IMG/VR virus record: IMGVR_UViG_3300026094_000002
DNA length: 64,000 bases
Reading direction: 5' to 3' (one strand)
DNA from: a virus
Lineage: Duplodnaviria > Caudoviricetes
Under the pieces are notes generated by a model, which was not told the origin of the DNA, ran no database searches, and saw only the letters and a program-made list of their open reading frames with translations. Positions 1-64,000 of the stretch are shown here, one piece after another. Both the position numbers and the translations under genes were made by a program. Every line of letters begins with the position of its first letter. Positions within the stretch are counted from its first letter, which is position 1.

Positions 1-1
1 G

Positions 2-2869
2 TTGTTGGGAATACGTACTGATGAATATACTGTTAATTTAGCACCGGGACTACTGCCAGTGTTTCCGTTCAATGCTTCAGTTAATGGTGTTGATACCTCG
101 TTTGAGGCGATTTCCGCAACAAGCGTAGATGAAAACAGAATTTATGAGCCAATGCCCCGGGCAAATGGACAATTCAACCTTTTGTTCAGAAATGATGGAT
201 TGGGGTTTGCATCTAATAATACTGGCTACTTTTTATATTTTAAACAAGGAACTCTGCGTTTTCAAGATTTTCGCGTAACAGAAAAGGTGCCCAATAGACA
301 GATAGAAATTGATGTACGTGGAATTAATAATGAAGATGTTTGGTTAAACCAACTTGACTCCAACGGAAGGTTACAGCGTGAGTGGGAACAAGTTGAAAAT
401 ATATATTCCAGTCGTGCACAGCGTGGACCTAATGACAGATATTACTATTCAGTAAGCAGTCGTGCAAATGACCAAATTACACTTAACTTTGGTGATGGTG
501 TATTCTCGGAAATGCCTCTGGGATTTTTCCGCACGATATTGCGTGTAAACAATGGTCTTGATTATGTTATTAGTACAGAGGATTTACAATCAGTAACAAT
601 ACCAATTTCGTATGTTAGCCGTACTGGTCGTAATGAGACGCTAACTCTTACACTTGCACTTGAAACCCCGGTGAGTAATGCCAGAGCAAGAGAAACACTT
701 GATGAAATAAAGCAACGTGCTCCGGCTCGTTTTTATACACAGAACAGAATGGTAAATGGTGAAGATTACAATGTTTTTCCATTTACTCGATTTGGTAGCA
801 TAATAAAAAGCAAAGCAGTAAATCGGAGCAGCATAGGAACTAATCGGTATCTTGATTTGCTTGATGTCACAGGGAAGTATTCTAGTACAAACATATTTGC
901 CAGTGATGGTGCTCTTTACCGGGAACAAGGTCGTCCAAGCCTTACATTTACTTGGAACACTGTTAATGATATTGCTGATGTTATTGTAAATCGTGTTGAG
1001 CCATTGGTTTCTAGAAGATCTACAATACAATTTTATCACGATCAATTTCCGCGTCCTAATATTGCAGTGCAAGAGTTAGAGTGGAATCTTTCAACTACAA
1101 TAATAAATCAATCAACGGGATTTTTCTATTCTGAAAATATTAATCAGCCGCAAAATGTCGCTGGTTTCACCAGTAGTACACGGCGTTATATTGAGCCGGG
1201 TGCATTATTAAAGTTTGAGGCACCAACTGGATATTATTTCAACAGAGATAATCAATTAGAACTTGGTGTTCCAATAAGAAGCGATGAAAAGTCGTTTATT
1301 TGGGCAACACCGGTTGAGGTAATTGAGGATGGTGCCAACTTTGGGACAGGTAATCTTCCAGATGGCACTGGTCCAATTACGCTAAACGAAAGAATTCCAT
1401 CTGGTGCTATTATAACTGAAATAATACCAAAATTTGTTGTTGATTTTCCAGTTGATTTAGAGCAAAAAATTGTTGAACAAGTAAGACTTTTCCGTAATTT
1501 TGGCTTGGGATATGATAACAACGACAGAGAGTGGTATATCATTACCAGTAGCAATTTAGATGAAGATGCAGAGTTTAGCGTTGATAATGCAAAGTCAACT
1601 GATGGTGTTAATTCAGATGCATCTTGGTTGGTACAATTTACTGCAGATGGACAAATTTATACCGTAAAAAGTCGCTCGTTAGAATATTACTTTGCTTCTG
1701 TTCTTGAAACTCGGTTTTATTATAATGAAAATGAAACTGTTTTTGATACAAAAAATGGCACAGTGATTAATGACTTTATTAATGTATTAAAGACCAACAG
1801 CCAGCCTGATAGCCCACAACCACTTGCATTTGATAATAAGTTAGACATTATTGGGCAGCCGCAACAAAGTGATGGTTTTGTTAATGATTTTAGTGTTCTT
1901 GTCAGTTATGCAGACTCAGATTCTGATGGTATAGCAGACGATCCTGATTTCTTCCGGGAAGTTGTAAATCCAACACGAGCCCCTAACCAAAAGCTTGTTT
2001 TTCTACAAAGAATACTCGATTTTGACGATTTAGAAAGGTTACAACTGGTATCAAGTGATACTATAAACACTACCTATGCCACAAAAGATGATCTACTTGA
2101 AAATCGCCGTCGGTTAGTTAATGGACAAATTTTTTATACCACGTCAGAAAACCAATTTTGGGAATTTACAAGAACAGTAAATGGCGGTGAATTTACAGAA
2201 CGTAATGATTTCGTTGCACGAACTGGTCGTCAGGATATTGATTTCCAATACCGACATAATTCTCCAAATAGCCGCCGCATTGATCCCGGTAGCACAAATA
2301 TTATTGATTTGTATGTTATAACAAGCAGTTATAATACAGCATACAGACAATATATCAATGATAGCACTGGGCGTGTATCTGAGCCATTGCCGCCAACAAT
2401 TGAGCAGTTATCTCAAGATTATAGTGAATTACAAGATTTTAAAATGATATCAGACAATGTCATATTAAACAGTGCAAAATTTAAAGCACTATTCGGCGAC
2501 AAGGCTGATCCTGAACTACAGGCAACAATTAAGGTAGTTAAACAACGCAATTCCGTCGCAACTGATAGCGAAGTTAAAAGTAGGATTATTTCTGAAATGA
2601 ATAATTACTTTAGATTAGAAAATTGGGATTTTGGTGATACATTTTATTTTTCGGAATTGAGTGCATATCTTCATCAAGAATTAGGTGATTTAGCGTCAAG
2701 TATTGTACTTGTTCCGCTTGATCTTAATAAACGATTTGGTGACCTTTATGAAGTTCGCTCACAACCAGATGAAATTTTCGTAAATGCTGCAACTGTAAAT
2801 GATGTAGAAGTAGTAGATTCTCTTACATCATCCACTTTAAGAGTTTCACCAACAACAACACAAATTTAA
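2..2869 (+). CDS. Baseplate wedge subunit (T4 gp6-like), 5'-truncated by the window edge
   Basis: 955-aa ORF open from the window start; ETLDEIKQRAPARFYTQNRMVNGEDY resembles the gp6/baseplate-J motif; C-terminal YFRLENWDFGDTFYFSEL; sits in a structural cluster. Confidence 0.75.
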   Translation: MLGIRTDEYTVNLAPGLLPVFPFNASVNGVDTSFEAISATSVDENRIYEPMPRANGQFNLLFRNDGLGFASNNTGYFLYFKQGTLRFQDFRVTEKVPNRQIEIDVRGINNEDVWLNQLDSNGRLQREWEQVENIYSSRAQRGPNDRYYYSVSSRANDQITLNFGDGVFSEMPLGFFRTILRVNNGLDYVISTEDLQSVTIPISYVSRTGRNETLTLTLALETPVSNARARETLDEIKQRAPARFYTQNRMVNGEDYNVFPFTRFGSIIKSKAVNRSSIGTNRYLDLLDVTGKYSSTNIFASDGALYREQGRPSLTFTWNTVNDIADVIVNRVEPLVSRRSTIQFYHDQFPRPNIAVQELEWNLSTTIINQSTGFFYSENINQPQNVAGFTSSTRRYIEPGALLKFEAPTGYYFNRDNQLELGVPIRSDEKSFIWATPVEVIEDGANFGTGNLPDGTGPITLNERIPSGAIITEIIPKFVVDFPVDLEQKIVEQVRLFRNFGLGYDNNDREWYIITSSNLDEDAEFSVDNAKSTDGVNSDASWLVQFTADGQIYTVKSRSLEYYFASVLETRFYYNENETVFDTKNGTVINDFINVLKTNSQPDSPQPLAFDNKLDIIGQPQQSDGFVNDFSVLVSYADSDSDGIADDPDFFREVVNPTRAPNQKLVFLQRILDFDDLERLQLVSSDTINTTYATKDDLLENRRRLVNGQIFYTTSENQFWEFTRTVNGGEFTERNDFVARTGRQDIDFQYRHNSPNSRRIDPGSTNIIDLYVITSSYNTAYRQYINDSTGRVSEPLPPTIEQLSQDYSELQDFKMISDNVILNSAKFKALFGDKADPELQATIKVVKQRNSVATDSEVKSRIISEMNNYFRLENWDFGDTFYFSELSAYLHQELGDLASSIVLVPLDLNKRFGDLYEVRSQPDEIFVNAATVNDVEVVDSLTSSTLRVSPTTTQI

Positions 2870-2870
2870 T

Positions 2871-5800
2871 ATGGCACAATTAACAAGAACAATTGATTTA
2901 TTACCTGAGATTTTTCGGACTGAGCCAAACCGAAAATTTTTGTCATCAACCCTTGACCAGTTAACTCGCAATCCAGAGTTTGAGCGTGTTCAGGGATTTA
3001 TTGGCAGAGTTAGTACGCCCGGGTATAATACATCAGACAATTATGTTGATGAACTAACCGCAGAGCGAACCAATTATCAACTTGAGCCGGGAGTAGTCTT
3101 TACAGATGAGGACTCAAGCAATGCAGAAGATGCCATCACTTACCCGGGAATGCTTGATGCTCTATCCAATAACGGTGCCGATGTATCACGCCACGACCGA
3201 CTTTTTAAGGCTGAATATTCTGCGTGGGACCCGTTCATTGATTTTGACAAATTCAGCAACTTTAATCGGTATTACTGGTTACCTGCTGGGCCAGATTCCG
3301 TAGATGTTTCTGCTACGGAAATTCCATTTACTGATAGTTTTGATGTCTCTCGCCAAGAGTCAAGTTATCAACTAGAAGGGTTGGCAGGTAACAACCCAAT
3401 TATTACGCTTGTTCGTGGTGGCAGTTATACATTTGAATTAAATCAGCCGGGAAACCCCTTTTGGATACAAACTGAACCCGGCACTTCTGGAACATTAGAT
3501 GGTGCTACTAACCGATCTTCGCGTAATGTTTTGGGTGTTGTTAATAATGGTTCAGATACTGGTACTATCACATTCAATGTTCCTGATCGTAACGAACAAA
3601 GTTTCTTTTACAATTTACAAAGTGTCGGAACAGTTGATTTAATAACAGATATTGGTTTTGATGAAATTAATAACCGCTATGTTGATGAATTTATTGACGA
3701 ATATGGTGGTATTGATGGGGTAACTGATTTCAATGGTAAGTCAGTAGTAATAACACAACCAACTGATAGCAATTCTTGGAATCAAACTACATTTTTTGAC
3801 CCTCTTGAAGAAGCAACCGAAAATAACGGCGAGATTGGATCATTTGACACGCAATCGTGGGACCAGACATCTCCTATAACAAATATTTCAGAAACCAGAA
3901 GTATTTGGAGAATTTCGGTAATAGAAGGCAATGATGGAAGATCTTATCTGTCATTAACTGCTGTTCAAGAAGTGCCTAAATTAAGCAAATTCACCGTTGA
4001 GTTTGGAGAGCAAAACGCCAACAGAAGTTTCTACCGAGATTCTGGGAATGAATTTGAAGAAATACCGCTACTTTCAGCAATAAAAGATACATTATATTAT
4101 CAAGATCAAAACAATCCAGATTTGTTTGGTCGTATACTATTGGTTGGGCAAGAGCAAAGAGGGTTGCTCGATGTCAATGATATTATTGGCAGAAAAGAAT
4201 ATACAAGTCCAAATGGCGTTGAATTTACAAATGGATTAAAAGTACAATTCCGGGGATTAGTAGTACCTGAATCATTTGCCGATAACCAGTATTATGTTGA
4301 AGGCGTTGGAACATCAATTATGTTGCTTCCAGTTGAAGATTTTATCACCCCGGAAACATACACCGATAGCGAAGCAATACGATTTGACCAATTTCCTTTT
4401 GATATTGGTAATTTTGAAGAGTCTCTTAACCAACCACAACAACCAGATTATCTGACAATCAATAGAGCAAGTCCTGATTCAAATCCGTGGACCCGCTCAA
4501 ATCGTTGGTTTCACGAGGATGTTATACGAGAAACCGCAAGATACAATAATACAAATCCAGCGATTAATAATAACCAAAAAGCCCGACGACCAATTTTAGA
4601 GTTTAGATTGGGACTGCGTCTGTTTAATTTTGGCACAAAAAACTTAGACACAGTTGATGTTATTGATTTCTCTCAAACTGATGCATTTACTAATGTGAAT
4701 GGGTCTGGTGGTTACAGTATAGACGGTGTTTCTCTGCTTGATGGAACACGGATTATTTTTGCAAATGATAATGATCGTCGTGTTAGAGACAAAATTTATG
4801 AAGTATCTTTGAGAGACCCCAATGATGATGGCGATCAGCAAGTTCTTTTAAATGAAGCAACATCAACAATTGATATTGATGATAATATAATCGTCAAGAG
4901 TGGTGCTCGCAACCAAGGAAAAAGTTTCCGATATGATGGTGATTCGTGGGTACCTGCACAACAAAAAGAAAGCATAAATCAAGCACCGCTATTTGATGTA
5001 TTTGATGAAAATGGTAATAGTTTCGGCAATCAAGAAATATATCCCGGAAGTAACTTTTCAGGGTCAAAACTTTTTTCATATGCTGTTGGAACTGGTCCCG
5101 AAGATGATATACTAGAATTCCCACTTGAATTTTTAACTATTAACAATGTAGGTGACATAGTATTCAATAACAATTTTTATACTGATACTTTTACGGCTGT
5201 AGATGGTCGTACAAGCAAAACTGTTAATGTTAAATCCGGCTATGTTCGGGAATATGACCAAACCGGTGATTATCAAAGACGCATTGGCTGGCAAAAAGCA
5301 GTCGCACCTGCTCAACAAAAACAAGTATTCCGATATGCATACCAAACAGGCAGAGATTTATCATTAGATATTCCAGTTAAACAAGACACTGACATCCCCG
5401 CAGTAAAAATTACAGCAGATTCTGAGTTTGTATCACCATCACAGTATGAGATAACAGTTAATTCTAATAATACTCTTATAAAATTTTTAGAACAACCAGA
5501 ACCCGGCACAATAATTGAAGTACGGGCATTATCAGACAAAGCATCTAGTGTTGGATTTTATGAAATTCCTGCTAACTTGGAAAGAAATTCATTTAATGAA
5601 GAATCAGCCAATGTCACATTGGGAACTATAAGAAATCATTATCAAACACTTGTACAAAATATTCCTGAACTTCGTGGTCAAATTAATGGATCAAATAACA
5701 GCCGTGATTTAGGAAACATTGTTCCTTTTGGAACAGACATTATACAGCATAGCAGTTCAATGTTACCAACTGGCGGCGTCTTGCGTTCCGGTAGAGTTGA

Positions 5801-8800
5801 GTTTTTTGATGCATTAGAGTTCAACGCTCGTGCTTATGAAACCTATAAAACACGGATTATTGATCTTGTAACAAGACAAGATTTTGGTAATGCCCCGGCT
5901 CGCAGAATACTTGATCAAGTCGTTGCACGAATTTCTTCTGAAAAGAGTGAAAACAGTGCATTTTACTGGAGTGATATGCTACCAAGTGGTCTTGATTTTG
6001 TTGATAGCGAAACCGTTGTAAGAGAAGTGACCGGACAGGATTTTGATACGGTATATTCGTATGATTTTAATAATGCCAACCGTCAAAGTTTAATGGTATA
6101 TCTTAATGATAAGATTCTTTTAAAAGACGATGATTATGAAGTATCAACAGATTCGCCTTCTATAACAATTAAACAAGATTTGACAGTTGGTGATCGCGTT
6201 CTTATACGCGAGTATACAAAAACAAATGCAAGTTTTGTACCTAACACACCAACTAAAATAGGTCTATATCCTGCATACAAACCGGCTAAGTTTGTTGATG
6301 ATACATTTGTAGAGCCAGTCAATGTGTTACGTGGACACGATGGATCAATCACGGTAGCATATGACGATATCAGGGATGATGTAATATTAGAGTTTGAAAG
6401 CAGAGTTTATAACAATCTTAAAGTATCTTCAGAGATACCAATTAACGAGGCTGATATCATACCCGGAAAATTTAGAAAAACCGATTATGATTTAGAAACA
6501 ATAAACAATATATTATCAACAGAATTTTTAACGTGGTCTGGGCTGAATCGTTTGGACTATCGCAATCAGACTTATATTGCTGATAACGACTTTACATACA
6601 ATTATTCTACCGCCAATGATGTTGTTGATGGAGAAGCCCTCCTTGGACACTGGAGAGGGATTTACGAGTATTTTTATGATACTGACAGCCCACATTCTCG
6701 TCCTTGGGAAATGCTTGGTTTAACAACAAAGCCGACGTGGTGGGAAAGCACATATGGCCCTGCACCATATACAGAAAACAACTTAATTTTATGGCAAGAT
6801 ATCGCAGATGGTAAAGTTCGTGATCCTTCTGGAGAATATATTAATGAGTCTAGAGTTCGCCGTGGGCTTCTTGATGTAATACCAGTTGATGGGCACGGAA
6901 ATCTTAAATCGCCATTGGATAATGTAGTAAACAATTATAATTTCCAAGACTTTAGAAAAAAATGGGTATTTGGTGATGGTGCTCCAGTAGAAACTGCGTG
7001 GAGAAGAAGTAGCACGTATCCTTTTGTTATACAAAGGCTTATTGCATTGACTCGCCCAGCGAAATATTTTGCTACTGGCATTGATCGTGATCGTTATCAA
7101 TTTAATTCTGAGTTTGAACAGTATCTTTTTGATTCTCGTTCACGTCTTGATATTACAGATTTAAACAGTTATGGACAGGGCAACCCACAAAATAGTTACT
7201 TTAACTGGGTTTCTGACTACGAAAAACAATTAGGTAACGTTGATCAAGATTGCGTGAATGATTGCTTTTCAAACATTGATGTTAGACTTTGTTATCGCTT
7301 AGCCGGATTCTCAGACAAACAGTATCTCAGACTTTTTGCCGAGAACTTTACGCCTGATACACAAAACAGCAGTTTGTTGGTACCACAGGAAAGTTATCAA
7401 TTATTACTGTATCAAAATGAACCTGATGCAAGAATATCTTTTAGTTCGGTGATTGTACAGGTCAGTGACAATGGTTGGACAGTTTGGGGTAACAGTTCTG
7501 CCCGACCATATTTTGAAATTACCCAAAGCATACCAAATGGCAACTTTAACACAATTACTGTTGATGATGTGTCTGTAAGATATGCACGAGACTTTGATAA
7601 CGAAATCACACGTGTTCCATATGGATATACATTTAGAAGCCGAGACGCAGTTGTTGACTTTTTGATCAGTTATGGACGGCAACTTGAGTCAAGAGGTATG
7701 CAATTCAATACAAGAAGCAATGGAATTGGTATTGATTGGGGACAAATAGCAAGGGAGTTTTTAAACTGGAGTCAACAGGGTTGGGGCATTGGTAATATTA
7801 TTAACCTAAACCCAGCCGCTGAAAACATTTTGGTTAATAGAGCAGCCGGGCTGCTTGAAGATGTTTCCAGTGATCCACGGGTACTGCTAAACCAAAACAG
7901 AAACCCAATAAAATCTAACAATTATAATGTTGATCGTAGTGGTGACTTAACGGAAATATCGGTTTTATCTGAAGAACTTATTGGGCTGGCAGAACTTAAT
8001 TTTGTCAATTATGAACATTTATTGATTTTGGATAACTCAAGTATATTTGCTGATTTGTTTTATGATCCAGCATCAGGAAACAGACAAAATAGATTGCTCC
8101 TCTCTGGATCTAAAACTACAAACTGGGCAGGTCGCCCAGATGCCCCGGGCTTTCTTATATCTGATCCCGATATTCCAGATTGGTCACCAAACAATAGATA
8201 TGCCCGTGGCGAAATAGTTAGGTTTAAAAATCAACTGTGGAGTGCGAAAGAGTTAATAGAACCATCTGAAGAGTTTGATTACAATGATTGGTTGCCAAGT
8301 GATTTTGATGATACCCGACAAGGTCTTTTGCCGAATATAGCGACAAAAGCAGACGATGCACTTGATTATTATAATAAAAACTCTGCGAATCTTAACAAAG
8401 ATTCTGATTTGCTGGGACTTGGTATAATAGGATTCCGTCCACGTGATTATCTTGAGAATCTCAACTTAGATGATATAACACAAACCAATCTTTATAGTAA
8501 TTTCATTGCAACTAAAGGCACTTTGCCCACAACTCAATTATTATCTACTGCTGATTTTGCAAAAGAAAGAGCAGATTATGGTGTGTTTGAAAACTGGGCC
8601 GTAAAACAAGGCACTTATGGTGCTAATGGCAATCGTTCATATTTTGAAATATCACTAAACCAAGAAGAATTACAAGCCAATCCTTCTACTATATCAATTG
8701 TTGAGAACAATGATGATGTAGCCGCAGATCAGGCAGTCCGCGTAGAAAGACTTTATAAAGAAAGCGTAAGATTTTCAAACAGTAATATTTTACCAGAACT

Positions 8801-11800
8801 GACAAGATCTCGACCAGACACAGATCTGCCAAGTGCTGGGTTTGTAAATCGTGATGATGTAGATTTTCAAGTCTTTTCATTTGAAGATATAGAGTCTGAA
8901 ATATCATTTGATGAAATTGGACCCGGTAACACTGTTTGGGTTGCAAAAGATTCTGAGTTTGACTGGAATGTGTATTATGTAGGAAAGTTAAATGCACGTA
9001 TCATTCAACTTGATGACAATCTTAATGGACAATCACGAGTTACATTTTCTGCATTTCACGGATTGGTTCCCGGAGATAAAATTATAATAAAATCTTTCTC
9101 CACGGGTATTAATGGTTACTATGAAATAGAAGGTGTTCCAACTCTTGAGACGGCGTTAATTTCGTTTAGTTTCTCATCAAACCAGACACAGGAAACTGGC
9201 AATGGCATTGTTCTGACGTTTGAATCTGCAAGAGTTGAACAGCCAAGCGATATTGCAAATCTTAGTTTTTCAACCTCTTTGCGTCCCGGTGACCGTGCGT
9301 GGGTTAATAATAGTGGCGATGGCACGTGGCAAGTATTAGAAAAACAAGAACCATTTAAGTCAAACACAAAGTTAGTGCCAGAAATTGAAACAGACCAATA
9401 TGGGACAGCAATTGCACAAGGTTTTGACAATGTTGGCGTTCTGGTAGGGTCTCCAGATGGTGGCATTGACAATAGAGGACAAGTTTTTGCTTATATTCTA
9501 AATCGTGATGGTTCATATAATTCAGTTGCTCCATTATCTCTTCGTACCCCTGAGATAAAAGGGTATGGGCGGTCAATTGCCGCTGGCAACTCTAACTGGG
9601 CTATTGTAGGGGCACCAGATTCTGATGTAAACAAAGGTTATGCCGCTGCAATCTTTAAAGAAAGTTCTGCTGATCCGACTTTCCAACAAACGCAATTACT
9701 GTTAGATCCTAATAGCGACGAAGGCGACAGATTCGGCGACTCAGTTGCAATCAGCGACGATGAGCGTTGGGCGTATGTTGCTTCTCCGGGTGCAAGCCGA
9801 GTTTATGCATATGCACGAGTTGATCGGGAATCACAATTTGTCACGCACGTTGGTGACGGATCAACAACCGAATTTAGTTATGATGGAGAAATTTCTATTG
9901 GTCCAGATAACAGTGGAGATGAACTTTCAGTTATTGTCAACAACACCGTATTCTCCAGAACGGGCGGTGATTATGTAGTTAATACAACAGAAAATCTTAT
10001 TAGCTTTGCGGCTGCACCAAGTTCTGGCGAAACAATTGTAATTATAAGAAAAGAACAAATTTCATTAACATATAACAGCATTGGAAATGGCGTCAAAACC
10101 GACTTTAATATTGCTGTTATTGGAACACCAGATCCCGCTGATTTGCGTGTTTTTGTTGATAATACAGAACAAACAATTACTACCGATTATACAATAATTG
10201 GACAAACACTAAGTTTTAATACGGCACCCGATAATGATAGTACTATAACAGTCTATAATCCATCTCTTGACCAACTTATTGGTGTTAATGATTATACTGA
10301 TAGTTTCTCTGTGTTAAGAGATGGTGTTATTCTCCGTGCCGAAGTTGATTACACTTTTGATAGTAATACCAATACTATTTCATTTACAAACGGTGATTCT
10401 GACATTATTGACTCTGAGATACTAATAAGAGCACGGTCACATTTTAAACACGTTAATACTATTGAAATACCAGAGCAAACCAAGTCTTATATTTCACACG
10501 ATGATACAGTAATAACATTGGATAGTATTTCCGGTATTGAGCCACAAATGATTTTGATTGGTACTGGGTTTAATTCTGGACAATATGTTGAATCAATTGA
10601 TATAGAAAACAACCAAGTCACGCTTAATGAGTCACCAGACTCAACACCATCAGGAAATATACAGTTTAAATTAGAAAACTTTGGATCAAGCCTTGATACT
10701 ACCACAGATGGCAGACAAGTAGCAATTGGTTGTATTGGTAATGAAAAAACACCCGGACAGACTTTTGTTTTTGATAGAACAGTTGAGCGGTTTGAAATAG
10801 ATGATAAAACACAAGACGTATATACGCCACGGCGTGATACAAGTATTTCAAATACATCTGTTGTTCCAGTAAAAATCAATCAAAGATTTTTGACACCCGG
10901 AGAGATAAACTCCGTGCCGCAATTCAATTTAGGAAAAGAATATTCAGTGTTGTCAAATGCAGAAGTCAATGTCTTAGATGCTGATTTTGAACTTGGTGAT
11001 ATATTAGAAATAGAAACCGCTGAATTTTCAAAATTACAAACTTTAACTGCTGAAACCCCACAGTCAGGATCAGAATTTGGATTTAGCCTAAGCCAGTGTC
11101 CAACAAATTGTAGTTTATATATTGGGTCACCCGGGGATAGTCGTCAGGTTAATAATGGCGGATCTGCTGAGAGATTTGTAAACGAGCCAAGAATTTATGG
11201 CATAGCAACATCATCTAACTCAGACGCAGAATTGACTTCAGGAGACACGGTAAGAATCAATAACGTTGATGTAGAAGTTTCTGCTATAGATTCACACGTA
11301 GTTGCAGCAACGTATAACTCTGGAGATTTCCGCAAATCTAATGGAGAGGTATATCGTGCTGTACAAGATGTTCCGGCTGGAATATTATTGACTAATACAG
11401 ATTACTGGGAAGAGTCTTCTTGGTCTGAAGTATTTGTTAAAGACATAAATGACGCAAACATTTCAAATGTTAAAGCCACACTTGATACTCGTGGAAAAAT
11501 TGTTATAAGTGCTGTTGAGCCCAAAGCACAGACTGAATTCAATAAATTACAGATTTTGCCGGGCATTGGCACTGCGTTTACAGACCTTGGCTTTGACCCT
11601 ATACAACGAACACAAACAATATTACCACCTCGCATTCAAACAAGTGCCAGATTTGGGCACGTTGTACAAATTGACACCGAGGCTGATAACTTAGTAATAG
11701 GATCTCCCGGTGCACGATTGGTTATACCAAGTACGTGGCAGACGGAATCAGAGTTAGAGTTTGATAGTGGAGCAACGACTTTCTTTGATTCAGTTTCTGA

Positions 11801-14800
11801 AGCAGGGACTGTTTACACATTTGACTTCTTGCCAAGTTCTGTAAGTTCACCACGAAACCCCGGAAAGTTTGTTTTCGGTCAACAAGTTTTTGTTAGCGAA
11901 ATCTCTACTGGAGACAAATTTGGCACAGATGTTGATTATGTTAATGGTCGATTATTAGTTGGTGCACCAGATCGTGAATCAGGTGCTGTTTTTGCATTTA
12001 ATAATCTTGATCTTGACCCTGCGTGGCAACCAATTCACGAACAGGCAGTAGAAGTAGATAGCAAACTTATTAATACAATTTATGTTTATGATGCCGATGA
12101 CAGAAGAGTACTAAGATATCTGGACTGGATTGATCCTCTCCAAGGAAAAATACTTGGTGCTGCAAAAGAGAATATTGACTTTATCACCCCGGTTGACCCA
12201 GCAGGATACAATCAAGGAAATAATATTTCTGATTTCAATGTATGGCGTGATGAACATGTTGGACAAATTTGGTGGGATGTTACAAATTATAGGTTGACTG
12301 AGTATCACTCTGATGATATCACCTATTCAAGTAGGCGTTGGGCACAGGGGGTCACAGGAAGTCAAGTTGACGTTTACCAGTGGATTGAAAGCACTGTACC
12401 ACCTTCACAATATCAAGGTCCGGGCACACCCAAGGATAACGACTCATTCACAATAATTGGTGGTGTAGTTGATAATCAAATAATTGCTAATCGTTATTAT
12501 TTCTGGGTATCAAATACCGATTCAGTTATTGAGTCAGCAGGAAAAACGCTTGGGATAAATGCGATACAACAATATATTGAGTCCCCTCGTTCAAGCGGCA
12601 TTTCTTATATCGCTCCGATTTCCAGAAATACGTTGGGACTATTCAATTGTACTGATTTAATAAATCGTGCAGATAGCATCTTACACGTAGAATTTGATCA
12701 AATTGAAACGGATAATCAAGTACACGTAGAATATGAACTAATACCCGAGAATCGTGCTGATGGATTCATTACCGGGCAATTATATAGAAAACTTTTAGAT
12801 AGTTTGAGTGGGGCAGACACCGAGGGCAATTTGGTACCTGATGTCCAACTTCCGCCCTCTGAATTATATGGTGTTGACTTTAGACCGCGACAAAGTATGT
12901 TCCGGGATAGAGAAGCAGCATTACAAAACTATCTGAGTCAAGTCAATAATGTTCTCATAGAATACCCTGTTGTTGAATCTCGCGACTTTACTATTCTAAA
13001 TTCGGAAGACCCGATTCCCGAAGCGAATAGTGGTGAATGGAACAAAAAAGTTGAAACAACTTTAGAACTTGAATTCCAAAACTTGGACATAGTTCCAATA
13101 GGTTATCGTTATCTTGTGTTGAGTGATGACAGTGTTGATGGTTTGTGGTCAATTTATGAGGTTGACGAAAATCGCTCACTTAACCAAATAAGAATTCAAA
13201 CATTTGACACCAAACAGTATTGGAATTTTGTTGATTGGTATGCAAATGGATATTCAGATCAAACGATTTTAGACAGAACTGTAAAAACAAAACCAGATCT
13301 TTTTGCACTTGATGCAATTGATGGAGAGTTGGTACGAGTTGATAACGATGGAACAGGTCAATGGGAAATATATGTTCGGGAAAATGATTCTTGGAACCGA
13401 GTTGCAGCACAATCAGCAACAATACAGATTGATCTAACTATAGCAGATAACTCTGCTGGTAGATTTGGTTTTGATAATGAAGTCTTTGACGCTCAATTTT
13501 TTGATGAAAGACCTGTCAGAGAAACACGTCAAATTGTTGAAGCCATCAATGACGATCTATTAATCAATGATCTTGGTGTTGAAAGAAACCGTGCTTTGAT
13601 ACTACTGTTTAATTACATTTTATCAGAACAAATTACACCAGAGTGGTTAGAAAAAACCAGCCTTGTTGATGTTGATCATACAGTACGGTCCTTAGAACCA
13701 TTCCGTGTTTATCAACAAGATAATCAAACATTTGTTTCTGATTATATTAATGAAGTCAAACCATATCACGTTAAAATCAGACAGTTCAATCTAAAATATC
13801 AGGGTGAAGAATTATATCGTGGCGATATAACTGACTTTGATTTGCCAGCCGAGTGGAATCCAGAGAATAATCAATTTATTAGTCCTGTTCTGGATGACAC
13901 TGGCAGATTAAGCACCACAAGCAGCATTGATTCAGAATCTGAAGAATGGAATGATGGGAAATATTCAGAATGGTTTAATAACCGCTTTTTAGAAATTGAA
14001 TCAATATCCGTGTTCTCAGGTGGCACTGGGTACTCTGTTCCACCTGAGGTAATTATTACTGGTGATGCAGAAGTAGAAGCCAAAGCAAGAGCAAGACTAA
14101 ACGTATTAGGAGAGGTATCAAGTGTAGAAATACTTGAATCTGGTTCCGGTTATACAACAACACCATCAATCAATATAGTTGGTGGTAATGGTAGTGGTGC
14201 TCGTGTGGTTCCAATTATGAAAACACTGGGACCAAGAAACGGACTTATCACATTAAAATATGACAGATATGATTATACTCCAAACGTATCAGACTGGCAA
14301 CCAAATGTATTCTATGCTGCTGACGATTTAGTCAGATATGAAAACGAAGTATATCGTGTAGTAGAAACCAACGATAGTAGTATTTTGTTTTCTGGTGATG
14401 AGTTTGTACTTGAAAATTATGAGAGAGTATCAGCCAGTGAGTTAAGTGGGTTAGATAGAACCGCAGGTTATTATGTCCCTGCCCCGCGAACAACAGGAGA
14501 TGATATCTCCTTGTTAGTGGATGGTATAAGTTATCCCGGTGTTCAAGTATCTGCACCTGATTTCAACCAAAACACGGGTTACGATATATCTGCATTTGAT
14601 GTAACACCGTTTGATAACATTGATGTTGGACCAGAAAATGATATTTCGGTTGAATATACAGCAGATGGTTCAACTACAGTATATGAACTTGGATATCCAG
14701 ATGATGGTTTACCTACAAATATTGAGGAAGTATCTGTTTTTGTAGATGGAGTTGAGCAAGAACAAGAGGATGATTTTACTTTCAACCCCAGTATTATTAC

Positions 14801-16859
14801 TGGAGAGATTGCAACAATCACTTTTGAGTCTGCACCTGATGCTGATTCTATCATAGTCATTGAGAGCACAGTCACCAGACCAACTTATAGTGACAGAATT
14901 CTTGATGTAAGTTATTCCAGTAACTTTACTGATACCTTTTTGGGTACTTTACCCGCTCCAGAATATAACGGATCTCCAGAAGATTCTCGATCATACGGCA
15001 TAGAGGTAGACGGTGGTAAGTTTATTGATACATATGCCAGTCATGCACCCGAGGAATTAGTTCCCGGATCAACATTTGATACATTAGACATTAGCGTATC
15101 TACGCGTGTTGGACTTGACACTTCTGGGAATGGACACGCTTGGCAAACTGACAGTCGCAATGTCACAGTAGAATCTGCATCATTGGGCAGAACATACGAT
15201 TTACCAAAACTTGCAACACCAACAACAGCGGTAATAGTAACAAACTTAACTTCTGGAGCAACTTTACCAACAGATTCATATAGTATTGATTGGGTTGATA
15301 ATACTATTACTCTAATTTCTGGCATAGGTACAGGAAATATAGTACGATTTGATATATTTGGATTAGGCGGCGGAAATCATCTTTATTCAAATGAATTTAC
15401 AAGTTCTCAGATTGTGGATGATAATATAGAAGTGCCAGTTGATATTGATGAAATTAATAAAATATTAATTTTAATTGATGGACAAGTATATGAAAACTTC
15501 ACGTTTAGTAAATCTGAAAATCAAACTAACATAGAGTTCTTATCAACTGTTAATAATAATTCATTGATATCAATTTTTGTTCTTGGTGAAACCAGTGAGC
15601 AATTTGATTATTCATATCCAATTCTTCAAGAATTTGAATACGATGGCAATGAACGACAGTTTGAGTTGGAAAATGATTTAGAATATTCAAACAAAAGTCA
15701 TGCCATTGTTGAAGTAAATGGATTCCGGTTACAACCACCAAATGGTATTCATCATGTAGCAGATGAGTCGACTCTAACATATAATGTTTCAAGAGAAGAC
15801 GATTCAATTGAACCAGATCAAATTGGAACAATTGATGTTACGGTATATATTAATGATGAAGAATTAGATCTTAACACTGATTTTGTTTTAAATCCAAGTG
15901 ATGGCAGTTCTATTAGAACAATAACTCTGTCATCACCTCCTGAAAATGGAGATCGTATTTCAATATATGTCCGCACGTTAAGTGAATATGTCATTTCAGC
16001 AGGACAACTTATAATACGCGACTCGGTTGAATTGAATTCTGGTGATGATGTAACAATTCGTACATGGAATGATACGAGAGAGCAAAGATTGCAGACAAAA
16101 GTATTCCAAGGACCAATCGGAACATTATCTACATCTATTGTGCCATTTGATGTACAAGGTTATGACTTGGATAGATATGATGAAGAAAGTGAAGCAGTCG
16201 AGTTTGCTACTGAGTATGCATTAGGAACGATAGGGGCAACAGAGAACAGAGTATGGGCAACATATAATGGACAAAGGCTGCTACCAAATGAAGACTTTGT
16301 TATTGAAACGCGAGATGGTGTAGATGTATTAATTGTAACAAGAAGAATTTCTGGTCCAGAAGATGTTGTTGTTCTAACAATATTTGGACGAGAAACTGTA
16401 CCACTGCCTCTTGATTTCAAAATATTTGATGATATGCGTGGTAATCGCTCAATTTATCGGATAATAAATGAAAGTTCAACAATACTAACAAAATCTTTGG
16501 CTTTTGGTGATGATGTTATATATGTTGATGATGTTAGCGTTTTGGAAGATCCAGAATTAGAACAAAATAGATTTGGTATTCTGTTTATAAACGGAGAACG
16601 TATAACATTCCGTGAGCGTGATATTACTAATAATACAGTTAGTGGGTTGAGACGCGGAACCGCAGGAACAGGCGTATTTAATCATCAAATTGGTGACACT
16701 GTTATTGATGCAAGTCGTGCAAATGAGGCAAAGGGTGCTATTTCTACCACTTGGTATGAGTTAGATCCAGAAAATACCGAGGTTGATGAATTTCGACTTA
16801 CAGGTGATTCATTGCAAGAATCTCAAAATTCAATAGCACGGTTCCTAAAGGGCGAATGA
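2871..16859 (+). CDS. Giant (4662 aa) virion structural protein, probably baseplate/adsorption apparatus
   Basis: Uninterrupted 14-kb ORF 1 nt after the wedge gene; FG-GAP-like repeats, CBM5/12-like W-Y motifs and Ig-like GDGSTTxF repeats read from the translation. Confidence 0.8.
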   Translation: MAQLTRTIDLLPEIFRTEPNRKFLSSTLDQLTRNPEFERVQGFIGRVSTPGYNTSDNYVDELTAERTNYQLEPGVVFTDEDSSNAEDAITYPGMLDALSNNGADVSRHDRLFKAEYSAWDPFIDFDKFSNFNRYYWLPAGPDSVDVSATEIPFTDSFDVSRQESSYQLEGLAGNNPIITLVRGGSYTFELNQPGNPFWIQTEPGTSGTLDGATNRSSRNVLGVVNNGSDTGTITFNVPDRNEQSFFYNLQSVGTVDLITDIGFDEINNRYVDEFIDEYGGIDGVTDFNGKSVVITQPTDSNSWNQTTFFDPLEEATENNGEIGSFDTQSWDQTSPITNISETRSIWRISVIEGNDGRSYLSLTAVQEVPKLSKFTVEFGEQNANRSFYRDSGNEFEEIPLLSAIKDTLYYQDQNNPDLFGRILLVGQEQRGLLDVNDIIGRKEYTSPNGVEFTNGLKVQFRGLVVPESFADNQYYVEGVGTSIMLLPVEDFITPETYTDSEAIRFDQFPFDIGNFEESLNQPQQPDYLTINRASPDSNPWTRSNRWFHEDVIRETARYNNTNPAINNNQKARRPILEFRLGLRLFNFGTKNLDTVDVIDFSQTDAFTNVNGSGGYSIDGVSLLDGTRIIFANDNDRRVRDKIYEVSLRDPNDDGDQQVLLNEATSTIDIDDNIIVKSGARNQGKSFRYDGDSWVPAQQKESINQAPLFDVFDENGNSFGNQEIYPGSNFSGSKLFSYAVGTGPEDDILEFPLEFLTINNVGDIVFNNNFYTDTFTAVDGRTSKTVNVKSGYVREYDQTGDYQRRIGWQKAVAPAQQKQVFRYAYQTGRDLSLDIPVKQDTDIPAVKITADSEFVSPSQYEITVNSNNTLIKFLEQPEPGTIIEVRALSDKASSVGFYEIPANLERNSFNEESANVTLGTIRNHYQTLVQNIPELRGQINGSNNSRDLGNIVPFGTDIIQHSSSMLPTGGVLRSGRVEFFDALEFNARAYETYKTRIIDLVTRQDFGNAPARRILDQVVARISSEKSENSAFYWSDMLPSGLDFVDSETVVREVTGQDFDTVYSYDFNNANRQSLMVYLNDKILLKDDDYEVSTDSPSITIKQDLTVGDRVLIREYTKTNASFVPNTPTKIGLYPAYKPAKFVDDTFVEPVNVLRGHDGSITVAYDDIRDDVILEFESRVYNNLKVSSEIPINEADIIPGKFRKTDYDLETINNILSTEFLTWSGLNRLDYRNQTYIADNDFTYNYSTANDVVDGEALLGHWRGIYEYFYDTDSPHSRPWEMLGLTTKPTWWESTYGPAPYTENNLILWQDIADGKVRDPSGEYINESRVRRGLLDVIPVDGHGNLKSPLDNVVNNYNFQDFRKKWVFGDGAPVETAWRRSSTYPFVIQRLIALTRPAKYFATGIDRDRYQFNSEFEQYLFDSRSRLDITDLNSYGQGNPQNSYFNWVSDYEKQLGNVDQDCVNDCFSNIDVRLCYRLAGFSDKQYLRLFAENFTPDTQNSSLLVPQESYQLLLYQNEPDARISFSSVIVQVSDNGWTVWGNSSARPYFEITQSIPNGNFNTITVDDVSVRYARDFDNEITRVPYGYTFRSRDAVVDFLISYGRQLESRGMQFNTRSNGIGIDWGQIAREFLNWSQQGWGIGNIINLNPAAENILVNRAAGLLEDVSSDPRVLLNQNRNPIKSNNYNVDRSGDLTEISVLSEELIGLAELNFVNYEHLLILDNSSIFADLFYDPASGNRQNRLLLSGSKTTNWAGRPDAPGFLISDPDIPDWSPNNRYARGEIVRFKNQLWSAKELIEPSEEFDYNDWLPSDFDDTRQGLLPNIATKADDALDYYNKNSANLNKDSDLLGLGIIGFRPRDYLENLNLDDITQTNLYSNFIATKGTLPTTQLLSTADFAKERADYGVFENWAVKQGTYGANGNRSYFEISLNQEELQANPSTISIVENNDDVAADQAVRVERLYKESVRFSNSNILPELTRSRPDTDLPSAGFVNRDDVDFQVFSFEDIESEISFDEIGPGNTVWVAKDSEFDWNVYYVGKLNARIIQLDDNLNGQSRVTFSAFHGLVPGDKIIIKSFSTGINGYYEIEGVPTLETALISFSFSSNQTQETGNGIVLTFESARVEQPSDIANLSFSTSLRPGDRAWVNNSGDGTWQVLEKQEPFKSNTKLVPEIETDQYGTAIAQGFDNVGVLVGSPDGGIDNRGQVFAYILNRDGSYNSVAPLSLRTPEIKGYGRSIAAGNSNWAIVGAPDSDVNKGYAAAIFKESSADPTFQQTQLLLDPNSDEGDRFGDSVAISDDERWAYVASPGASRVYAYARVDRESQFVTHVGDGSTTEFSYDGEISIGPDNSGDELSVIVNNTVFSRTGGDYVVNTTENLISFAAAPSSGETIVIIRKEQISLTYNSIGNGVKTDFNIAVIGTPDPADLRVFVDNTEQTITTDYTIIGQTLSFNTAPDNDSTITVYNPSLDQLIGVNDYTDSFSVLRDGVILRAEVDYTFDSNTNTISFTNGDSDIIDSEILIRARSHFKHVNTIEIPEQTKSYISHDDTVITLDSISGIEPQMILIGTGFNSGQYVESIDIENNQVTLNESPDSTPSGNIQFKLENFGSSLDTTTDGRQVAIGCIGNEKTPGQTFVFDRTVERFEIDDKTQDVYTPRRDTSISNTSVVPVKINQRFLTPGEINSVPQFNLGKEYSVLSNAEVNVLDADFELGDILEIETAEFSKLQTLTAETPQSGSEFGFSLSQCPTNCSLYIGSPGDSRQVNNGGSAERFVNEPRIYGIATSSNSDAELTSGDTVRINNVDVEVSAIDSHVVAATYNSGDFRKSNGEVYRAVQDVPAGILLTNTDYWEESSWSEVFVKDINDANISNVKATLDTRGKIVISAVEPKAQTEFNKLQILPGIGTAFTDLGFDPIQRTQTILPPRIQTSARFGHVVQIDTEADNLVIGSPGARLVIPSTWQTESELEFDSGATTFFDSVSEAGTVYTFDFLPSSVSSPRNPGKFVFGQQVFVSEISTGDKFGTDVDYVNGRLLVGAPDRESGAVFAFNNLDLDPAWQPIHEQAVEVDSKLINTIYVYDADDRRVLRYLDWIDPLQGKILGAAKENIDFITPVDPAGYNQGNNISDFNVWRDEHVGQIWWDVTNYRLTEYHSDDITYSSRRWAQGVTGSQVDVYQWIESTVPPSQYQGPGTPKDNDSFTIIGGVVDNQIIANRYYFWVSNTDSVIESAGKTLGINAIQQYIESPRSSGISYIAPISRNTLGLFNCTDLINRADSILHVEFDQIETDNQVHVEYELIPENRADGFITGQLYRKLLDSLSGADTEGNLVPDVQLPPSELYGVDFRPRQSMFRDREAALQNYLSQVNNVLIEYPVVESRDFTILNSEDPIPEANSGEWNKKVETTLELEFQNLDIVPIGYRYLVLSDDSVDGLWSIYEVDENRSLNQIRIQTFDTKQYWNFVDWYANGYSDQTILDRTVKTKPDLFALDAIDGELVRVDNDGTGQWEIYVRENDSWNRVAAQSATIQIDLTIADNSAGRFGFDNEVFDAQFFDERPVRETRQIVEAINDDLLINDLGVERNRALILLFNYILSEQITPEWLEKTSLVDVDHTVRSLEPFRVYQQDNQTFVSDYINEVKPYHVKIRQFNLKYQGEELYRGDITDFDLPAEWNPENNQFISPVLDDTGRLSTTSSIDSESEEWNDGKYSEWFNNRFLEIESISVFSGGTGYSVPPEVIITGDAEVEAKARARLNVLGEVSSVEILESGSGYTTTPSINIVGGNGSGARVVPIMKTLGPRNGLITLKYDRYDYTPNVSDWQPNVFYAADDLVRYENEVYRVVETNDSSILFSGDEFVLENYERVSASELSGLDRTAGYYVPAPRTTGDDISLLVDGISYPGVQVSAPDFNQNTGYDISAFDVTPFDNIDVGPENDISVEYTADGSTTVYELGYPDDGLPTNIEEVSVFVDGVEQEQEDDFTFNPSIITGEIATITFESAPDADSIIVIESTVTRPTYSDRILDVSYSSNFTDTFLGTLPAPEYNGSPEDSRSYGIEVDGGKFIDTYASHAPEELVPGSTFDTLDISVSTRVGLDTSGNGHAWQTDSRNVTVESASLGRTYDLPKLATPTTAVIVTNLTSGATLPTDSYSIDWVDNTITLISGIGTGNIVRFDIFGLGGGNHLYSNEFTSSQIVDDNIEVPVDIDEINKILILIDGQVYENFTFSKSENQTNIEFLSTVNNNSLISIFVLGETSEQFDYSYPILQEFEYDGNERQFELENDLEYSNKSHAIVEVNGFRLQPPNGIHHVADESTLTYNVSREDDSIEPDQIGTIDVTVYINDEELDLNTDFVLNPSDGSSIRTITLSSPPENGDRISIYVRTLSEYVISAGQLIIRDSVELNSGDDVTIRTWNDTREQRLQTKVFQGPIGTLSTSIVPFDVQGYDLDRYDEESEAVEFATEYALGTIGATENRVWATYNGQRLLPNEDFVIETRDGVDVLIVTRRISGPEDVVVLTIFGRETVPLPLDFKIFDDMRGNRSIYRIINESSTILTKSLAFGDDVIYVDDVSVLEDPELEQNRFGILFINGERITFRERDITNNTVSGLRRGTAGTGVFNHQIGDTVIDASRANEAKGAISTTWYELDPENTEVDEFRLTGDSLQESQNSIARFLKGE

Positions 16860-16879
16860 TTTAAGGTAAATAACTACAT

Positions 16880-17002
16880 ATGGAAAAAGATAAACAAAAA
16901 AATGCGAATACAACCAATGAAGTTGGTTTAACGCGAGTAGAAGGATTTCTTCGTATATCCGACCCAAAAACGGGAAAAACTATCGTGGAGACAAGAGCAT
17001 GA
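16880..17002 (+). CDS. 40-aa peptide (MEKDKQKNANTTNEVGLTRVEGFLRISDPKTGKTIVETRA), not in the ORF track
   Basis: Fills the gap between genes; ATGA overlap with the next gene; TAAATA 7 nt upstream; resembles the N-terminus of the next protein. Confidence 0.7.
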   Translation: MEKDKQKNANTTNEVGLTRVEGFLRISDPKTGKTIVETRA

Positions 17003-17601
17003 TCGCAGCACCCATTGAAGTCAAGGGATTTATTAAAATCACCGATCCTTCAACTCAAAAGACACTGCTTGATACTCATAATGCCATTCATTACGAAAAT
17101 ATGAGTGAAGCATTGGCAAACAGTCTTGCTAACAGAGATATTGGCGAAATTTATTCAATGAGTTTTGGGAACGGTGGCAGTGCTGTTGATCCAACAGGTG
17201 TTATTACATACCTACCACCAAACGTTACTGGACAAAATTCTGAATTATATAATGAAACTTTTTCAAAGGTTGTTGATGATAATTCAGCAGCAAACACAGA
17301 CCCAATTAGGAATAAATTAACGGTTTCACACATATCTGGAAATGTTTATTCGGATATTCTTGTAAGTTGCTTGTTGGATTTTGGTGAGCCGAATGGTCAG
17401 CAAGCATTTGATAACTCTACTGATTTAGAGGGAGATTTTGTATTTGATGAACTTGGATTAAAAAGTTGGAATGGTTCTTCTGATAATCTTAAGTTAATAA
17501 CGCATGCAATTTTTCATCCAGTTCAAAAGAGTTTAAACAGACAAATACAAATTGATTACACTATACGTATTCAAACACTTACTAACCTAAGTACATCATA
17601 A
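16999..17601 (+). CDS. Putative virion structural protein (200 aa)
   Basis: ORF between the baseplate and tail-fibre genes; beta-rich composition; function inferred from context. Confidence 0.6.
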   Translation: MIAAPIEVKGFIKITDPSTQKTLLDTHNAIHYENMSEALANSLANRDIGEIYSMSFGNGGSAVDPTGVITYLPPNVTGQNSELYNETFSKVVDDNSAANTDPIRNKLTVSHISGNVYSDILVSCLLDFGEPNGQQAFDNSTDLEGDFVFDELGLKSWNGSSDNLKLITHAIFHPVQKSLNRQIQIDYTIRIQTLTNLSTS

Positions 17602-17661
17602 ATATATGCATATAACTAATGACTAAATACATTAAAGCTATAGCAAACGGAGTTTCTCAAC

Positions 17662-19098
17662 ATGGCGTATACTGTTAATAAAACAGATGGTAGCATTTTT
17701 GCAGTAGTTGCAGATGGTACCCTTAATACCGACAGCAATGTCACACTAGTCGGTAAAAACTTTGCTGGGTATGGCCAGTTTCTCAATGAGAACTTTATTC
17801 AATTACTTGAGAATGCTGCTAACAATTCAGAACCCAGTTCTCCACTAACAGGACAACTTTGGTATGATACCAGTGCTGGACTACTAAAAGTGTTCAGTGG
17901 GTCAGGTTTCAAAACAATAAGTGCCGCAACGGCTAGTAATGATGAACCAAGTAACAATGTTGTGGGCGATATTTGGTATGACACAACCAACGATCAACTA
18001 AATGTTTATAACGGTTCAGACTTTACCTTGGTTGGTCCACTTGGTGCTGGGCCCGGTGCTGGTGAAACTGGTGCAATTCCAACAACCATTGTTGATAACT
18101 TATCTGTAGAACATTTTGTTGTTCGTATTGTTGTAGATGACACCGTGTCAGCCATTGTCAGTAAAGATGCTCCGTTTACCCCGGCAAGTGCAATTACAGG
18201 ATTTTCATCAACTATTAAACCCGGCATTAATTTACCTGATACAGCAGTAAGCGGTCAAACGTTGCTTTTTCAAGGGACAGCCACAAATGCACAGACACTG
18301 GAAGGTGTTCCATCATCTGGCTTCTTGAGTTCAACTGATAATGACACCACTTCCGGGAGACTATCTATTCAAAACAATAGTGGTCTCGTTGTTGGTGAAG
18401 GAAGCGAGGGTTCATTTAACGTTGCGGGAACCAATATTAGAATTGACAACCGTGAAACAAATGGTGACTTGATTCTTCGTGTAAATGCCTCAGGAACTCA
18501 GACAGATGCCATTACAATAAACGGATCAACTGGAGATGTTGAATTTTCTAATGATGTTAGTGTTGATGGAGACATAGAAGCAACAAATATAGAAGCAACA
18601 AGTTCTGTTAGTCTACAAGAAATTATTAAAACAGGCACCGATGGAAGTGGCAATATTGGTTCTGAATCTAATTCTTTCAATGTGGTCCATGCTAAAGCAA
18701 CCAGTGCACAATATGCTGACTTGGCTGAAAGGTTTGCATCAGATGTTGTTTATGAGGCTGGCACTGTAGTTGAACTGGGCGGCACAGAAGAAATAACACA
18801 AGCATCTGAAGATTTAAGCGATAAAGTGTTTGGTGTCATAAGTACCAGAGCAGCTTATTTGATGAATGCTGGTGTTGGTGAAGACGAAACTCATCCACCA
18901 GTAGCAATGACTGGACGTGTTCCAGTTAAAACAATTGGAAAAGTAAAATTAGGAGACCGCTTGGTTTCTGCAGGTAATGGCATGGCCCGTGCTGCAAAAG
19001 AAGGAGAAGCCACCCCATTTAATACTATTGGACGGGCTCTTGAGACAAAAAATAATGATGAAATTGCTTCAGTAGAGGCAATTGTTAAAACGGTATAA
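17662..19098 (+). CDS. Tail fibre/spike-like protein with a C-terminal intramolecular chaperone (Peptidase_G2-like) domain
   Basis: N-terminal MAYTVNKTDG...LVGKNFAGYG and LWYDT repeats typical of fibre anchors; C-terminal AQYADLAERF..YEAGTVV..GG..VAMTGRVPVK; GGAG RBS. Confidence 0.7.
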   Translation: MAYTVNKTDGSIFAVVADGTLNTDSNVTLVGKNFAGYGQFLNENFIQLLENAANNSEPSSPLTGQLWYDTSAGLLKVFSGSGFKTISAATASNDEPSNNVVGDIWYDTTNDQLNVYNGSDFTLVGPLGAGPGAGETGAIPTTIVDNLSVEHFVVRIVVDDTVSAIVSKDAPFTPASAITGFSSTIKPGINLPDTAVSGQTLLFQGTATNAQTLEGVPSSGFLSSTDNDTTSGRLSIQNNSGLVVGEGSEGSFNVAGTNIRIDNRETNGDLILRVNASGTQTDAITINGSTGDVEFSNDVSVDGDIEATNIEATSSVSLQEIIKTGTDGSGNIGSESNSFNVVHAKATSAQYADLAERFASDVVYEAGTVVELGGTEEITQASEDLSDKVFGVISTRAAYLMNAGVGEDETHPPVAMTGRVPVKTIGKVKLGDRLVSAGNGMARAAKEGEATPFNTIGRALETKNNDEIASVEAIVKTV

Positions 19099-19110
19099 TA
19101 GGATATATAA

Positions 19111-20100
19111 ATGGCATACTCTTCAGGATCAACAATACTAGACGACGATTACAATATTTTCGTAACAGGAAACGCCTCTGGAACAGGAGACGACAATACC
19201 CCCAACGTGAATACAGTGTGGGGGAATGGAACAGGAAACAAAGGCTATGGACAAAGCAGTACGCTTAGTTCAGTAAGTGTTGGAAACACTATTACTGCCA
19301 CCCAATGGTCTAGTCTTTTAAATAGAATTTCGTCTATGGCAAATCACCAAGGATCTTCAATAACGGCAATATCAAACCCAACAGTTGGTGACACGATTGA
19401 AGCCTATAACGATCTTAGTTCAAATATAGATACTATTTTTAATAATAGACTAAACGCAGCAGCAAACGGAAGCGATATTACATCTGGCGGAAGTGTGTCA
19501 GGAACTACATCTTGGTATACACAAGCAGAGACAACAACCACAGTTTCATTCGCGGATGCTGACTCTGCCCGGTACTTTTTTAACGCTGGCGGAATGATTC
19601 GTTTGGACGCAATTCGATCTGGGACAAACAACAGCAAAAGCACAGAATGGAACGACCTAGCATCGGATATTGGCACTATTGCATTTACAAATGGTTCAAC
19701 GGCAACTATTGCCGGTACTACGTATTCTGGTACTGACAAGATAGGTGGTTCGGGAACAGTATCATCAATATCTGATAATACTGGGTTTTATGATCTTTCT
19801 CCCGGTGGCTCAGCAGTATCTATTTTCAAACAGTTTGCCGATAGTTCACCATACACTGCAAACTTTATTGAAATTAGTGTATCTCTTAATTCTGCATCAG
19901 ATGCTCTAACATTTATAATGACATTTCGTGATGATGCGGCAGACACAAAACAAGATAATGTTGGTAACTCATTGGATTCTGACCAAGTTCAGGGCACAAC
20001 AGGTTCTAACACAGTTGTTCGTCCACCATCTACGACACATATTTCAAATACTTGGGGTACACCAACTATTAGTGGCTCTATCAGTTATATTACATCATAA
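19111..20100 (+). CDS. Ser/Thr/Gly-rich virion protein (fibre-associated)
   Basis: 329-aa ORF with AGGA RBS directly after the fibre gene; low-charge S/T/G/N-rich composition. Confidence 0.6.
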   Translation: MAYSSGSTILDDDYNIFVTGNASGTGDDNTPNVNTVWGNGTGNKGYGQSSTLSSVSVGNTITATQWSSLLNRISSMANHQGSSITAISNPTVGDTIEAYNDLSSNIDTIFNNRLNAAANGSDITSGGSVSGTTSWYTQAETTTTVSFADADSARYFFNAGGMIRLDAIRSGTNNSKSTEWNDLASDIGTIAFTNGSTATIAGTTYSGTDKIGGSGTVSSISDNTGFYDLSPGGSAVSIFKQFADSSPYTANFIEISVSLNSASDALTFIMTFRDDAADTKQDNVGNSLDSDQVQGTTGSNTVVRPPSTTHISNTWGTPTISGSISYITS

Positions 20101-20122
20101 TAGTAATTTAAAATACTGTATC

Positions 20123-20153
20123 AAAAACACCTGACATTGACGGGTGTTTTTTT
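20123..20153 (+). terminator. Rho-independent terminator ending the structural operon
   Basis: AACACCTG-acattga-CGGGTGTT stem followed by a T run. Confidence 0.75.
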
Positions 20154-20185
20154 GTCTGTGAATAGTAAAAATACTAACTATTCCT

Positions 20186-20494
20186 ATGGATTCAGATATC
20201 ATTTATCAACACGCAAAGGCAAGATTTGACCATGCTCGGTCTCAACAAATCTTGCGTGAAAAATACCAAGCCAAATTACAATTCGCATATAATGGAGGAA
20301 TGTGGGAGGCTGGTCCTTTATTAATCAACACACTAAACTGCATGTTAGATTCAGAAACACTCGTAATTGAAGATTTATATAAAAATCCAGTTAAAGTTAA
20401 TACACAAGAACTTTTAGAAATTGCTAAAACCCACTGGCAAGAACAAATGAACGGTTGGTTGGTTGAATACGAAGAAAACAATAAAGAAAGATGA
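20186..20494 (+). CDS. Hypothetical protein (102 aa)
   Basis: ORF with ATGA overlap into the next gene; first gene of the glyco-locus. Confidence 0.65.
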   Translation: MDSDIIYQHAKARFDHARSQQILREKYQAKLQFAYNGGMWEAGPLLINTLNCMLDSETLVIEDLYKNPVKVNTQELLEIAKTHWQEQMNGWLVEYEENNKER

Positions 20495-21294
20495 AAACTG
20501 GTGCTTTACTCTTTGCCTATAACACGGGTGATACTGATTATCTAAAAATGGCGGAGTTTTCTGCTAAAAATATAAAACGGTGGTTGAACATTCCTACTAC
20601 TGTCGTCACTGATGTTGAATACAAATCATCTACGTTTGATAATATTATTGTAAATGAAAACACAAAGTCTTCCAGAAGATATTTTGATGATAGAAACTCC
20701 GTAGTAGAATGGAGGAACTCAGGCCGTTCTCATGCATATGACTTAACTCCATACGATCAAACTTTATTGTTAGATGTTGATTACATAATTGCCAGCGAAC
20801 AATTACAAACAGTATTGAATAGTTCTTGTGATTTTGTTTGCCCCGATACTGCAATTGAAGTTTCAGGAACAAAAAGCAATAATCCAACATTTGGAAAATT
20901 TCATATGAGAATGTTTTGGGCAACTGTAATAATGTTTAGAAAAACAAAGCACAGCCAAATAATATTTGAACTTATAAAAATGATAGAAAATAATTTTGAT
21001 CATTATGCCAAACTATATGGATTCCCAGAAACACCTTTTAGAAATGATTACGCACTTAGTATTGCTTTGAGTATTGCATCAGGACATTTAGAAACAAAAA
21101 AACATGCAATACCATATCCTATGATTAATATTCATCCAGAACATAATGTTAAGATGATAGACACTGATTGTTTTGAAATAACTTATAAAAAAACAACAAA
21201 AAACCGCGAAAAACTTTTACGCAATAAAATTAAAAATCAAGATGTACATGTAATGGGCAAAACATCACTGGAGAAAATAGTTGAAACCAGTTGA
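20491..21294 (+). CDS. Glycosyltransferase-like protein (GT-A, GT8-like)
   Basis: TPYDQTLLLDVDY (DxD motif); FWATVIMF and FRNDYALSIA segments typical of GT8-like folds. Confidence 0.6.
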   Translation: MKTGALLFAYNTGDTDYLKMAEFSAKNIKRWLNIPTTVVTDVEYKSSTFDNIIVNENTKSSRRYFDDRNSVVEWRNSGRSHAYDLTPYDQTLLLDVDYIIASEQLQTVLNSSCDFVCPDTAIEVSGTKSNNPTFGKFHMRMFWATVIMFRKTKHSQIIFELIKMIENNFDHYAKLYGFPETPFRNDYALSIALSIASGHLETKKHAIPYPMINIHPEHNVKMIDTDCFEITYKKTTKNREKLLRNKIKNQDVHVMGKTSLEKIVETS

Positions 21295-22108
21295 TGATAA
21301 AGGTTATTTAATCACCGCAATAAAGAGTGAAACAACTGATTATCTAACATGTGCCCGGGCATTGGCAAAAAGTATTCGGTATTGGCAACCGGAATCAAAA
21401 ATTTGTCTTCTTACAAATTACGAGCAAGTTGAGAACGATAGCGTATTTGATTATGTAAAAGCGTTTCGGTATTCAATTGACGAGACTAATCCATTTGCAA
21501 ATGATTGGCAAATTTTCTTCTGTAGTCCGTTTCACGAAACAATAAAATTAGAATCTGATATTGTTTTAACTGGTTCAATAGAGCATTGGTGGACACACTT
21601 AAGAAAACGCGATGTTGTTATATCACAAGGATGCAGGAACTTTTATGGACATTGGTCTAAAGAAAGGTTTTACCGCCGGTTATTTGATCAAAACAATTTG
21701 CCTGATGTGTATAATGCAATTACATACTGGAGAATGAGTAAGTTTTCTAAAGAATTCTTTGCTCAAGTCAGACATATTTTTGATAACTGGGATAGTTATT
21801 ACAAATTATTATCTGGAGTTGACAAAGACTTGGTTCCAGACACAGATCTTGTGTATTCAATTGCTGCTGTCATGGTTGGAGAAGAAAATGTAACACTGCC
21901 AAATGCAGAATATCCAAGTTTTGTTCATATGAAAGGAAAGCACAATAATTTCCCCGGTGAAGATTGGACTCGGCATTTGGTATGGGAGTTAGATGAAGGA
22001 CAATTGCGAATTAATACATTTTCTCAACAGCAGCCTGTTCATTATCATGAGAAAACATTCTCACATAAAATAGAGGAACACTATGACCAACTTTTGGCAA
22101 GGTCTTGA
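21281..22108 (+). CDS. Glycosyltransferase-like protein, paralog of the upstream gene
   Basis: SPFHETIKLESD aligns with TPYDQTLLLDVD; DTDLVYSIA aligns with RNDYALSIA; FVHMKG. Confidence 0.55.
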   Translation: MKPVDDKGYLITAIKSETTDYLTCARALAKSIRYWQPESKICLLTNYEQVENDSVFDYVKAFRYSIDETNPFANDWQIFFCSPFHETIKLESDIVLTGSIEHWWTHLRKRDVVISQGCRNFYGHWSKERFYRRLFDQNNLPDVYNAITYWRMSKFSKEFFAQVRHIFDNWDSYYKLLSGVDKDLVPDTDLVYSIAAVMVGEENVTLPNAEYPSFVHMKGKHNNFPGEDWTRHLVWELDEGQLRINTFSQQQPVHYHEKTFSHKIEEHYDQLLARS

Positions 22109-22427
22109 AGAATTTAACCAACAAGAAAACAAACCGGTTGAAATAGAGTTTCGTTTATATTATAATGAGTATGGTTATCCGTTGTTTTATACAACAGAAA
22201 AAGTGTCTGGGAAATATATCGTTATAGACCGAGACACTTATGTTCGTGGAGATTACCAAAACATCAAGGTGAAAGATGGTCGTATTTTACAACAAAACCC
22301 CACTGATTCAATAAAGTTAGTACATGATGATTCGGCGGGAACTTGTTGTTTAAAAAATGACATTACACTAATTGACGAGTCTGGACAGGGACAATATTGG
22401 AAATTAAAAACACATGAATATCGTTGA
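22083..22427 (+). CDS. Hypothetical protein (114 aa)
   Basis: ORF overlapping both neighbours in operon style; GAGGA upstream. Confidence 0.6.
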   Translation: MTNFWQGLEEFNQQENKPVEIEFRLYYNEYGYPLFYTTEKVSGKYIVIDRDTYVRGDYQNIKVKDGRILQQNPTDSIKLVHDDSAGTCCLKNDITLIDESGQGQYWKLKTHEYR

Positions 22428-23337
22428 TATTGCAGATTTGGATTGTATATTTTTAACATATGACGAGCCCAAGAAAGAAGAATTTTGGACTATTGTAAAA
22501 AACACAGTGCCATGGGCAACCCGCGTTGATGGCGTAAAAGGCTCTGATGCAGCACACAAAGCAGCAGCAGAAGCCAGCGAAACTGACCGCTTTATTTTAA
22601 TTGATGGTGACAACCTACCAAATCCAGATTTCTTTGACTTGCAGTTAGAATTTAAAAACGAGCAACAGGAACAAGCAGTTTTTAGATGGAGAGCAAGAAA
22701 TAACATCAACGGATTAATGTATGGAAACGGCGGCATAAGTTCTTGGACAAAAGATTTTGTGCGAGAAATGAAAACTCACGAAAACTCCGATGGTTCTGAC
22801 AAGACCTTAGTAGAGTTTTGTTTTGATGACCGTTATTGGGCAATGCATGACTGTTATTCTACAACATATCCCAACGGTTCGGAATTTCATGCATGGAGAG
22901 CAGGATTCCGCGAAGGTGTTAAAATGTGCCTTGACAGAGGATATTGCCCTTCTGTCTCTGAATTCCGTGACAGAGTACATGATAGAAACCTTGACCACCT
23001 AAATATTTGGCAAAATGTTGGTTTAGATGTTGAATACGGTGCTTGGGCAATTGCCGGTGCTCGTCAGGGAACATTTTTAACAATGTTAGATAATTGGGAT
23101 TACAGAAATGTTCAGGATTTTTCTTACCTCGCTGATTTTTGGAATAGCGAAGTGCAATCTAAAAATCCGCATGATTTGATAAGTGAGTTTGGTGAACGCC
23201 TATGCCAACAATTAGATTTAACTGATAACTTACTTGATGAAAACGCCAGTAAATTTTTTAAGTATCACTATCGTCCAAATTGGAAAAACATTGGACCTAT
23301 GGTAACCGAGCGTCAAGCAATTACTGGTGTCGTGTGA
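22414..23337 (+). CDS. Glycosyltransferase-like protein (GT-A)
   Basis: DCIFLTYDEP, RVDGVKGSDAAH, FILIDGDN (DxD); homologous to the C-terminal domain of 40636..43053. Confidence 0.6.
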   Translation: MNIVDIADLDCIFLTYDEPKKEEFWTIVKNTVPWATRVDGVKGSDAAHKAAAEASETDRFILIDGDNLPNPDFFDLQLEFKNEQQEQAVFRWRARNNINGLMYGNGGISSWTKDFVREMKTHENSDGSDKTLVEFCFDDRYWAMHDCYSTTYPNGSEFHAWRAGFREGVKMCLDRGYCPSVSEFRDRVHDRNLDHLNIWQNVGLDVEYGAWAIAGARQGTFLTMLDNWDYRNVQDFSYLADFWNSEVQSKNPHDLISEFGERLCQQLDLTDNLLDENASKFFKYHYRPNWKNIGPMVTERQAITGVV

Positions 23338-24209
23338 CCGATTCTCAAAAGCCGACTCTTCCTTTTGTTGAAACCATGCTAACTCAAGCGTGTAATCTTT
23401 CTTGCAAAGGTTGTACAAACTTTAGCGATCTCAGTCACAAGGGGTATGTCACATGGGCAGAAGGAAAAGAATGGCTAACCGAATGGAAACAGCGTATAGA
23501 GATCCCAGACTTTGGCATCATGGGTGGCGAACCACTAATAAACCCTGAGTATAAAGATTGGCTTATTGGTGTTAGAGAGATGTTACCAGATAGCCAAATA
23601 AGATTTACTACCAATGGATTATTACTAGAAAAACACTGGGATGTATTAGATGTTATACAAGACATTGGTAATACAGTTTTTAAAATAACTGTTCATGTGG
23701 ATGACAAAAAATTAGAAAACACGATCCAAAAAATATTTGAAAAATATGACTGGGAACCAGTATTTGAATTTGGAATTCATCGTTGGGCCACAAAAAACGG
23801 GCTGCGGTTTCAAATAAACCGCCCGGACAAATTTATTAAAACTTTTAAAAATGATTATTCTCACATGTCGCCATGGCATGCTAACCCAAAGGATGCATTT
23901 GACAACTGTATACAGCAGACATGCCCTCTATTGCATAATGGAAGAATTTACAAGTGTAGCACTTCTGCTTTAATAAAAGACACACTAAGTCGTTATGACT
24001 TTCCAAATTGGAAAGAGTGGGAGCCATACATGTCAGAAGGAATACATTGGACAAGTGATGATACCCAAATTGACACTTTTATTAATAACTTTGGCAAGCC
24101 AAATAAAATATGTGCCCAATGCCCATCAGCCAGTCAAACAGATTCTATAGTTGACCACAAGATATATGTAAGTACCCGCAAAGTGAAAAAGTATATTACT
24201 AATGAGTAA
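23334..24209 (+). CDS. Radical SAM protein 1 (probable GTG start at 23334)
   Basis: CNLSCKGC (CxxxCxxC), MGGEP, FTTNG; extra C-terminal Cys (TCPLL..GRIYKC, ICAQCP); GTGA overlap with the previous stop. Confidence 0.9.
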   Translation: MTDSQKPTLPFVETMLTQACNLSCKGCTNFSDLSHKGYVTWAEGKEWLTEWKQRIEIPDFGIMGGEPLINPEYKDWLIGVREMLPDSQIRFTTNGLLLEKHWDVLDVIQDIGNTVFKITVHVDDKKLENTIQKIFEKYDWEPVFEFGIHRWATKNGLRFQINRPDKFIKTFKNDYSHMSPWHANPKDAFDNCIQQTCPLLHNGRIYKCSTSALIKDTLSRYDFPNWKEWEPYMSEGIHWTSDDTQIDTFINNFGKPNKICAQCPSASQTDSIVDHKIYVSTRKVKKYITNE

Positions 24210-25623
24210 AAATAATTCAGGCGATGAAGTAGATAACAACTTCAAGTCAAAATTTCTTTCTGATGCCGAAAAAATGAAGGAAAAGTTGGACGATGTCAGT
24301 CCGTCTATGTGTCTTGCTAAGTGGAAGCAAGTTAGTCTTCACTTAACAACTGGTCACAACAATAGTTGTTATCATCCTCCATTGCATAAAATTGATGCCA
24401 GTGAAATAACAAAAAATCCTGCAGCATTGCATAATACTCAACACAAAAAACAACAGCGTAAGTTAATGCTGGGAGGCACTCGTCCAACGGAATGTAGTTA
24501 CTGTTGGGCAATGGAAGATAATAATAAATTGAGCGACCGACATTATCGCTCTGGAGAACCGTGGGCTGCAGAACATTTTGATAATGTAGTCAATGCAGAC
24601 TGGGATGCTGATGTAACTCCAAGTTATGTTGAGGTAAATTTTAATTCTGCTTGTAATTTAAAATGTAGTTATTGTAGTCCGCAGTTTTCTACTACATGGA
24701 TGGAAGAAATAGATAAGCACGGTGCATATCCTACGTCTGTACCACATAATGCTCCTGAATATTTTAACGGTGATAGACGCAGAATTCTAAACCGTGAGTC
24801 TAATCCTTATGTAGACGCATTTTGGAAGTGGTGGCCAGACTTGTATCCAGAACTAAAGCATTTTAGGATGACAGGTGGTGAACCTCTTATGGATAAAAAT
24901 ACCTATCGTGTATTTGACCATGTTTTGGAAAATCCAAAATCTGATTTGCATCTAGCGGTGACAAGTAACTTTTCTGTCAATCAAAAATTATGGGACAAGT
25001 ACAAACAGTATGTAAGCAAGTTGTGTGAAGGTGAAACAATAGAACATTACATGCAATATGTCAGTGTTGATACATGGGGTGCCCAAGCAGAGTATGTTCG
25101 AAATGGGCTAGATTTTGGTCTACTATGGGATCGTGTTCATGAATTTTTAAATGATATTCCATACAGAAATTCTCTTACGTTTATCATAACTATGAACAAT
25201 CTATCTGTTCCTAATCTGGATAAACTTCTAGAGGGAATTTTAGAACTAAGAAAAACATATAGCGACACTTATCAGAGAATCTGGTTTGATACGCCAGTGT
25301 TGCACACACCAAAATGGCAAAGTATGCAAGTGCTTCCAGATAGCTATGCGTTTAAATTAAAAAAAATTAAACAGTGGATGGAAGAAAACATTGAAACAGA
25401 ACAATCTAGATTCCATGGGTTTAAGGATTACGAAATCAATAGACTAGATCGTGATATTGCATGGATGCAAGAAGAATTAAACGAAGAAGACAAAAAGCAG
25501 AGAATGGCTGATTTTTATAGATTTTTTTCTGAGCACGATTCCAGACGTTCAACAAATTTTATAGAAACTTTTCCAGAGATGTCAGAGTGGTGGCAACAGT
25601 GCAGGTACTCTGCAAATGCATAA
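24202..25623 (+). CDS. Radical SAM protein 2 with an N-terminal Twitch/SPASM-like domain
   Basis: CLAKW..SCYHP..CSYCW upstream of CNLKCSYC; TGGEP. Confidence 0.9.
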   Translation: MSKNNSGDEVDNNFKSKFLSDAEKMKEKLDDVSPSMCLAKWKQVSLHLTTGHNNSCYHPPLHKIDASEITKNPAALHNTQHKKQQRKLMLGGTRPTECSYCWAMEDNNKLSDRHYRSGEPWAAEHFDNVVNADWDADVTPSYVEVNFNSACNLKCSYCSPQFSTTWMEEIDKHGAYPTSVPHNAPEYFNGDRRRILNRESNPYVDAFWKWWPDLYPELKHFRMTGGEPLMDKNTYRVFDHVLENPKSDLHLAVTSNFSVNQKLWDKYKQYVSKLCEGETIEHYMQYVSVDTWGAQAEYVRNGLDFGLLWDRVHEFLNDIPYRNSLTFIITMNNLSVPNLDKLLEGILELRKTYSDTYQRIWFDTPVLHTPKWQSMQVLPDSYAFKLKKIKQWMEENIETEQSRFHGFKDYEINRLDRDIAWMQEELNEEDKKQRMADFYRFFSEHDSRRSTNFIETFPEMSEWWQQCRYSANA

Positions 25624-27346
25624 TACTTTTTCTTACGAAAATATAACAGAATTTCAAATTGAGGTAACCACACATTGTAATGCTGCTTGTCCACAATGTC
25701 CTAGGAATATTAATGGTGGAGAGACAAACCCATACCTTGAGGTTCAACATCTCAGTAGAGAAGTAATTGATTCTACTTTTGACGAATCTTTATGTAACCG
25801 CCTAAAACAAATATTTTTCTGTGGAAGTTACGGTGACCCGATTGTTCATCCTGAGTTTTTGAATATAATAAAAGATTTTAGAAAAAAATCTGATACCTTG
25901 TGGATTTATATTCATACCAATGGTGGAGTAAGAAATACAGAGTGGTGGAAAGAACTTGCTGAGACTATTGGCGATTATGGAAAAATTGATTTTAATATTG
26001 ACGGGCTAGATGATACGAATCATTTATATAGAAGAAATGTATCATTTGATAAAGCAATGGAAAATGCAAAAGCATTTATAACTGCCGGAGGCAAAGCACA
26101 ATGGAATTTTATTGTGTTCAAACACAACGAACACCAAGTTGACACTGCAAAAATGATGAGTAATTTGTGGGGATTTGAGAATATTGTCTTTCGTGGTACT
26201 GGGAGATTTCTTGATCATAAGACACTAGAAAAATCTGATGAGTGGAAGGTCACCCCAAAAAGAGGAACGGAGTACTATCTTAAACCAACAGATATTAAAA
26301 GGTATTCAAATCAAAGCATTGAAAATTTGCCAAATCTAAAAAAACAATACACAGATATTAAAGACTATTTTGATAAAACGCCAATAAAATGTGATGCTTT
26401 AACTGGAAAAAAGGCAGTAATAACAGCAGAAGGATTAGTTCTGCCTTGTAATTTTTTTGAACATAATTTATATGATGCGAGGTTCAAAGACGAAAGTGTA
26501 ATGCCCCGGGCAAACGAATTGCATTATGATGAAAACGGCAATAATCAAGTTGAAGAATTTATTAAAAAGTACGGAAAACAGAATCTAAGTATATATCACA
26601 ATTCATTAAAAACTATATTCAAAAATCCGTTTTGGGATGATCTTATAGATTCATGGAATAAAGATATTGACAATGGAAGATTATTTGAATGTGCATTTAC
26701 TTGTGGACAGAAATTAACTAAAACATGGGATCAAAATAAAACAGTGGCTAATACATATAGATATTATATTACAGGTGATAACAGAGGTTTAGGAAAGGCA
26801 TTAAAAGAACATTTCTACGGTGATGGCTCTAGCAGAAGCACAGGATATGATATAACTAATCCAGAGCATATCAAATTAATTGCAAAAGAATCATTGCATT
26901 ATGATGTTTTTATCAATAATGCATTTGATGGTCCACCAGATGAAGATTGGGCAAATTTTGCTCAGATTAATCTTCTTCATGCAGTATTTGATGAATGGAA
27001 ATTACATGAAAAAACTGGATGGATATTTAATATTGGTAGTATAGCAGAAAAAGCAATTGTTGCAGCAGAGCCAAAATGGGAAAGATACAGAGTAGCAAAG
27101 AGTGCATTGAGTTATGCCAGCAAACAATCAAGTACTGCTTTTAAAAATAATCTTGTAAATTTTAAGACAACACTAATAACACCTGACAGGTTAGACACAG
27201 AATTATCAAGATCAAAGCCAACATGGACTGGTAATGGCATCTCTTGTGATGATATTATCAGGTTTATAGAATATTGCACATCAATATCTTCTAACACGGT
27301 AGTTGACGAAATCTCATTATCGGTTAACTTTGATTACCAAAACTAA
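25616..27346 (+). CDS. Radical SAM protein 3 (C-terminal SPASM-like Cys) fused to a short-chain dehydrogenase domain
   Basis: CNAACPQC, IHTNG, KCDAL..GLVLPC..ECAFTC; then ITGDNRGLG, FINNA, NIGS, YRVAK. Confidence 0.85.
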   Translation: MHNTFSYENITEFQIEVTTHCNAACPQCPRNINGGETNPYLEVQHLSREVIDSTFDESLCNRLKQIFFCGSYGDPIVHPEFLNIIKDFRKKSDTLWIYIHTNGGVRNTEWWKELAETIGDYGKIDFNIDGLDDTNHLYRRNVSFDKAMENAKAFITAGGKAQWNFIVFKHNEHQVDTAKMMSNLWGFENIVFRGTGRFLDHKTLEKSDEWKVTPKRGTEYYLKPTDIKRYSNQSIENLPNLKKQYTDIKDYFDKTPIKCDALTGKKAVITAEGLVLPCNFFEHNLYDARFKDESVMPRANELHYDENGNNQVEEFIKKYGKQNLSIYHNSLKTIFKNPFWDDLIDSWNKDIDNGRLFECAFTCGQKLTKTWDQNKTVANTYRYYITGDNRGLGKALKEHFYGDGSSRSTGYDITNPEHIKLIAKESLHYDVFINNAFDGPPDEDWANFAQINLLHAVFDEWKLHEKTGWIFNIGSIAEKAIVAAEPKWERYRVAKSALSYASKQSSTAFKNNLVNFKTTLITPDRLDTELSRSKPTWTGNGISCDDIIRFIEYCTSISSNTVVDEISLSVNFDYQN

Positions 27347-27347
27347 T

Positions 27348-28691
27348 ATGAGTATGAATCCAGATTTAAAATTTAAAAAAGAGGTATTAGACAAAAAAAG
27401 TGAAAGTTTTTGTGCGGCTAAATGGTACAATGCTACTATATGGTTAGGGTCTGGTATGACAACGAGTTGTCACCATCCACCAGCCCATCATGTATCCGCT
27501 GATGATGTAAAGAAAAATCCAAAACTTCTTCATAATACTGATCAAAAAAAGAAAGACAGACAGCAAATGATTGCCGGTGAGCGACCACCGGGTTGTGAAT
27601 ATTGCTGGAAAATAGAAGACATGGAAAAAGATGCTATAAGTGATCGTGTCTATAAAACAAAAATATATTCACAAAAAGAAATTGATGATGCTTTCAATAT
27701 TCCAGTCAATGAAGATGTTGATTTAAAAACATTGGAAATTAGTTTTGATAGAACATGTAACTTTGCGTGCTCTTACTGTAACCCTGCGTTTTCTACAACA
27801 TGGGTCAAGGACATCAAGAAAAACGGGTCATATGGTGGGCTACAATCTGATGGTAGAAATCACTTTACTCATACACATGATTCTGCACAACTTTTTAAGT
27901 TTAAAGATACAAATCCGTATGCTGAAGCATTCATGCAATGGTGGGAATCTGATTTGCATAGAACCCTGCAGGAACTGCGAATAACTGGTGGTGAGCCTTT
28001 ACTATCTGGATATACATGGCAGTTGTTTGATTGGTTTAACGAGAACAAAGGTAAAAGTAATACTAGGCTGGCAATTAATTCTAATCTTGGGATAAATCGC
28101 AAAGAGGTTGACAGGTTATTGGATGCAACACAGAATGTTGAACTAGACTTATATACCTCAAATGAATCCATGGGAACACACGCAGAATACATCCGTGATG
28201 GTCTTGAGTGGCAGCAATGGATTGGCAATCTTGAGTACTTGCTAGAAGGCAAACAACTTCGTGGTCTACATTGTATGTGTACTATTAATGCATTATGCTT
28301 AGAAAGTCTGGATGAATTTTTGGATCTAATGTTATACTATAAACAGAATTACGGCAAAGAAGCAGTTAATTTTTCCCTAAATATTCTAAGATTTCCAAGT
28401 TTCCAAAGTGCACTTGTTCTTCCTGATGAAATAAGACAGTCTCGGGGCGATAAATTACAACAATGGTTTGACAAGAACAGTTCGTCAGAATTTTTGCATG
28501 AAATGGAACTAAATCAATTACAGCGATTAATTGACTACCTTGATATTGTAAAAACGCCGCATAGTGAAAGTTTTGAACTTCCAAAGTTGCGTAATGATTT
28601 TAAAAAATTCTTTGAGCAATATGATACAAGACGTGGAAAGAACTTTGCTGATACATTTCCAGAACTAAAGGATTGGTATGAATCTTTATGA
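27348..28691 (+). CDS. Radical SAM protein 4 with an N-terminal Twitch domain (paralog of RS2); start moved to ATG 27348
   Basis: CAAKW..SCHHP..CEYCW; CNFACSYC; TGGEP; ATG 1 nt after the previous stop. Confidence 0.9.
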   Translation: MSMNPDLKFKKEVLDKKSESFCAAKWYNATIWLGSGMTTSCHHPPAHHVSADDVKKNPKLLHNTDQKKKDRQQMIAGERPPGCEYCWKIEDMEKDAISDRVYKTKIYSQKEIDDAFNIPVNEDVDLKTLEISFDRTCNFACSYCNPAFSTTWVKDIKKNGSYGGLQSDGRNHFTHTHDSAQLFKFKDTNPYAEAFMQWWESDLHRTLQELRITGGEPLLSGYTWQLFDWFNENKGKSNTRLAINSNLGINRKEVDRLLDATQNVELDLYTSNESMGTHAEYIRDGLEWQQWIGNLEYLLEGKQLRGLHCMCTINALCLESLDEFLDLMLYYKQNYGKEAVNFSLNILRFPSFQSALVLPDEIRQSRGDKLQQWFDKNSSSEFLHEMELNQLQRLIDYLDIVKTPHSESFELPKLRNDFKKFFEQYDTRRGKNFADTFPELKDWYESL

Positions 28692-29692
28692 CTGTACAAG
28701 TAGAGGTTAATGACAATCATGATTTTTGGTTTCATAATGAATCAATAAATCAAATAATCTCAGAACTTATTAACAATGGGCGTGTAACCATAAACTTTAA
28801 TACAGAAGGGCCGTGTGTAAAATCAATGGGACTTTATGAGTTTCTTGAAAATATATCAAGCAATTTAAACATACCTCATAATAATATAGAAATACGAACA
28901 CACAATCAAGTAGAATACCACCCAACATTTAAAATAACTAAACTTCCTCTGGCACATTCTCTGCCCACTGTTCAAAATGAATTGTTTTTTGATGAAAACA
29001 AGCATATGAAGAGTTTTAGTGATAAATCTTTTAAAAAATTTGCTTGTTTTGTTGGAAGAAATTCATGGGATAGGTTACGGATTTCTAGCAGACTTTATAA
29101 AGAATATAAAGAAGAAAGCATCCAAACATATCATTTAAATATAGATGATAAAAAGTCCCTTGAAAGAAGTATTCTTGGTGTTGATACTATTATTAGCAAT
29201 TCTGCTAGTATTGACACTGCGAAAGATGCTTTAAACTTTTTGACAGAATGTCCTTTTAATGGACCAGATAATATAAATCAATATCCGATAACAGTTGATT
29301 CTAATTTAAACATTGATAGTGAGTATTATCGTTTTTTTCTAGAAGTTGTGTGTGAAACTTATATCAAGGGAAATACATTTTTCCCTACAGAAAAAACGTG
29401 GCGTCCTATTGCACTTAAAACCCCATTTGTTGTCAATGGGCCAGTTGGCTTCTTAAAGAATTTAAAGAAATTGGGATTCAAAACATTTGATAGGTGGTGG
29501 GAAGAATCTTATGATTATAATGGGCATGAAGCGAGAATAGAAAAGATTTTTAAAATTATAGATTATATTTCTACTCTATCAATATCAGAATTAAATACCA
29601 TGTATAATGAAATGCAAGATGTTCTAGAGCATAATTATCAGATTCTTTATAAATTAACACTAGAAGATTTTAAAAAAGTATTTCATTATTGA
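28688..29692 (+). CDS. GT-B/GT10-like 'TEK' glycosyltransferase paralog 1
   Basis: VVCETY..FPTEKTWRPIALKTPFVV..LKKLGFKTF..WEESYD. Confidence 0.55.
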   Translation: MTVQVEVNDNHDFWFHNESINQIISELINNGRVTINFNTEGPCVKSMGLYEFLENISSNLNIPHNNIEIRTHNQVEYHPTFKITKLPLAHSLPTVQNELFFDENKHMKSFSDKSFKKFACFVGRNSWDRLRISSRLYKEYKEESIQTYHLNIDDKKSLERSILGVDTIISNSASIDTAKDALNFLTECPFNGPDNINQYPITVDSNLNIDSEYYRFFLEVVCETYIKGNTFFPTEKTWRPIALKTPFVVNGPVGFLKNLKKLGFKTFDRWWEESYDYNGHEARIEKIFKIIDYISTLSISELNTMYNEMQDVLEHNYQILYKLTLEDFKKVFHY

Positions 29693-29710
29693 TTATTAGG
29701 GATTTATTTT

Positions 29711-29953
29711 ATGATTAAAAACATGAAAGACCACTTAAAAAACAGCAGCATGACATATACATACCATATGCTTCACGCTTGTCATTACGGTTTTAGGTTG
29801 TTGTGGGCGGGATTTAAAAGTATTATTCATGGAATTTTCCCACTAGTATGGAAATATGATGGTCCTAGATCGATAATTAAAATGTATAGAGAATTACGCC
29901 GACATAAACACATCCGTAAAATGATGGATGAAGATACCGATGAGCAGAAATGA
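29711..29953 (+). CDS. Small membrane protein (DUF6356-like)
   Basis: HLKNSSMTYTYH..A..SIIHGIFP pattern with a hydrophobic helix; family name recalled, not searched. Confidence 0.45.
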   Translation: MIKNMKDHLKNSSMTYTYHMLHACHYGFRLLWAGFKSIIHGIFPLVWKYDGPRSIIKMYRELRRHKHIRKMMDEDTDEQK

Positions 29954-30521
29954 ATTTTTTGCGATATCTTTTGATACTTCTATATTAAATGATTTAACAC
30001 AATATTCAAATCTTCCAGAAGTTAATGTCATAAACCCGATTGACTTTTTAAATCAGAGCAAAGTTGATAATTCTAAATACTTCATTAATTTAGTAACACA
30101 AGATTTTGATTTAAGAAAACAAATTTCTCATCATATGGATACTGTTAAGTGTAAAAGATTTAGCATTATTCACCATCAATCTTATGTAGAGGGATCAGAA
30201 ATTGGTGATGGCTCATTTATATATCCCAATGTAACAGCATATCCTAAATCAAAAATAGGAAAAGACGTTATTATACAATCTAATAGTAGGATTTCTCATA
30301 ATGCAACAATTGATGATGGGTGTTTTATTGGTGGTCTTACGAATATTTCTGGATCAGTGACTGTTGGTTCCTTCTGTAAAATATTCCCGTGCTGCAATAT
30401 AGTTGATAAAGTTAATATTGTTGATGATGTTACATTGGGAACTAGAAGCACAATAAGAAAAAATATTACAGAAAGTGGAACATATTCAGAATTACCAAAC
30501 AAAGTTAAAAAGATTAGATAA
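29928..30521 (+). CDS. Hexapeptide-repeat sugar N/O-acetyltransferase (PglD/NeuD-like); alternative start 29940
   Basis: Left-handed beta-helix hexapeptides (IGDGSF, IGKDVI, ISHNATIDDGCFIG, VTVGSFC, IVDDVTLG). Confidence 0.8.
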   Translation: MKIPMSRNEFFAISFDTSILNDLTQYSNLPEVNVINPIDFLNQSKVDNSKYFINLVTQDFDLRKQISHHMDTVKCKRFSIIHHQSYVEGSEIGDGSFIYPNVTAYPKSKIGKDVIIQSNSRISHNATIDDGCFIGGLTNISGSVTVGSFCKIFPCCNIVDKVNIVDDVTLGTRSTIRKNITESGTYSELPNKVKKIR

Positions 30522-30523
30522 GA

Positions 30524-31813
30524 ATGACATACAATTATAATAGTACTGAACCAGTAAAAATTTCTAGTGATGATTTATCAGAGCGACATAAAGAATTAGT
30601 AACTGAAAGTAAAACTTTTTGCATATATCCTTGGATACATTTACATGCTTATCCAACGGGAGAAGCGTTCCCCTGTTGTCATGCAGAAATGAAAGAAGGT
30701 CCAGTTGGAAATTGTAAAGAGAATACTTTAAAAGAAATTTGGAATTCTAAGGAAATGAAAAATCTTCGGAAAGATATGTTAAATGGGACACCAAATTCCT
30801 ATTGCACAAGATGCTATGAACAAGAAGATTCTGGGTTTTTCTCTGGTCGCCAAAGTGCTAACAAACATCATGGCCATCATATAGACAGAGTTGATGAAAC
30901 TAACGAAGACGGTTCATATGACGAGTTTGCTATGACCTATTGGGATATAAGATTTAGCAACCTTTGTAATCTTAAATGTCGTAGTTGTGGTCATATATTT
31001 TCTAGCAATTGGTATAGCGATCAAGCAAAACTAGCCGGTGAAGACTGGAAGAAACATAATAAAGCACTTAACTTTGCTGGACGATGGGAAACCGATGTAT
31101 GGGAGCAACTTGTTGAGCACTTAGATTATGTTGAACAAATTTACTTCGCTGGTGGCGAGCCACTGTTAATGGAAGAACATTATCGCATTTTAGACGAATT
31201 GGAACGACGTGGAAGATTTGATGTTCGTTTAATTTATAACAGTAACTTTACAGAAACCAGTCTCAAAGGTCGTTCAGTTTTTGATTATTGGAAAAAGTTT
31301 GACTCTGTTGCCGTTGGTGCAAGTTTGGATGCCTCTGGAGAAAGAGCAGAGTATATTAGAAAAGGGACTAAGTGGGATAAGGTATTAAGAAATCGTGAAG
31401 AAATGTTGGAAACATGTCCTGAGGTTGATTTTTATATTTCACCAACGCTTTCAATAATGAATGCATGGCATTTGCCCGATTTTCATCGTGACTGGGTAGA
31501 AAGAGGCTTTATCCGTGCCCAAGATCTTAATGTTAACATCTTACAAGATCCAGTGCATTATAGAATAGATATTGCTCCAGATGCGTATAAGCAACAATTA
31601 AAAGAGAAGTATGAAGAGCATTTAAAATGGTTGCGACCATTTGATAAACTTAATCGGGCCTCTGTGGGGTTTGAAAGTGCTATATCTTTCATGATGTCTA
31701 CCAATAATCAACATCTGATTCCTGAGTTTTGGGCACGTACAAGACAACTAGATGAAATTAGAAAAGAAGATATTTTAGACATATTACCAGAACTAAAGGC
31801 TATAGCGGTTTAA
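30524..31813 (+). CDS. Radical SAM protein 5 with an N-terminal Twitch/SPASM domain
   Basis: CIYPW..PCC..CTRCY; CNLKCRSC; FAGGEP. Confidence 0.9.
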   Translation: MTYNYNSTEPVKISSDDLSERHKELVTESKTFCIYPWIHLHAYPTGEAFPCCHAEMKEGPVGNCKENTLKEIWNSKEMKNLRKDMLNGTPNSYCTRCYEQEDSGFFSGRQSANKHHGHHIDRVDETNEDGSYDEFAMTYWDIRFSNLCNLKCRSCGHIFSSNWYSDQAKLAGEDWKKHNKALNFAGRWETDVWEQLVEHLDYVEQIYFAGGEPLLMEEHYRILDELERRGRFDVRLIYNSNFTETSLKGRSVFDYWKKFDSVAVGASLDASGERAEYIRKGTKWDKVLRNREEMLETCPEVDFYISPTLSIMNAWHLPDFHRDWVERGFIRAQDLNVNILQDPVHYRIDIAPDAYKQQLKEKYEEHLKWLRPFDKLNRASVGFESAISFMMSTNNQHLIPEFWARTRQLDEIRKEDILDILPELKAIAV

Positions 31814-33021
31814 TGAAAATTCCTCATGAAAAGTTTTGTGTTTTGCCTTGGGTTAGTATGGAGACTAGCCCTACTGGAACTGTAAGACCATGCTGTTTGG
31901 CTGAGGATGAAATTGCTGATGATAATGGCAACCCATTTGAACTTGCTAGTGCACCATTTTCTCAAATTCAAAATAGCAATCATATGAAAACTCTCCGCAG
32001 AGAGTTTCTTGACGGCAAACGGCCTAATACTTGTCAAAAATGCTGGAATGAAGAAGATGCTGGAAGAACCAGTAAAAGAATGCACACGCTGGATCGCTTA
32101 AAACACATTATACCAGATAATATACAGTGGAGCGAAGAGGCAGAGCCACTAATGTTTCTAGATTTAAAACTGGGGAACATATGCAACTTAAAGTGCAGAA
32201 TATGTGGCTCATGGTCTTCGAGTGCATTTGCAACAGAAGAACTTCAAAGTATGCCACGTGAGCAAAAAAAGTCCAGTTTTCAATACATGATGCTAAAAAA
32301 AGGTGCATGGCCAAGAGAGAAAACAGAATTCTGGGATGAATTAGAAAACATATTAGACCAAATACGCTACATTGAATTTACTGGCGGTGAGCCTTTTATG
32401 ATAGGCGAGCATTTTGAATTGCTCCAAAATTTAGTAGATAAAGGAATCGCCCCACAAGTTGAAATACACTATAATACAAATGGGACACATTTCCCAGAAC
32501 ATGCAATCGATACTTGGAAGCATTTTAAACATGTAGAGGTTGCTTTTAGTATTGATGATGTTGGAGAAAGGTTTGAGTACCAGCGGACCAATGCTATATG
32601 GAATGAGGTTGAAGATAATATTGCTAGATTTAAGAAATTAAGAAAAGAGTTGAATAACATGTCTTTGCAGGTATGTTCAACAGTAAACGCTTACAATGTT
32701 TACTATCTTTCAGATTTGGCACACTGGATTGATCAGCAAAACTTTGATTTTATCTATTGGAATATGTTACACGAACCTCATTATCTTAGTGTCAGTCGCT
32801 TACCAAAAAAAGCAAAAGCGTTTGCGATTGAATCGTTAGAGCAGAGTGATGTTTCTACGCGGCATCGTTTAGAGTTTAACCATATCATTGATTTTATCAC
32901 TAATGGTGAAACAACAGACGGTTCTGAACTGCTAGATAATATAAAATTGCTTGACGATAGGAGAAATGTCAACCTCGCCGATTCTCACGAAAAGTGGGCA
33001 GAGGTTCTAGGATATGGATAA
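31813..33021 (+). CDS. Radical SAM protein 6 with an N-terminal Twitch/SPASM domain
   Basis: CVLPW..RPCC..CQKCW; CNLKCRIC; TGGEP; YNTNG. Confidence 0.9.
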   Translation: MKIPHEKFCVLPWVSMETSPTGTVRPCCLAEDEIADDNGNPFELASAPFSQIQNSNHMKTLRREFLDGKRPNTCQKCWNEEDAGRTSKRMHTLDRLKHIIPDNIQWSEEAEPLMFLDLKLGNICNLKCRICGSWSSSAFATEELQSMPREQKKSSFQYMMLKKGAWPREKTEFWDELENILDQIRYIEFTGGEPFMIGEHFELLQNLVDKGIAPQVEIHYNTNGTHFPEHAIDTWKHFKHVEVAFSIDDVGERFEYQRTNAIWNEVEDNIARFKKLRKELNNMSLQVCSTVNAYNVYYLSDLAHWIDQQNFDFIYWNMLHEPHYLSVSRLPKKAKAFAIESLEQSDVSTRHRLEFNHIIDFITNGETTDGSELLDNIKLLDDRRNVNLADSHEKWAEVLGYG

Positions 33022-34324
33022 GCCAGAAAAAAAGCCTGAAACGCTTTGTATGGCTCCATGGGTACACACATATCTAAGCCCTCAAACAGAGAGAAGAATG
33101 TGTTGTGCAAGCAGAGAACCAGCACAAAATTTTGAACAGTATATAGATACAGAATCTGGAACGGGAGAGTATAATCCTCAGGCTTTAGATGAACACTGGA
33201 ACAGTGACCACATGCGATCTGTTAGACGACGCATGATGGCTGGCGAAACGCTTCCTGAATGTGAGGTTTGTAATAATAAACTCTTGAATACTGATGTGTA
33301 TCGTGATTATTTTTGGCACTTATTTCGTCGTCGGTATGATGAAATATGGGAATCGACTGACTCAGATGGTTACACACATATGAAGCCTATTTCTTGGGAT
33401 TATAGGTTTTCTAACTTATGCAATTTTAAATGCCGTATGTGTGGGGATATGCTTAGTTCTGCATGGGAGTCAGAGCAAAGACAACAAAATATGATCAATT
33501 GGCACGATCCAAAAAATAATTGGATGAAGCCAGAAATAAGAAAGCAAATATCAAAATTTCAAGATACACAAATTGAAAAAGAATTTTCTGATGCTGTAGA
33601 AGAGCACCGTGTTGAAGAAATATATTGGGTAGGTGGTGAGCCTCTTATGTATGAACAACATTGGCGATATATGAAGCGTATTGTTGATTTGGGCGATGGC
33701 CCGGGACTTTATGCCAGATATAATACAAATCTAAGTCGTGTGAAGTATAAAGGCATTGATTTATTTGACGACATACTCTCTAACATTAGAGATTGGCAAA
33801 TATGTGCAAGTTTAGATGGTACTGGACCTATTGGTGAATACATTCGTACTGGGCTGAATTATGAACAATGGTTAGAAAATTTTAAAAGAGCAATCACTTA
33901 TGCAAAGAATCGTCGTCAAGTAAGATTAGACTTTACTCTTACTCTGCCCGGGCTATTTGAAGTTCAAAATATTCAAGACTTATCACAAAATCTTGGTGTT
34001 GATATCCTAGCAAAAGTAATATTCAGTTTTGGACCAGATATATTTTTGAGTCCATTAGCACTTCCAAGAACAGTACTAGACCGTAAGGTTGATGAAGTCA
34101 GCGATGGGTTGCCAAATGGTGCACTTAAAGATGTTCTACTACAACTTAAAACTAGACCCACATTTGAAGAACAATGGCCAGATACGTTTGTAGATGGGTT
34201 AGCAGCAGGAAAGTCCAGAATACTTCAATTAGAGAAAATTAGAACACAGCCAACAACAATGGCATATATATTAGAAAAGGACCCAGAAATTTATGAGTGG
34301 TGGAAAAACATTAGATCAGATTGA
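33014..34324 (+). CDS. Radical SAM protein 7 with an N-terminal Twitch/SPASM domain
   Basis: CMAPW..RMCC..CEVC; CNFKCRMC; VGGEP. Confidence 0.9.
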   Translation: MDKPEKKPETLCMAPWVHTYLSPQTERRMCCASREPAQNFEQYIDTESGTGEYNPQALDEHWNSDHMRSVRRRMMAGETLPECEVCNNKLLNTDVYRDYFWHLFRRRYDEIWESTDSDGYTHMKPISWDYRFSNLCNFKCRMCGDMLSSAWESEQRQQNMINWHDPKNNWMKPEIRKQISKFQDTQIEKEFSDAVEEHRVEEIYWVGGEPLMYEQHWRYMKRIVDLGDGPGLYARYNTNLSRVKYKGIDLFDDILSNIRDWQICASLDGTGPIGEYIRTGLNYEQWLENFKRAITYAKNRRQVRLDFTLTLPGLFEVQNIQDLSQNLGVDILAKVIFSFGPDIFLSPLALPRTVLDRKVDEVSDGLPNGALKDVLLQLKTRPTFEEQWPDTFVDGLAAGKSRILQLEKIRTQPTTMAYILEKDPEIYEWWKNIRSD

Positions 34325-35378
34325 AATTGATTTACGAAATTATGAAACGGGAGATTTACATACCCTTTATATAGACGTCCACGATAACAGTCTTAGCTAT
34401 AAGTGGTTAAAAGAATTAAATCATTTAATAAAAAATGAATATCATTTAGAAAAAAACTATTGTTTTGTAGGATTTTCTGATTCAGAACGCAATGGTTGGT
34501 ATATTTGTGACCGAATCAATGAAACTATTGCAGCAATAAACAAGTCAACTACTGATTATTTTATAGATGATTATTTTAGCATAGAAAATGCTCTGGATAA
34601 TACTGAATATTATGCAGGTGATCCGGGAAGACATATAAACCATGATAAGTTTAATTGGCTACACCGTTATTTTGAAGATTTACAAGGTGTCAGCGGCAAT
34701 ATGTCATCACACTATATTAATGCTGACTCAACAACTCGTTGGCATATTAGGCAGTTAAACTTGTTATGTCACGAGTTTGAATCATGGGCTTTGAGTTACC
34801 GAAAAAAGGCACAAGCACCCGAGTGGCAAAGGCCAAGCCAACTAATGTGTTGGTTGAATGCCCCAAGATTTATATTATCGGAAGAAGACTATGAGTGTTT
34901 TGGAATTGAGACCTTAAATCGTGATCAAGGTGGCGTGTTTGTCGGAGTTAATAAAGCAGTAGGAAAAGACCACTGGGAAGTTTTTAATGATGAAGATGGA
35001 GCAGACATTGATGACTTGGTAACTGTAGCATTAAAACCACAAACAGAAGCTGCTGGTGATTTTGATATAGAATGGGGGCAGAATCCATCTGGAAAAGATT
35101 GGCAAATTATGAAACTAAATGAATTCAGACAATGGCTCATAAGAAATAATTTTGATCCAGAAGACAAATCTCTGACAATTGGACACCCACAAGTTGGCCA
35201 GATTGATTTAGAAAAGTCCTTCCCTAATCCCAGTAGGGAAGGCATTTGGGATCTACTCAACAATTTCCTTGATGTTTATAGTATAAGAACTTCTGATGCC
35301 TCCGTAGTCTATGATTATCATTGGTCTGATAAGAATTATGCTGAGCAGCAAATAGAAATATCAAGGAATAATCAGTAA
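34293..35378 (+). CDS. Hypothetical protein (361 aa)
   Basis: Long ORF in operon continuity; no motif recognised. Confidence 0.7.
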   Translation: MSGGKTLDQIEIDLRNYETGDLHTLYIDVHDNSLSYKWLKELNHLIKNEYHLEKNYCFVGFSDSERNGWYICDRINETIAAINKSTTDYFIDDYFSIENALDNTEYYAGDPGRHINHDKFNWLHRYFEDLQGVSGNMSSHYINADSTTRWHIRQLNLLCHEFESWALSYRKKAQAPEWQRPSQLMCWLNAPRFILSEEDYECFGIETLNRDQGGVFVGVNKAVGKDHWEVFNDEDGADIDDLVTVALKPQTEAAGDFDIEWGQNPSGKDWQIMKLNEFRQWLIRNNFDPEDKSLTIGHPQVGQIDLEKSFPNPSREGIWDLLNNFLDVYSIRTSDASVVYDYHWSDKNYAEQQIEISRNNQ

Positions 35379-35494
35379 TGTTTAAAAAAATAAAGAAATT
35401 TATCACACGCATTTATAACAAAATCAAATTAGAAATACGGTATAGAAAAAAATTACGCAAATTGCGTAAACGTGACCCATTCATATATAAATGA
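35378..35494 (+). CDS. 38-aa highly basic peptide (MFKKIKKFITRIYNKIKLEIRYRKKLRKLRKRDPFIYK), not in the ORF track
   Basis: TAATG overlap with the upstream stop and ATGA overlap with the carbamoyltransferase start; exactly fills the gap. Confidence 0.75.
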   Translation: MFKKIKKFITRIYNKIKLEIRYRKKLRKLRKRDPFIYK

Positions 35495-36996
35495 GCTACA
35501 TCTTAGGAATCAGTTCTGGATTTCATGATGCTGCAGCAAGTGTCGTTTCCCAAGACGGAGAAATAGTTTTTGCCGGTCATAGTGAAAGATATAGTAAAAA
35601 GAAAAACGACCCTAATTTACATCCTGCACTTATAAAAGATGCAATGCAATGGGATGTATCTTCTATTGCATATTATGAAAGGCCGTGGATGCACAATGTG
35701 CAAAAAATACGAAGTGGTCAGTATGGGTTGACGCCGTGGTCAACACGAGGTGTTTTAAAACAACAGTTAAATTCATATGCAAAACCTCTGTTAAAAAAAT
35801 GTAGTATTTCACGATTTTCACACCATCTCAGCCATGCAGCAGCAGGATTTCAAACATCTCCGTATGAAGAAGCTGCTGTTGTTGTTATTGACGCAATTGG
35901 GGAATTGGACACAATATCCATATATCATGCGTCATATGATGCTAATGGTATCGCACAATATAAAAAAATGTGGGGGCAAAAGTACCCTCATAGCATAGGT
36001 CTATTTTACTCTGCTATCACACAGGCGATTGGATTAAAACCAATGGAAGATGAATATGTCACAATGGGTATGGCAGGTTGGGGGTCCGACTTTGGTGCTG
36101 TGATGATGAAAAGTGACTTCTTTATTGACATATCAACGGGTGAATTAAATCAAAATCTTCATATGGGCATTGACAATAGTCATTTTAAGAAAAATCAATA
36201 TATTCGTGCCAATAAAGAGAATATCGCTGCAAGTGCTCAGAGAGTAGTAGAAGAGGCAATATTAGAAATAATGCGACGGGCTAAAAATCTTACCAAATCT
36301 GAAAATTTGGTTTTTATGGGTGGAGTTGCTTTAAACTGTGTTGCTAATAGTCGTTTGGGTGTTATATTTCCAAATATGTGGATAATGCCTAATCCGAGTG
36401 ATGCAGGGTCAAGTTTGGGTGCAGCAGCACTACAGTATAAAAAGCCATTGAAATGGAAAGATGCATATCTTGGTCACGAAATTCCCGGCGAATATCCAGT
36501 CAATGATATTGTTGATAGACTGGTAACTGATAAGATAGTTGGTGTAGCATCAGGCAGAGCAGAGTTTGGTCCAAGGGCACTTGGAAACAGAAGTCTCTTA
36601 GCAGACCCGCGTGGCAAAGATATAAAAGATAGAGTAAATGAAATAAAGAAAAGACAGAAGTTTAGGCCATTTGCCCCAGCAATATTAGAAGAGCATGTAG
36701 ATGATTATTTTGAAATGCCGGGCAATGTTTCTACAAGTCCTTATATGCAGACAGTTGCCAGAGTTAAACATCCGGAAGACTTCCCAGCAATAACGCATGT
36801 AGATGGTACTGCACGAGTTCAAACAGTTCCAGATGATGGGTCAGGATTTAGAAAGTTGCTGGAACTATGGTATGTCTGGTCAGGATGTCCAATGCTGTTA
36901 AATACCAGTCTTAATATACGCGGTGAGCCGATGGTTAACGACAGACAGGATGCTGACAGATTCCAGAAGAAATACGGCGTTACTGTTTGTAGTTAA
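35491..36996 (+). CDS. Carbamoyltransferase (NodU/CmcH family)
   Basis: ILGISSGFHDAAA, HHLSHAAAG, GGVALNC, GRAEFGPRALGNRS, RPFAP, HVDGTARVQTV, LLNTSLN. Confidence 0.95.
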   Translation: MSYILGISSGFHDAAASVVSQDGEIVFAGHSERYSKKKNDPNLHPALIKDAMQWDVSSIAYYERPWMHNVQKIRSGQYGLTPWSTRGVLKQQLNSYAKPLLKKCSISRFSHHLSHAAAGFQTSPYEEAAVVVIDAIGELDTISIYHASYDANGIAQYKKMWGQKYPHSIGLFYSAITQAIGLKPMEDEYVTMGMAGWGSDFGAVMMKSDFFIDISTGELNQNLHMGIDNSHFKKNQYIRANKENIAASAQRVVEEAILEIMRRAKNLTKSENLVFMGGVALNCVANSRLGVIFPNMWIMPNPSDAGSSLGAAALQYKKPLKWKDAYLGHEIPGEYPVNDIVDRLVTDKIVGVASGRAEFGPRALGNRSLLADPRGKDIKDRVNEIKKRQKFRPFAPAILEEHVDDYFEMPGNVSTSPYMQTVARVKHPEDFPAITHVDGTARVQTVPDDGSGFRKLLELWYVWSGCPMLLNTSLNIRGEPMVNDRQDADRFQKKYGVTVCS

Positions 36997-38158
36997 GTTG
37001 GTCAACGATATGTTGAATATTCTCGCGGATTCTGGAAGAGAACGCATACTGGTTATAGATTATATCTGGGTAGCACTCGTAAAATAATTCCTTTAATCCG
37101 TGATTTTTTATTCTTTTTATTTCTGCTGATAGTGCTTTCCAGCGTTCAGTGTTGTCTTCTATTTCATCATAATCATTATTCAAAACATAATCAAATGTTT
37201 TGTAACCCAAACTTCTTAAAAGTTTTAAACTATGTGCAGTACCAGCAATTAAGAAAGGTTGTCCAAACTTTATAGGCTTGAGTGTTTTTTCTGTTAGAAA
37301 TGTCCCACCGCTTCCATCAGCATCAAAGTGTGTTTCTAATACAATATTAAAATACGATTTTCTATATAAATCTTCATTGACCCAGCGATGATTGTTGTGT
37401 GTTTTTTCATCATCATATAGATATGGACCACCGGCAACAAATTCTTTTACTCTGTCTCCTTTTAATTTTAATACCGATAAATCAATGGGGTTTTGATCAA
37501 ATGGATCACCGATATCATAATTTGTATTATAACTCCATATGCTGTTATCTAATGCTCCTTTACGTATCAGATCTGCATAACATGTGGCCCTCCACCATTT
37601 ATGCGTTCTTGATAACATAGAAAAATCAAATTCTTTTTCTCTTCTCGTACTTAAAAAAGAACTTTGACTTCGGTTGATGTTAGCAAAAAACGATTCATGA
37701 TCATTATAATAGATAAAATTTTCTATATTATTTGCGGCAGTATTTGCACTAACAAAAACATAACAATCATTTGGTAATTGATGTTTTTCTATTAAAAAAT
37801 CAATTCTTTCTTTTATATGATATGGATTGTCTGCTTCATGATAATAAAATAGTATTTTAATTTCACTGTTTTTAATTCGCTTAATACTATTATTTGGAAT
37901 CAAATCAATATAGTCACAATCAAAATCAAACCAAGAAAATGCTATTGGATACCAAGAGCCATTAGGTGCAGAATCAACAGAGGTTTCTTTGAATAAAAAT
38001 CCATTATCATTAAAAAATTTTATTATTCTCAACTTGACAGTGTTCGGCCAGATATGGTCCCATTTTCTCCAAGAGTGTCCAAATTTGGCAAGGTTGGGGT
38101 ATCCAACTCCATTGTCATATACTCTATCGTAACAAAAAACTAAATCGGTTTCTTTCAT
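36980..38158 (-). CDS. GT10-like 'TEK' glycosyltransferase paralog 2
   Basis: NIVLETH..FLTEKTLKPIKFGQPFLI..LGYKTF..NDYD. Confidence 0.55.
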   Translation of the reverse strand: MKETDLVFCYDRVYDNGVGYPNLAKFGHSWRKWDHIWPNTVKLRIIKFFNDNGFLFKETSVDSAPNGSWYPIAFSWFDFDCDYIDLIPNNSIKRIKNSEIKILFYYHEADNPYHIKERIDFLIEKHQLPNDCYVFVSANTAANNIENFIYYNDHESFFANINRSQSSFLSTRREKEFDFSMLSRTHKWWRATCYADLIRKGALDNSIWSYNTNYDIGDPFDQNPIDLSVLKLKGDRVKEFVAGGPYLYDDEKTHNNHRWVNEDLYRKSYFNIVLETHFDADGSGGTFLTEKTLKPIKFGQPFLIAGTAHSLKLLRSLGYKTFDYVLNNDYDEIEDNTERWKALSAEIKRIKNHGLKELFYECYPDIIYNQYAFSSRIRENIQHIVDQLNYKQ

Positions 38159-39528
38159 TGTTGTAACTTACTTATTAAGTCAGTGAGTCTTTCTTTTTTG
38201 GATTCTAAAAATAGTTTGCTGTTGTGTGTAATTTCTGGTTTTAAATCAAGGTATAATTTGTGCAATCGGTGATCTGGCATAGAAGCAATTTCAGAACACA
38301 ATTCAATTACTGCCTCCATTCTTTTTTGGTCATTTTCTATGTCATCGTATGATTCATCAATAACACGATCAAATGTTTTATATCCAAATTTTTTTAATTC
38401 TTTGAGCGTATGCGGCGGTCCTACAACAATAAAAAATTGATTGTGGCATATGGGTTTTATAATTTTTTCTGTTAAACAAGTTCCAATATTGTCTTGCATA
38501 TTAAAATATGTTTCTACAACAAAATTGCAGTAACTTTTTTCAAAATGTTCCTTATTCAAACTTTCAAAAGAATTATGGTCAATATCATTCAATGAGTCTG
38601 CTTTAAATGGTCCATCTGCTAAAAAGTTTTGAATGAGTCTATATTTTGATTCAATGAATTCTCTGTCAAAGGGTTGGCAACTTACTTCATCACTTTCTTT
38701 TCCCTGAGATATTTGGTTGTAACTAAAAAACCCTTGGTCATGTACTCCTGCCCTCCACAATTCTCCCATAAAGATTGCTCGCCAGAGTTTGTGAATTCTT
38801 ACTAATGCAGTAAATTTTTTCTCTCTCTTTTCTTCATGATATGGAACAATATTTTCTTTTTGTTGAGATCTACGATATAATAATTCATCATCAAAAAAGT
38901 AATAAAAATTTTCTATTTTGTCCGCGTATGTATTACCAGAAACGAAATGAATTCTTTCTATATCTATATCATGTTTTTGACACAAGGTTGATAGCGATTT
39001 TTTTATTTCTATAGGGTTATCTGCCTCATCATAAAAAAACAAAACATTTATTTCATTTCTTTTTAATCGGGCATATGCTTCGTTTGAAATCTCAGAAAAA
39101 TAATCAAAATCTGGGTGAAATATATTTAATCCTATAATATAAAAACTATCTATTGGTGCTTCACTTATCTTCCATAATTTGTATGGGACACCTTCATCAT
39201 ACAAATAATCTATTAGTCTAACGTGCTCAGTATTTGGATATGTAGTACTAAACTCTCCCCAACTGTCATACCCATAAACTCCATTATGGCGTGTGCATGT
39301 AGGATATGGAATTTCTCTAAAACCGTGTCTTTCTTTTTGTGACTTTGGATCAAGTTTTACTTTGCGACATATCGTTTTAAAATCATCAGATAAATTTTCA
39401 AACTCTGAAAATGATTTTAATTCTGGCCAATGGGGTTTTTTGTTTGTGTTGTAAATATCTACCCAGTTGTCTTCTAACCATTGTATGTCTAAATTATATA
39501 ATGTAAAATCGCAACACAGATTAATCAT
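38155..39528 (-). CDS. GT10-like 'TEK' glycosyltransferase paralog 3
   Basis: NFVVETY..CLTEKIIKPI..FGYKTF..DESYD. Confidence 0.55.
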   Translation of the reverse strand: MINLCCDFTLYNLDIQWLEDNWVDIYNTNKKPHWPELKSFSEFENLSDDFKTICRKVKLDPKSQKERHGFREIPYPTCTRHNGVYGYDSWGEFSTTYPNTEHVRLIDYLYDEGVPYKLWKISEAPIDSFYIIGLNIFHPDFDYFSEISNEAYARLKRNEINVLFFYDEADNPIEIKKSLSTLCQKHDIDIERIHFVSGNTYADKIENFYYFFDDELLYRRSQQKENIVPYHEEKREKKFTALVRIHKLWRAIFMGELWRAGVHDQGFFSYNQISQGKESDEVSCQPFDREFIESKYRLIQNFLADGPFKADSLNDIDHNSFESLNKEHFEKSYCNFVVETYFNMQDNIGTCLTEKIIKPICHNQFFIVVGPPHTLKELKKFGYKTFDRVIDESYDDIENDQKRMEAVIELCSEIASMPDHRLHKLYLDLKPEITHNSKLFLESKKERLTDLISKLQQ

Positions 39529-40637
39529 GAATTAATGTCCTTTTTTATATTGTTTAGCATAGATGTTAATTCTTTCCATAAGATATTCTTAAAAACTCCG
39601 TTATAAAAATGATTATAATTAAATTTTAATGTTGGAATCATATGTTTATACATTTGATTTAATTCTTTAGGAGTAAGATCGTCTAAATTTTTGGTTAATT
39701 TTGCTATTTTTTCAATTCTCAAAATATCATCTTCTTCGGTATCGTAATCTTCAGACCAGAATTCTGAGAATGTTTTAAATCCATATGATTTCAAATATTC
39801 TAAACTATATGCAGTAGAAACAAGAATAAATGGCATATACATACAAATTGGCTTGAATATTTTCTCTGTAAGATGATTTCTTTTTCCAGAAAAAACAGTT
39901 TCTGTAACAATGTATGCGAGGGATTCAAAAGACTGATCAAATAATCCAAGCGTATAACTTTCCATTGGATGATTTTCTTCACCTGAAAAGTTCCATGGTA
40001 AATTAACAGAGCCTAAAACTTTTTCAATATCTGGATATGTATTTCTATATCTTCTTCCAATTTTTGATGCGAACTCATTTTCATATGGGCAAACTTGTGG
40101 CATACTAATTTTTGCATTGGTAATATTGTTTTTTACCATATTGTAGAACAGTAGTACTCTGTGGTTTCTCTTGCCGCCTATAATCCTATTAGGACTTATA
40201 AAACTTGATTTTATTTTTCTTGACTCTGGGGGTTCAATAGTGAAATCATAGTTAAAACCTCTAAACCATTCTAATGCCGCCCATCCATGAAAAAAATAGT
40301 AATAATCATCCCAACCATATATGTTGCAGACCTCATTAACTTCATCGCTATTTTTTTCACTGTGAATTAATATTTTTTTGTTTGAATTAAAATTATCAGT
40401 TATATCTTTATTTCTTTTTTCAACATCATCAAAAAGCGGTTTATGCACATCTAAAAATATTGGCTCTTGGTCGTGAAGGAATATATAATTATATTCAGTT
40501 ATATCATGACCATAATTCATTAAGTTTTCGGGGTCAGTTGTCCCCGGCGGATCACAAAAAAATAACCGAGTTTTAGGGATATTCTTATCAATATAATTTT
40601 TGAAAATATTAACGTAAATTTCTTCTATTCTTATCAT
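39525..40637 (-). CDS. GT10-like 'TEK' glycosyltransferase paralog 4
   Basis: YIVTETV..HLTEKIFKPICMYMPF..YGFKTF..SEDYD. Confidence 0.55.
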   Translation of the reverse strand: MIRIEEIYVNIFKNYIDKNIPKTRLFFCDPPGTTDPENLMNYGHDITEYNYIFLHDQEPIFLDVHKPLFDDVEKRNKDITDNFNSNKKILIHSEKNSDEVNEVCNIYGWDDYYYFFHGWAALEWFRGFNYDFTIEPPESRKIKSSFISPNRIIGGKRNHRVLLFYNMVKNNITNAKISMPQVCPYENEFASKIGRRYRNTYPDIEKVLGSVNLPWNFSGEENHPMESYTLGLFDQSFESLAYIVTETVFSGKRNHLTEKIFKPICMYMPFILVSTAYSLEYLKSYGFKTFSEFWSEDYDTEEDDILRIEKIAKLTKNLDDLTPKELNQMYKHMIPTLKFNYNHFYNGVFKNILWKELTSMLNNIKKDINS

Positions 40638-43053
40638 GTTTGATGTATTTTACTTTGATAAAAAGCCAAACGTGTTTTCTCATGAAATCCACGTGAAAAG
40701 TATAGATGAGGCTAGAGAAAAATCTAAAACCAGATACTTTTGGATTTTGAATTACTTATCAGACTATTCTTGCTTTGATTTTATTTGGGAACCCGTTCCG
40801 TGGGAAAGTGAGTTTATTCACGCTTGGCCAAGCCAGTGGCAAAAAGATGGTCAAACATATCTAGTACCAAAAGAAAAATCTGTTGGCACAAAATACCACA
40901 AAAATATTATCCCTAGAATACTATCAGAAAAAAATTGGGAAATACCAAAAGATTGTATTGATGATAATTTTGATTTTACTTGGCATCCAGACCCAACTGA
41001 ACCACCATACATATATCAATTCGGTACTCAACACCAAAAGACAGGTGGCCCTAGATATGTCGTTCCCAATGCAACAGAAGTAAAATATGAAAGAAGCACA
41101 ATAGTTAAAAAAACTTCCATTGATAATAACTGGGAAATCCCCTCTGATATTGATGTAAATAATTTTGACTTCACATGGCACCCAGACGAAACAGAATCAC
41201 CATACATATATCAATTCGGTACTCAACACCAAAAGACAGGTGGCCCTAGATATGTCATGGAAGGTGCGACTGAAACAAAATTTATACGTGGCATAAAAGC
41301 CAAAAAAACCTCTATAGATGATAATTGGGAAATTCCTACAGGTGTCACATTTGAAGAGTTTGATTATACTTGGCACCCAGACGAAACAGAATCACCATAT
41401 ATCTATCAATTCGGCACTCAACACCAAAAGACAGGTGGTCCTCGGTATAGAATGTCTGGTGCCACAGAAACAAAATTTATACGCGGGATAAAAGCCAAAA
41501 AAACTTCTATTGATGATAACTGGGAAGTATCACCAGACATTGATGTGGAAAACTTTGATTACACTTGGCACCCGGATGAAACGGAATCACCATATATCTA
41601 TCAATTCGGCACTCAGCACCAAAAAACTGGCGGACCTAGATATATCACAAAGGGTTCTACAGAAACAAAATTTGTTCGGAATATATACGCTAATGTTAAA
41701 AGCAGTCCGGCAAAAAAAGTTTTTTTCATTGATCATTATGACGGGAACATTGACAAATCAATAGAATCTGTCAATTCTACAGACCTAGAAATATTAAAGA
41801 CACGGTATTCGTCAAATTATTTGAGTACAATAAGAAGAATAGCAAAGAAAGTTGGCGATGATTCTGAATACATTTGGATTTGTTCTTCGGTTTGTGATTA
41901 TACTGATTTTAATTTTTCTTGGCACCCAGAGCAGTGGCAGAGCAACATGGTCCATGTATTTCCAAGTAATGAGCAAAAATTCGGAGATACTTTTTTTATT
42001 CATGTGCCTTCAATCTTGGATCAATTAGATGTAGAATTATTAGAATGGCATAATATAAATTTTCTATCTGACATCTCAGTACCTAGATGGAATTGTCCAG
42101 AAGTAAAACACGATGATGATAGCCATATTGATGTGATAAAAAATCAAAATTTGCTGGCACCATTAACAATATTCTCTTGCGATAATGTCAATACTGATGA
42201 TATTAAAAATACCCCAACTGTTCCACTATGGGAAGAAAAAACAAAAACAATAGTACCACTATCAGATGGGGGATCTTCAGTTATAGTTCCCAGAGAAAGT
42301 ATTGCTTTTATTAATGATCAATTATATGATTATCCTTATATAGATAAAACTTTTTCTGGGATATGCGATGATAAACCATTAGACATTGTTTTTATATCTA
42401 ATGGTGAAACTAATGCAGAAGAAAACTGGGAACATTTACTCAGTGTTACTGCTGATAAATCAAATAGGGTTGCGAGAGTAGATGGTATAAATGGGCGTGT
42501 AGCGGCTTATCAGGCTGCTCTTGAGGAAAGTAATACCGACTGGGCATTTTGTGTGTTTGCTAAATTAAAAGTCAATCCAGAGTTTGATTGGTCGTGGCAA
42601 CCTGATAGAATGCAACAAAGAAAGCATTATATATTTCATGCAAAAAATCCAGTCAATTTTCTGGAATATGGTCATATGGCAATGATCGCATATAACAAAA
42701 AATTAACACTTCAAAACACAGGGGGTGGATTAGATTTTACACTTGACCAAGAACATGATGTAGTGCCACTACTAAGTGGAACAGCGGAATTCAATAATGA
42801 TCCGTGGATGACATGGAGAACGGCATTTAGAGAGTGTTTAAAGTTGCGTGATAGTTTGCCAAATATTGAAAACGAATATCGCTTAGAAACATGGCTTTCT
42901 GTCGGTGATGGCAATAATGGAGATTGGAGTGTCCGTGGTGCAGAGGATGCAGTGAGATATTACGAATCAGTGAATGGTGACTTTGAAAAACTCAAGTTAA
43001 GTTATGAATGGAAGTGGTTACAAGAGTTTTTTAATCGCGAGTACTCTCAATAA
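40636..43053 (+). CDS. Multi-module glycosyltransferase-like protein with four 65-aa tandem repeats
   Basis: C-terminal DIVFISNGE..RVDGINGRVAAY..WRTAFRECLK is homologous to 22414..23337; internal repeats. Confidence 0.7.
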   Translation: MFDVFYFDKKPNVFSHEIHVKSIDEAREKSKTRYFWILNYLSDYSCFDFIWEPVPWESEFIHAWPSQWQKDGQTYLVPKEKSVGTKYHKNIIPRILSEKNWEIPKDCIDDNFDFTWHPDPTEPPYIYQFGTQHQKTGGPRYVVPNATEVKYERSTIVKKTSIDNNWEIPSDIDVNNFDFTWHPDETESPYIYQFGTQHQKTGGPRYVMEGATETKFIRGIKAKKTSIDDNWEIPTGVTFEEFDYTWHPDETESPYIYQFGTQHQKTGGPRYRMSGATETKFIRGIKAKKTSIDDNWEVSPDIDVENFDYTWHPDETESPYIYQFGTQHQKTGGPRYITKGSTETKFVRNIYANVKSSPAKKVFFIDHYDGNIDKSIESVNSTDLEILKTRYSSNYLSTIRRIAKKVGDDSEYIWICSSVCDYTDFNFSWHPEQWQSNMVHVFPSNEQKFGDTFFIHVPSILDQLDVELLEWHNINFLSDISVPRWNCPEVKHDDDSHIDVIKNQNLLAPLTIFSCDNVNTDDIKNTPTVPLWEEKTKTIVPLSDGGSSVIVPRESIAFINDQLYDYPYIDKTFSGICDDKPLDIVFISNGETNAEENWEHLLSVTADKSNRVARVDGINGRVAAYQAALEESNTDWAFCVFAKLKVNPEFDWSWQPDRMQQRKHYIFHAKNPVNFLEYGHMAMIAYNKKLTLQNTGGGLDFTLDQEHDVVPLLSGTAEFNNDPWMTWRTAFRECLKLRDSLPNIENEYRLETWLSVGDGNNGDWSVRGAEDAVRYYESVNGDFEKLKLSYEWKWLQEFFNREYSQ
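40933..41712 (+). repeat. Four in-frame 195-bp tandem repeats (NWEIP..FD[F/Y]TWHPD.TE.PYIYQFGTQHQKTGGPRY)
   Basis: The WHP Trp codons fall at 40981, 41176, 41371 and 41566, exactly 195 bp apart. Confidence 0.95.
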
Positions 43054-44110
43054 CAGATTCACCAATATACTCTACTTCACTGTCTGATAACTCTGGATAG
43101 CAAGGCAAACTTAGCACACTTCTAGATAACATACTAGCAGTGCTAATCATCCCCGGATTTGGATACTTTTTAAATGCAGGTAACTCAAATAGTGGCTTGT
43201 CATAATGTATCTTTGTTTCAATGTCTTTATCAGCGAGTTTTTGTTTGATTTTGTTTCTCTCGCTATGTGATATAACAAACTTATGAAACCCATGATCACT
43301 GATAGAGTTGACAAGAACATTAATACCATTTTTTTCAAATATGCGGTACCAATATGAAAAAATCTCCCGACGACGATCCTGCCATTCATCAATATATTTT
43401 GACTTTACCATGAGTTGAGCACAATCTACCTCACTCATTCTCAAGTTACTGCCTGTTTGATAATTATTTGGTTTGCCATTATTACGATATTGTTTTGCAA
43501 AAAGTGCAAAACTTTCATCATTAGTAACTACTGCCCCACCGTTAGCATAATTGCCAAAATTTTTAGTAGGATCAAAACTTAAGGCTGCAGCAATTCCGCA
43601 TCGTTGAGAATTGTTTGCCAGCCAGTGCTGTGCTGCATCTTCTATCTCAACAGCAGTTTTATGTTTTGCCAATGCATTACGAACATCGCCGCCATACAGT
43701 CCGACTAATACTATTAAATGTGGGTCAATATCACTCTGAATAGAATCTGGTTTTATTATTCCATACTTGTCTACATCTGCAAAACAAATTTTCCAACCAG
43801 AATTAGCAAATGCATTTGCTGTAGCAGAATATGTCAATGACGGTAGTACTACTATTGGTGTTGTAGAATCATCATATTTAAGCATGTTATACATGGCGTA
43901 CTTTGCTATTAATTCTAACGCAACAGTACCGCTTGTGCATGTCACTGCATAACGATTACTATTTTTATTTGCTAACCATGTCTCAAACCGCTCAGTGAAG
44001 GGGCCATCCATAAGAATGCCACTGGAGAGAACTTTATCAGTAGCGTCTAGTATTTCTTCTCGCAGATTTTTATACTGACGTTCTATGTTTGAGAATGGTA
44101 TGAAACTCAT
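43031..44110 (-). CDS. DegT/DnrJ/EryC1/StrS PLP-dependent sugar aminotransferase
   Basis: CTSGTVAL, EDAAQH, SFDPTKNFG..NGGAV (PLP lysine), LSLPCYPEL. Confidence 0.92.
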   Translation of the reverse strand: MSFIPFSNIERQYKNLREEILDATDKVLSSGILMDGPFTERFETWLANKNSNRYAVTCTSGTVALELIAKYAMYNMLKYDDSTTPIVVLPSLTYSATANAFANSGWKICFADVDKYGIIKPDSIQSDIDPHLIVLVGLYGGDVRNALAKHKTAVEIEDAAQHWLANNSQRCGIAAALSFDPTKNFGNYANGGAVVTNDESFALFAKQYRNNGKPNNYQTGSNLRMSEVDCAQLMVKSKYIDEWQDRRREIFSYWYRIFEKNGINVLVNSISDHGFHKFVISHSERNKIKQKLADKDIETKIHYDKPLFELPAFKKYPNPGMISTASMLSRSVLSLPCYPELSDSEVEYIGESVIESTRD

Positions 44111-44119
44111 TTAAAATAA

Positions 44120-45061
44120 TTATTGATTGATTAAATAGTCATAAGTTTTTTCTAACCCAATTTCTATATCAACTGTTGGATTATAACCAAGTAAAGACTT
44201 GGCTTTGTTAATATCTAACGTTCCGCGACTTGGATAAGAGTTATCTGGGTTGTTCATTTTGATTTCACCACCACCAGCGATAGCAGTGGCAATTTGTGCA
44301 GCATCATATATAGTCCGTGCAGAACCACGGGTCATGTTGAAAGTTTGATTCTCTGATTCTTTCTTTTCTGTTGTTAGTGCAATTCCAGACACTAAATCAC
44401 TTATGTATGTAAAGTCTATAGATTCATCTTTGCCATTTACAGTAAGTGTTTTGTTATCGTTTGCCGCAGACAAAAACTTTGGAACTATCCGGTCGCTAAT
44501 ATCATTTGACCCATATACAGCACTTGGGCGAATTATCGTGTATGGCACTGACATCTTAGATGACCAATCTTTAACTAAATTTTCACCTGCAAGTTTAAGT
44601 ATGCCATATTGACCTTTTGGATTGCACGGAGAATCCTCGGTAACTGAACCAGAAAAATCGCCATACACCATACTAGAACTAACAAATATAAATTTGCCAA
44701 CGTTGCTACATGCTTGTAATAAGTTTATATTACCTTCAATCATGGTTCTTGCAGCAAGTGCTGGGTTTTTGGAAACAGTTTTTTGACGTGGAAAACTGGC
44801 TAGATGTATAACCACATCATAGGAGTTGACATTAAAGATAGATTGGAAGTCGGCATAATCATTTATATCGGCTCGGTAAATAATTACGCTTTTTGGGATT
44901 GTTTTTAGCCTACTAGAAACTAATCGCCCAACTTCTGCAGAGTTGACCGAACCATAATCAGTGACATTGTCAATTATTGATACTTGATGGCCTAGGTGGC
45001 ACAAGTGTTGAACAAGATGGTGGCCTATAAAACCTAGGCCACCAGTTACCATTATTTTCAT
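44120..45061 (-). CDS. NAD-dependent NDP-sugar epimerase/dehydratase
   Basis: VTGGLGFIG, VIHLAS, SSSMVYG, YGILK (YxxxK), RPSAVYG, DFTYISD. Confidence 0.92.
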   Translation of the reverse strand: MKIMVTGGLGFIGHHLVQHLCHLGHQVSIIDNVTDYGSVNSAEVGRLVSSRLKTIPKSVIIYRADINDYADFQSIFNVNSYDVVIHLASFPRQKTVSKNPALAARTMIEGNINLLQACSNVGKFIFVSSSMVYGDFSGSVTEDSPCNPKGQYGILKLAGENLVKDWSSKMSVPYTIIRPSAVYGSNDISDRIVPKFLSAANDNKTLTVNGKDESIDFTYISDLVSGIALTTEKKESENQTFNMTRGSARTIYDAAQIATAIAGGGEIKMNNPDNSYPSRGTLDINKAKSLLGYNPTVDIEIGLEKTYDYLINQ

Positions 45062-45064
45062 TTT

Positions 45065-45745
45065 TTATTCAGAAACATACTCTTCACTCAGAGGAAAAAT
45101 CTTTGCGATTACTTCTGCACAGATTTTTGCAATCTCAGCGTGTTCTTTTTGCGTACCATTGCCAGATCTTAATTGTATGTAGTGGATCCAAGAACGAATA
45201 GTGCCATTCATGTACATTCTTGACATAATGTTTCCTTCTGGTAGAACTGCCCGTGCTTGTTCTTTAGCAATACCGTTTTCAATTGCCCATTCATATGCTT
45301 CCCTAGCAGTCTGGATGACATTTGCCTGTTTTTCATTCCACATTTCTTGAAGCACTTTATTGGAAGTAGTGTCATCAAGTTCTATTGAGTTTTGACGATT
45401 CTTATTATCTTGCAGACGTGCCTCTCTAATAACAAATTCTAAATCTTTGGTAGGATTTGCATACCTTTGGGACCATTCCTGAAAAGAAAAACTACGATGA
45501 CGCAAAATTTGACGAGCAATATCACGAGTTGTTTCAATCTCTAAACATGCAGAAACCATTTCAAAAGGACTCCAATGAGCATGTTTAGCCAAGAAGTTTA
45601 GCAGTTTTGTTGATGTTTCTGTATTATATTGATTATTTGGGTTACTTACCCGTGCACAGTATGCAATAAGGTCTTGCACATCATCAAGATCTTGATCAAT
45701 TAATTCTTGTGACGGTTGTGAATATGATATTAATTTTACGTTCAT
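45065..45745 (-). CDS. thyX: FAD-dependent thymidylate synthase
   Basis: HWSPFE, RQILRHRSFSFQEWSQRY (ThyX motif), EQARAVLP, TQKEH. Confidence 0.95.
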   Translation of the reverse strand: MNVKLISYSQPSQELIDQDLDDVQDLIAYCARVSNPNNQYNTETSTKLLNFLAKHAHWSPFEMVSACLEIETTRDIARQILRHRSFSFQEWSQRYANPTKDLEFVIREARLQDNKNRQNSIELDDTTSNKVLQEMWNEKQANVIQTAREAYEWAIENGIAKEQARAVLPEGNIMSRMYMNGTIRSWIHYIQLRSGNGTQKEHAEIAKICAEVIAKIFPLSEEYVSE

Positions 45746-45990
45746 AGAGGATCTATCTCTTGATCATTTTCCATTTCCCAAGAATTAAGGATATTTCCTA
45801 AAGCAAGACCAACAATTGGATCACAATCATCACTTTCTTTATATTCAAAAATTTCTAAAATTTGTTCTTTTGACAATTCATCAGTGTCTTCAACTGAATA
45901 AAATTCTGTAACTTGATTTTCCATCCACTCCGTCGCAGTTCCTTCAATCATATCTAGCAGTTTAGATGTTTTCCCGGGATCATAACTCAT
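45742..45990 (-). CDS. Acidic hypothetical protein (82 aa)
   Basis: ORF with ATGA overlap into thyX; GGAG RBS. Confidence 0.6.
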   Translation of the reverse strand: MSYDPGKTSKLLDMIEGTATEWMENQVTEFYSVEDTDELSKEQILEIFEYKESDDCDPIVGLALGNILNSWEMENDQEIDPL

Positions 45991-46023
45991 GATGATTTGT
46001 TTCTCCTATAGTCATTGAGTTTA

Positions 46024-46329
46024 TTAGTCTAGTTTTAAAAGTTTGTTGGTCTCTGCTTGAACAATTCGGGCAACAGCATCAATATCAACATAGAAATCCA
46101 TGTCATCAGCACTGCCCCCGATTGTTGCTACAGTTTCATAGAAGATTGACTCAATAGTATCTGAAGACAATCCTTGTTTCTTCATTTTATCAATATCAAT
46201 TGTTTTGTGGTTTTCGTCGTCAACATTAACTGTGACACGTTTCACATATTCAATTGGTATCATTGTCTTATCTACCGAATTTATTATATCAGACCAACGT
46301 TCTACAAAGCCCTTTTCGGTTGGATTCAT
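46024..46329 (-). CDS. Hypothetical protein (101 aa)
   Basis: ORF in the minus-strand operon. Confidence 0.65.
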   Translation of the reverse strand: MNPTEKGFVERWSDIINSVDKTMIPIEYVKRVTVNVDDENHKTIDIDKMKKQGLSSDTIESIFYETVATIGGSADDMDFYVDIDAVARIVQAETNKLLKLD

Positions 46330-46332
46330 AAT

Positions 46333-46989
46333 TTATGAAGAAGTTGTTTTTGTGGTTTGTGTCTTGGTTTCTGACTTTGGCTTACGACCACGCTTAGCAG
46401 GTTTCTTTGGCTCTGGCTCACCCTTGAGTTCTGCAGCCTCTTTAAGAAGTCGCTCACTCTCTGCCATTAGAGACTCTGCTTCTGACTTCATTCGTGCAGC
46501 CTGTTGCTCAAAATCTTGTGCTAGTTTTGTATCATCAAGAACATTCTGTGCACCTTGTGCTGCTTCTTGTACTTGTGATGCACGAGGATCAACCATCCCA
46601 GCATTTTCGTCAAGATCAGAAAGCCTCTTAACCGCGTCTTCACCCTGCTTCATTTCGTTCAGAATAGTGTTTAACTCATCAAGACGAATAGTAGAACCCG
46701 GCTTTGGTGTCATTATAATCTGACTGGTTTGTACCTTTTTAATCATGCCTTCTTTGTGCAAAGATTCTAGGATAGGATTACCGTTTGGGAGAAGGTTCCT
46801 ATGCAACACATCCCCAAGATCGTCTGCTGCTTGTCCTTCGGGGCTTTCAATTGCTTTCATAATAGCAGAATCCCACTCACCCGGCAAAAGGTCAGGGAAA
46901 ACTACCAGTGCCATATGTTCCTCATCAGGAACCTGTTTGAATACAACAGCAACCTTGCGGTCGCCGTTTTTGCCTACGTGCTTAATCAT
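46333..46989 (-). CDS. Hypothetical protein with a C-terminal coiled coil and basic tail (start moved to MIKHVGK, 46989)
   Basis: GAGGAG RBS before ATG 46989; 218 aa. Confidence 0.7.
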   Translation of the reverse strand: MIKHVGKNGDRKVAVVFKQVPDEEHMALVVFPDLLPGEWDSAIMKAIESPEGQAADDLGDVLHRNLLPNGNPILESLHKEGMIKKVQTSQIIMTPKPGSTIRLDELNTILNEMKQGEDAVKRLSDLDENAGMVDPRASQVQEAAQGAQNVLDDTKLAQDFEQQAARMKSEAESLMAESERLLKEAAELKGEPEPKKPAKRGRKPKSETKTQTTKTTSS

Positions 46990-47191
46990 TTTGAGAATTC
47001 TCCTCGGTTGGTTCAGAATCAGTTGTTGTATTATCTGTAGCATCTAAAGAATTTAAGAAAGCGGCGATCTTTTCGTAGGTTTCTCCTACAATACGGCTTT
47101 CGTCGGCTTTAAATGCCCCACGTTGTACAGCAACATCTATGATTTTCTGTATTTGTAACAAATCGTTAATTGTTAATGTTTCTTCATTCAT
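46982..47191 (-). CDS. Small hypothetical protein (69 aa)
   Basis: ORF with TAAATA 7 nt upstream; overlaps the next gene. Confidence 0.7.
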   Translation of the reverse strand: MNEETLTINDLLQIQKIIDVAVQRGAFKADESRIVGETYEKIAAFLNSLDATDNTTTDSEPTEENSQND

Positions 47192-47232
47192 GGTCTATTA
47201 TTTACCAACATTATATCCGTATATAATAAAAA

Positions 47233-48468
47233 TTATGAATTATCTTTTGGTGTATATTTTACAGCAGTTCCATATGGAGTTTCGGCTCTGTCTACAGAAC
47301 TATGTAGTATAAAAAGTGTATCACAATAATCAGGGTCACCCCAATCATGAACAAACCCGTCAGTGAATACCACAAGTTGCTCTGGTTCAATTTGTTCATC
47401 TTTAAGAAAGTTAAAGATGCAACTAAATGCAGTACCCCCACCACCAATACATTCGTATTCAGCGATTGAATCTAAGTTTTCAGAATTGAAAACGTGATAA
47501 TTATATACTTCTGTATCAAAACTAAAAACGTGAAGATTAAAGGACACAAAGGTCTCAGTAATACCTTGAACCTCGCTTAGGAAATCACGAATCTGAGATT
47601 CACGAATAGAACCTGACAAATCAAGTGCAATTGCGATATCTACTGTTTCTGCATCATTATGACCGGGAAGGACTGCCTCAATATGCCATGAACGTCGACT
47701 CGGACGGTTCCAAGTGTAATCATCTTTAATTTTAGACTGCATAGTAACCTGCAGTAGTTCTCGCCAATCAAGTTGAGGCTCAATAAGATCTTGAACCATA
47801 CGACGCACACCCTTCGGAAGTGATCCCGGGTCAGATCCCTGTGCTGCAGCCAATGTTGCTTCTTTAATCTCATCTCTGATTTGCTTTTTTTCTTCCTCAC
47901 TCAGAGTTGGTCGACCATCAGAAGAAGAATTATCGGCATCGCCAGAGCCAGAACCATCTAGGTGTTCATCTAGAATCTTCTCAAGTAACTTATCAACCTC
48001 AATCTTTTCGGCATTATCAAACAAGTCATCATATACCTGCTCAGAACTCCAACCAATATATTTTGTGTCATAAAGACAATCTACCGTGGTAATAAATTCT
48101 CCCACGCCATGTTTTTTAAGATCGGCATTGACGCAATAATCATTGGCAATGTTCCAAAGTTGTGGATCACGGTCTCCACGCCGACCAAAGTGATCATAAA
48201 CACAATGTAGAACTTCGTGGCCAAACAAAAACTCTCGTTCAGCAGGACGCAAACTCTTAATAAATTCAGAATTGTAATAAAAGTTACGACCGTCAGTGGC
48301 TGCAGTTGGACACCAACTATCGGCGTTGACCAACTTTAGCCTAGTGGCTAGATTACCGAAAAAGTTAGCCTTGAGAAGAAGACCAACTCGGGCAGTCACC
48401 AACATTTCCCTAACTTCTCTATCAAGAACGGGATCAAATTCTGTCTTTTCAGTAACTTCTTCAGTCAT
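47233..48468 (-). CDS. VWA-like domain protein with an N-terminal HExxH metallopeptidase-like domain (DUF2201-like)
   Basis: TAATDG, GHEVLH, IALDLSGS (MIDAS), GGGGTAF, VVFTDG. Confidence 0.85.
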   Translation of the reverse strand: MTEEVTEKTEFDPVLDREVREMLVTARVGLLLKANFFGNLATRLKLVNADSWCPTAATDGRNFYYNSEFIKSLRPAEREFLFGHEVLHCVYDHFGRRGDRDPQLWNIANDYCVNADLKKHGVGEFITTVDCLYDTKYIGWSSEQVYDDLFDNAEKIEVDKLLEKILDEHLDGSGSGDADNSSSDGRPTLSEEEKKQIRDEIKEATLAAAQGSDPGSLPKGVRRMVQDLIEPQLDWRELLQVTMQSKIKDDYTWNRPSRRSWHIEAVLPGHNDAETVDIAIALDLSGSIRESQIRDFLSEVQGITETFVSFNLHVFSFDTEVYNYHVFNSENLDSIAEYECIGGGGTAFSCIFNFLKDEQIEPEQLVVFTDGFVHDWGDPDYCDTLFILHSSVDRAETPYGTAVKYTPKDNS

Positions 48469-48497
48469 TGTGATGTCCTTTGCGAATGAATGATACT

Positions 48498-48527
48498 ATT
48501 ATAGCAAACTTAGTACTTGTTAATCAA
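48498..48527 (-). promoter_or_regulatory. Sigma70-like early promoter TTGATT-N18-TATAAT
   Basis: Upstream of the VWA gene, with TG extension before the -10. Confidence 0.6.
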
Positions 48528-48533
48528 GAGATA

Positions 48534-48890
48534 TTATGAAAAAGATAAGTGAAAAAATGATAATTCTTTGTTACTACAAATATATATTCTCAAATCTTCA
48601 GTGCCATTCGACCATGACCAGTGAGGATTAACGTATTTGTTAATCTCGTTTGAGTCTTTTTCGCTAATAGGAGGCCAATTTACCCGCTTGGTAATAAACT
48701 TCCAGTCTCTCATTTCTTGCCATTGGCGAACTTCAGATGATGTTCCGTATTTCTCGGTAAACCAGTCTATCGCCTGACAAAAGTTAAGAGGACCAACATC
48801 TTGTCCCATATATTTTGAGAAACTGATATAACAAAAGAACCATTTATGATATCGGTGTCTGCGGTCAGTGTAATGCAGTTTGTACTTCAT
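48534..48890 (-). CDS. Aromatic-rich hypothetical protein (118 aa)
   Basis: ORF with TAAATA 7 nt upstream. Confidence 0.6.
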   Translation of the reverse strand: MKYKLHYTDRRHRYHKWFFCYISFSKYMGQDVGPLNFCQAIDWFTEKYGTSSEVRQWQEMRDWKFITKRVNWPPISEKDSNEINKYVNPHWSWSNGTEDLRIYICSNKELSFFHLSFS

Positions 48891-48919
48891 TGAACCCTAT
48901 TTACAGTGGGGGTGTTTAT

Positions 48920-48952
48920 TAAAATAATAAAGGCGACCGCAGCCGCCTTTAT
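48920..48952 (-). terminator. Rho-independent terminator after the AAA ATPase
   Basis: 9-bp stem ATAAAGGCG/CGCCTTTAT followed on the minus strand by TATTTT. Confidence 0.65.
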
Positions 48953-48973
48953 ATTGGGTTTTACTACCACCAA

Positions 48974-50065
48974 TTACGAATTGGCTTGAACAATATAATT
49001 TCCATAGCGTGAATGGAACTCTTCAAAGTTCTTCAACTTAGTTGGTTGTAGTGGAAGGTTATAAGTAGTAAGTGCTACCCTTGCTCCCATAACAACCAGT
49101 TCTGGCTCAAAGTTATCCATCATATAGCGGAAAAAGTAATCCGCCATCTTATGGAAATCCTTTTCATCAATCTCATTTTCAAGATTCTGCTTTAGTTCAT
49201 AGCAAAGGTTAATAACCAAACTATACATAGCAGAGATTTCGTTTACTTCTAGGTCAGTCACCTTGCCAGAAAGAATATCTTCAGCCAGCGGCATCTTGTT
49301 AGAAATCTTTCTATGTGCCATAAACTTGATAGCCAGACCTTCGCCAATCGTGCCGGAGACAAGATCAGTCAGCGTGTCGTGATCAAGATCATCATCTTCA
49401 AGAAGTTCTGACACAAATGACCACGAACGTGGAGTCGCGAACGCACGACTTGCACTCTTGGCATCAAAGTCATACAGATCTTGCTTAGCAAATGATAGAT
49501 ACCCAACAACATCACTATGGATTCCATTATTCACCGCCCAATCTTGCCAGTCAGCAAAATCTACACGCATTTCCTGATGAACAAACCGGTTCGCCAGAGG
49601 CGTGGGCATACGATAGGTAACACCCTTGTCACTCTCGCGGTTACCAGCAGCAACCAGAACAACATTATCAGGAAGCACATACTTTCCTACGCGACGATTA
49701 AGAATCAACTGATATGCTGCCGCCTGAACACTTGGTGGGGCAGAGTTCATTTCATCAAGAAATAGCACAACAACAGGGTACTGTGCCGCTGTCTTTTCAT
49801 CGGGAAGATCAATAGGTGGAGCCCAATCCATGATACCCTCTTCCTTGTTGTAGTAGGGAATACCACGAATATCAGTTGGATCCATTTGTCCTAGACGAAG
49901 ATCAATCATAAGACCGCTCATCTCTTTTGCAACATCTGCAACAATTTCAGACTTGCCAATGCCGGGAGGCCCCCACAGGAACAGTGGACGCTGGATGTTG
50001 AAACACTTTGTTAGTGCCTTGCGAATACCAGAAGGCGTTACTGTTCGAGTATCAGAATCAGACAT
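48974..50065 (-). CDS. MoxR/dynein-related AAA+ ATPase
   Basis: Walker A GPPGIGKS, Walker B LFLDEMN, AAGN, ANRF, ATPRSW. Confidence 0.92.
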   Translation of the reverse strand: MSDSDTRTVTPSGIRKALTKCFNIQRPLFLWGPPGIGKSEIVADVAKEMSGLMIDLRLGQMDPTDIRGIPYYNKEEGIMDWAPPIDLPDEKTAAQYPVVVLFLDEMNSAPPSVQAAAYQLILNRRVGKYVLPDNVVLVAAGNRESDKGVTYRMPTPLANRFVHQEMRVDFADWQDWAVNNGIHSDVVGYLSFAKQDLYDFDAKSASRAFATPRSWSFVSELLEDDDLDHDTLTDLVSGTIGEGLAIKFMAHRKISNKMPLAEDILSGKVTDLEVNEISAMYSLVINLCYELKQNLENEIDEKDFHKMADYFFRYMMDNFEPELVVMGARVALTTYNLPLQPTKLKNFEEFHSRYGNYIVQANS

Positions 50066-50095
50066 TTTGTTTTCCTTTGCTTGAATTCAGGAAGA

Positions 50096-50124
50096 AGTAT
50101 ATTCTAATTTAGATAGCGTGTCAA
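50096..50124 (-). promoter_or_regulatory. Sigma70 promoter TTGACA-N17-TATACT
   Basis: Near-consensus, upstream of the AAA ATPase RBS (AAGGA). Confidence 0.75.
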
Positions 50125-50131
50125 TAGTAAA

Positions 50132-50458
50132 TTATACACCAAAACTAGAACCACAGCCACAAGTAGTTTCAGCATTCGGATTATCAATGACGAATTGCTC
50201 GCCCATTAATCCTTCAGTATAATCTATTCTTGCACCTTCGAGATATTGCATGCTGAAGAAATCAACAACAACTTTGTATTCTTCGTTAAGATCAAATTCC
50301 CAATCGCCTTCATCTTGGTCTTCTACAAGTGCAAAGCCATACTGGAATCCAGAACACCCACCACCCTCAATAAATGTTCTTAACTTGAGATTAGGGTTGT
50401 CTTCTTCTTTGAGAATTTCAACTATTTTGGAACGAGCATTGTCGGTAATTTCAATCAT
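50132..50458 (-). CDS. A-type Fe-S cluster carrier (HesB/IscA/ErpA family)
   Basis: GGGCSGFQY and CGCGSSF motifs. Confidence 0.95.
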   Translation of the reverse strand: MIEITDNARSKIVEILKEEDNPNLKLRTFIEGGGCSGFQYGFALVEDQDEGDWEFDLNEEYKVVVDFFSMQYLEGARIDYTEGLMGEQFVIDNPNAETTCGCGSSFGV

Positions 50459-50495
50459 AACAATATTTATAAGGATATAGGAACGAAGTGTAAAA

Positions 50496-50761
50496 TCAGC
50501 CCGTTCTGTTTACAGGTGGGCCAGACCCAGAGCGACTAAGCAGCTAGTGCGAAATCCTCAGAATAAAAATCGTCATTTGCGACTATTTTAGTTTGCTTCT
50601 ACGATCGGGTAACCCCAATCCTAACGGCTTCAGCATTGCCGATTCTCCACGATGCTTCGTTCTGCTCCGTCGAAACTGTTTCATCCCCATAGTTGGTGGA
50701 GATGCCCGGTACTGCCCCGGGGTCCGCAACAGCGTCCCATCGCTTCATCAAATTCTTAATT
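50496..50761 (-). ncRNA. ssrA: Circularly permuted two-piece tmRNA, alphaproteobacterial type
   Basis: Minus strand: T-arm CCCGG-GGCAGTA-CCGGG, CATCTCC-ACCA (CCA end 50694), 5-nt spacer, GGGGATG..TTTCGAC (G1 at 50688, G3.U pair), tag ORF 50580-50536 ANDDFYSEDFALAA*. Confidence 0.92.
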
Positions 50762-51953
50762 AAATATATTTATGTTGTTTATTGCCATCATTATGAAGTA
50801 TTTTGTTTGCAATGTCAATAGCAGTGTATGCACTTAGAGTCCAGCCTAAATGCCCGTGGCCTGTATTATACCATATATTGGAATTCTTCTTGCTCTGCTT
50901 GACAATAGGCATCATGTTCGGTGTCATTGGCCGAAGACCTGCCCACGGAACAACACTTTCTGTATTCATTTGTGGAAATAACTCTTCTGTCCAATCAACC
51001 AATGGCTGGACACGATGTTGGAGAATATCGCGGTTATATCCATTAAATTCTGCTGTACCAGCGGCACGGAAGCGAGACTCGCCCAGTCGGGAACTAACAA
51101 TTTTTGTTTCATCATCAAGCAAACTAGTCCATGGACTATTTCCCGGTTCATTAACAGTAATAGAATATCCTTTTACAGGATAGATTGGCAAGTTATCACC
51201 AATAAGTTTAGCAATGTCACGACTTCCAGTGCCAGCACAAATGACTACTGGTCCTTGCTTTTGGAATAGTTCTAATGAATCCTTGTCAACTGTTTCCTGA
51301 ACAAATTGAACGGCATAATGTCTTTCTAAGCAACGTGCAAGGTTTGTACAAAACTTGTGAATATCACCTGTAAAATCTTCTTCTGTGTAAAATCCACCGA
51401 CAATAGAGCGTCTAGAATTTTGTAGTTCCGGCTCAATAGAAAATACTTCTTCTGAGGTAATTTCATTACGAGCAAGCCCAGCCGACCGATAAATTTTGTT
51501 AGTCAGTCTTGCACTCTGTAAATCTTTCTCATTAGAATAGATGTGCATTATGCCTTGTTTTACACAGTCAAAATCAATTCCCTCACGCTCGGCAATATTT
51601 TTGTAAAGATCGTGTGCTTCAATTGCCATCTCGCAAGTATGGTGTGTATTTTCTTTTCTGTTTGGAATGTGACTTAAAAATTTTGCAAACCAAGAATACT
51701 TGTGAAGTGACGGTGCGGGATTGATTTTTAGCGGTGCATCTTTTCGAAACATCCACTTAGCACCTTTTGCTACATTGTGCCAACTATTCCATACTTCTGA
51801 GTTTGATGCACTTAACTGCCCACCATTTGCATATGATGTTCCCATTCCCGAATATCTTTCTTGATCAACCACAAGAACATCGTAACCTGAACGTGCAAGA
51901 TAATATGCTGTAGTAATACCAGTTATTCCAGCACCGATGACCGTAACTGTCAC
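50760..51953 (-). CDS. FAD-dependent D-amino acid dehydrogenase (DadA-like)
   Basis: VIGAGITG, TSYANGGQ, YPVKGYS, WAGLRPMTP, NTGHGHLGWT. Confidence 0.88.
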   Translation of the reverse strand: MTVTVIGAGITGITTAYYLARSGYDVLVVDQERYSGMGTSYANGGQLSASNSEVWNSWHNVAKGAKWMFRKDAPLKINPAPSLHKYSWFAKFLSHIPNRKENTHHTCEMAIEAHDLYKNIAEREGIDFDCVKQGIMHIYSNEKDLQSARLTNKIYRSAGLARNEITSEEVFSIEPELQNSRRSIVGGFYTEEDFTGDIHKFCTNLARCLERHYAVQFVQETVDKDSLELFQKQGPVVICAGTGSRDIAKLIGDNLPIYPVKGYSITVNEPGNSPWTSLLDDETKIVSSRLGESRFRAAGTAEFNGYNRDILQHRVQPLVDWTEELFPQMNTESVVPWAGLRPMTPNMMPIVKQSKKNSNIWYNTGHGHLGWTLSAYTAIDIANKILHNDGNKQHKYI

Positions 51954-52072
51954 TTTTGTGTGTTCTCCTTTATGTTTTCTTGATCAACTTTTCTTTTTGT
52001 GGGGACAGAACCATAACCCACTGTACGTTCCCATTCAAGATTGGTGAAGATGAACGAATCTTCTTTGTTCAT
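51950..52072 (-). CDS. 40-aa peptide (MNKEDSFIFTNLEWERTVGYGSVPTKRKVDQENIKENTQK), not in the ORF track
   Basis: AAGGAG RBS; GTGA overlap with the DadA-like start. Confidence 0.6.
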   Translation of the reverse strand: MNKEDSFIFTNLEWERTVGYGSVPTKRKVDQENIKENTQK

Positions 52073-52087
52073 GAAGTAACTCCTTAA

Positions 52088-52465
52088 TCACAAATGTTCA
52101 ACGACTTGGTCGCCTTTGCGATTGTGGAAGACGATTTCTTGAACGTTTGTATCAAGTATATATCCCATACAAATTTTGCACGGAAAAGATGCTTTTGGAA
52201 CACCTGCCCGACTGGTACGGACAACTTGTATAGTATGAACATCTTCTCTTGCCCGAATTAAAGCAAGAACTTCTGCATGAAGATTGATTCTTTTTGCCAT
52301 ACCAGCCAGTTCTGCATACTTTGCCTGAATGGGATGGCTTTTTTGTGGCATATTCCATGCGGTAGAGATAAGCCGCCCCCGCTTATCATAACAGGCACAC
52401 GATACCTTGTGCTGATGTGCAGGAGAGTTAAATGCAATATCAAGCATACTTTCAGTTTTAAGCAT
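52088..52465 (-). CDS. Zinc-dependent CMP/dCMP-deaminase-like protein (start moved to MLKTES, 52465)
   Basis: LHAEV and PCKIC zinc motifs; GGAAG RBS; promoter upstream. Confidence 0.8.
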   Translation of the reverse strand: MLKTESMLDIAFNSPAHQHKVSCACYDKRGRLISTAWNMPQKSHPIQAKYAELAGMAKRINLHAEVLALIRAREDVHTIQVVRTSRAGVPKASFPCKICMGYILDTNVQEIVFHNRKGDQVVEHL

Positions 52466-52479
52466 TTTTGCTTCCCAAT
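52426..52479. repeat. 54-bp direct repeat, copy 1 (5' end and RBS of the deaminase)
   Basis: 52/54 identical to 54244..54297. Confidence 0.95.
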
Positions 52480-52496
52480 TACTAATGGATATTAAT

Positions 52497-52526
52497 ATAA
52501 TAGGCACAACAGTTGCGAAAAGTCAA
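52497..52526 (-). promoter_or_regulatory. Sigma70-like promoter TTGACT-N18-TATTAT
   Basis: Upstream of the deaminase start. Confidence 0.5.
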
Positions 52527-52581
52527 GGCACAAAAAATGTATAATATACAAGGGTGCAGTTTGAATTTGTAAAAAAATAAT

Positions 52582-54129
52582 TTAGTATTTTGATTTAGGT
52601 ATTTTAAATAATCTTTCTTTATATTTTCTGGATATATCTTCTCTTTTTGATACAAGGGAATGCCAATCAAAAGTTTTTATTGTCTTGTTAAAGGTGTGTT
52701 CTAGATCAACGCCAGTTATACATGCGTAAAATGCGGATAAACTGCTGATTTTTTTCTCAGCGACATTATTTCCTTTAACGATATAATGGTCAGCTAGATG
52801 GATACATTCAGTTAAGCATGTGTGTTGATTCTCCCATCTATAAGATTTTAAACTTTGATCCCATTCTAATAACGTGTACCCATATTGTGAGTAATTTAAC
52901 TCTATTTTACTTAAAAATTTTTTTTGTAGAGGCCCTATCATTAGTGGAAATATGAGCCAGCTATCCAATCCGCTTTCTCCAGCAACTAACATATCCCCAG
53001 TTTTTTTCATGCTCTCTACTGGTTCTTCTGGGAGTCCAAAGATAAATGTACCATGGAGGGAGACACTGTTTCCATATTTGTTTTTAATATATTTTACGGT
53101 GTCAAACATTTTATCTCTATCACCCCCCTTGCCGATTAACGAAGAAGTTTTTTTGTTTAGTGTTTCGATTCCAAAGTGACAGGCACGGAGTCCGCTATCG
53201 AACAATTTGTCAATGTATTCTTTATGTGCTGTTAATAAATCTAAGCGTATATATGCCCAATATTCAAGTTTAAACGGAAGTTCTTTAGAAATCTGATATA
53301 TTAACTCGATTTTTTCAATGCTGTCGTTAAAAGTATCATCACTAAAGATGTACCTAGTAATGCCAAAATTTTCATAATGGTAAATGAATTCTTTTAATAG
53401 TATATTTTTTAATTTAATGAAATCATTTTTTTTCTTTCCATTTAACGGATATGAACAAAACGCACAATTAAAAATACATCCTCTAGAAATTTCAGTTACT
53501 AATGACTCGTTATCTAATAATAAATCATTTTCATGAAAAAGCATTGGGGTTTCAGAAAAATTATATCCCTCGGCTTTGGCATCATCTATTACTATAGATT
53601 TGTACAAACTCTTCTTGGCGTTTTTTAATGGTTCGTTTTTTGACAAATGATTGGCTAGATTGACAGCAGAGTTGTCTGCGTATCCTATTATAGTGTAGTC
53701 AAAATATTTAATATAAGGCAACACTTGTGCATCAGGTCCACCTAATACTAGTTTACAGTTTTTGTTAAGTGTTTTAATTAAATTAATAATTCTGCTATTA
53801 AATTCTATACCATGTGGCAATAGTGCACCGGGCACTTTTTCGCCAAAACGAATCCCACCGCTCTCCCATTGATTGTCATTATCAATAGTGTTTTGTTGTG
53901 AAATATCTTTATAAAAAAAGGTATTAAATCCAACAAATAATGTATCAGCATCGATAAAGTATTTTAGTGCTTCTTCTATTTCATCAAGTGAAAAAGTATG
54001 TAGAAAATCAATAACTTGTACTTTATAGCCACTATTTCTTAATGCTGCCGCTACTTTATATGGGCCCAATGTTCTAGACAAAAAGACTTCATCAACATTA
54101 TCATTGAGCAATAGAATATTTTTAGTCAT
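52582..54129 (-). CDS. Cobalamin-binding (class B) radical SAM protein, putative methyltransferase
   Basis: N-terminal LGPYKVAAAL..VIDF..LGGP B12-binding-like domain; EISRGCIFNCAFC; FSDDTF; HFGIET; FIFGLP. Confidence 0.88.
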   Translation of the reverse strand: MTKNILLLNDNVDEVFLSRTLGPYKVAAALRNSGYKVQVIDFLHTFSLDEIEEALKYFIDADTLFVGFNTFFYKDISQQNTIDNDNQWESGGIRFGEKVPGALLPHGIEFNSRIINLIKTLNKNCKLVLGGPDAQVLPYIKYFDYTIIGYADNSAVNLANHLSKNEPLKNAKKSLYKSIVIDDAKAEGYNFSETPMLFHENDLLLDNESLVTEISRGCIFNCAFCSYPLNGKKKNDFIKLKNILLKEFIYHYENFGITRYIFSDDTFNDSIEKIELIYQISKELPFKLEYWAYIRLDLLTAHKEYIDKLFDSGLRACHFGIETLNKKTSSLIGKGGDRDKMFDTVKYIKNKYGNSVSLHGTFIFGLPEEPVESMKKTGDMLVAGESGLDSWLIFPLMIGPLQKKFLSKIELNYSQYGYTLLEWDQSLKSYRWENQHTCLTECIHLADHYIVKGNNVAEKKISSLSAFYACITGVDLEHTFNKTIKTFDWHSLVSKREDISRKYKERLFKIPKSKY

Positions 54130-54241
54130 CTAATTATTTAACATTAATATTTTTTAGTAATTTTTAAACCTGATAATATTAAACACGCTGACTTTAGATT
54201 ATATTTTTCTCAAAAATATGCCATCTCATGTCTTTTGATGG

Positions 54242-54283
54242 TCAGTTAAATGCAATATCAAACATACTTTCAGTTTTAAGCAT
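54242..54283 (-). pseudogene. Truncated duplicate of the deaminase N-terminus (MLKTESMFDIAFN*)
   Basis: 13 codons, 12 identical in amino acid to the deaminase start, then TGA. Confidence 0.75.
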
Positions 54284-54297
54284 TTTTGCTTCCTAAT
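54244..54297. repeat. 54-bp direct repeat, copy 2
   Basis: 52/54 identical to 52426..52479. Confidence 0.95.
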
Positions 54298-54342
54298 ATC
54301 TAACAATACTTAGTATTATACGTATGCTGAGTAGAAAGTTAA

Positions 54343-54897
54343 TTATTTGCGACAGGTATCTGCTAAACCTTTTAATAGTGCAGAAGATGGTATTTGTCCC
54401 GGGTGGTTTTTCTCTCGTTGCCATTTCCCCTGTATGCCATATGCAAGAGCCTCTAACGTCCCTTTACAATATTTGCTATTATAGAATCCATTTACTTTTT
54501 GCATAAAGTGAACTAACTCATGAACAAGTATGTGACGGGTATCCCAATCTCTTACACTAAAATTCGTATCAAAATACATTGTGTTCTTACCAGCATGATA
54601 AAGGGCAGCAATATTACTGTTGTTTATTTTCTGTAAATCTTTTTTGGTTTGGTTTTTTGGATCTGGGTCAATACCATAGAATCGTATTGCCATTTCTTCT
54701 CGTGATATTTTTTTAATATTTGGTAATTCTTCTCCATTGTAGTCTAAAAATGTTTCAGAACTAATCCATTCAACATGCTTTAGTACAATTTCTTGGCGTT
54801 GTTGTGTATCAACTTGATGAATTAAAAGTGAAAATATTATTACTATTATAGTAAGTGAAATGTATTTTAAAACAATGGAAAACGTATTATTATGCAC
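54343..54897 (-). CDS. Membrane-anchored zincin-like protein (HExxH)
   Basis: N-terminal hydrophobic helix; LVHELVHFMQ..EALAY; GTG start. Confidence 0.65.
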   Translation of the reverse strand: MHNNTFSIVLKYISLTIIVIIFSLLIHQVDTQQRQEIVLKHVEWISSETFLDYNGEELPNIKKISREEMAIRFYGIDPDPKNQTKKDLQKINNSNIAALYHAGKNTMYFDTNFSVRDWDTRHILVHELVHFMQKVNGFYNSKYCKGTLEALAYGIQGKWQREKNHPGQIPSSALLKGLADTCRK

Positions 54898-54962
54898 CGA
54901 TCCGCTCTCATTTTGAGTATTTAGTGCGTATAAAAAAATTGAACTGAATGCGTAAATAAAAT

Positions 54963-55074
54963 GAGGACATCACATGGGAGCGGACATGTGATGTCCTCGG
55001 GAAAACAACTGCAATCAGGAGCGGTAATTGCAGTTGGCGTTGACTACCGGCTCGGTAATCAGATGCTCGTTTTT
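54963..55074. ncRNA. Candidate three-hairpin small RNA with GGAGCGG (+) / CCGCUCC (-) loops
   Basis: Perfect 14-bp and 10-bp stems sharing the loop 7-mer, plus a third 9-bp stem; intergenic; strand unresolved. Confidence 0.6.
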
Positions 55075-55077
55075 ATT

Positions 55078-55290
55078 TTAACTAAAATATTTGTTTAACA
55101 TCTCTAGTTTGTCATCGTAATCGGCAATTTCAGCCAATTCTTTTTCAATCTCTTCTAAGATATCACCAGAACCCTCGCCAGTACCAACTGGATTTTCTAA
55201 CAGAACTTCTACATTAGCACGGTGCTTTTCAATGTGTCCGACAAAGTGGGCTTCAGCAGATTTGAAAATTGTATCTCTGAGATTTTTCAT
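55078..55290 (-). CDS. Small acidic hypothetical protein (70 aa)
   Basis: HIEKHRANVEVLLENPVG pattern recalled from marine myovirus hypotheticals; not searched. Confidence 0.7.
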   Translation of the reverse strand: MKNLRDTIFKSAEAHFVGHIEKHRANVEVLLENPVGTGEGSGDILEEIEKELAEIADYDDKLEMLNKYFS

Positions 55291-55339
55291 TAATAATAAC
55301 CTATGTTTTCTAAGAGGTATTTAGATAATATAAACCTAA

Positions 55340-56050
55340 TTATAATAATTTTATGAGTGAATTTACTGTTTTGTCTAAATTGCCAAAATTAAAAACGTGT
55401 ATATCAAATTGATTATCCAACTTCTTAACGAATTTGGCTGTATTGAAACCAGAACAAGAAAGATATTTGACTCCAACAACATTAGGAATTATTTCTCGGG
55501 TAGTACGAGCAATACCACAGAGTTTAATGAATTTCAACAATTCTTTTGCAGTACAATTGCTTGGGACACCAACGATTGTTTTTTGATCAAATTGTTTTAA
55601 CAGAGAAAGATTCAAACAAATCTGTGTAATGCCACGGGCAAACTTGGTATATTTGGTTTCGGTTACAGAATCATGCGTTTCGTGTTGAGGATACACTCCA
55701 CATAAAAAATTAAAACCATATTCTTTATCTTTGAGGTCTTTAAGCAAATCAAAGGCATTTCCATAACAGTTTCCATATTTTCTACTGCCCCCAATGATTA
55801 AAACATCTTTAACCCCAAGGTCAACAAATCGATCACAGTTGTCATATAATTCTTTTTTGTTTTTTAGATTGCGAGCGGCAATATGTGGGATAATTTTTAT
55901 TCTTGAATTCTGTCGGCGAAGATTAGAAATAGCGGTTACTGTCTCAGAGAGTCGTGTTCCCGGAAGGTGAGTAACACTTACAGAGTCAACATTTGAGAGG
56001 ACATTTTGGGATAGTTTTTGTTTTGGCGTTTGTTCAACACTTATTTTCAC
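55340..56050 (-). CDS. Methylenetetrahydrofolate reductase-like (MetF family) flavoprotein, short form
   Basis: VSVTHLP, IPHIAARN, VKDVLIIGG, GVYPQHE, ITQ, VGVP follow the MTHFR barrel pattern. Confidence 0.6.
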   Translation of the reverse strand: MKISVEQTPKQKLSQNVLSNVDSVSVTHLPGTRLSETVTAISNLRRQNSRIKIIPHIAARNLKNKKELYDNCDRFVDLGVKDVLIIGGSRKYGNCYGNAFDLLKDLKDKEYGFNFLCGVYPQHETHDSVTETKYTKFARGITQICLNLSLLKQFDQKTIVGVPSNCTAKELLKFIKLCGIARTTREIIPNVVGVKYLSCSGFNTAKFVKKLDNQFDIHVFNFGNLDKTVNSLIKLL

Positions 56051-56122
56051 TGTATTTTACTTTCTTGTTGATAGAAAATATTTATGAATTAGACGGAGAA
56101 ATAGGGAGATATCGCACAAAAA

Positions 56123-56506
56123 TTAAGTAATTTTAGAAAGCCACTCATGGACGTCGCCATACAAAGTTGCTAATGTTGCCTCTTTACTGGAGAAAAAATG
56201 AATCTTGTTGTTCTTTCTGTCAACATAGTATGGCCAATCTAAATTCCTGTCAAGATCTAACAGTATCTTTTGATTTATTTTTTTATCCGATGATATATCA
56301 ACTGACCAAGTATCTAACTCAAGTGTGTCTTTGAAAATTTCATACCCTTTGTTTGTCAACCGAAATCCACCAGTTTTTCTAATATTGTACCACCAAGTAT
56401 TCATTGCTTGGTTGTGGCTATCTTTGTCTTCTTCTGGTATTAAATCAAGTATCTGTTGTGTTAGATTACTTTTTAGATTTCGGGCGTTCAGGGTATACTT
56501 GCTCAC
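56123..56506 (-). CDS. Hypothetical protein (127 aa)
   Basis: ORF in the minus-strand operon. Confidence 0.65.
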   Translation of the reverse strand: MSKYTLNARNLKSNLTQQILDLIPEEDKDSHNQAMNTWWYNIRKTGGFRLTNKGYEIFKDTLELDTWSVDISSDKKINQKILLDLDRNLDWPYYVDRKNNKIHFFSSKEATLATLYGDVHEWLSKIT

Positions 56507-56774
56507 CTTGGTTTAAAAATACCACTGTAAACTTGTCAGTTTTGTATTTTGAATTTAACTTTTTTGCCAAGTTGACGGCGTGTCCTTGGTTTGAAAATGA
56601 GACCTTGACGTATTTTGGCCCGGGATATTGTATCAACTGGTTTGCAGTTTTAAGATTTATTGGACGGCCATCATAAAACACTGCCCAAATTCCGTCAGCA
56701 GCGAGAACCTGTTCAGTTTTATATGTTGCTTTGTCTATTTTTTCTAATAGTATTTCAGGCTTTGGACGCGACAC
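56466..56774 (-). CDS. Basic hypothetical protein (102 aa)
   Basis: GTG start with AAGGA RBS and TAAATA upstream. Confidence 0.7.
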   Translation of the reverse strand: MSRPKPEILLEKIDKATYKTEQVLAADGIWAVFYDGRPINLKTANQLIQYPGPKYVKVSFSNQGHAVNLAKKLNSKYKTDKFTVVFLNQGEQVYPERPKSKK

Positions 56775-56837
56775 TTCTGATAAAATCCTTTATGTTTGGT
56801 GTTATTATTTATCAAAAGTGTTTACTACAGTAACGTC

Positions 56838-57044
56838 TTAGAATTTGCCACCATTCAATTCTATTTTTTCAATAGTAGGTTCTGTTTTATTTTGGGATTC
56901 TTTGAGAGTATCTAATGATAACAAAAGTTTAGTAATTTCAGAGTGTAATGCCTTTGCTTCAGCCACGGACATCGTAAAATCACGTGAGTTAGAAGATACT
57001 CCCCTAACTCTATCAACAAAGCGATATATTGCTGGATAACTCAT
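56838..57044 (-). CDS. Small hypothetical protein (68 aa)
   Basis: ATGA overlap with the upstream gene. Confidence 0.65.
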   Translation of the reverse strand: MSYPAIYRFVDRVRGVSSNSRDFTMSVAEAKALHSEITKLLLSLDTLKESQNKTEPTIEKIELNGGKF

Positions 57045-57496
57045 TTGAACACAAAATCCTCTGGATCTTTTGCCGGTCCAAAATAATCGTAACGCTCAAG
57101 TAGTATAAGTTTTGGACAGAAAACCAATTCCCAATCACGATGCTGTTTTAATTGAAAATACCCAGCGGCATACCATGACTTGCTTTCAGGAGATTTAGTA
57201 AATAATGCCATACGATTTTTCACATCGTATACAGGATTATAAACTGTTGCATCTGCTGGAAACCCATATACAGAATTTTTAGAATGTGTTGGGATAACCT
57301 GTGTGTTAAGTTCATCAAACTCAAGCCCATCTACTTTCTTTATTTCTTCAAGGTTTGTACCTAAAGAATGAACTTGTCCATTAATTCTTAGTGAATAACT
57401 GCCATCTTCGTCAGCAGTTAGTTCGCCTACTTTTTGATTTTGCTCCTTTAGAATCCAAAATTCATCGGATATGACTGGTGTTGCTTTTATCATCAA
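57041..57496 (-). CDS. Hypothetical protein (151 aa)
   Basis: ORF with GGAG RBS, coupled to RNase H. Confidence 0.65.
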   Translation of the reverse strand: MMIKATPVISDEFWILKEQNQKVGELTADEDGSYSLRINGQVHSLGTNLEEIKKVDGLEFDELNTQVIPTHSKNSVYGFPADATVYNPVYDVKNRMALFTKSPESKSWYAAGYFQLKQHRDWELVFCPKLILLERYDYFGPAKDPEDFVFK

Positions 57497-58487
57497 TTGC
57501 TCCTTGATATGTTTTATTTAACCATTCTGAAAGTTGTGTAGCCATTTCTGATAATCTAATAAGTTCATGGCGACCACAAAACTTCATAAACCTTATGCCA
57601 ACCTGTGTTACATCTTTCTTGGATACTTGTTCGCTGATTGCACTGTCAACCGCTTGTTTAATTTCATCAGGTTGTGCCCGTAAATCAATTAAAGTACGGT
57701 TTCTCTCGTAATCATCTAACACCCTGTGTTCCACGCCTTCGTGGTCAGTCCAGCGTTGTAACATCAAGTTGTTCCAAGAAAACCCTTTCGCCAGCCTGTC
57801 ATCAAATGCTTCAATTAAACCGGTTTTGTTTTTAGTTCCTTTTTTGCGGACTCCGGGATATGCAGAGAATACATTATCTGTTGCATCACCCCGCACACAC
57901 TTCTCAAACAGCAACCATTCTGGGTCAGGGACTTCCTTCGGCTCGCCGGTCTTCTTTTCTTTGACAGGATTATCCTTATCGTCAAGAATACCCTTGGTAG
58001 TAATTAGGTGTCCCATAACTCCATTATATTGCTGTACATTATTAGCAAGGAGTTGAACAAAGTCAGTATCGCTCGATATGATTATGTGTTGGTCATCGGG
58101 ATGTAAATCCACCCAACGTGCTATAATATCGTCGGCTTCAGCACGTTCATGCTTTATTACCGAACAGTTGGTCTGCTCCTTAAGGTACTTAGTGAGTTCT
58201 TCAAAGGTTTCCCAAAAAACTTTTTCTTCCTCTTGTTCTCGCTCACTCAATGCTGCTCGTGCATCAGTACGATTTCTCTTGTATCGTGGATAAACATCTT
58301 TACGCCAACTGCGTCCTTCTAAACAAAATACTACATGGTCTGCACCAAACTTTTTGTACATTCTGTTTATAGAACTAAGAGTGACGTGCATTGCATATCC
58401 AACTTTTTCATGTGTATCTGCCGCCCGAAATGCAGCGTGTCGTGCACGGAAAAATGTATTAGCCGTGTCTACCAATAGATAACGCAT
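57462..58487 (-). CDS. rnh: T4 RNase H-like 5'-3' exonuclease (FEN/PIN fold)
   Basis: LLVDTAN, SWRK..YP.YK.NR, EADDII, ISSDTDFVQL, RGDATDNV. Confidence 0.9.
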   Translation of the reverse strand: MRYLLVDTANTFFRARHAAFRAADTHEKVGYAMHVTLSSINRMYKKFGADHVVFCLEGRSWRKDVYPRYKRNRTDARAALSEREQEEEKVFWETFEELTKYLKEQTNCSVIKHERAEADDIIARWVDLHPDDQHIIISSDTDFVQLLANNVQQYNGVMGHLITTKGILDDKDNPVKEKKTGEPKEVPDPEWLLFEKCVRGDATDNVFSAYPGVRKKGTKNKTGLIEAFDDRLAKGFSWNNLMLQRWTDHEGVEHRVLDDYERNRTLIDLRAQPDEIKQAVDSAISEQVSKKDVTQVGIRFMKFCGRHELIRLSEMATQLSEWLNKTYQGAIDDKSNTSHIR

Positions 58488-58494
58488 AGATTGC

Positions 58495-59202
58495 CTATAA
58501 TATGCCGTTGTTTAAAATATATTGTAACATATAACGAGACCAAAAACTATGGGCATCTCTACCAAAATGCCAAGAATCTGGGGATACTGTTTTGAACCCA
58601 GATTCTTTTAGTATTGCGTGAAATGTTTTATCAGAATCATAGGGACCAATATAATTAACGCCCCAATCTTGAATATTATTAATTGTTCTAAAGCATATAT
58701 TTCCATTGAAAAATATATGTTTTATATTTTTCTCTAATAACTCACGATGAAAATCCCAAATATCTTTATGTACATGCATGGTCTTTCGTGGCAAATTCAA
58801 TGTAGATATAAATTCTTTATATTTTTCTTGGTGTGATTCTGGGAGGTTGTCTTTGCCAGATGCGTTAATTTGATAATATTCGTCGTCTATTACCCATTCT
58901 TCTCTTTCCCAAGTGGACCACTGAATAATGACTAATAGTTCGTCATTGAATTTTGGATATGTTTCTTCAATCCACTTTCTTGATGTTCGCAGTATTCTTT
59001 CATTAGAACTTGCACTCTCAGCACCACAATGAAACCCTGCATGGAGAGAATCTGCTAATAGTTTCCCCCAACTAACTTTTAAATTATCAGGGTGTGGTGC
59101 TCTGCCTTTGTAGAAGTATTTCCCATCGTCTTCGGCAAACGCATGTGGATTAACGGCTTCTGCTGCAGCAGTGTGGCTATCACCATTTACATAAAGTATC
59201 AC
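58495..59202 (-). CDS. SGNH-hydrolase-like protein
   Basis: VNGDSH, ASSNERI, IIQWS, WHFG..AH. Confidence 0.55.
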   Translation of the reverse strand: MILYVNGDSHTAAAEAVNPHAFAEDDGKYFYKGRAPHPDNLKVSWGKLLADSLHAGFHCGAESASSNERILRTSRKWIEETYPKFNDELLVIIQWSTWEREEWVIDDEYYQINASGKDNLPESHQEKYKEFISTLNLPRKTMHVHKDIWDFHRELLEKNIKHIFFNGNICFRTINNIQDWGVNYIGPYDSDKTFHAILKESGFKTVSPDSWHFGRDAHSFWSRYMLQYILNNGIL

Positions 59203-59570
59203 GAAATTTCTTTCCTGCCATTCCCTAAATCGCGGGTATGTACATAGGTTTCATGGTTCATAGCATCATATTGATCATATGTTTCCATAACAACATGGCG
59301 ACACACGGTTTGAAACCATTGATCTACTACATCTGCATCAGTTTCACCTTGATAGCCAGCCCTAATTAAATTAGATACGAACTTTTCGTTCCAATCAAGT
59401 TCAAAAGAGCCTTGGTGTAGATTCTCTGGGTCTACTTCCATTCCCAAGATTGCGACATAAGGTTCACCCTTTTTCTCTGCAATTTCTTTTTCACTCTTTT
59501 TTGGTTTAGAAGGCGTAGGAGATGGTTGTGTTTTTGGTTTCTGGAATCGTTTTTTAATATTTTCAAACAT
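59199..59570 (-). CDS. Hypothetical protein (123 aa)
   Basis: ORF preceded by a sigma70-like promoter. Confidence 0.65.
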   Translation of the reverse strand: MFENIKKRFQKPKTQPSPTPSKPKKSEKEIAEKKGEPYVAILGMEVDPENLHQGSFELDWNEKFVSNLIRAGYQGETDADVVDQWFQTVCRHVVMETYDQYDAMNHETYVHTRDLGNGRKEIS

Positions 59571-59595
59571 ATTTGACCTTGGAATTCATACTAGT

Positions 59596-59625
59596 ATTAT
59601 AACACACTATTCTACTTTTAATCAA
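59596..59625 (-). promoter_or_regulatory. Sigma70-like promoter TTGATT-N18-TATAAT
   Basis: Same architecture as 48498..48527, including the TG extension. Confidence 0.6.
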
Positions 59626-59986
59626 GAAAAAAATTATCTAAACGTGGTGGCTTGAATGTATCTGGCTTAATTACTTTGCCATCCGCTCTTTTTAAAACCT
59701 TTCCTGTTTCTGCGTCAATTTTACTCATGTTAGAAGAAATAACTTCCTTCCATGCATTTTCATCATCTACTCCAAGAGAATGTAATGCACCAAGAGTGAC
59801 GACCATAATGTCAAGTAATGCATCAAGTTTTTCTACTCTGTCATCGGCATCAATTGCTTCGTCAAGTTCTGCTACTTCTTCCTTAATTAGGTTTCTGTAT
59901 AAATCAAATTGTTCTGGATTGTGTGTGCCAACTGTTTGGTCACATGCTTCCATGAATATTTTCTGATCTTTAAATGGGTTTGTCAT
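59618..59986 (-). CDS. MazG-like / PRA-PH family nucleotide pyrophosphohydrolase
   Basis: LIKEEVAEL..DALLDIMVV..VISSNMSK..RADGKVIKP. Confidence 0.85.
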   Translation of the reverse strand: MTNPFKDQKIFMEACDQTVGTHNPEQFDLYRNLIKEEVAELDEAIDADDRVEKLDALLDIMVVTLGALHSLGVDDENAWKEVISSNMSKIDAETGKVLKRADGKVIKPDTFKPPRLDNFFLD

Positions 59987-60006
59987 ATTTTATTTCCTCT
60001 CTTTAA

Positions 60007-60012
60007 TAAATA
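60007..60012 (+). promoter_or_regulatory. TAAATA late-promoter motif (example; others at +16867, +17599, +17624, +54953, -47199, -48898, -50464, -50767, -54135, -54918, -55318, -56079, -56806)
   Basis: Core of the T4 late promoter TATAAATA, repeatedly found just upstream of starts. Confidence 0.6.
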
Positions 60013-60017
60013 TCACT

Positions 60018-60563
60018 ATGATTGATGATATTAAAAATTTCTTAAACATTGTTGAAGCGGCTGGTGTTCCCGGCGTTAAACAATATGATCGTGATGAAAC
60101 AAAGATCACTGCTCAAATTGACAGCAAACTTGGACCAAAGTTTGACCGACTTGTAGATGATCTGCAAAAAGTTGATAATTTAAAAGCCCAACTAAAACAG
60201 ATGCAAGATACCACAAAAACACAGACACGGCAAGATGTTGCATTTTTATTTGATGTTGAAGATGCAGTATTCACTCGCGTCATTGAAACAAAGAATGTTA
60301 TTTTAGAAATATCTAAAGATCCCAAGCCAACAGAATCACCACAATATAAAAAGATTCTTGAAGCATTAGAAAAACATTTAACACCTGATCTCGTTGAAGT
60401 TCTTGAAAAATTAAAAGAAGAACATAAAACCGTTACTCAAAAAGATCCAGCAGTCAAATATAAATTTAAAGAAGATGCGTCAGATGAATTAGATTTAGAT
60501 CCAGTCAAACAGTGGCTTGACACATACGACCGCAAACTTGATTTAGTTAAACAATATCTTTAA
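60018..60563 (+). CDS. Coiled-coil hypothetical protein (181 aa), lone + strand gene in this block
   Basis: ATG 5 nt after TAAATA, no SD. Confidence 0.7.
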   Translation: MIDDIKNFLNIVEAAGVPGVKQYDRDETKITAQIDSKLGPKFDRLVDDLQKVDNLKAQLKQMQDTTKTQTRQDVAFLFDVEDAVFTRVIETKNVILEISKDPKPTESPQYKKILEALEKHLTPDLVEVLEKLKEEHKTVTQKDPAVKYKFKEDASDELDLDPVKQWLDTYDRKLDLVKQYL

Positions 60564-61339
60564 TCCAACCCTAATAGTTCTTTATATGTAGGCAACCAAT
60601 ATTCTGCCGCCGCTTCGTGTGCATCGTCAAGCGGATGCCATCCCGGTTCTGTAACTTTAAAGTTGTTCTTTCTGCTCCAATCTAAAAAATTTAAATCATT
60701 AAATGAACTCATATGTGGTAGTATAAATTTTTGTAGTTCTTGGATATACCCATCACAAAACCATTTAGTCTCAAATATTTCATTATCCATGTTGGTTTGA
60801 ACAAATTTTATACCTTTATTCAATAAAAATGTTGTAGCACAGTATATTGATTGTAAAGAATTAAACTTATTCATCATTTCATTATCACTAATATATTCAA
60901 TATACATGCTTTCTAATTGTTTTTGGTAGTCTATACTAATTTTTGATTTTTTATTCAATGTTTCTTTAAGTTGTCTTGAAAAATCATTGTTTTTAAGATC
61001 AATATTTTCTATTTCCTGTAAATCTCCAAACGGAGAGTTTTTAACTGATGGACCAAAATTAATCCATGTGTTCCAATTGCTTTGATTGACAAAATAACTC
61101 CATCTATGAGACCATGTCCAGTTTATTATTGCTAAATCATTTGAGTTGTTATTGTCTGAATAATAATCCAAAATTCTTCTACAAATAGATGAATTGCTTG
61201 CTCCCGGTGAGGCTTTACATTCAAAATCTACATTTAGTTTTTTGGCTGCTACACTTGGCCAACCCGCAGAGCCGTCATAATTTTCTGGAATTTCATATCC
61301 AAATATAAAACTATCACCGAAACTTACTATTTTAGACAT
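60560..61339 (-). CDS. SGNH-hydrolase-like protein 2
   Basis: SFGDSFIFG, PGASN, IINWT, WHPLDDAH. Confidence 0.6.
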   Translation of the reverse strand: MSKIVSFGDSFIFGYEIPENYDGSAGWPSVAAKKLNVDFECKASPGASNSSICRRILDYYSDNNNSNDLAIINWTWSHRWSYFVNQSNWNTWINFGPSVKNSPFGDLQEIENIDLKNNDFSRQLKETLNKKSKISIDYQKQLESMYIEYISDNEMMNKFNSLQSIYCATTFLLNKGIKFVQTNMDNEIFETKWFCDGYIQELQKFILPHMSSFNDLNFLDWSRKNNFKVTEPGWHPLDDAHEAAAEYWLPTYKELLGLD

Positions 61340-61345
61340 ACAAAC

Positions 61346-62194
61346 TTATTTCTTTTGGTCGTGCTTTTTTAAATCAACCAAATGCATTTGATTGTTTATA
61401 TCAGCCGCCATTATATCTTTCCACGGATCTCTTTCACCAGTCAAATAATCTATCCATGGTTTAACAGATTCGCCTTGTATTTTTAAAAACCATGCGATCC
61501 GATCTGCCATTTGGTATCGTTTTGCTCTTGCATCTTTATGTGCAATATCACCGGGTTGCGTAGGATTGCCTTCTAACAATCGCCTTGACTCAAATGTTTC
61601 GTCATGGTTATTACCAGTTAAATCAAATCTATCGTGTTCGACCCACACATCAATTCTTTCAAATATTCCCAATAGATACGCAATTTGTGATATCTCTGCA
61701 TCATTTAGGGGATGACTGCTCAAATATCCCAATAATTTAAACCACTCAACTGGAACGATTGGAAAAATACTGTATGGGTGTTCATTGTGAGTATGAACTG
61801 CTAATACGCGAAAATGCCCATCCCATTTAGAAAACTCTATATCCCAATCTTGTGTTTGCATTTCAGCGTCGTCATTCCAAAAGAACAACCATCGACCTCG
61901 GGCATGTCCTGCTAAGTGATTCACATACTGATTTAATCTTGAGTATCCCAGTGGGGGGAACTTTAATGCCTTGTAAGAAACCCTGTGTCCATCTAATTTA
62001 GGGATAATATTCTCGGCAAAGTATTCATAACTTTCAGTATCATCATTATCAAATGCAAGGAGTATTTCTATTTCAGAAGTGTCAGATACAGTTGTTATGA
62101 GACTATTAAGACTTTTTAGTAGTTGTTCAGTTCTACCACGCGTGGGCAACAAGACTGAAATTTTTAGTATTGAGTCAGATGATATTAGTTGCAT
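61346..62194 (-). CDS. GT2-like glycosyltransferase
   Basis: ISVLLPTRGR, LLAFDNDD, FFWNDDA. Confidence 0.75.
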   Translation of the reverse strand: MQLISSDSILKISVLLPTRGRTEQLLKSLNSLITTVSDTSEIEILLAFDNDDTESYEYFAENIIPKLDGHRVSYKALKFPPLGYSRLNQYVNHLAGHARGRWLFFWNDDAEMQTQDWDIEFSKWDGHFRVLAVHTHNEHPYSIFPIVPVEWFKLLGYLSSHPLNDAEISQIAYLLGIFERIDVWVEHDRFDLTGNNHDETFESRRLLEGNPTQPGDIAHKDARAKRYQMADRIAWFLKIQGESVKPWIDYLTGERDPWKDIMAADINNQMHLVDLKKHDQKK

Positions 62195-62203
62195 AAAACA
62201 TAC

Positions 62204-63286
62204 TTACCAAGATCCGTTATGGTTTCTGAAATAATTTAAAATGCTACCAGTGCGTGATCGAAAAAGATTTTCTGCTTTTTCAGAATTTAAGTTTTTTCTG
62301 GATAGAGTTCTTATTGATTCTGTATCAAATAGGTGTTCTCTATTTTTCAATAATCTACGCTGAATTTCTGGAGTTTGAATTAAATTTGTAGCAGCAGAAA
62401 ATACTTCTTTATTAAACTCCATCATATCAATAACACGCTTTGTCGGATCTTTTTCATACTGATATTCTGTGTTAATAAAGTCCTCAAATGTATCAAAGCC
62501 TATTGCGTTTAATTTATCATAAATCTTGTATCCAGTAACAATTGGTATTGTTAATCCGATTACCGCGTTAATATACTTTTCTGTGATAGCACACGCATTA
62601 ATCCAAAAATCTGGTTCTGTAACAATGCTGATAGCAGTCTTTGAGAATACTTCTGGATATAAACTTTCGTTGAATATCTCTACATTATCTTTGTACTGAT
62701 ATTTTGATGCGTCTTCATTTCTAAAAGAAAACCAATTTGGTGATAGTTGATTAAAAACTTTATTGGGATCTGAAGAATAATGTTTATGAAATAGTTGTTC
62801 TGCATACCGTTGTCTTCTTGTGTTACTTTTGTTCCATGATTGACTATAAATTAAATCTTTCTGCCAATCGTAGTTTTTAAAAATCCAGTTGCTAACTAAT
62901 ACTCTATGAATTCTCTCTTTGTTTAAAAGACAATTTAATGGAACGGTTTTTCTTTCCCAGTTGGGTTCAAATGCGGTTGGATCAATTCTATCTCTATATT
63001 GACTAATACAACCAATAAAGAACCCCGGATAAAAAAATCCATTGTCTTCGTAATCTTCAAACCCCAAATAATAGTCAAATACAAATAATTTTTCTTGAGT
63101 ATTATAATCCAAAAAATATTTGATAGTGTCTCCACTGCCGATATTAGTAAAAGAAACATAATCCTCAATATCTGGAATATGATCTTTGACCAAATAAACA
63201 GTATCTTCTTTGGATAACTCTTCTTTCTTTGTATTAGATAAAATTACCGAGGGATTAAACATATCGTTATTAAAAATCCCAATCAA
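62204..63286 (-). CDS. GT10-like 'TEK' glycosyltransferase paralog 5 (divergent)
   Basis: SIVTEP..AITEKYINAV..IPIV..IGFDTF. Confidence 0.5.
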   Translation of the reverse strand: MIGIFNNDMFNPSVILSNTKKEELSKEDTVYLVKDHIPDIEDYVSFTNIGSGDTIKYFLDYNTQEKLFVFDYYLGFEDYEDNGFFYPGFFIGCISQYRDRIDPTAFEPNWERKTVPLNCLLNKERIHRVLVSNWIFKNYDWQKDLIYSQSWNKSNTRRQRYAEQLFHKHYSSDPNKVFNQLSPNWFSFRNEDASKYQYKDNVEIFNESLYPEVFSKTAISIVTEPDFWINACAITEKYINAVIGLTIPIVTGYKIYDKLNAIGFDTFEDFINTEYQYEKDPTKRVIDMMEFNKEVFSAATNLIQTPEIQRRLLKNREHLFDTESIRTLSRKNLNSEKAENLFRSRTGSILNYFRNHNGSW

Positions 63287-63998
63287 TATTCACAGAAACA
63301 CTGTTTTTGTTATTTTGTCTAATAATTCCACTGGTTGAAACATTTAGATTTTCTGTCAAGTCATTTTCTAAATGCAACCTCACATAAACATTTTCTTCAT
63401 TAATTAAAGAAACTTCGTCGTCAATAAATTTTAAATCACCATTTTCATTCACTGAACCCGGCATTGAAATAGTGGCAGACCCGGAGATAACATATGGATC
63501 AACCCCACCATATACTCCAAAGTTGTTGCTCTTATCTTGCCATCCAATATCGCCCCATACTGAATAAATGTCGCTGACCCCATTGATCAAACCGGGAGTT
63601 ATTTCAGTTTGTGTGTGCATTAGTCCAGTATTCACTACCCACTGATCTTTTTTAAAAGTCACAATTCCTTCTATTATTTCTGAACTTTCAACCTCCCCCC
63701 ACATACCAGACATCCCAACCCAAGGGCTAAAGTCAATATCAGAAAATGTAGCACTAAGGTAAAGGTTCTCTCTAATCTTTACATGAGGCAGAGAAAGGCT
63801 GTAATTACTCAAATCTGAATCAGAGTGATACAGTGTTGTTCCTTTAAAAGAAAAGGTATCACCATCCACTAAATTAGCAGACCGATTGCTATAATTAAAT
63901 GTAGAAGGATCTGTAATATCAGCATATGAATGCCATCCTGTTACTGTATCCCCAACAGACTCACTTAAATCAACCGAAAATGTCCGATTAAAATCATC
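63270..63998 (-). CDS. C-terminal part of a putative outer-membrane beta-barrel protein, 5'-truncated by the window edge
   Basis: Frame stays open from the window end (DDFNRTFSVDLS...), beyond the GTG used by the ORF track; amphipathic beta strands; ends SVSVNIDWDF with terminal Phe. Confidence 0.55.
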   Translation of the reverse strand, partial: DDFNRTFSVDLSESVGDTVTGWHSYADITDPSTFNYSNRSANLVDGDTFSFKGTTLYHSDSDLSNYSLSLPHVKIRENLYLSATFSDIDFSPWVGMSGMWGEVESSEIIEGIVTFKKDQWVVNTGLMHTQTEITPGLINGVSDIYSVWGDIGWQDKSNNFGVYGGVDPYVISGSATISMPGSVNENGDLKFIDDEVSLINEENVYVRLHLENDLTENLNVSTSGIIRQNNKNSVSVNIDWDF

Positions 63999-64000
63999 AG

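Follow-up and report, generated by a model that had tools for sequence, protein, structure and literature searches.

Two-piece tmRNAs of Alphaproteobacteria, such as that of Caulobacter crescentus, are encoded by ssrA genes in permuted order, with the acceptor piece and its CCA followed by an intervening segment and then by the coding piece. Their T-loops have the form GGCnGUA, their 7-bp acceptor stems contain a G3.U70 pair, helix P2 joins the two pieces, and their tags are of the AND...ALAA type. Phages have such genes too: permuted tmRNAs are described in the literature from marine myophages, from huge phages and from the Sinorhizobium jumbo phage AP-J-162. Among the marine myophages, two-piece tmRNAs occur in Methylophilales phage Melnitz and in pelagimyophages (Buchholz et al. 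2022, PMC9004378); 53 two-piece tmRNAs have been found in 18,146 phage genomes, and the tmRNA type need not match the class of the host (PMC9004378). Melnitz is a lytic myophage with a complete alpha-type permuted ssrA and no reported smpB (PMC9004378). Huge phages with tmRNAs were described by Al-Shayeb et al. 2020 (PMC7162821), and the annotation of AP-J-162 lists one tmRNA together with six Clp genes, clpX among them (PMC11242549). The original prediction for the locus studied here overrated its novelty, phage permuted tmRNAs having already been published (PMC9004378, PMC7162821, PMC11242549, PMC11915505); one more example of this class would not, on its own, change the picture.

Here we report that a 64,000-nucleotide stretch of viral DNA (the window) probably carries a working tmRNA gene of this circularly permuted, two-piece kind, encoded by a jumbo myophage with kinship to Atu_ph07 and Phosso. 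The locus shares with the alphaproteobacterial genes the order of pieces, the T-loop form, the G3.U70 acceptor stem, P2 and the general tag type. It differs from them in being encoded by a phage, in having no adjacent or detectable smpB, in an extra hairpin (50620-50603, minus strand) and in a 14-residue tag type that a search of 401 sampled alphaproteobacterial genomes did not find. Like Melnitz, it has a complete alpha-type permuted ssrA; unlike Melnitz, it belongs to an Atu_ph07-like jumbo phage, comes from samples of the saline or soda-lake type by contig and run names, and has no detected glutamine riboswitch, the Rfam search having given tmRNA matches only. Saline lakes are suggested as the habitat by how the DNA runs are labelled (soil, aquatic, lake water, soda lake) and by contig names from soda-lake brine; a marine origin, considered by analogy with Melnitz, was dropped after the run search and the metagenome contig search. 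AP-J-162 and Phosso are both jumbo phages from this structural kinship. In Phosso the alpha_tmRNA model scores 108 bits, and TAAATA lies upstream of the match; in contrast to the window, its intervening segment is ~400 nt long and its tag is ANDNVSTKVALAA. A tmRNA is absent from Atu_ph07 and PA5oct, and the genomic position of the window's gene differs from that in kin jumbo phages. What is new here, from comparison with related sequences, is that the tRNA-like part appears to have been exchanged among related phages.

Structure of the permuted tmRNA gene

In the ARAGORN output the minus strand carries a tmRNA labelled 'Permuted' at ~50761-50494, with the 3' tRNA domain ahead of the 5' domain and the tag ANDDFYSEDFALAA. 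The Rfam model tmRNA_permuted (RF04321) matches at full length (model positions 1-213) at 99.3 bits, well over its gathering score of 47 (E 3.9e-18), and alpha_tmRNA (RF01849) gives 74.4 bits against 50 (E 2.2e-18); the match is far above chance level. The original prediction had named ARAGORN and the alpha_tmRNA covariance model as checks, and both call a permuted tmRNA. As such scores go, the 74 bits of alpha_tmRNA are modest. Direct reading of the minus strand likewise found every element that had been listed at its predicted position.

The acceptor piece (50694..50761; 5' end predicted) was delimited from the Rfam alignments, ARAGORN and direct reading. It comprises the 5' strands of P2 (50753-50725), a GAC (50724-50722) and the T-arm (50721-50705), in which the T-stem strands CCCGG (50721-50717) and CCGGG (50709-50705) enclose the T-loop GGCAGUA (50716-50710). 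By direct reading and Rfam, this 5-bp stem with a 7-nt loop is the alpha form, GGCnGUA. The acceptor 3' strand CAUCUCC (50704-50698) follows, then the discriminator A (50697) and an encoded CCA (50696-50694). Its partner, GGGGAUG (50688-50682), begins the coding piece, and direct reading of the pair gives a 7-bp acceptor stem with the alanine determinant G3.U70.

The coding piece (50494..50688; 3' end approximate) was placed from Rfam, ARAGORN and folding. Its P2 3' strands (50669-50642) pair in the Rfam alignment as AUUU/GAAU, GAUG/CAUC, UGU/GCA and GCG/CGG; a G.G mismatch occupies one position, one end is unpaired, and no more than 4 pairs make up the helix nearest the 5' end. A hairpin (50641-50625) is followed by the extra hairpin, which is absent from the Rfam models and, as a 20-22-nt stem-loop, interrupts the region expected to hold pseudoknot 1. 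Upstream of the resume codon we thus see two hairpins and, by eye, a possible 4-bp UGCU/AGCA loop pairing, the tools used folding no pseudoknots. The tag reading frame (50536..50580, from ARAGORN) runs from the resume codon GCA (Ala) to GCU (50580-50539) and the stop UAG (50538-50536); the peptide ANDDFYSEDFALAA is encoded up to GCU GCU UAG and closes in a hydrophobic degron of the ...LAA type. A 3' hairpin (50516-50500) precedes CUGAUUUUAC. The minimum-free-energy fold is weakly better than that of shuffled sequences (z = -2.0).

Direct reading gives ACUAU (50689..50693, minus strand) as the spacer that separates the CCA from G1 of the coding piece; it would double as 3' trailer of the acceptor piece and 5' leader of the coding piece. 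It had been described as very short, but its length is ordinary: in at least 120 alphaproteobacterial species the spacer measures 2-12 nt (exactly 5 nt in 13 of these), and many viral contigs have spacers in this range too. Position -1 carries a U, a feature shared by 73% of the viral and 68% of the bacterial permuted genes sampled.

For comparison we used 35 related tmRNA sequences (L402-L436, hereafter the lineage), of which 32 come from metagenome contigs and three from viral loci, with some redundancy among them.

Promoter motifs upstream of the tmRNA

The upstream neighbour on the same strand is a gene for an FAD-dependent oxidoreductase of the DAO family (50760..51953; Pfam PF01266, E 6e-58). 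Both promoter candidates lie within its 3' end, which closes with the stop codon at 50762-50760. Directly ahead of the tmRNA, an ATAAATA box (50767..50773; TAAATA at 50772-50767) has its predicted start at A50761, inside that stop codon, and in its surroundings CATAAATA matches the T4 late -10 consensus TATAAATA at 7/8 positions. In T4-type late promoters such a -10 element stands alone, lacking a -35 element, shortly ahead of late-gene starts. The predicted promoter-type motif is present, and it belongs to a genuine, gene-oriented signal found across the genome on structural genes. Of 41 ATAAATA sites, 34 are fully or partly intergenic, the non-coding share of the genome being ~11%; within 60 nt upstream of genes, 25 sites are sense and 3 antisense; and the genes so headed include those for baseplate wedge, tail fibre and virion proteins. 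Similar placement is common in viral tmRNA loci: 101 unique loci contain 62 occurrences of TAAATA at 38-55 nt upstream of the T-loop GTACC, a distance that is 54 nt in the window.

The motif had been taken to be the gene's own late promoter. Its T4 late type and its use on structural genes agree with this, but a sigma70-type candidate (50790..50818; TTGACA 50818-50813, 17 nt, CATAAT 50795-50790; predicted start near 50783) stands 16 nt upstream of the ATAAATA box, with 11/12 consensus matches. Because this second site is near consensus and so close, expression of the tmRNA may be early as well as late. Genome-wide there are 31 sigma70-type sites with at least 11/12 matches, 17 of them intergenic, against 3-18 (mean ~11) in Markov simulations. 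The tandem arrangement recurs in lineage members L421 and L425, which have TTTACA-17-TATAAT upstream of the same tRNA-like cassette and also keep ATAAATA. It contrasts with the early promoter proposed for Melnitz (PMC9004378) and with alphaproteobacterial genes, in which a bacterial -10 element lies ~70-79 nt upstream of the T-loop in place of phage-type motifs. A gp55-type late sigma factor (phrog_234, phrog_12791) was not found in the 194,522-bp source record, ~56% of the genome; Phosso, Atu_ph07 and PA5oct each have a phrog_234 match (E 4e-18 to 6e-21).

Proposed mechanism and partners

From these elements we infer how the tmRNA would be transcribed, processed, charged and used with SmpB, and what would become of tagged proteins. 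One precursor would be transcribed from the phage promoters, the sigma70-type site serving host RNA polymerase and the ATAAATA site acting as a late-type promoter (start ~50761). Host RNase P would cleave 5' of G50688, host 3' exonucleases would remove the 5-nt trailer ACUAU as far as the encoded CCA, and the pieces would be held together by the 7-bp acceptor stem and helix P2. Host AlaRS would charge the acceptor with alanine through G3.U70. With host SmpB and EF-Tu, the tmRNA would then enter stalled ribosomes and append ANDDFYSEDFALAA, whose ...ALAA end would direct the product to ClpXP. The earlier suggestion that the phage might in this way stand in for a degraded host tmRNA is speculative.

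The phage has proteolytic partners of its own, encoded elsewhere in the genome: ClpX (507 bits, cut-off 359) with the ClpX zinc finger, ClpP (305 bits, cut-off 249) and a ClpA-like protein (818 bits, under the ClpA cut-off of 993). SmpB (PF01668) had been reported missing from the window, and our search agrees, with no match there or in the whole 194,522-bp record (~56% of the genome); nor is there a match in the complete genomes of Phosso, Atu_ph07 and PA5oct, so that Phosso combines an alpha-type tmRNA with no SmpB in a complete genome. Some huge phages carry SmpB, in contrast to the 194-kb fragment. With no smpB in 56% of the genome, function would depend on an assumed host SmpB that may or may not be compatible. 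Among RNA data, the searches found a single metatranscriptome run, with a small word share and one 237-nt contig, from a relative at ~92% identity, that covers 50556-50759 uncut across the spacer; since this contig may be carry-over from DNA, we do not count it as evidence that the tmRNA is expressed or processed.

The same set of partners bears on a different role, which we consider rather unlikely: the tmRNA could be made but mainly interfere with or redirect the host system instead of serving the phage in ribosome rescue. Competition with host tmRNA for SmpB is one conceivable route; another is the marking of host proteins for phage ClpXP, by which amino acids would be recycled. Phage-encoded ClpX, ClpP and a ClpA-like protein with no SmpB found would suit such a role, as would a tag type confined, within the samples searched, to viral or metagenomic contigs (the pattern ANDxFxxED[FY]ALAA has no match in 401 evenly drawn alphaproteobacterial genomes). 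There are precedents in a tag-less tmRNA-like RNA of mycobacteriophage DS6A, which according to a work cited in PMC11915505 inhibits endogenous tmRNA, and in the selective tagging of host proteins proposed for Melnitz (PMC9004378). Yet the gene keeps all features of normal trans-translation, including an intact tag frame ending in ALAA. Furthermore, a tmRNA enters any ribosome stalled at the end of an mRNA and for that reason cannot choose its substrates. Present sequence data do not tell rescue and redirection apart.

Genomic context

A complete permuted tmRNA gene lies within phage DNA. The source record is a viral one from IMG/VR with 194,522 bp and an estimated completeness of 56%, relatives reaching ~352-358 kb; genes on both sides of the tmRNA have PHROGs family matches. 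Synteny with Phosso and Atu_ph07, at 55-57% identity, is seen for a giant structural protein and the 200-aa protein that follows it. Pfam Gp23 and Portal_T4 found no match in the phage genome, a result that is uninformative because control genomes were equally silent. The DAO-family gene has 141 viral relatives, several of them with a tmRNA nearby. Downstream of the tmRNA is an IscA/ErpA-like gene for Fe-S assembly (50458-50132, minus strand; Pfam PF01521, E 5e-17) with its own ATAAATA (50470-50464), 5 nt ahead of the ATG.

tmRNA genes are classic integration sites and their fragments occur in prophages (PMC9004378, PMC4383910); in addition, many lineage contigs break at the conserved tmRNA core, so that the assembly graph is tangled there. 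Both points would fit host DNA in place of a phage gene, either as the remnant of a prophage boundary or attachment site or through chimeric metagenome assembly, but we regard this origin as highly improbable. The gene is complete and no mere 3' fragment, ~54 kb of the record separate it from the nearer end and phage genes flank it on either side, no integrase was found in the 194 kb, and a phage-type ATAAATA motif adjoins it. The order DAO gene, tmRNA, ErpA-like gene recurs in L404 and L436. Both junctions are moreover seen in exact contigs from two DNA runs that were filed separately, in 2017 and 2021, one of which may be the sample from which the window was assembled: contigs 50627-51400 and 50627-51134 span the junction of DAO gene and cassette, and exact coverage of 50179-50527 spans that of the tmRNA 3' end and the ErpA-like gene.

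Conservation and recombination in the lineage

Throughout the lineage the mRNA-like part begins with the same 26 nt, and the backbone of P2 and PK1 is shared. All 29 classifiable members have a 7-bp acceptor stem with G3.U70, built from seven stem sequences that differ by compensatory or wobble changes, and in L403 the P2 helix UGU/GCA has become UAU/GUA, again a compensatory change. Metagenome variants of the tmRNA fall in loops or keep the pairing. The coding piece is 91% identical to that of L404, compared with 77-84% for the flanking genes, and the tag frame is intact in 17/17 relatives with a readable tag region. Judged by these substitution patterns, purifying selection on the tmRNA is shown in the relatives. 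A decaying, non-functional copy acquired from the host or another phage is thus hardly credible for this gene: the modest alpha_tmRNA score, the G.G mismatch in P2 and the hairpin inserted in the pseudoknot-1 region could be read that way, against which stand the compensatory upkeep of acceptor stem and P2 across 29 relatives, a coding piece better conserved than the adjacent protein genes, the intact tag frames and the promoter motifs conserved in L421 and L425.

On this shared backbone the lineage carries four alternative tRNA-like cassettes (A-D). That of the window, cassette D (50682..50725, minus strand), includes GGAC, the alpha-type T-arm, the acceptor strands and the 5-nt spacer, and we treat it as an exchangeable module. 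Most sister tmRNAs instead have standard UUCGA (UUCGAnU) T-loops and spacers of 8-11 or 67-84 nt, compared with GGCAGUA and 5 nt in the window; one cassette type in the lineage has no encoded CCA. The cassette of the window is 95% identical to those of L421 and L425 and only 64-74% identical to those of relatives with the same tag module. The tag module is shared with L404, L414 and L436 at 89-93% identity, and the nearest tags are ANDNFYSEDFALAA (L404, L414, L427) and ANDDFYSENLALVA (L436). The window's tmRNA therefore joins a rare alpha-type cassette to a tag module that elsewhere accompanies standard T-loops. With different nearest relatives for its tRNA-like cassette and its tag module within one phage lineage, the gene appears to be recombinant. 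The link between cassette D and the 14-residue tag across the conserved stretch 50528-50626 is made by one assembly, the window's own.

Searches for a donor of the alpha-type cassette found no identical core in 120 bacterial and ~160 viral loci, the best match having 2-3 differences in 32 nt; the exact cassette pattern had 0 matches in metagenome contigs, and the acceptor-stem pattern retrieved no near-identical relatives from viral contigs. Nucleotide BLAST with the tmRNA region gave no match in GenBank phages and chance-level matches only in five alphaproteobacterial genomes, the tmRNA being too divergent for BLAST.

A broader reading, offered tentatively and held by us to be possible but less likely than its opposite, is that phage tmRNAs consist of two swappable modules, the tRNA-like cassette and the tag module, which co-occurring jumbo phages shuffle at conserved junctions. 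The two would face different machinery, as the cassette meets SmpB, AlaRS, EF-Tu and RNase P and the tag module meets proteases, and the swaps would cross tmRNA types normally specific to a class (alpha GGCAGUA or standard UUCGA loop, with or without encoded CCA). If shuffling of this kind takes place, the choice of cassette could fit the machinery of the current host or evade host nucleases that attack tRNA-like RNAs, and tagging by the tmRNA and degradation by phage ClpX and ClpP would make up a pathway owned largely by the phage.

Discussion

An alphaproteobacterial host had been deduced from the T-loop, a deduction that does not hold, since sister phages with the same backbone have standard UUCGA T-loops. 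With the backbone shared in the lineage while cassettes and T-loops differ, T-loop type is a weak host marker, and an alpha-type tmRNA has been published for a phage of a gammaproteobacterium (PMC9004378). Independently of the T-loop, kinship with Atu_ph07 (an Agrobacterium phage) and Phosso (a Sinorhizobium phage) weakly suggests an alphaproteobacterial host.

That the tmRNA type, in the form of its T-loop, can differ between close phage relatives weakens a rule in common use for host prediction. The natural combinations of cassette and tag on one backbone could test which parts of a tmRNA must match host SmpB, AlaRS and RNase P. With a tmRNA, ClpX, ClpP and a ClpA-like protein in one genome, this phage is a candidate for studying whether large phages take over protein quality control during infection.

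Structure of the tmRNA gene

As predicted from sequence inspection, the window carries a single permuted tmRNA on the minus strand, called by ARAGORN with the tag ANDDFYSEDFALAA and matched by both relevant Rfam models above their gathering scores (tmRNA_permuted, 99.3 bits against 47, E 3.9e-18; alpha_tmRNA, 74.4 bits against 50, E 2.2e-18). Direct reading of the sequence reproduced every coordinate of the original prediction. TAAATA (50772-50767) lies in the final codons of an upstream DAO-family gene with its stop at 50762-50760; then come the T-arm CCCGG-GGCAGUA-CCGGG (50721-50705), the acceptor strand CAUCUCC, A and CCA ending at 50694, the spacer ACUAU (50693-50689), the coding piece, which opens with GGGGAUG at 50688 and forms a 7-bp stem with G3.U70, and the tag frame (50580-50536), all on the minus strand. 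Helix P2 forms between the two pieces (AUUU/GAAU, GAUG/CAUC, UGU/GCA and GCG/CGG, with one G.G mismatch), and compared with both Rfam models the gene has an inserted hairpin at 50620-50603. The window tmRNA is real, phage-borne and probably functional, and we infer its transcription, processing, alanine charging and tagging.

The 5-nt spacer had been singled out as very short, but it is ordinary by sequence comparison. When one genome per species was scanned with spacer lengths of 1-12 nt allowed, at least 120 alphaproteobacterial species matched, with spacers of 2-12 nt; among the matches listed are Pelagibacter, SAR116, Devosia, Acetobacter and Rickettsiales, with exactly 5 nt in at least 13 species and 2 nt in at least five. 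In viral contigs, a pattern scan with an upper limit of 30 nt found 119 alpha-type loci. Their spacers reach that limit; the shortest are 3 nt (two loci), and L117 matches the window's gene with 5 nt. U precedes G1 in the window gene and in ca. 70% of the permuted genes sampled, consistent with a known RNase P preference.

This kind of tmRNA is already published. Phage Melnitz carries a two-piece alpha-type tmRNA, one of a class counted 53 times in 18,146 phage genomes (Buchholz et al. 2022, PMC9004378); huge phages with tmRNAs and SmpB have been described (Al-Shayeb et al. 2020, PMC7162821); and a 2025 tmRNA database lists 79 phage sequences, CCA not always being encoded (PMC11915505). The annotation of AP-J-162, a Sinorhizobium jumbo phage related to Agrobacterium phage Atu_ph07, lists one tmRNA alongside six Clp genes (PMC11242549). 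We found an alpha-type permuted tmRNA, missed by ARAGORN, in a ca. 750-nt unannotated gap of the cultured 469-kb Sinorhizobium phage Phosso (PV764938.1:349553-350242, equal to L251:1501-2190, minus strand; 108 bits with alpha_tmRNA, and 113 bits). It has the tag ANDNVSTKVALAA, TAAATA upstream and an intervening segment of ca. 400 nt, whereas the window has its 5-nt spacer. No tmRNA was found in Atu_ph07 or PA5oct.

Phage origin of the locus

The tmRNA is a phage gene rather than host flank, because record context, neighbours, synteny and assembly all agree. The window belongs to a 194,522-bp linear IMG/VR virus record (CheckV completeness 56%) in which no integrase was found, and the gene lies ca. 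54 kb from the nearer record end among phage protein families (ATPase phrog_1297, phrog_1314 and exonuclease phrog_107). The window begins with a baseplate wedge gene (phrog_10646), followed by genes for a 4,662-aa and a 200-aa protein, a pair syntenic with Phosso and Atu_ph07; the 200-aa protein is 55-57% identical to its counterparts there. Exact contigs in two separately filed DNA runs, one of which may be the window's own source sample, span the junction of DAO with the tRNA-like part (50627-51400) and that of the tmRNA 3' end with the ErpA-like gene (50179-50527). The two flanking genes are of metabolic type: an IscA/ErpA-like Fe-S carrier (50132-50458, minus) and the DAO-family FAD oxidoreductase (50760-51953, minus). 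Outside the window, at 29-39 kb of the phage's own genome, six tRNA genes (Leu-UAA, Thr-UGU, Asn-GUU, Lys-UUU, Gln-UUG and Met-CAU) are interspersed with several perfect TTGACA-N16/17-TATAAT promoters.

DAO has 141 viral relatives, several on 352-358-kb contigs, and in some of these a tmRNA lies nearby (beta_tmRNA in contigs L324, L325, L355 and L388; alpha_tmRNA in L329). The intervening segments of the beta-type genes in L324 (ca. 5640-5730) and L325 (ca. 5720-5860), 89 nt and 135 nt long, each hold a small open frame, one for a 24-residue hydrophobic peptide and the other for a 40-residue Cys-rich one (MVVCSCRDIRD...CCGKC...). In the closest relative, L323 (the same contig as L404), the DAO protein is 88% identical. 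This contig is syntenic with the window at 77-84% nucleotide identity. The coding pieces of the two tmRNAs agree at 91%, but L404 has a different tRNA-like part, with a standard UUCGACU T-loop, another acceptor stem and a 69-nt spacer. L404 also lacks a B12-binding/radical SAM gene (52582-54129, minus) that in the window separates a deaminase gene from the gene at 54343-54897. The DAO-tmRNA gap is longer than the window's by 1.3 kb in L404 and 0.4 kb in L436, and the window DAO has lost the ancestral stop, so that reading extends five codons, into the ATAAATA box.

Probable exchange of cassettes and tag modules

A scan with the shared 26-nt start of the mRNA-like part recovered three viral and 32 metagenome contigs, in which 29 classifiable genes fall into four tRNA-like cassettes. 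Cassette A (GCGGG/UUCGACU/CCCGC) occurs in 15 genes, with spacers of 8-11 or 67-84 nt; cassette B (GGGGU/UUCGAU/ACCCC) in six; cassette C (GUGGG/UUCGAAU/CCCAC), which lacks an encoded CCA, in four; and cassette D, with the alpha-type GGCAGUA loop and a 4-5-nt spacer, within this lineage only in the window, L421 and L425. The four cassette C carriers are metagenome contigs (L409, L414, L416 and L430), with discriminator A, then 8 nt (AAAACUGU or AGAACUGC), then GGGGACG or GGGGGCG; their CCA would have to be added after processing. A conserved hairpin (UGAGCACA...UGUGCUCA) is common to the long spacers of cassettes A and B. The lineage has two 3' modules, with 14- and 10-residue tags, and cassettes A, C and D were each seen with both.

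Compared with the window, L421 and L425 are 95% identical in the cassette, 53-56% in the tag frame and 52% in the 3' region; for L404, L414 and L436 the corresponding values are 64-72%, 89-93% and 84-92%. Because these identities point to different nearest relatives, the window tmRNA is, on sequence comparison, a recombinant. At the conserved core, strain switches by metagenome assemblers can occur, and cassettes C and D with the 14-residue tag were each seen in one assembly. A chimera at the window would need two compensating switches, since exact contigs reproduce both outer junctions and L404 and L436 each have a single tmRNA surrounded by the same flanking genes. Retention of the 7-bp acceptor stem with G3.U70 in all cassettes, despite differing sequences, is good evidence that selection for alanine identity acts on these tmRNAs.

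An alphaproteobacterial host had been proposed from the GGCAGUA T-loop. This loop cannot carry the inference, because cassettes vary within the lineage, sister genes having UUCGA loops, and tmRNA type need not match host class (Buchholz et al. 2022, PMC9004378); kinship with Rhizobiaceae phages weakly suggests such a host. G+C content is uninformative, as Atu_ph07 has 37.1% (PMC11242549). A search for a donor of the window's cassette found none.

Predicted promoters upstream of the tmRNA

The proposal that the gene has its own late promoter is largely right, being well supported by ATAAATA enrichment across the genome and by other viral tmRNA loci. The 194,522-bp record has 41 copies of ATAAATA, 34 of them wholly or partly intergenic (ca. 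11% of the genome is non-coding), and within 60 nt upstream of crudely called genes 25 copies are in sense and 3 in antisense orientation. Spacing to ATG falls into two classes, 5-7 nt and ca. 21-24 nt with a Shine-Dalgarno sequence between, and the genes with an assignable role encode a baseplate wedge, a tail fibre and a virion structural protein. In 101 unique viral tmRNA loci, the zone 38-55 nt before the T-loop GTACC holds 62 occurrences of TAAATA and 44 of TATAAATA; in the window the distance is 54 nt. TAAATA occurs in the -85 to -45 stretch of only 9 of 116 bacterial loci; many bacterial loci carry a TATAAT-like box further upstream instead. Searches for a gp55-type sigma factor succeeded in Phosso, Atu_ph07 and PA5oct and found none in the phage's 194,522-bp record (56% complete).

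The proposal is incomplete in that the tmRNA strand also carries TTGACA-17-CATAAT (50818-50790), which agrees with the consensus at 11 of 12 positions. Near-consensus sites of this TTGACA/TATAAT type are ca. threefold commoner in the genome than in Markov simulations and mostly intergenic. In L421 and L425, the two relatives that share the cassette, TTTACA-17-TATAAT likewise precedes an ATAAATA box. The gene therefore likely has promoters in tandem and is probably expressed outside the late phase too.

ATAAATA followed by exactly 5 nt and ATG occurs at 12 genes genome-wide, against 0 for a reversed-pattern control (in the window, 50470-50456, minus, and 60012-60018, plus); the corresponding counts are 5 in the 490 kb of Atu_ph07, 0 in Phosso and 8 in PA5oct (control 4). 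If ATAAATA is a T4-type late promoter, these 12 genes would give leaderless late mRNAs, starting at the A of ATG. In cassette B relatives L402, L410 and L417 and cassette A contig L428, ATAAGTA, which may be a variant of the motif, replaces ATAAATA 10 nt before a conserved GATGAAGCGATG.

Proposed partners in tagging and degradation

No SmpB was found in the window or elsewhere in the 194,522-bp record (56% complete), nor did the search detect one in the complete genome of Phosso, which does carry a tmRNA. Outside the window, the phage's own record (G000:C1) encodes a 401-aa ClpX with zinc finger (5020-6225; NCBIfam equivalog, 507 bits, cut-off 359), a 194-aa ClpP (21537-22121; 305 bits, cut-off 249) and a 761-aa ClpA-like double-AAA protein (95691-97976; 818 bits, short of the 993 set as ClpA cut-off). 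A C-terminal LAA is a ClpXP degron; the window tag terminates in ALAA and would be read by the phage ClpX. With SmpB as the missing part, the tmRNA, ClpX, ClpP and the ClpA-like protein cover most of the tag-and-degrade pathway. The exchange of tmRNA modules and the co-encoded Clp machinery are worth following up.

Follow-up and report, generated by a model that had tools for sequence, protein, structure and literature searches.

A Three-Hairpin Element With a Fixed Core in Two C-Rich Loops, Very Probably a New Regulatory RNA, in an Uncultured Giant Aquatic Phage

A three-hairpin element of ∼125–135 nt (roughly 130) was found on the minus strand of a large phage genome, downstream of a gene for a 70-aa acidic protein. 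The comparative signal for the element is unusually clean, as nearly all of its stem pairs have been replaced among relatives while a five-base core has stayed fixed in two loops, and the element very probably represents a novel regulatory RNA of phages. Supported by covariation, it defines a new small RNA family without a counterpart in Rfam. The reading preferred here, with a probability of about one half, is that of an anti-Shine–Dalgarno-loop regulatory RNA formed by the 3′ end of the 70-aa mRNA; where the transcript begins and ends, its late timing, the mechanism of pairing and the identity of the targets are what we infer. To our knowledge, regulatory RNAs have seldom been described for large lytic or uncultured environmental phages, and comparative support exists for almost none of them.

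Source and Genomic Position of the Element

An IMG/VR virus record of 194.5 kb, estimated to be 56% complete, contains on its minus strand the window, i.e., the whole stretch of 64,000 nucleotides that was analyzed. The window is A+T-rich (G+C content of 36.7%), and its DNA showed weak similarity to genes of pelagiphages and cyanophages. The window was present in DNA runs labelled as lake water, aquatic and soil metagenomes, and salt-lake and brine runs contained only a small share of it. The source is an uncultured giant aquatic phage, and all copies of the element come from a narrow clade of such phages. The phage encodes a permuted tmRNA of the alpha type (50445–50801, minus strand; Rfam 99 bits; tag ANDDFYSEDFALAA), which suggests that its host is an alphaproteobacterium.

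The element is located in a 180-nt gap between two minus-strand genes, all the flanking genes being on that strand. The upstream gene (55078..55290) codes for the 70-aa acidic protein, which matched phrog_1811, a group of unknown function, with a value of 1.9e-22; no Pfam family above the cutoff was found for this protein, and DUF1127 was likewise absent from its Pfam matches. The downstream gene (54343..54897) was assigned to DUF6647 (Pfam PF20352, 2.8e-6), and its translation contains the motif HELVH of the HExxH type.

Anatomy of the Three Hairpins

Read 5′ to 3′ on the minus strand, the element begins with an unpaired segment (55062..55077), in which the model-fitted alignment described below (A3) revealed a conserved GAGCA (plus-strand positions 55064–55068). 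This GAGCA, present in almost every copy, is the complement of the loop core GCUC; self-masking, a pseudoknot contact or a processing signal are its possible roles. A pseudoknot of the 5′ GAGCA with loop B or C, for which 4–6 bp are possible, was examined and not adopted, its covariation being inconsistent. Hairpin A (55041..55061), recognized by folding and in the alignment, has a mostly conserved stem of 8–9 bp, with double changes at three pairs of the helix, and a loop that varies in sequence as well as in length (AGC, ACU, GGGCU, AAAA and AUAAA). Hairpin B (55006..55036), supported by covariation, consists of a 12-bp stem and a 7-nt loop YYGCUCC followed by U, the loop in the window being CCGCUCC (55018–55024). 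It is separated from the third hairpin by a pyrimidine-rich linker (54999..55005), which reads UUUUCCC in the window and UCCUUCC, ACUCCCCC or CCUUUCCC in relatives (alignment A3) and was predicted to be unpaired with a probability of ∼0.9 or higher.

Hairpin C (54963..54998), supported by covariation and by a terminator scan, has a stem of 13–14 bp and an 8-nt loop NYYGCUCC. In the window, this loop (54977–54984) reads UCCGCUCC on the minus strand and GGAGCGGA on the plus strand, and the two arms (54963–54976 and 54985–54998) match at 100% over 14 bp; no better perfect short-range inverted repeat is present in the 64-kb window. The element ends in a U-rich tail (54953..54962; AUUUUAUUUA in the window), a run of ∼5–8 U being found in every relative. 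The motifs in the loops of B and C are carried by two similar-sized hairpins, with ∼41 nt between the motifs.

The original prediction had placed three hairpins in this gap, numbered 1 to 3 from the plus strand (C, B and A, respectively), and its account of the structure was accurate. Hairpin 1 is perfect over 14 bp, hairpin 2 is perfect over 10 bp on the plus strand and reaches 12 bp on the minus strand with a U.G pair allowed, and the C.A mismatch of hairpin 3 (55044/55058) becomes a U.G wobble pair on the minus strand. Folding in comparison with 200 shuffles gave z values of −5.12 for the plus strand and −6.15 for the minus strand, and on both strands none of the 200 shuffles folded as well. 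The heptamer GGAGCGG, the plus-strand form of the shared loop sequence, occurs three times in the window vs. 1.15 expected, a number reached by 10 of 100 shuffles, and its count alone is not significant; the significance of the loop motif lies in its placement in loops and its conservation in relatives.

Covariation of the Stems and Conservation of the Loops

In a plain MAFFT alignment that was not fitted to the structure (A2), double compensatory changes were observed at 21 of the 33 consensus pairs. In A3, which comprises 13 copies and is biased towards the model it was fitted to, 99.1% of the 429 pair cells were canonical, as compared to 86.7% with shuffled partners and 26–48% with partners slid by 1–3 columns; the covariation score was 0.573 vs. 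0.301, and the observed values were reached by 0 of 500 shuffles. As the copies come from one narrow clade with ∼6–7 independent variants, these counts refer to cells and not to independent events. Double compensatory changes were found in 12 of 13 pairs of hairpin C and in 6 of 12 pairs of hairpin B, whose U.G wobble is kept in 11 of the 13 copies. Strain variants within two DNA runs (X3 and X4) gave the same picture: C>T at 55012 is accompanied by G>A at its pairing partner 55030, and a fourth version of the stem of hairpin C is present with its loop intact.

The loops behave differently from the stems. Pairwise identity of GCUCC in loops B and C was 1.0 at all 10 positions, as compared with 0.70 in the stems, 0.66 at third positions of the codons in the neighboring 70-aa gene and 0.41 in loop A, and both loops were predicted to be unpaired. 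The original prediction had been staked on conservation of the loop sequences among relatives, and it withstood this comparison. Loops that remain fixed on freely changing stems are evidently read by something.

This bears on a rival explanation of the element, namely, a mere tandem-hairpin terminator that also acts as a barrier to 3′-exonucleases and whose loops are conserved incidentally, through a DNA-level signal or short divergence. Hairpin C with its U-run is indeed a textbook intrinsic terminator, and the element is positioned at the end of a transcription unit, the next genes having promoters of their own. However, neither terminators nor stabilizers need loops of 7–8 nt with a fixed sequence; the pairs of hairpin C have been turned over almost completely and its loop core never, and the same core recurs in hairpin B. 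A palindromic signal at the DNA level is ruled out by the G.U pairs of the helices, as it would not tolerate the 37 such positions described below. An element that only terminates and protects the transcript is therefore considered quite improbable.

Orientation of the Element, Promoter and Terminator

The helices of the aligned copies contain 37 G.U cells when read on the minus strand vs. 2 on the plus strand. Reading the plus strand turns these 37 cells into A.C mismatches and lowers pairing from 99.1% to 90.9%. A terminator scan made a call on the minus strand only, where hairpin C (14 bp, 7 G-C pairs) is followed by AUUUUAUUU; a G+C-containing stem with a U-run directly after it is the arrangement of an intrinsic (Rho-independent) terminator. 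Upstream of the 70-aa gene, the motif TAAATA, which is the core of the T4-type late promoter, is present on the minus strand at 55318..55323, 27 nt from the ATG, and the same spacing was observed in 12 of the 13 loci. Genome-wide, TAAATA was found within 60 nt upstream of 46 of the 236 ORFs as compared to ∼5 expected, and the copy at 55318..55323 is, by analogy with T4-like phages, the probable start signal of the element-bearing transcript. The G.U asymmetry, the terminator with its U-run and the conserved TAAATA together settle the strand: the RNA is minus-sense, in the orientation of the genes, with the order promoter motif, 70-aa gene, element and terminator. One of the two readings offered in the original prediction was a minus-strand, anti-Shine–Dalgarno-like RNA with C-rich loops that ends at hairpin 1 and a U-tail; this reading fits every test that was run.

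The other reading was a plus-strand decoy RNA, whose GGAGC/GGA loops would capture CsrA-type proteins, C-rich small RNAs of the host or the anti-Shine–Dalgarno end of 16S rRNA. Such an RNA would fold well (z = −5.1), its loops (AGGAGC or GGGAGCGGA) would resemble those of GGA-loop sponges, and the window does contain the TAAATA before hairpin 1 (54953–54958) and the T-run after hairpin 3 (55070) on which this reading had been built. However, pairing on that strand drops to the value given above with conserved A.C mismatches, the TAAATA proposed as the start signal is kept in only 2 of ∼7 variants, the T-run is 8 nt away from the stem, and neither a gene nor a conserved promoter points in that direction. 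Rfam families of the CsrB/RsmZ type gave no match, and the GGA motif of such sponges would be on the very strand that the G.U asymmetry and the terminator disfavor. A plus-strand decoy is accordingly regarded as very improbable.

A sigma-70-like promoter within the end of the 70-aa gene (ATGACA-18-AATATT) was also evaluated and set aside; it is weak (9 of 12 matches) and inseparable from the coding constraint. With no convincing internal promoter, a discrete small RNA would need to be generated by processing. Downstream of the terminator, a further TAAATA (54918..54923, minus strand) precedes the GTG start of DUF6647 by 20 nt and is kept before the homologous gene in contigs L003, L261 and L262; the DUF6647 gene appears to have a late-type promoter of its own.

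In the whole genome (G000), the spacing between TAAATA and the start codon was bimodal. The motif ends 5–8 nt before the ATG in 23 ORFs, e.g., at 54130–54135 (5 nt upstream of the 52582–54129 gene), and the TAAATA at 50459–50464 is 5 nt upstream of the 50132–50458 gene. Such a distance leaves no room for a Shine–Dalgarno sequence and implies leaderless late mRNAs. In ∼20 ORFs, 17–28 nt separate the end of the motif from the start codon, and AGGAG-type sites are present in this interval.

Association of the Element With the 70-aa Gene

A search with the 70-aa protein retrieved the IMG/VR contigs L003 and L004 and the metagenome contig L206, and protein homologues of 79–90% identity led to ten contigs from ENA, JGI and Logan (L261–L267, L269–L271) plus the truncated L272. 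In related phage contigs, 13 homologous copies of the element were found, each directly 3′ of the 70-aa stop codon. The element follows every 70-aa homologue of at least 79% identity whose contig runs past the stop codon. Homologues of ≤68% identity are without it; what comes after them is either a simple terminator or a next gene that overlaps, and no match to the covariance model was obtained there. The element is thus linked to the 70-aa gene, and it stays with this gene where the downstream gene differs, the latter being DUF6647 in some lineages. In L264–L267, DUF6647 has given way to a gene for a dCMP-deaminase, which is preceded by a separate TTGACA promoter, and the element is retained. 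The DUF6647 gene is a neighbor of the element and not an obligatory partner.

BLAST, a hairpin scan and the covariance model revealed no second copy in the genome, so the element is single-copy. Loose pattern scans gave mostly G+C-rich chance matches, and among the matches listed, L206 was the only true extra copy left after filtering. None of 39 matches in bacterial or archaeal genomes, nor L273 or L274, fits the covariance model R1. A match of the 17-nt 5′ pattern in L260 was discarded as a chance match inside a sugar-nucleotide gene, and BLASTN of the element against GenBank phages returned nothing meaningful.

A different arrangement was observed in the more distant relatives L005, L007 and L012–L014. 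Here, the stretch ∼60–140 nt downstream of the 70-aa homologue contains a plain terminator and, after it, the promoter TTGACA-N17-TACAAT. A short 5′ hairpin whose loop includes CCUC is located directly upstream of a ribosome-binding site (GGAG) and a start codon TTG.

Comparison With Known Small RNAs

The comparison with Rfam that the original prediction had proposed was made with the whole window at gathering scores and with 54700–55300 at E ≤ 10; for the element, it gave chance-level matches only (snoRNA, miRNA and RybB), the RybB match reaching 14.8 bits vs. a cutoff of 40.

The closest analogue is the cuckoo/CcsR group (RSs0680, ar14, NfeR), small RNAs of Alphaproteobacteria that consist of 2–4 adjacent hairpins with highly variable stems (PMC4615179; PMC8034643). 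Every hairpin loop of the cuckoo RNAs carries CCUCCUCCC, the loops being 9–27 nt long, and the precise function of these RNAs has been called still unresolved (PMC4615179). [quoted passage not shown] Similar to these, the phage element combines adjacent hairpins with variable stems (three, with 21 of 33 pairs covarying), a repeated C-rich loop motif resembling the anti-Shine–Dalgarno sequence, a position in the 3′UTR of a small gene and a terminator hairpin. However, loops B and C of the phage element are only 7–8 nt long and contain YGCUCC(U), and loop A contains no such motif; the Rfam covariance models for cuckoo/CcsR did not match; the protein encoded upstream is the acidic phrog_1811 protein and not the DUF1127 protein that neighbors the CIN1 subgroup; and the element is a single module in single copy in a phage genome. 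Hence, the element is cuckoo/CcsR-like in design and not a member of the group, as the defining features tested fail, and the resemblance put forward in the original prediction holds as an analogy and not as an assignment. Cuckoo-like architecture in a probable alphaproteobacterial phage suggests that anti-Shine–Dalgarno loops have arisen by convergence or have been borrowed.

In the UCCC-loop RNAs of Firmicutes (RsaE/RoxS, RNAIII hairpins), unpaired C-rich motifs have been proposed to act as seeds for pairing with ribosome-binding sites rich in G (PMC4615179). The phage element resembles these RNAs in having C-rich motifs in loops and linkers and a terminator as its last hairpin; in contrast, there is no sequence or structural homology, and the phage motif has a fixed G (GCUCC), which points to targets more specific than a generic Shine–Dalgarno sequence. 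Another type of loop pairing is represented by c4 of phages P1 and P7 and CI of P4 (Rfam C4), phage antisense RNAs whose loops pair with complementary sites in a ribosome-binding region located later in the operon. With these, the element shares its phage origin and its structured nature, and a loop match to the downstream ribosome-binding region was observed in the window (7 nt) and in L261 (6 nt) only; it differs in that it has no Rfam C4 match, its complementarity to the leader is not conserved, and its context is not an immunity region.

The phage-encoded small RNAs named in the available text of a review are mostly from temperate phages and prophages of enterobacteria and vibrios (PMC12197685). 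They are regulators that act in trans and, like the present element, are encoded by phages and have a terminator hairpin followed by a U-tail; the three-hairpin architecture with a repeated loop was not found among those described in that text (PMC12197685).

Proposed Mode of Action and Candidate Targets

In the preferred reading, the RNA would constitute the untranslated 3′ end of the 70-aa mRNA, which is probably transcribed from the late-type TAAATA motif, and would possibly be released from this mRNA by processing. Hairpin A would have a structural or protective role. Hairpins B and C each display the invariant YGCUCC(U) in a loop of 7–8 nt, with the pyrimidine-rich single strand between them, and hairpin C with the U-tail would act in transcription termination too. 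The loops would base-pair with purine-rich ribosome-binding regions of the AGGAGC(R) type in phage or host mRNAs, and this pairing would block 30S binding or alter mRNA stability, comparable to the C-rich-loop small RNAs of alphaproteobacteria and Firmicutes. The CUCCU within GCUCCU is also present in the anti-Shine–Dalgarno end of 16S rRNA, owing to which pairing with ribosome-binding regions is the most likely mechanism; the part of the core able to pair with a generic Shine–Dalgarno sequence comprises 5 nt only. Confirmed targets would reveal a phage tuning translation late in infection, a question that is sharpened by the apparent leaderless messages. In its most far-reaching form, the proposal would be that a cuckoo-like RNA from a late promoter masks AGGAGC-type sites of host or selected phage mRNAs and in this way favors the leaderless late messages of the phage; this is judged to be decidedly unlikely, and if true would amount to an RNA-based takeover of translation initiation by a phage.

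Across the 194-kb record, loop matches of at least 7 nt were obtained for no more than two ribosome-binding regions, those of the DUF6647 gene and of a 113-aa gene. The former contains GAGCGGA (54901..54907, minus strand), 3 nt before the GTG, which is complementary to UCCGCUC of loop C. The original prediction had recorded this heptamer as an echo of the loops; the sequence is present, and at the RNA level it is the complement of the loop, not its repeat. In the 113-aa gene (G000 45253), AGGAGCG is opposed to loop B. Two matches among ∼236 regions are roughly what is expected from chance plus the Shine–Dalgarno bias. GGAGC was not enriched at ribosome-binding regions (2 of 236), and C is not favored after GGAG in phage leaders. 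Both the DUF6647 leader and the distant 113-aa gene are leads only, as candidate targets.

For the DUF6647 leader, a cis-acting, operon-internal regulator comparable to P1 c4 or P4 CI could be envisaged, in which the loops shut off the downstream gene on read-through or neighboring transcripts. The exact complementarity over 7 nt in the window agrees with this, as does L261, where the sole lineage-specific change in loop C, from CCGCUCC to CUGCUCC, is accompanied by a leader with GGAGCA (6 nt). However, in L003/L004 and L262/L263, no contiguous leader–loop match of at least 6 nt was found despite the presence of the homologous gene, the element persists in L264–L267 where this gene has been replaced, the DUF6647 gene has its own TAAATA after a strong terminator, and the Rfam C4 family did not match. 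A cis-acting role is for these reasons held to be unlikely. The pairing with the leader suggested in the original prediction is thus found in some lineages only, and, being absent from others and from those in which the gene is replaced, it is not the sole or defining function of the element.

For the 113-aa gene, homologues from two other phage populations were compared with the loops: the site AGGAGCAA in sample 3300026114 fits loop UUGCUCCU of the same sample, and the site AGGAGCGA in ERZ27265936 fits loop UCGCUCCU of the same sample; this agreement across lineages involves 1–2 informative positions each and assumes that short contigs of the same sample belong to one phage. The homologue of the 113-aa gene in L323 is without the site. 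The start of the 113-aa gene, which is outside the window, can fold into an 8-bp hairpin (G000:C1 45225–45262; ∼426–463 in L315), whose loop contains the Shine–Dalgarno sequence AGGAGCGAA and whose 3′ arm contains the AUG. Both this hairpin and AGGAGC were found again in the homologues L316, L321, L324 and L325, and L322 has AGGAGC without the hairpin. A loop–loop kissing interaction with this hairpin was considered and set aside because the TAAATA is so close that a late transcript would probably start inside the 5′ arm.

The loops could instead be read by a protein. The element would then be a structured 3′UTR whose two identical loops dock an RNA-binding protein of the phage or the host that controls the fate of the 70-aa mRNA; candidates are a repressor acting as a dimer, a factor for processing or stability (such as CcaF1 for the CcsR precursors) and a ProQ/Hfq-like chaperone. 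Presentation of one loop motif twice, ∼41 nt apart, on variable stems is a pattern of sequence-specific loop recognition; the element is tied strictly to the upstream gene and to no downstream gene, and the search for RNA targets yielded none that was statistically convincing. On the other hand, no RNA-binding protein is evident nearby, and the 70-aa protein itself is strongly acidic (∼16 D/E vs. 8 K/R), which sets it apart from known RNA binders, and Pfam gave no RNA-binding domain for it. Moreover, the anti-Shine–Dalgarno likeness of the loops and the pyrimidine-rich linker would have to be a coincidence. Protein docking is seen as rather unlikely; it is the main rival of the anti-Shine–Dalgarno-loop RNA, which remains the preferred reading.

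Variability and Neighboring Genes

The DUF6647 protein has a hydrophobic N-terminal segment in addition to the HELVH motif, and owing to these two features it may be a membrane-anchored zinc peptidase. Searches found no relatives of this protein in viral contigs; the homologue in L003 was recognized by direct translation. Several strain variants of the region 54700–55400 coexist in the DNA runs X3 and X4, which are lake-water/aquatic metagenomes from different studies. Depth in these runs spikes over 55204–55275, which shows that this part of the 70-aa gene is common to many other phages. Further along the minus strand, the gene for a B12-binding radical SAM protein (52582–54129) is missing from the syntenic region of L003, L004 and L261; in L262, a radical SAM gene is present after a 146-aa gene. 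The radical SAM gene looks like mobile or variable cargo between conserved neighbors.
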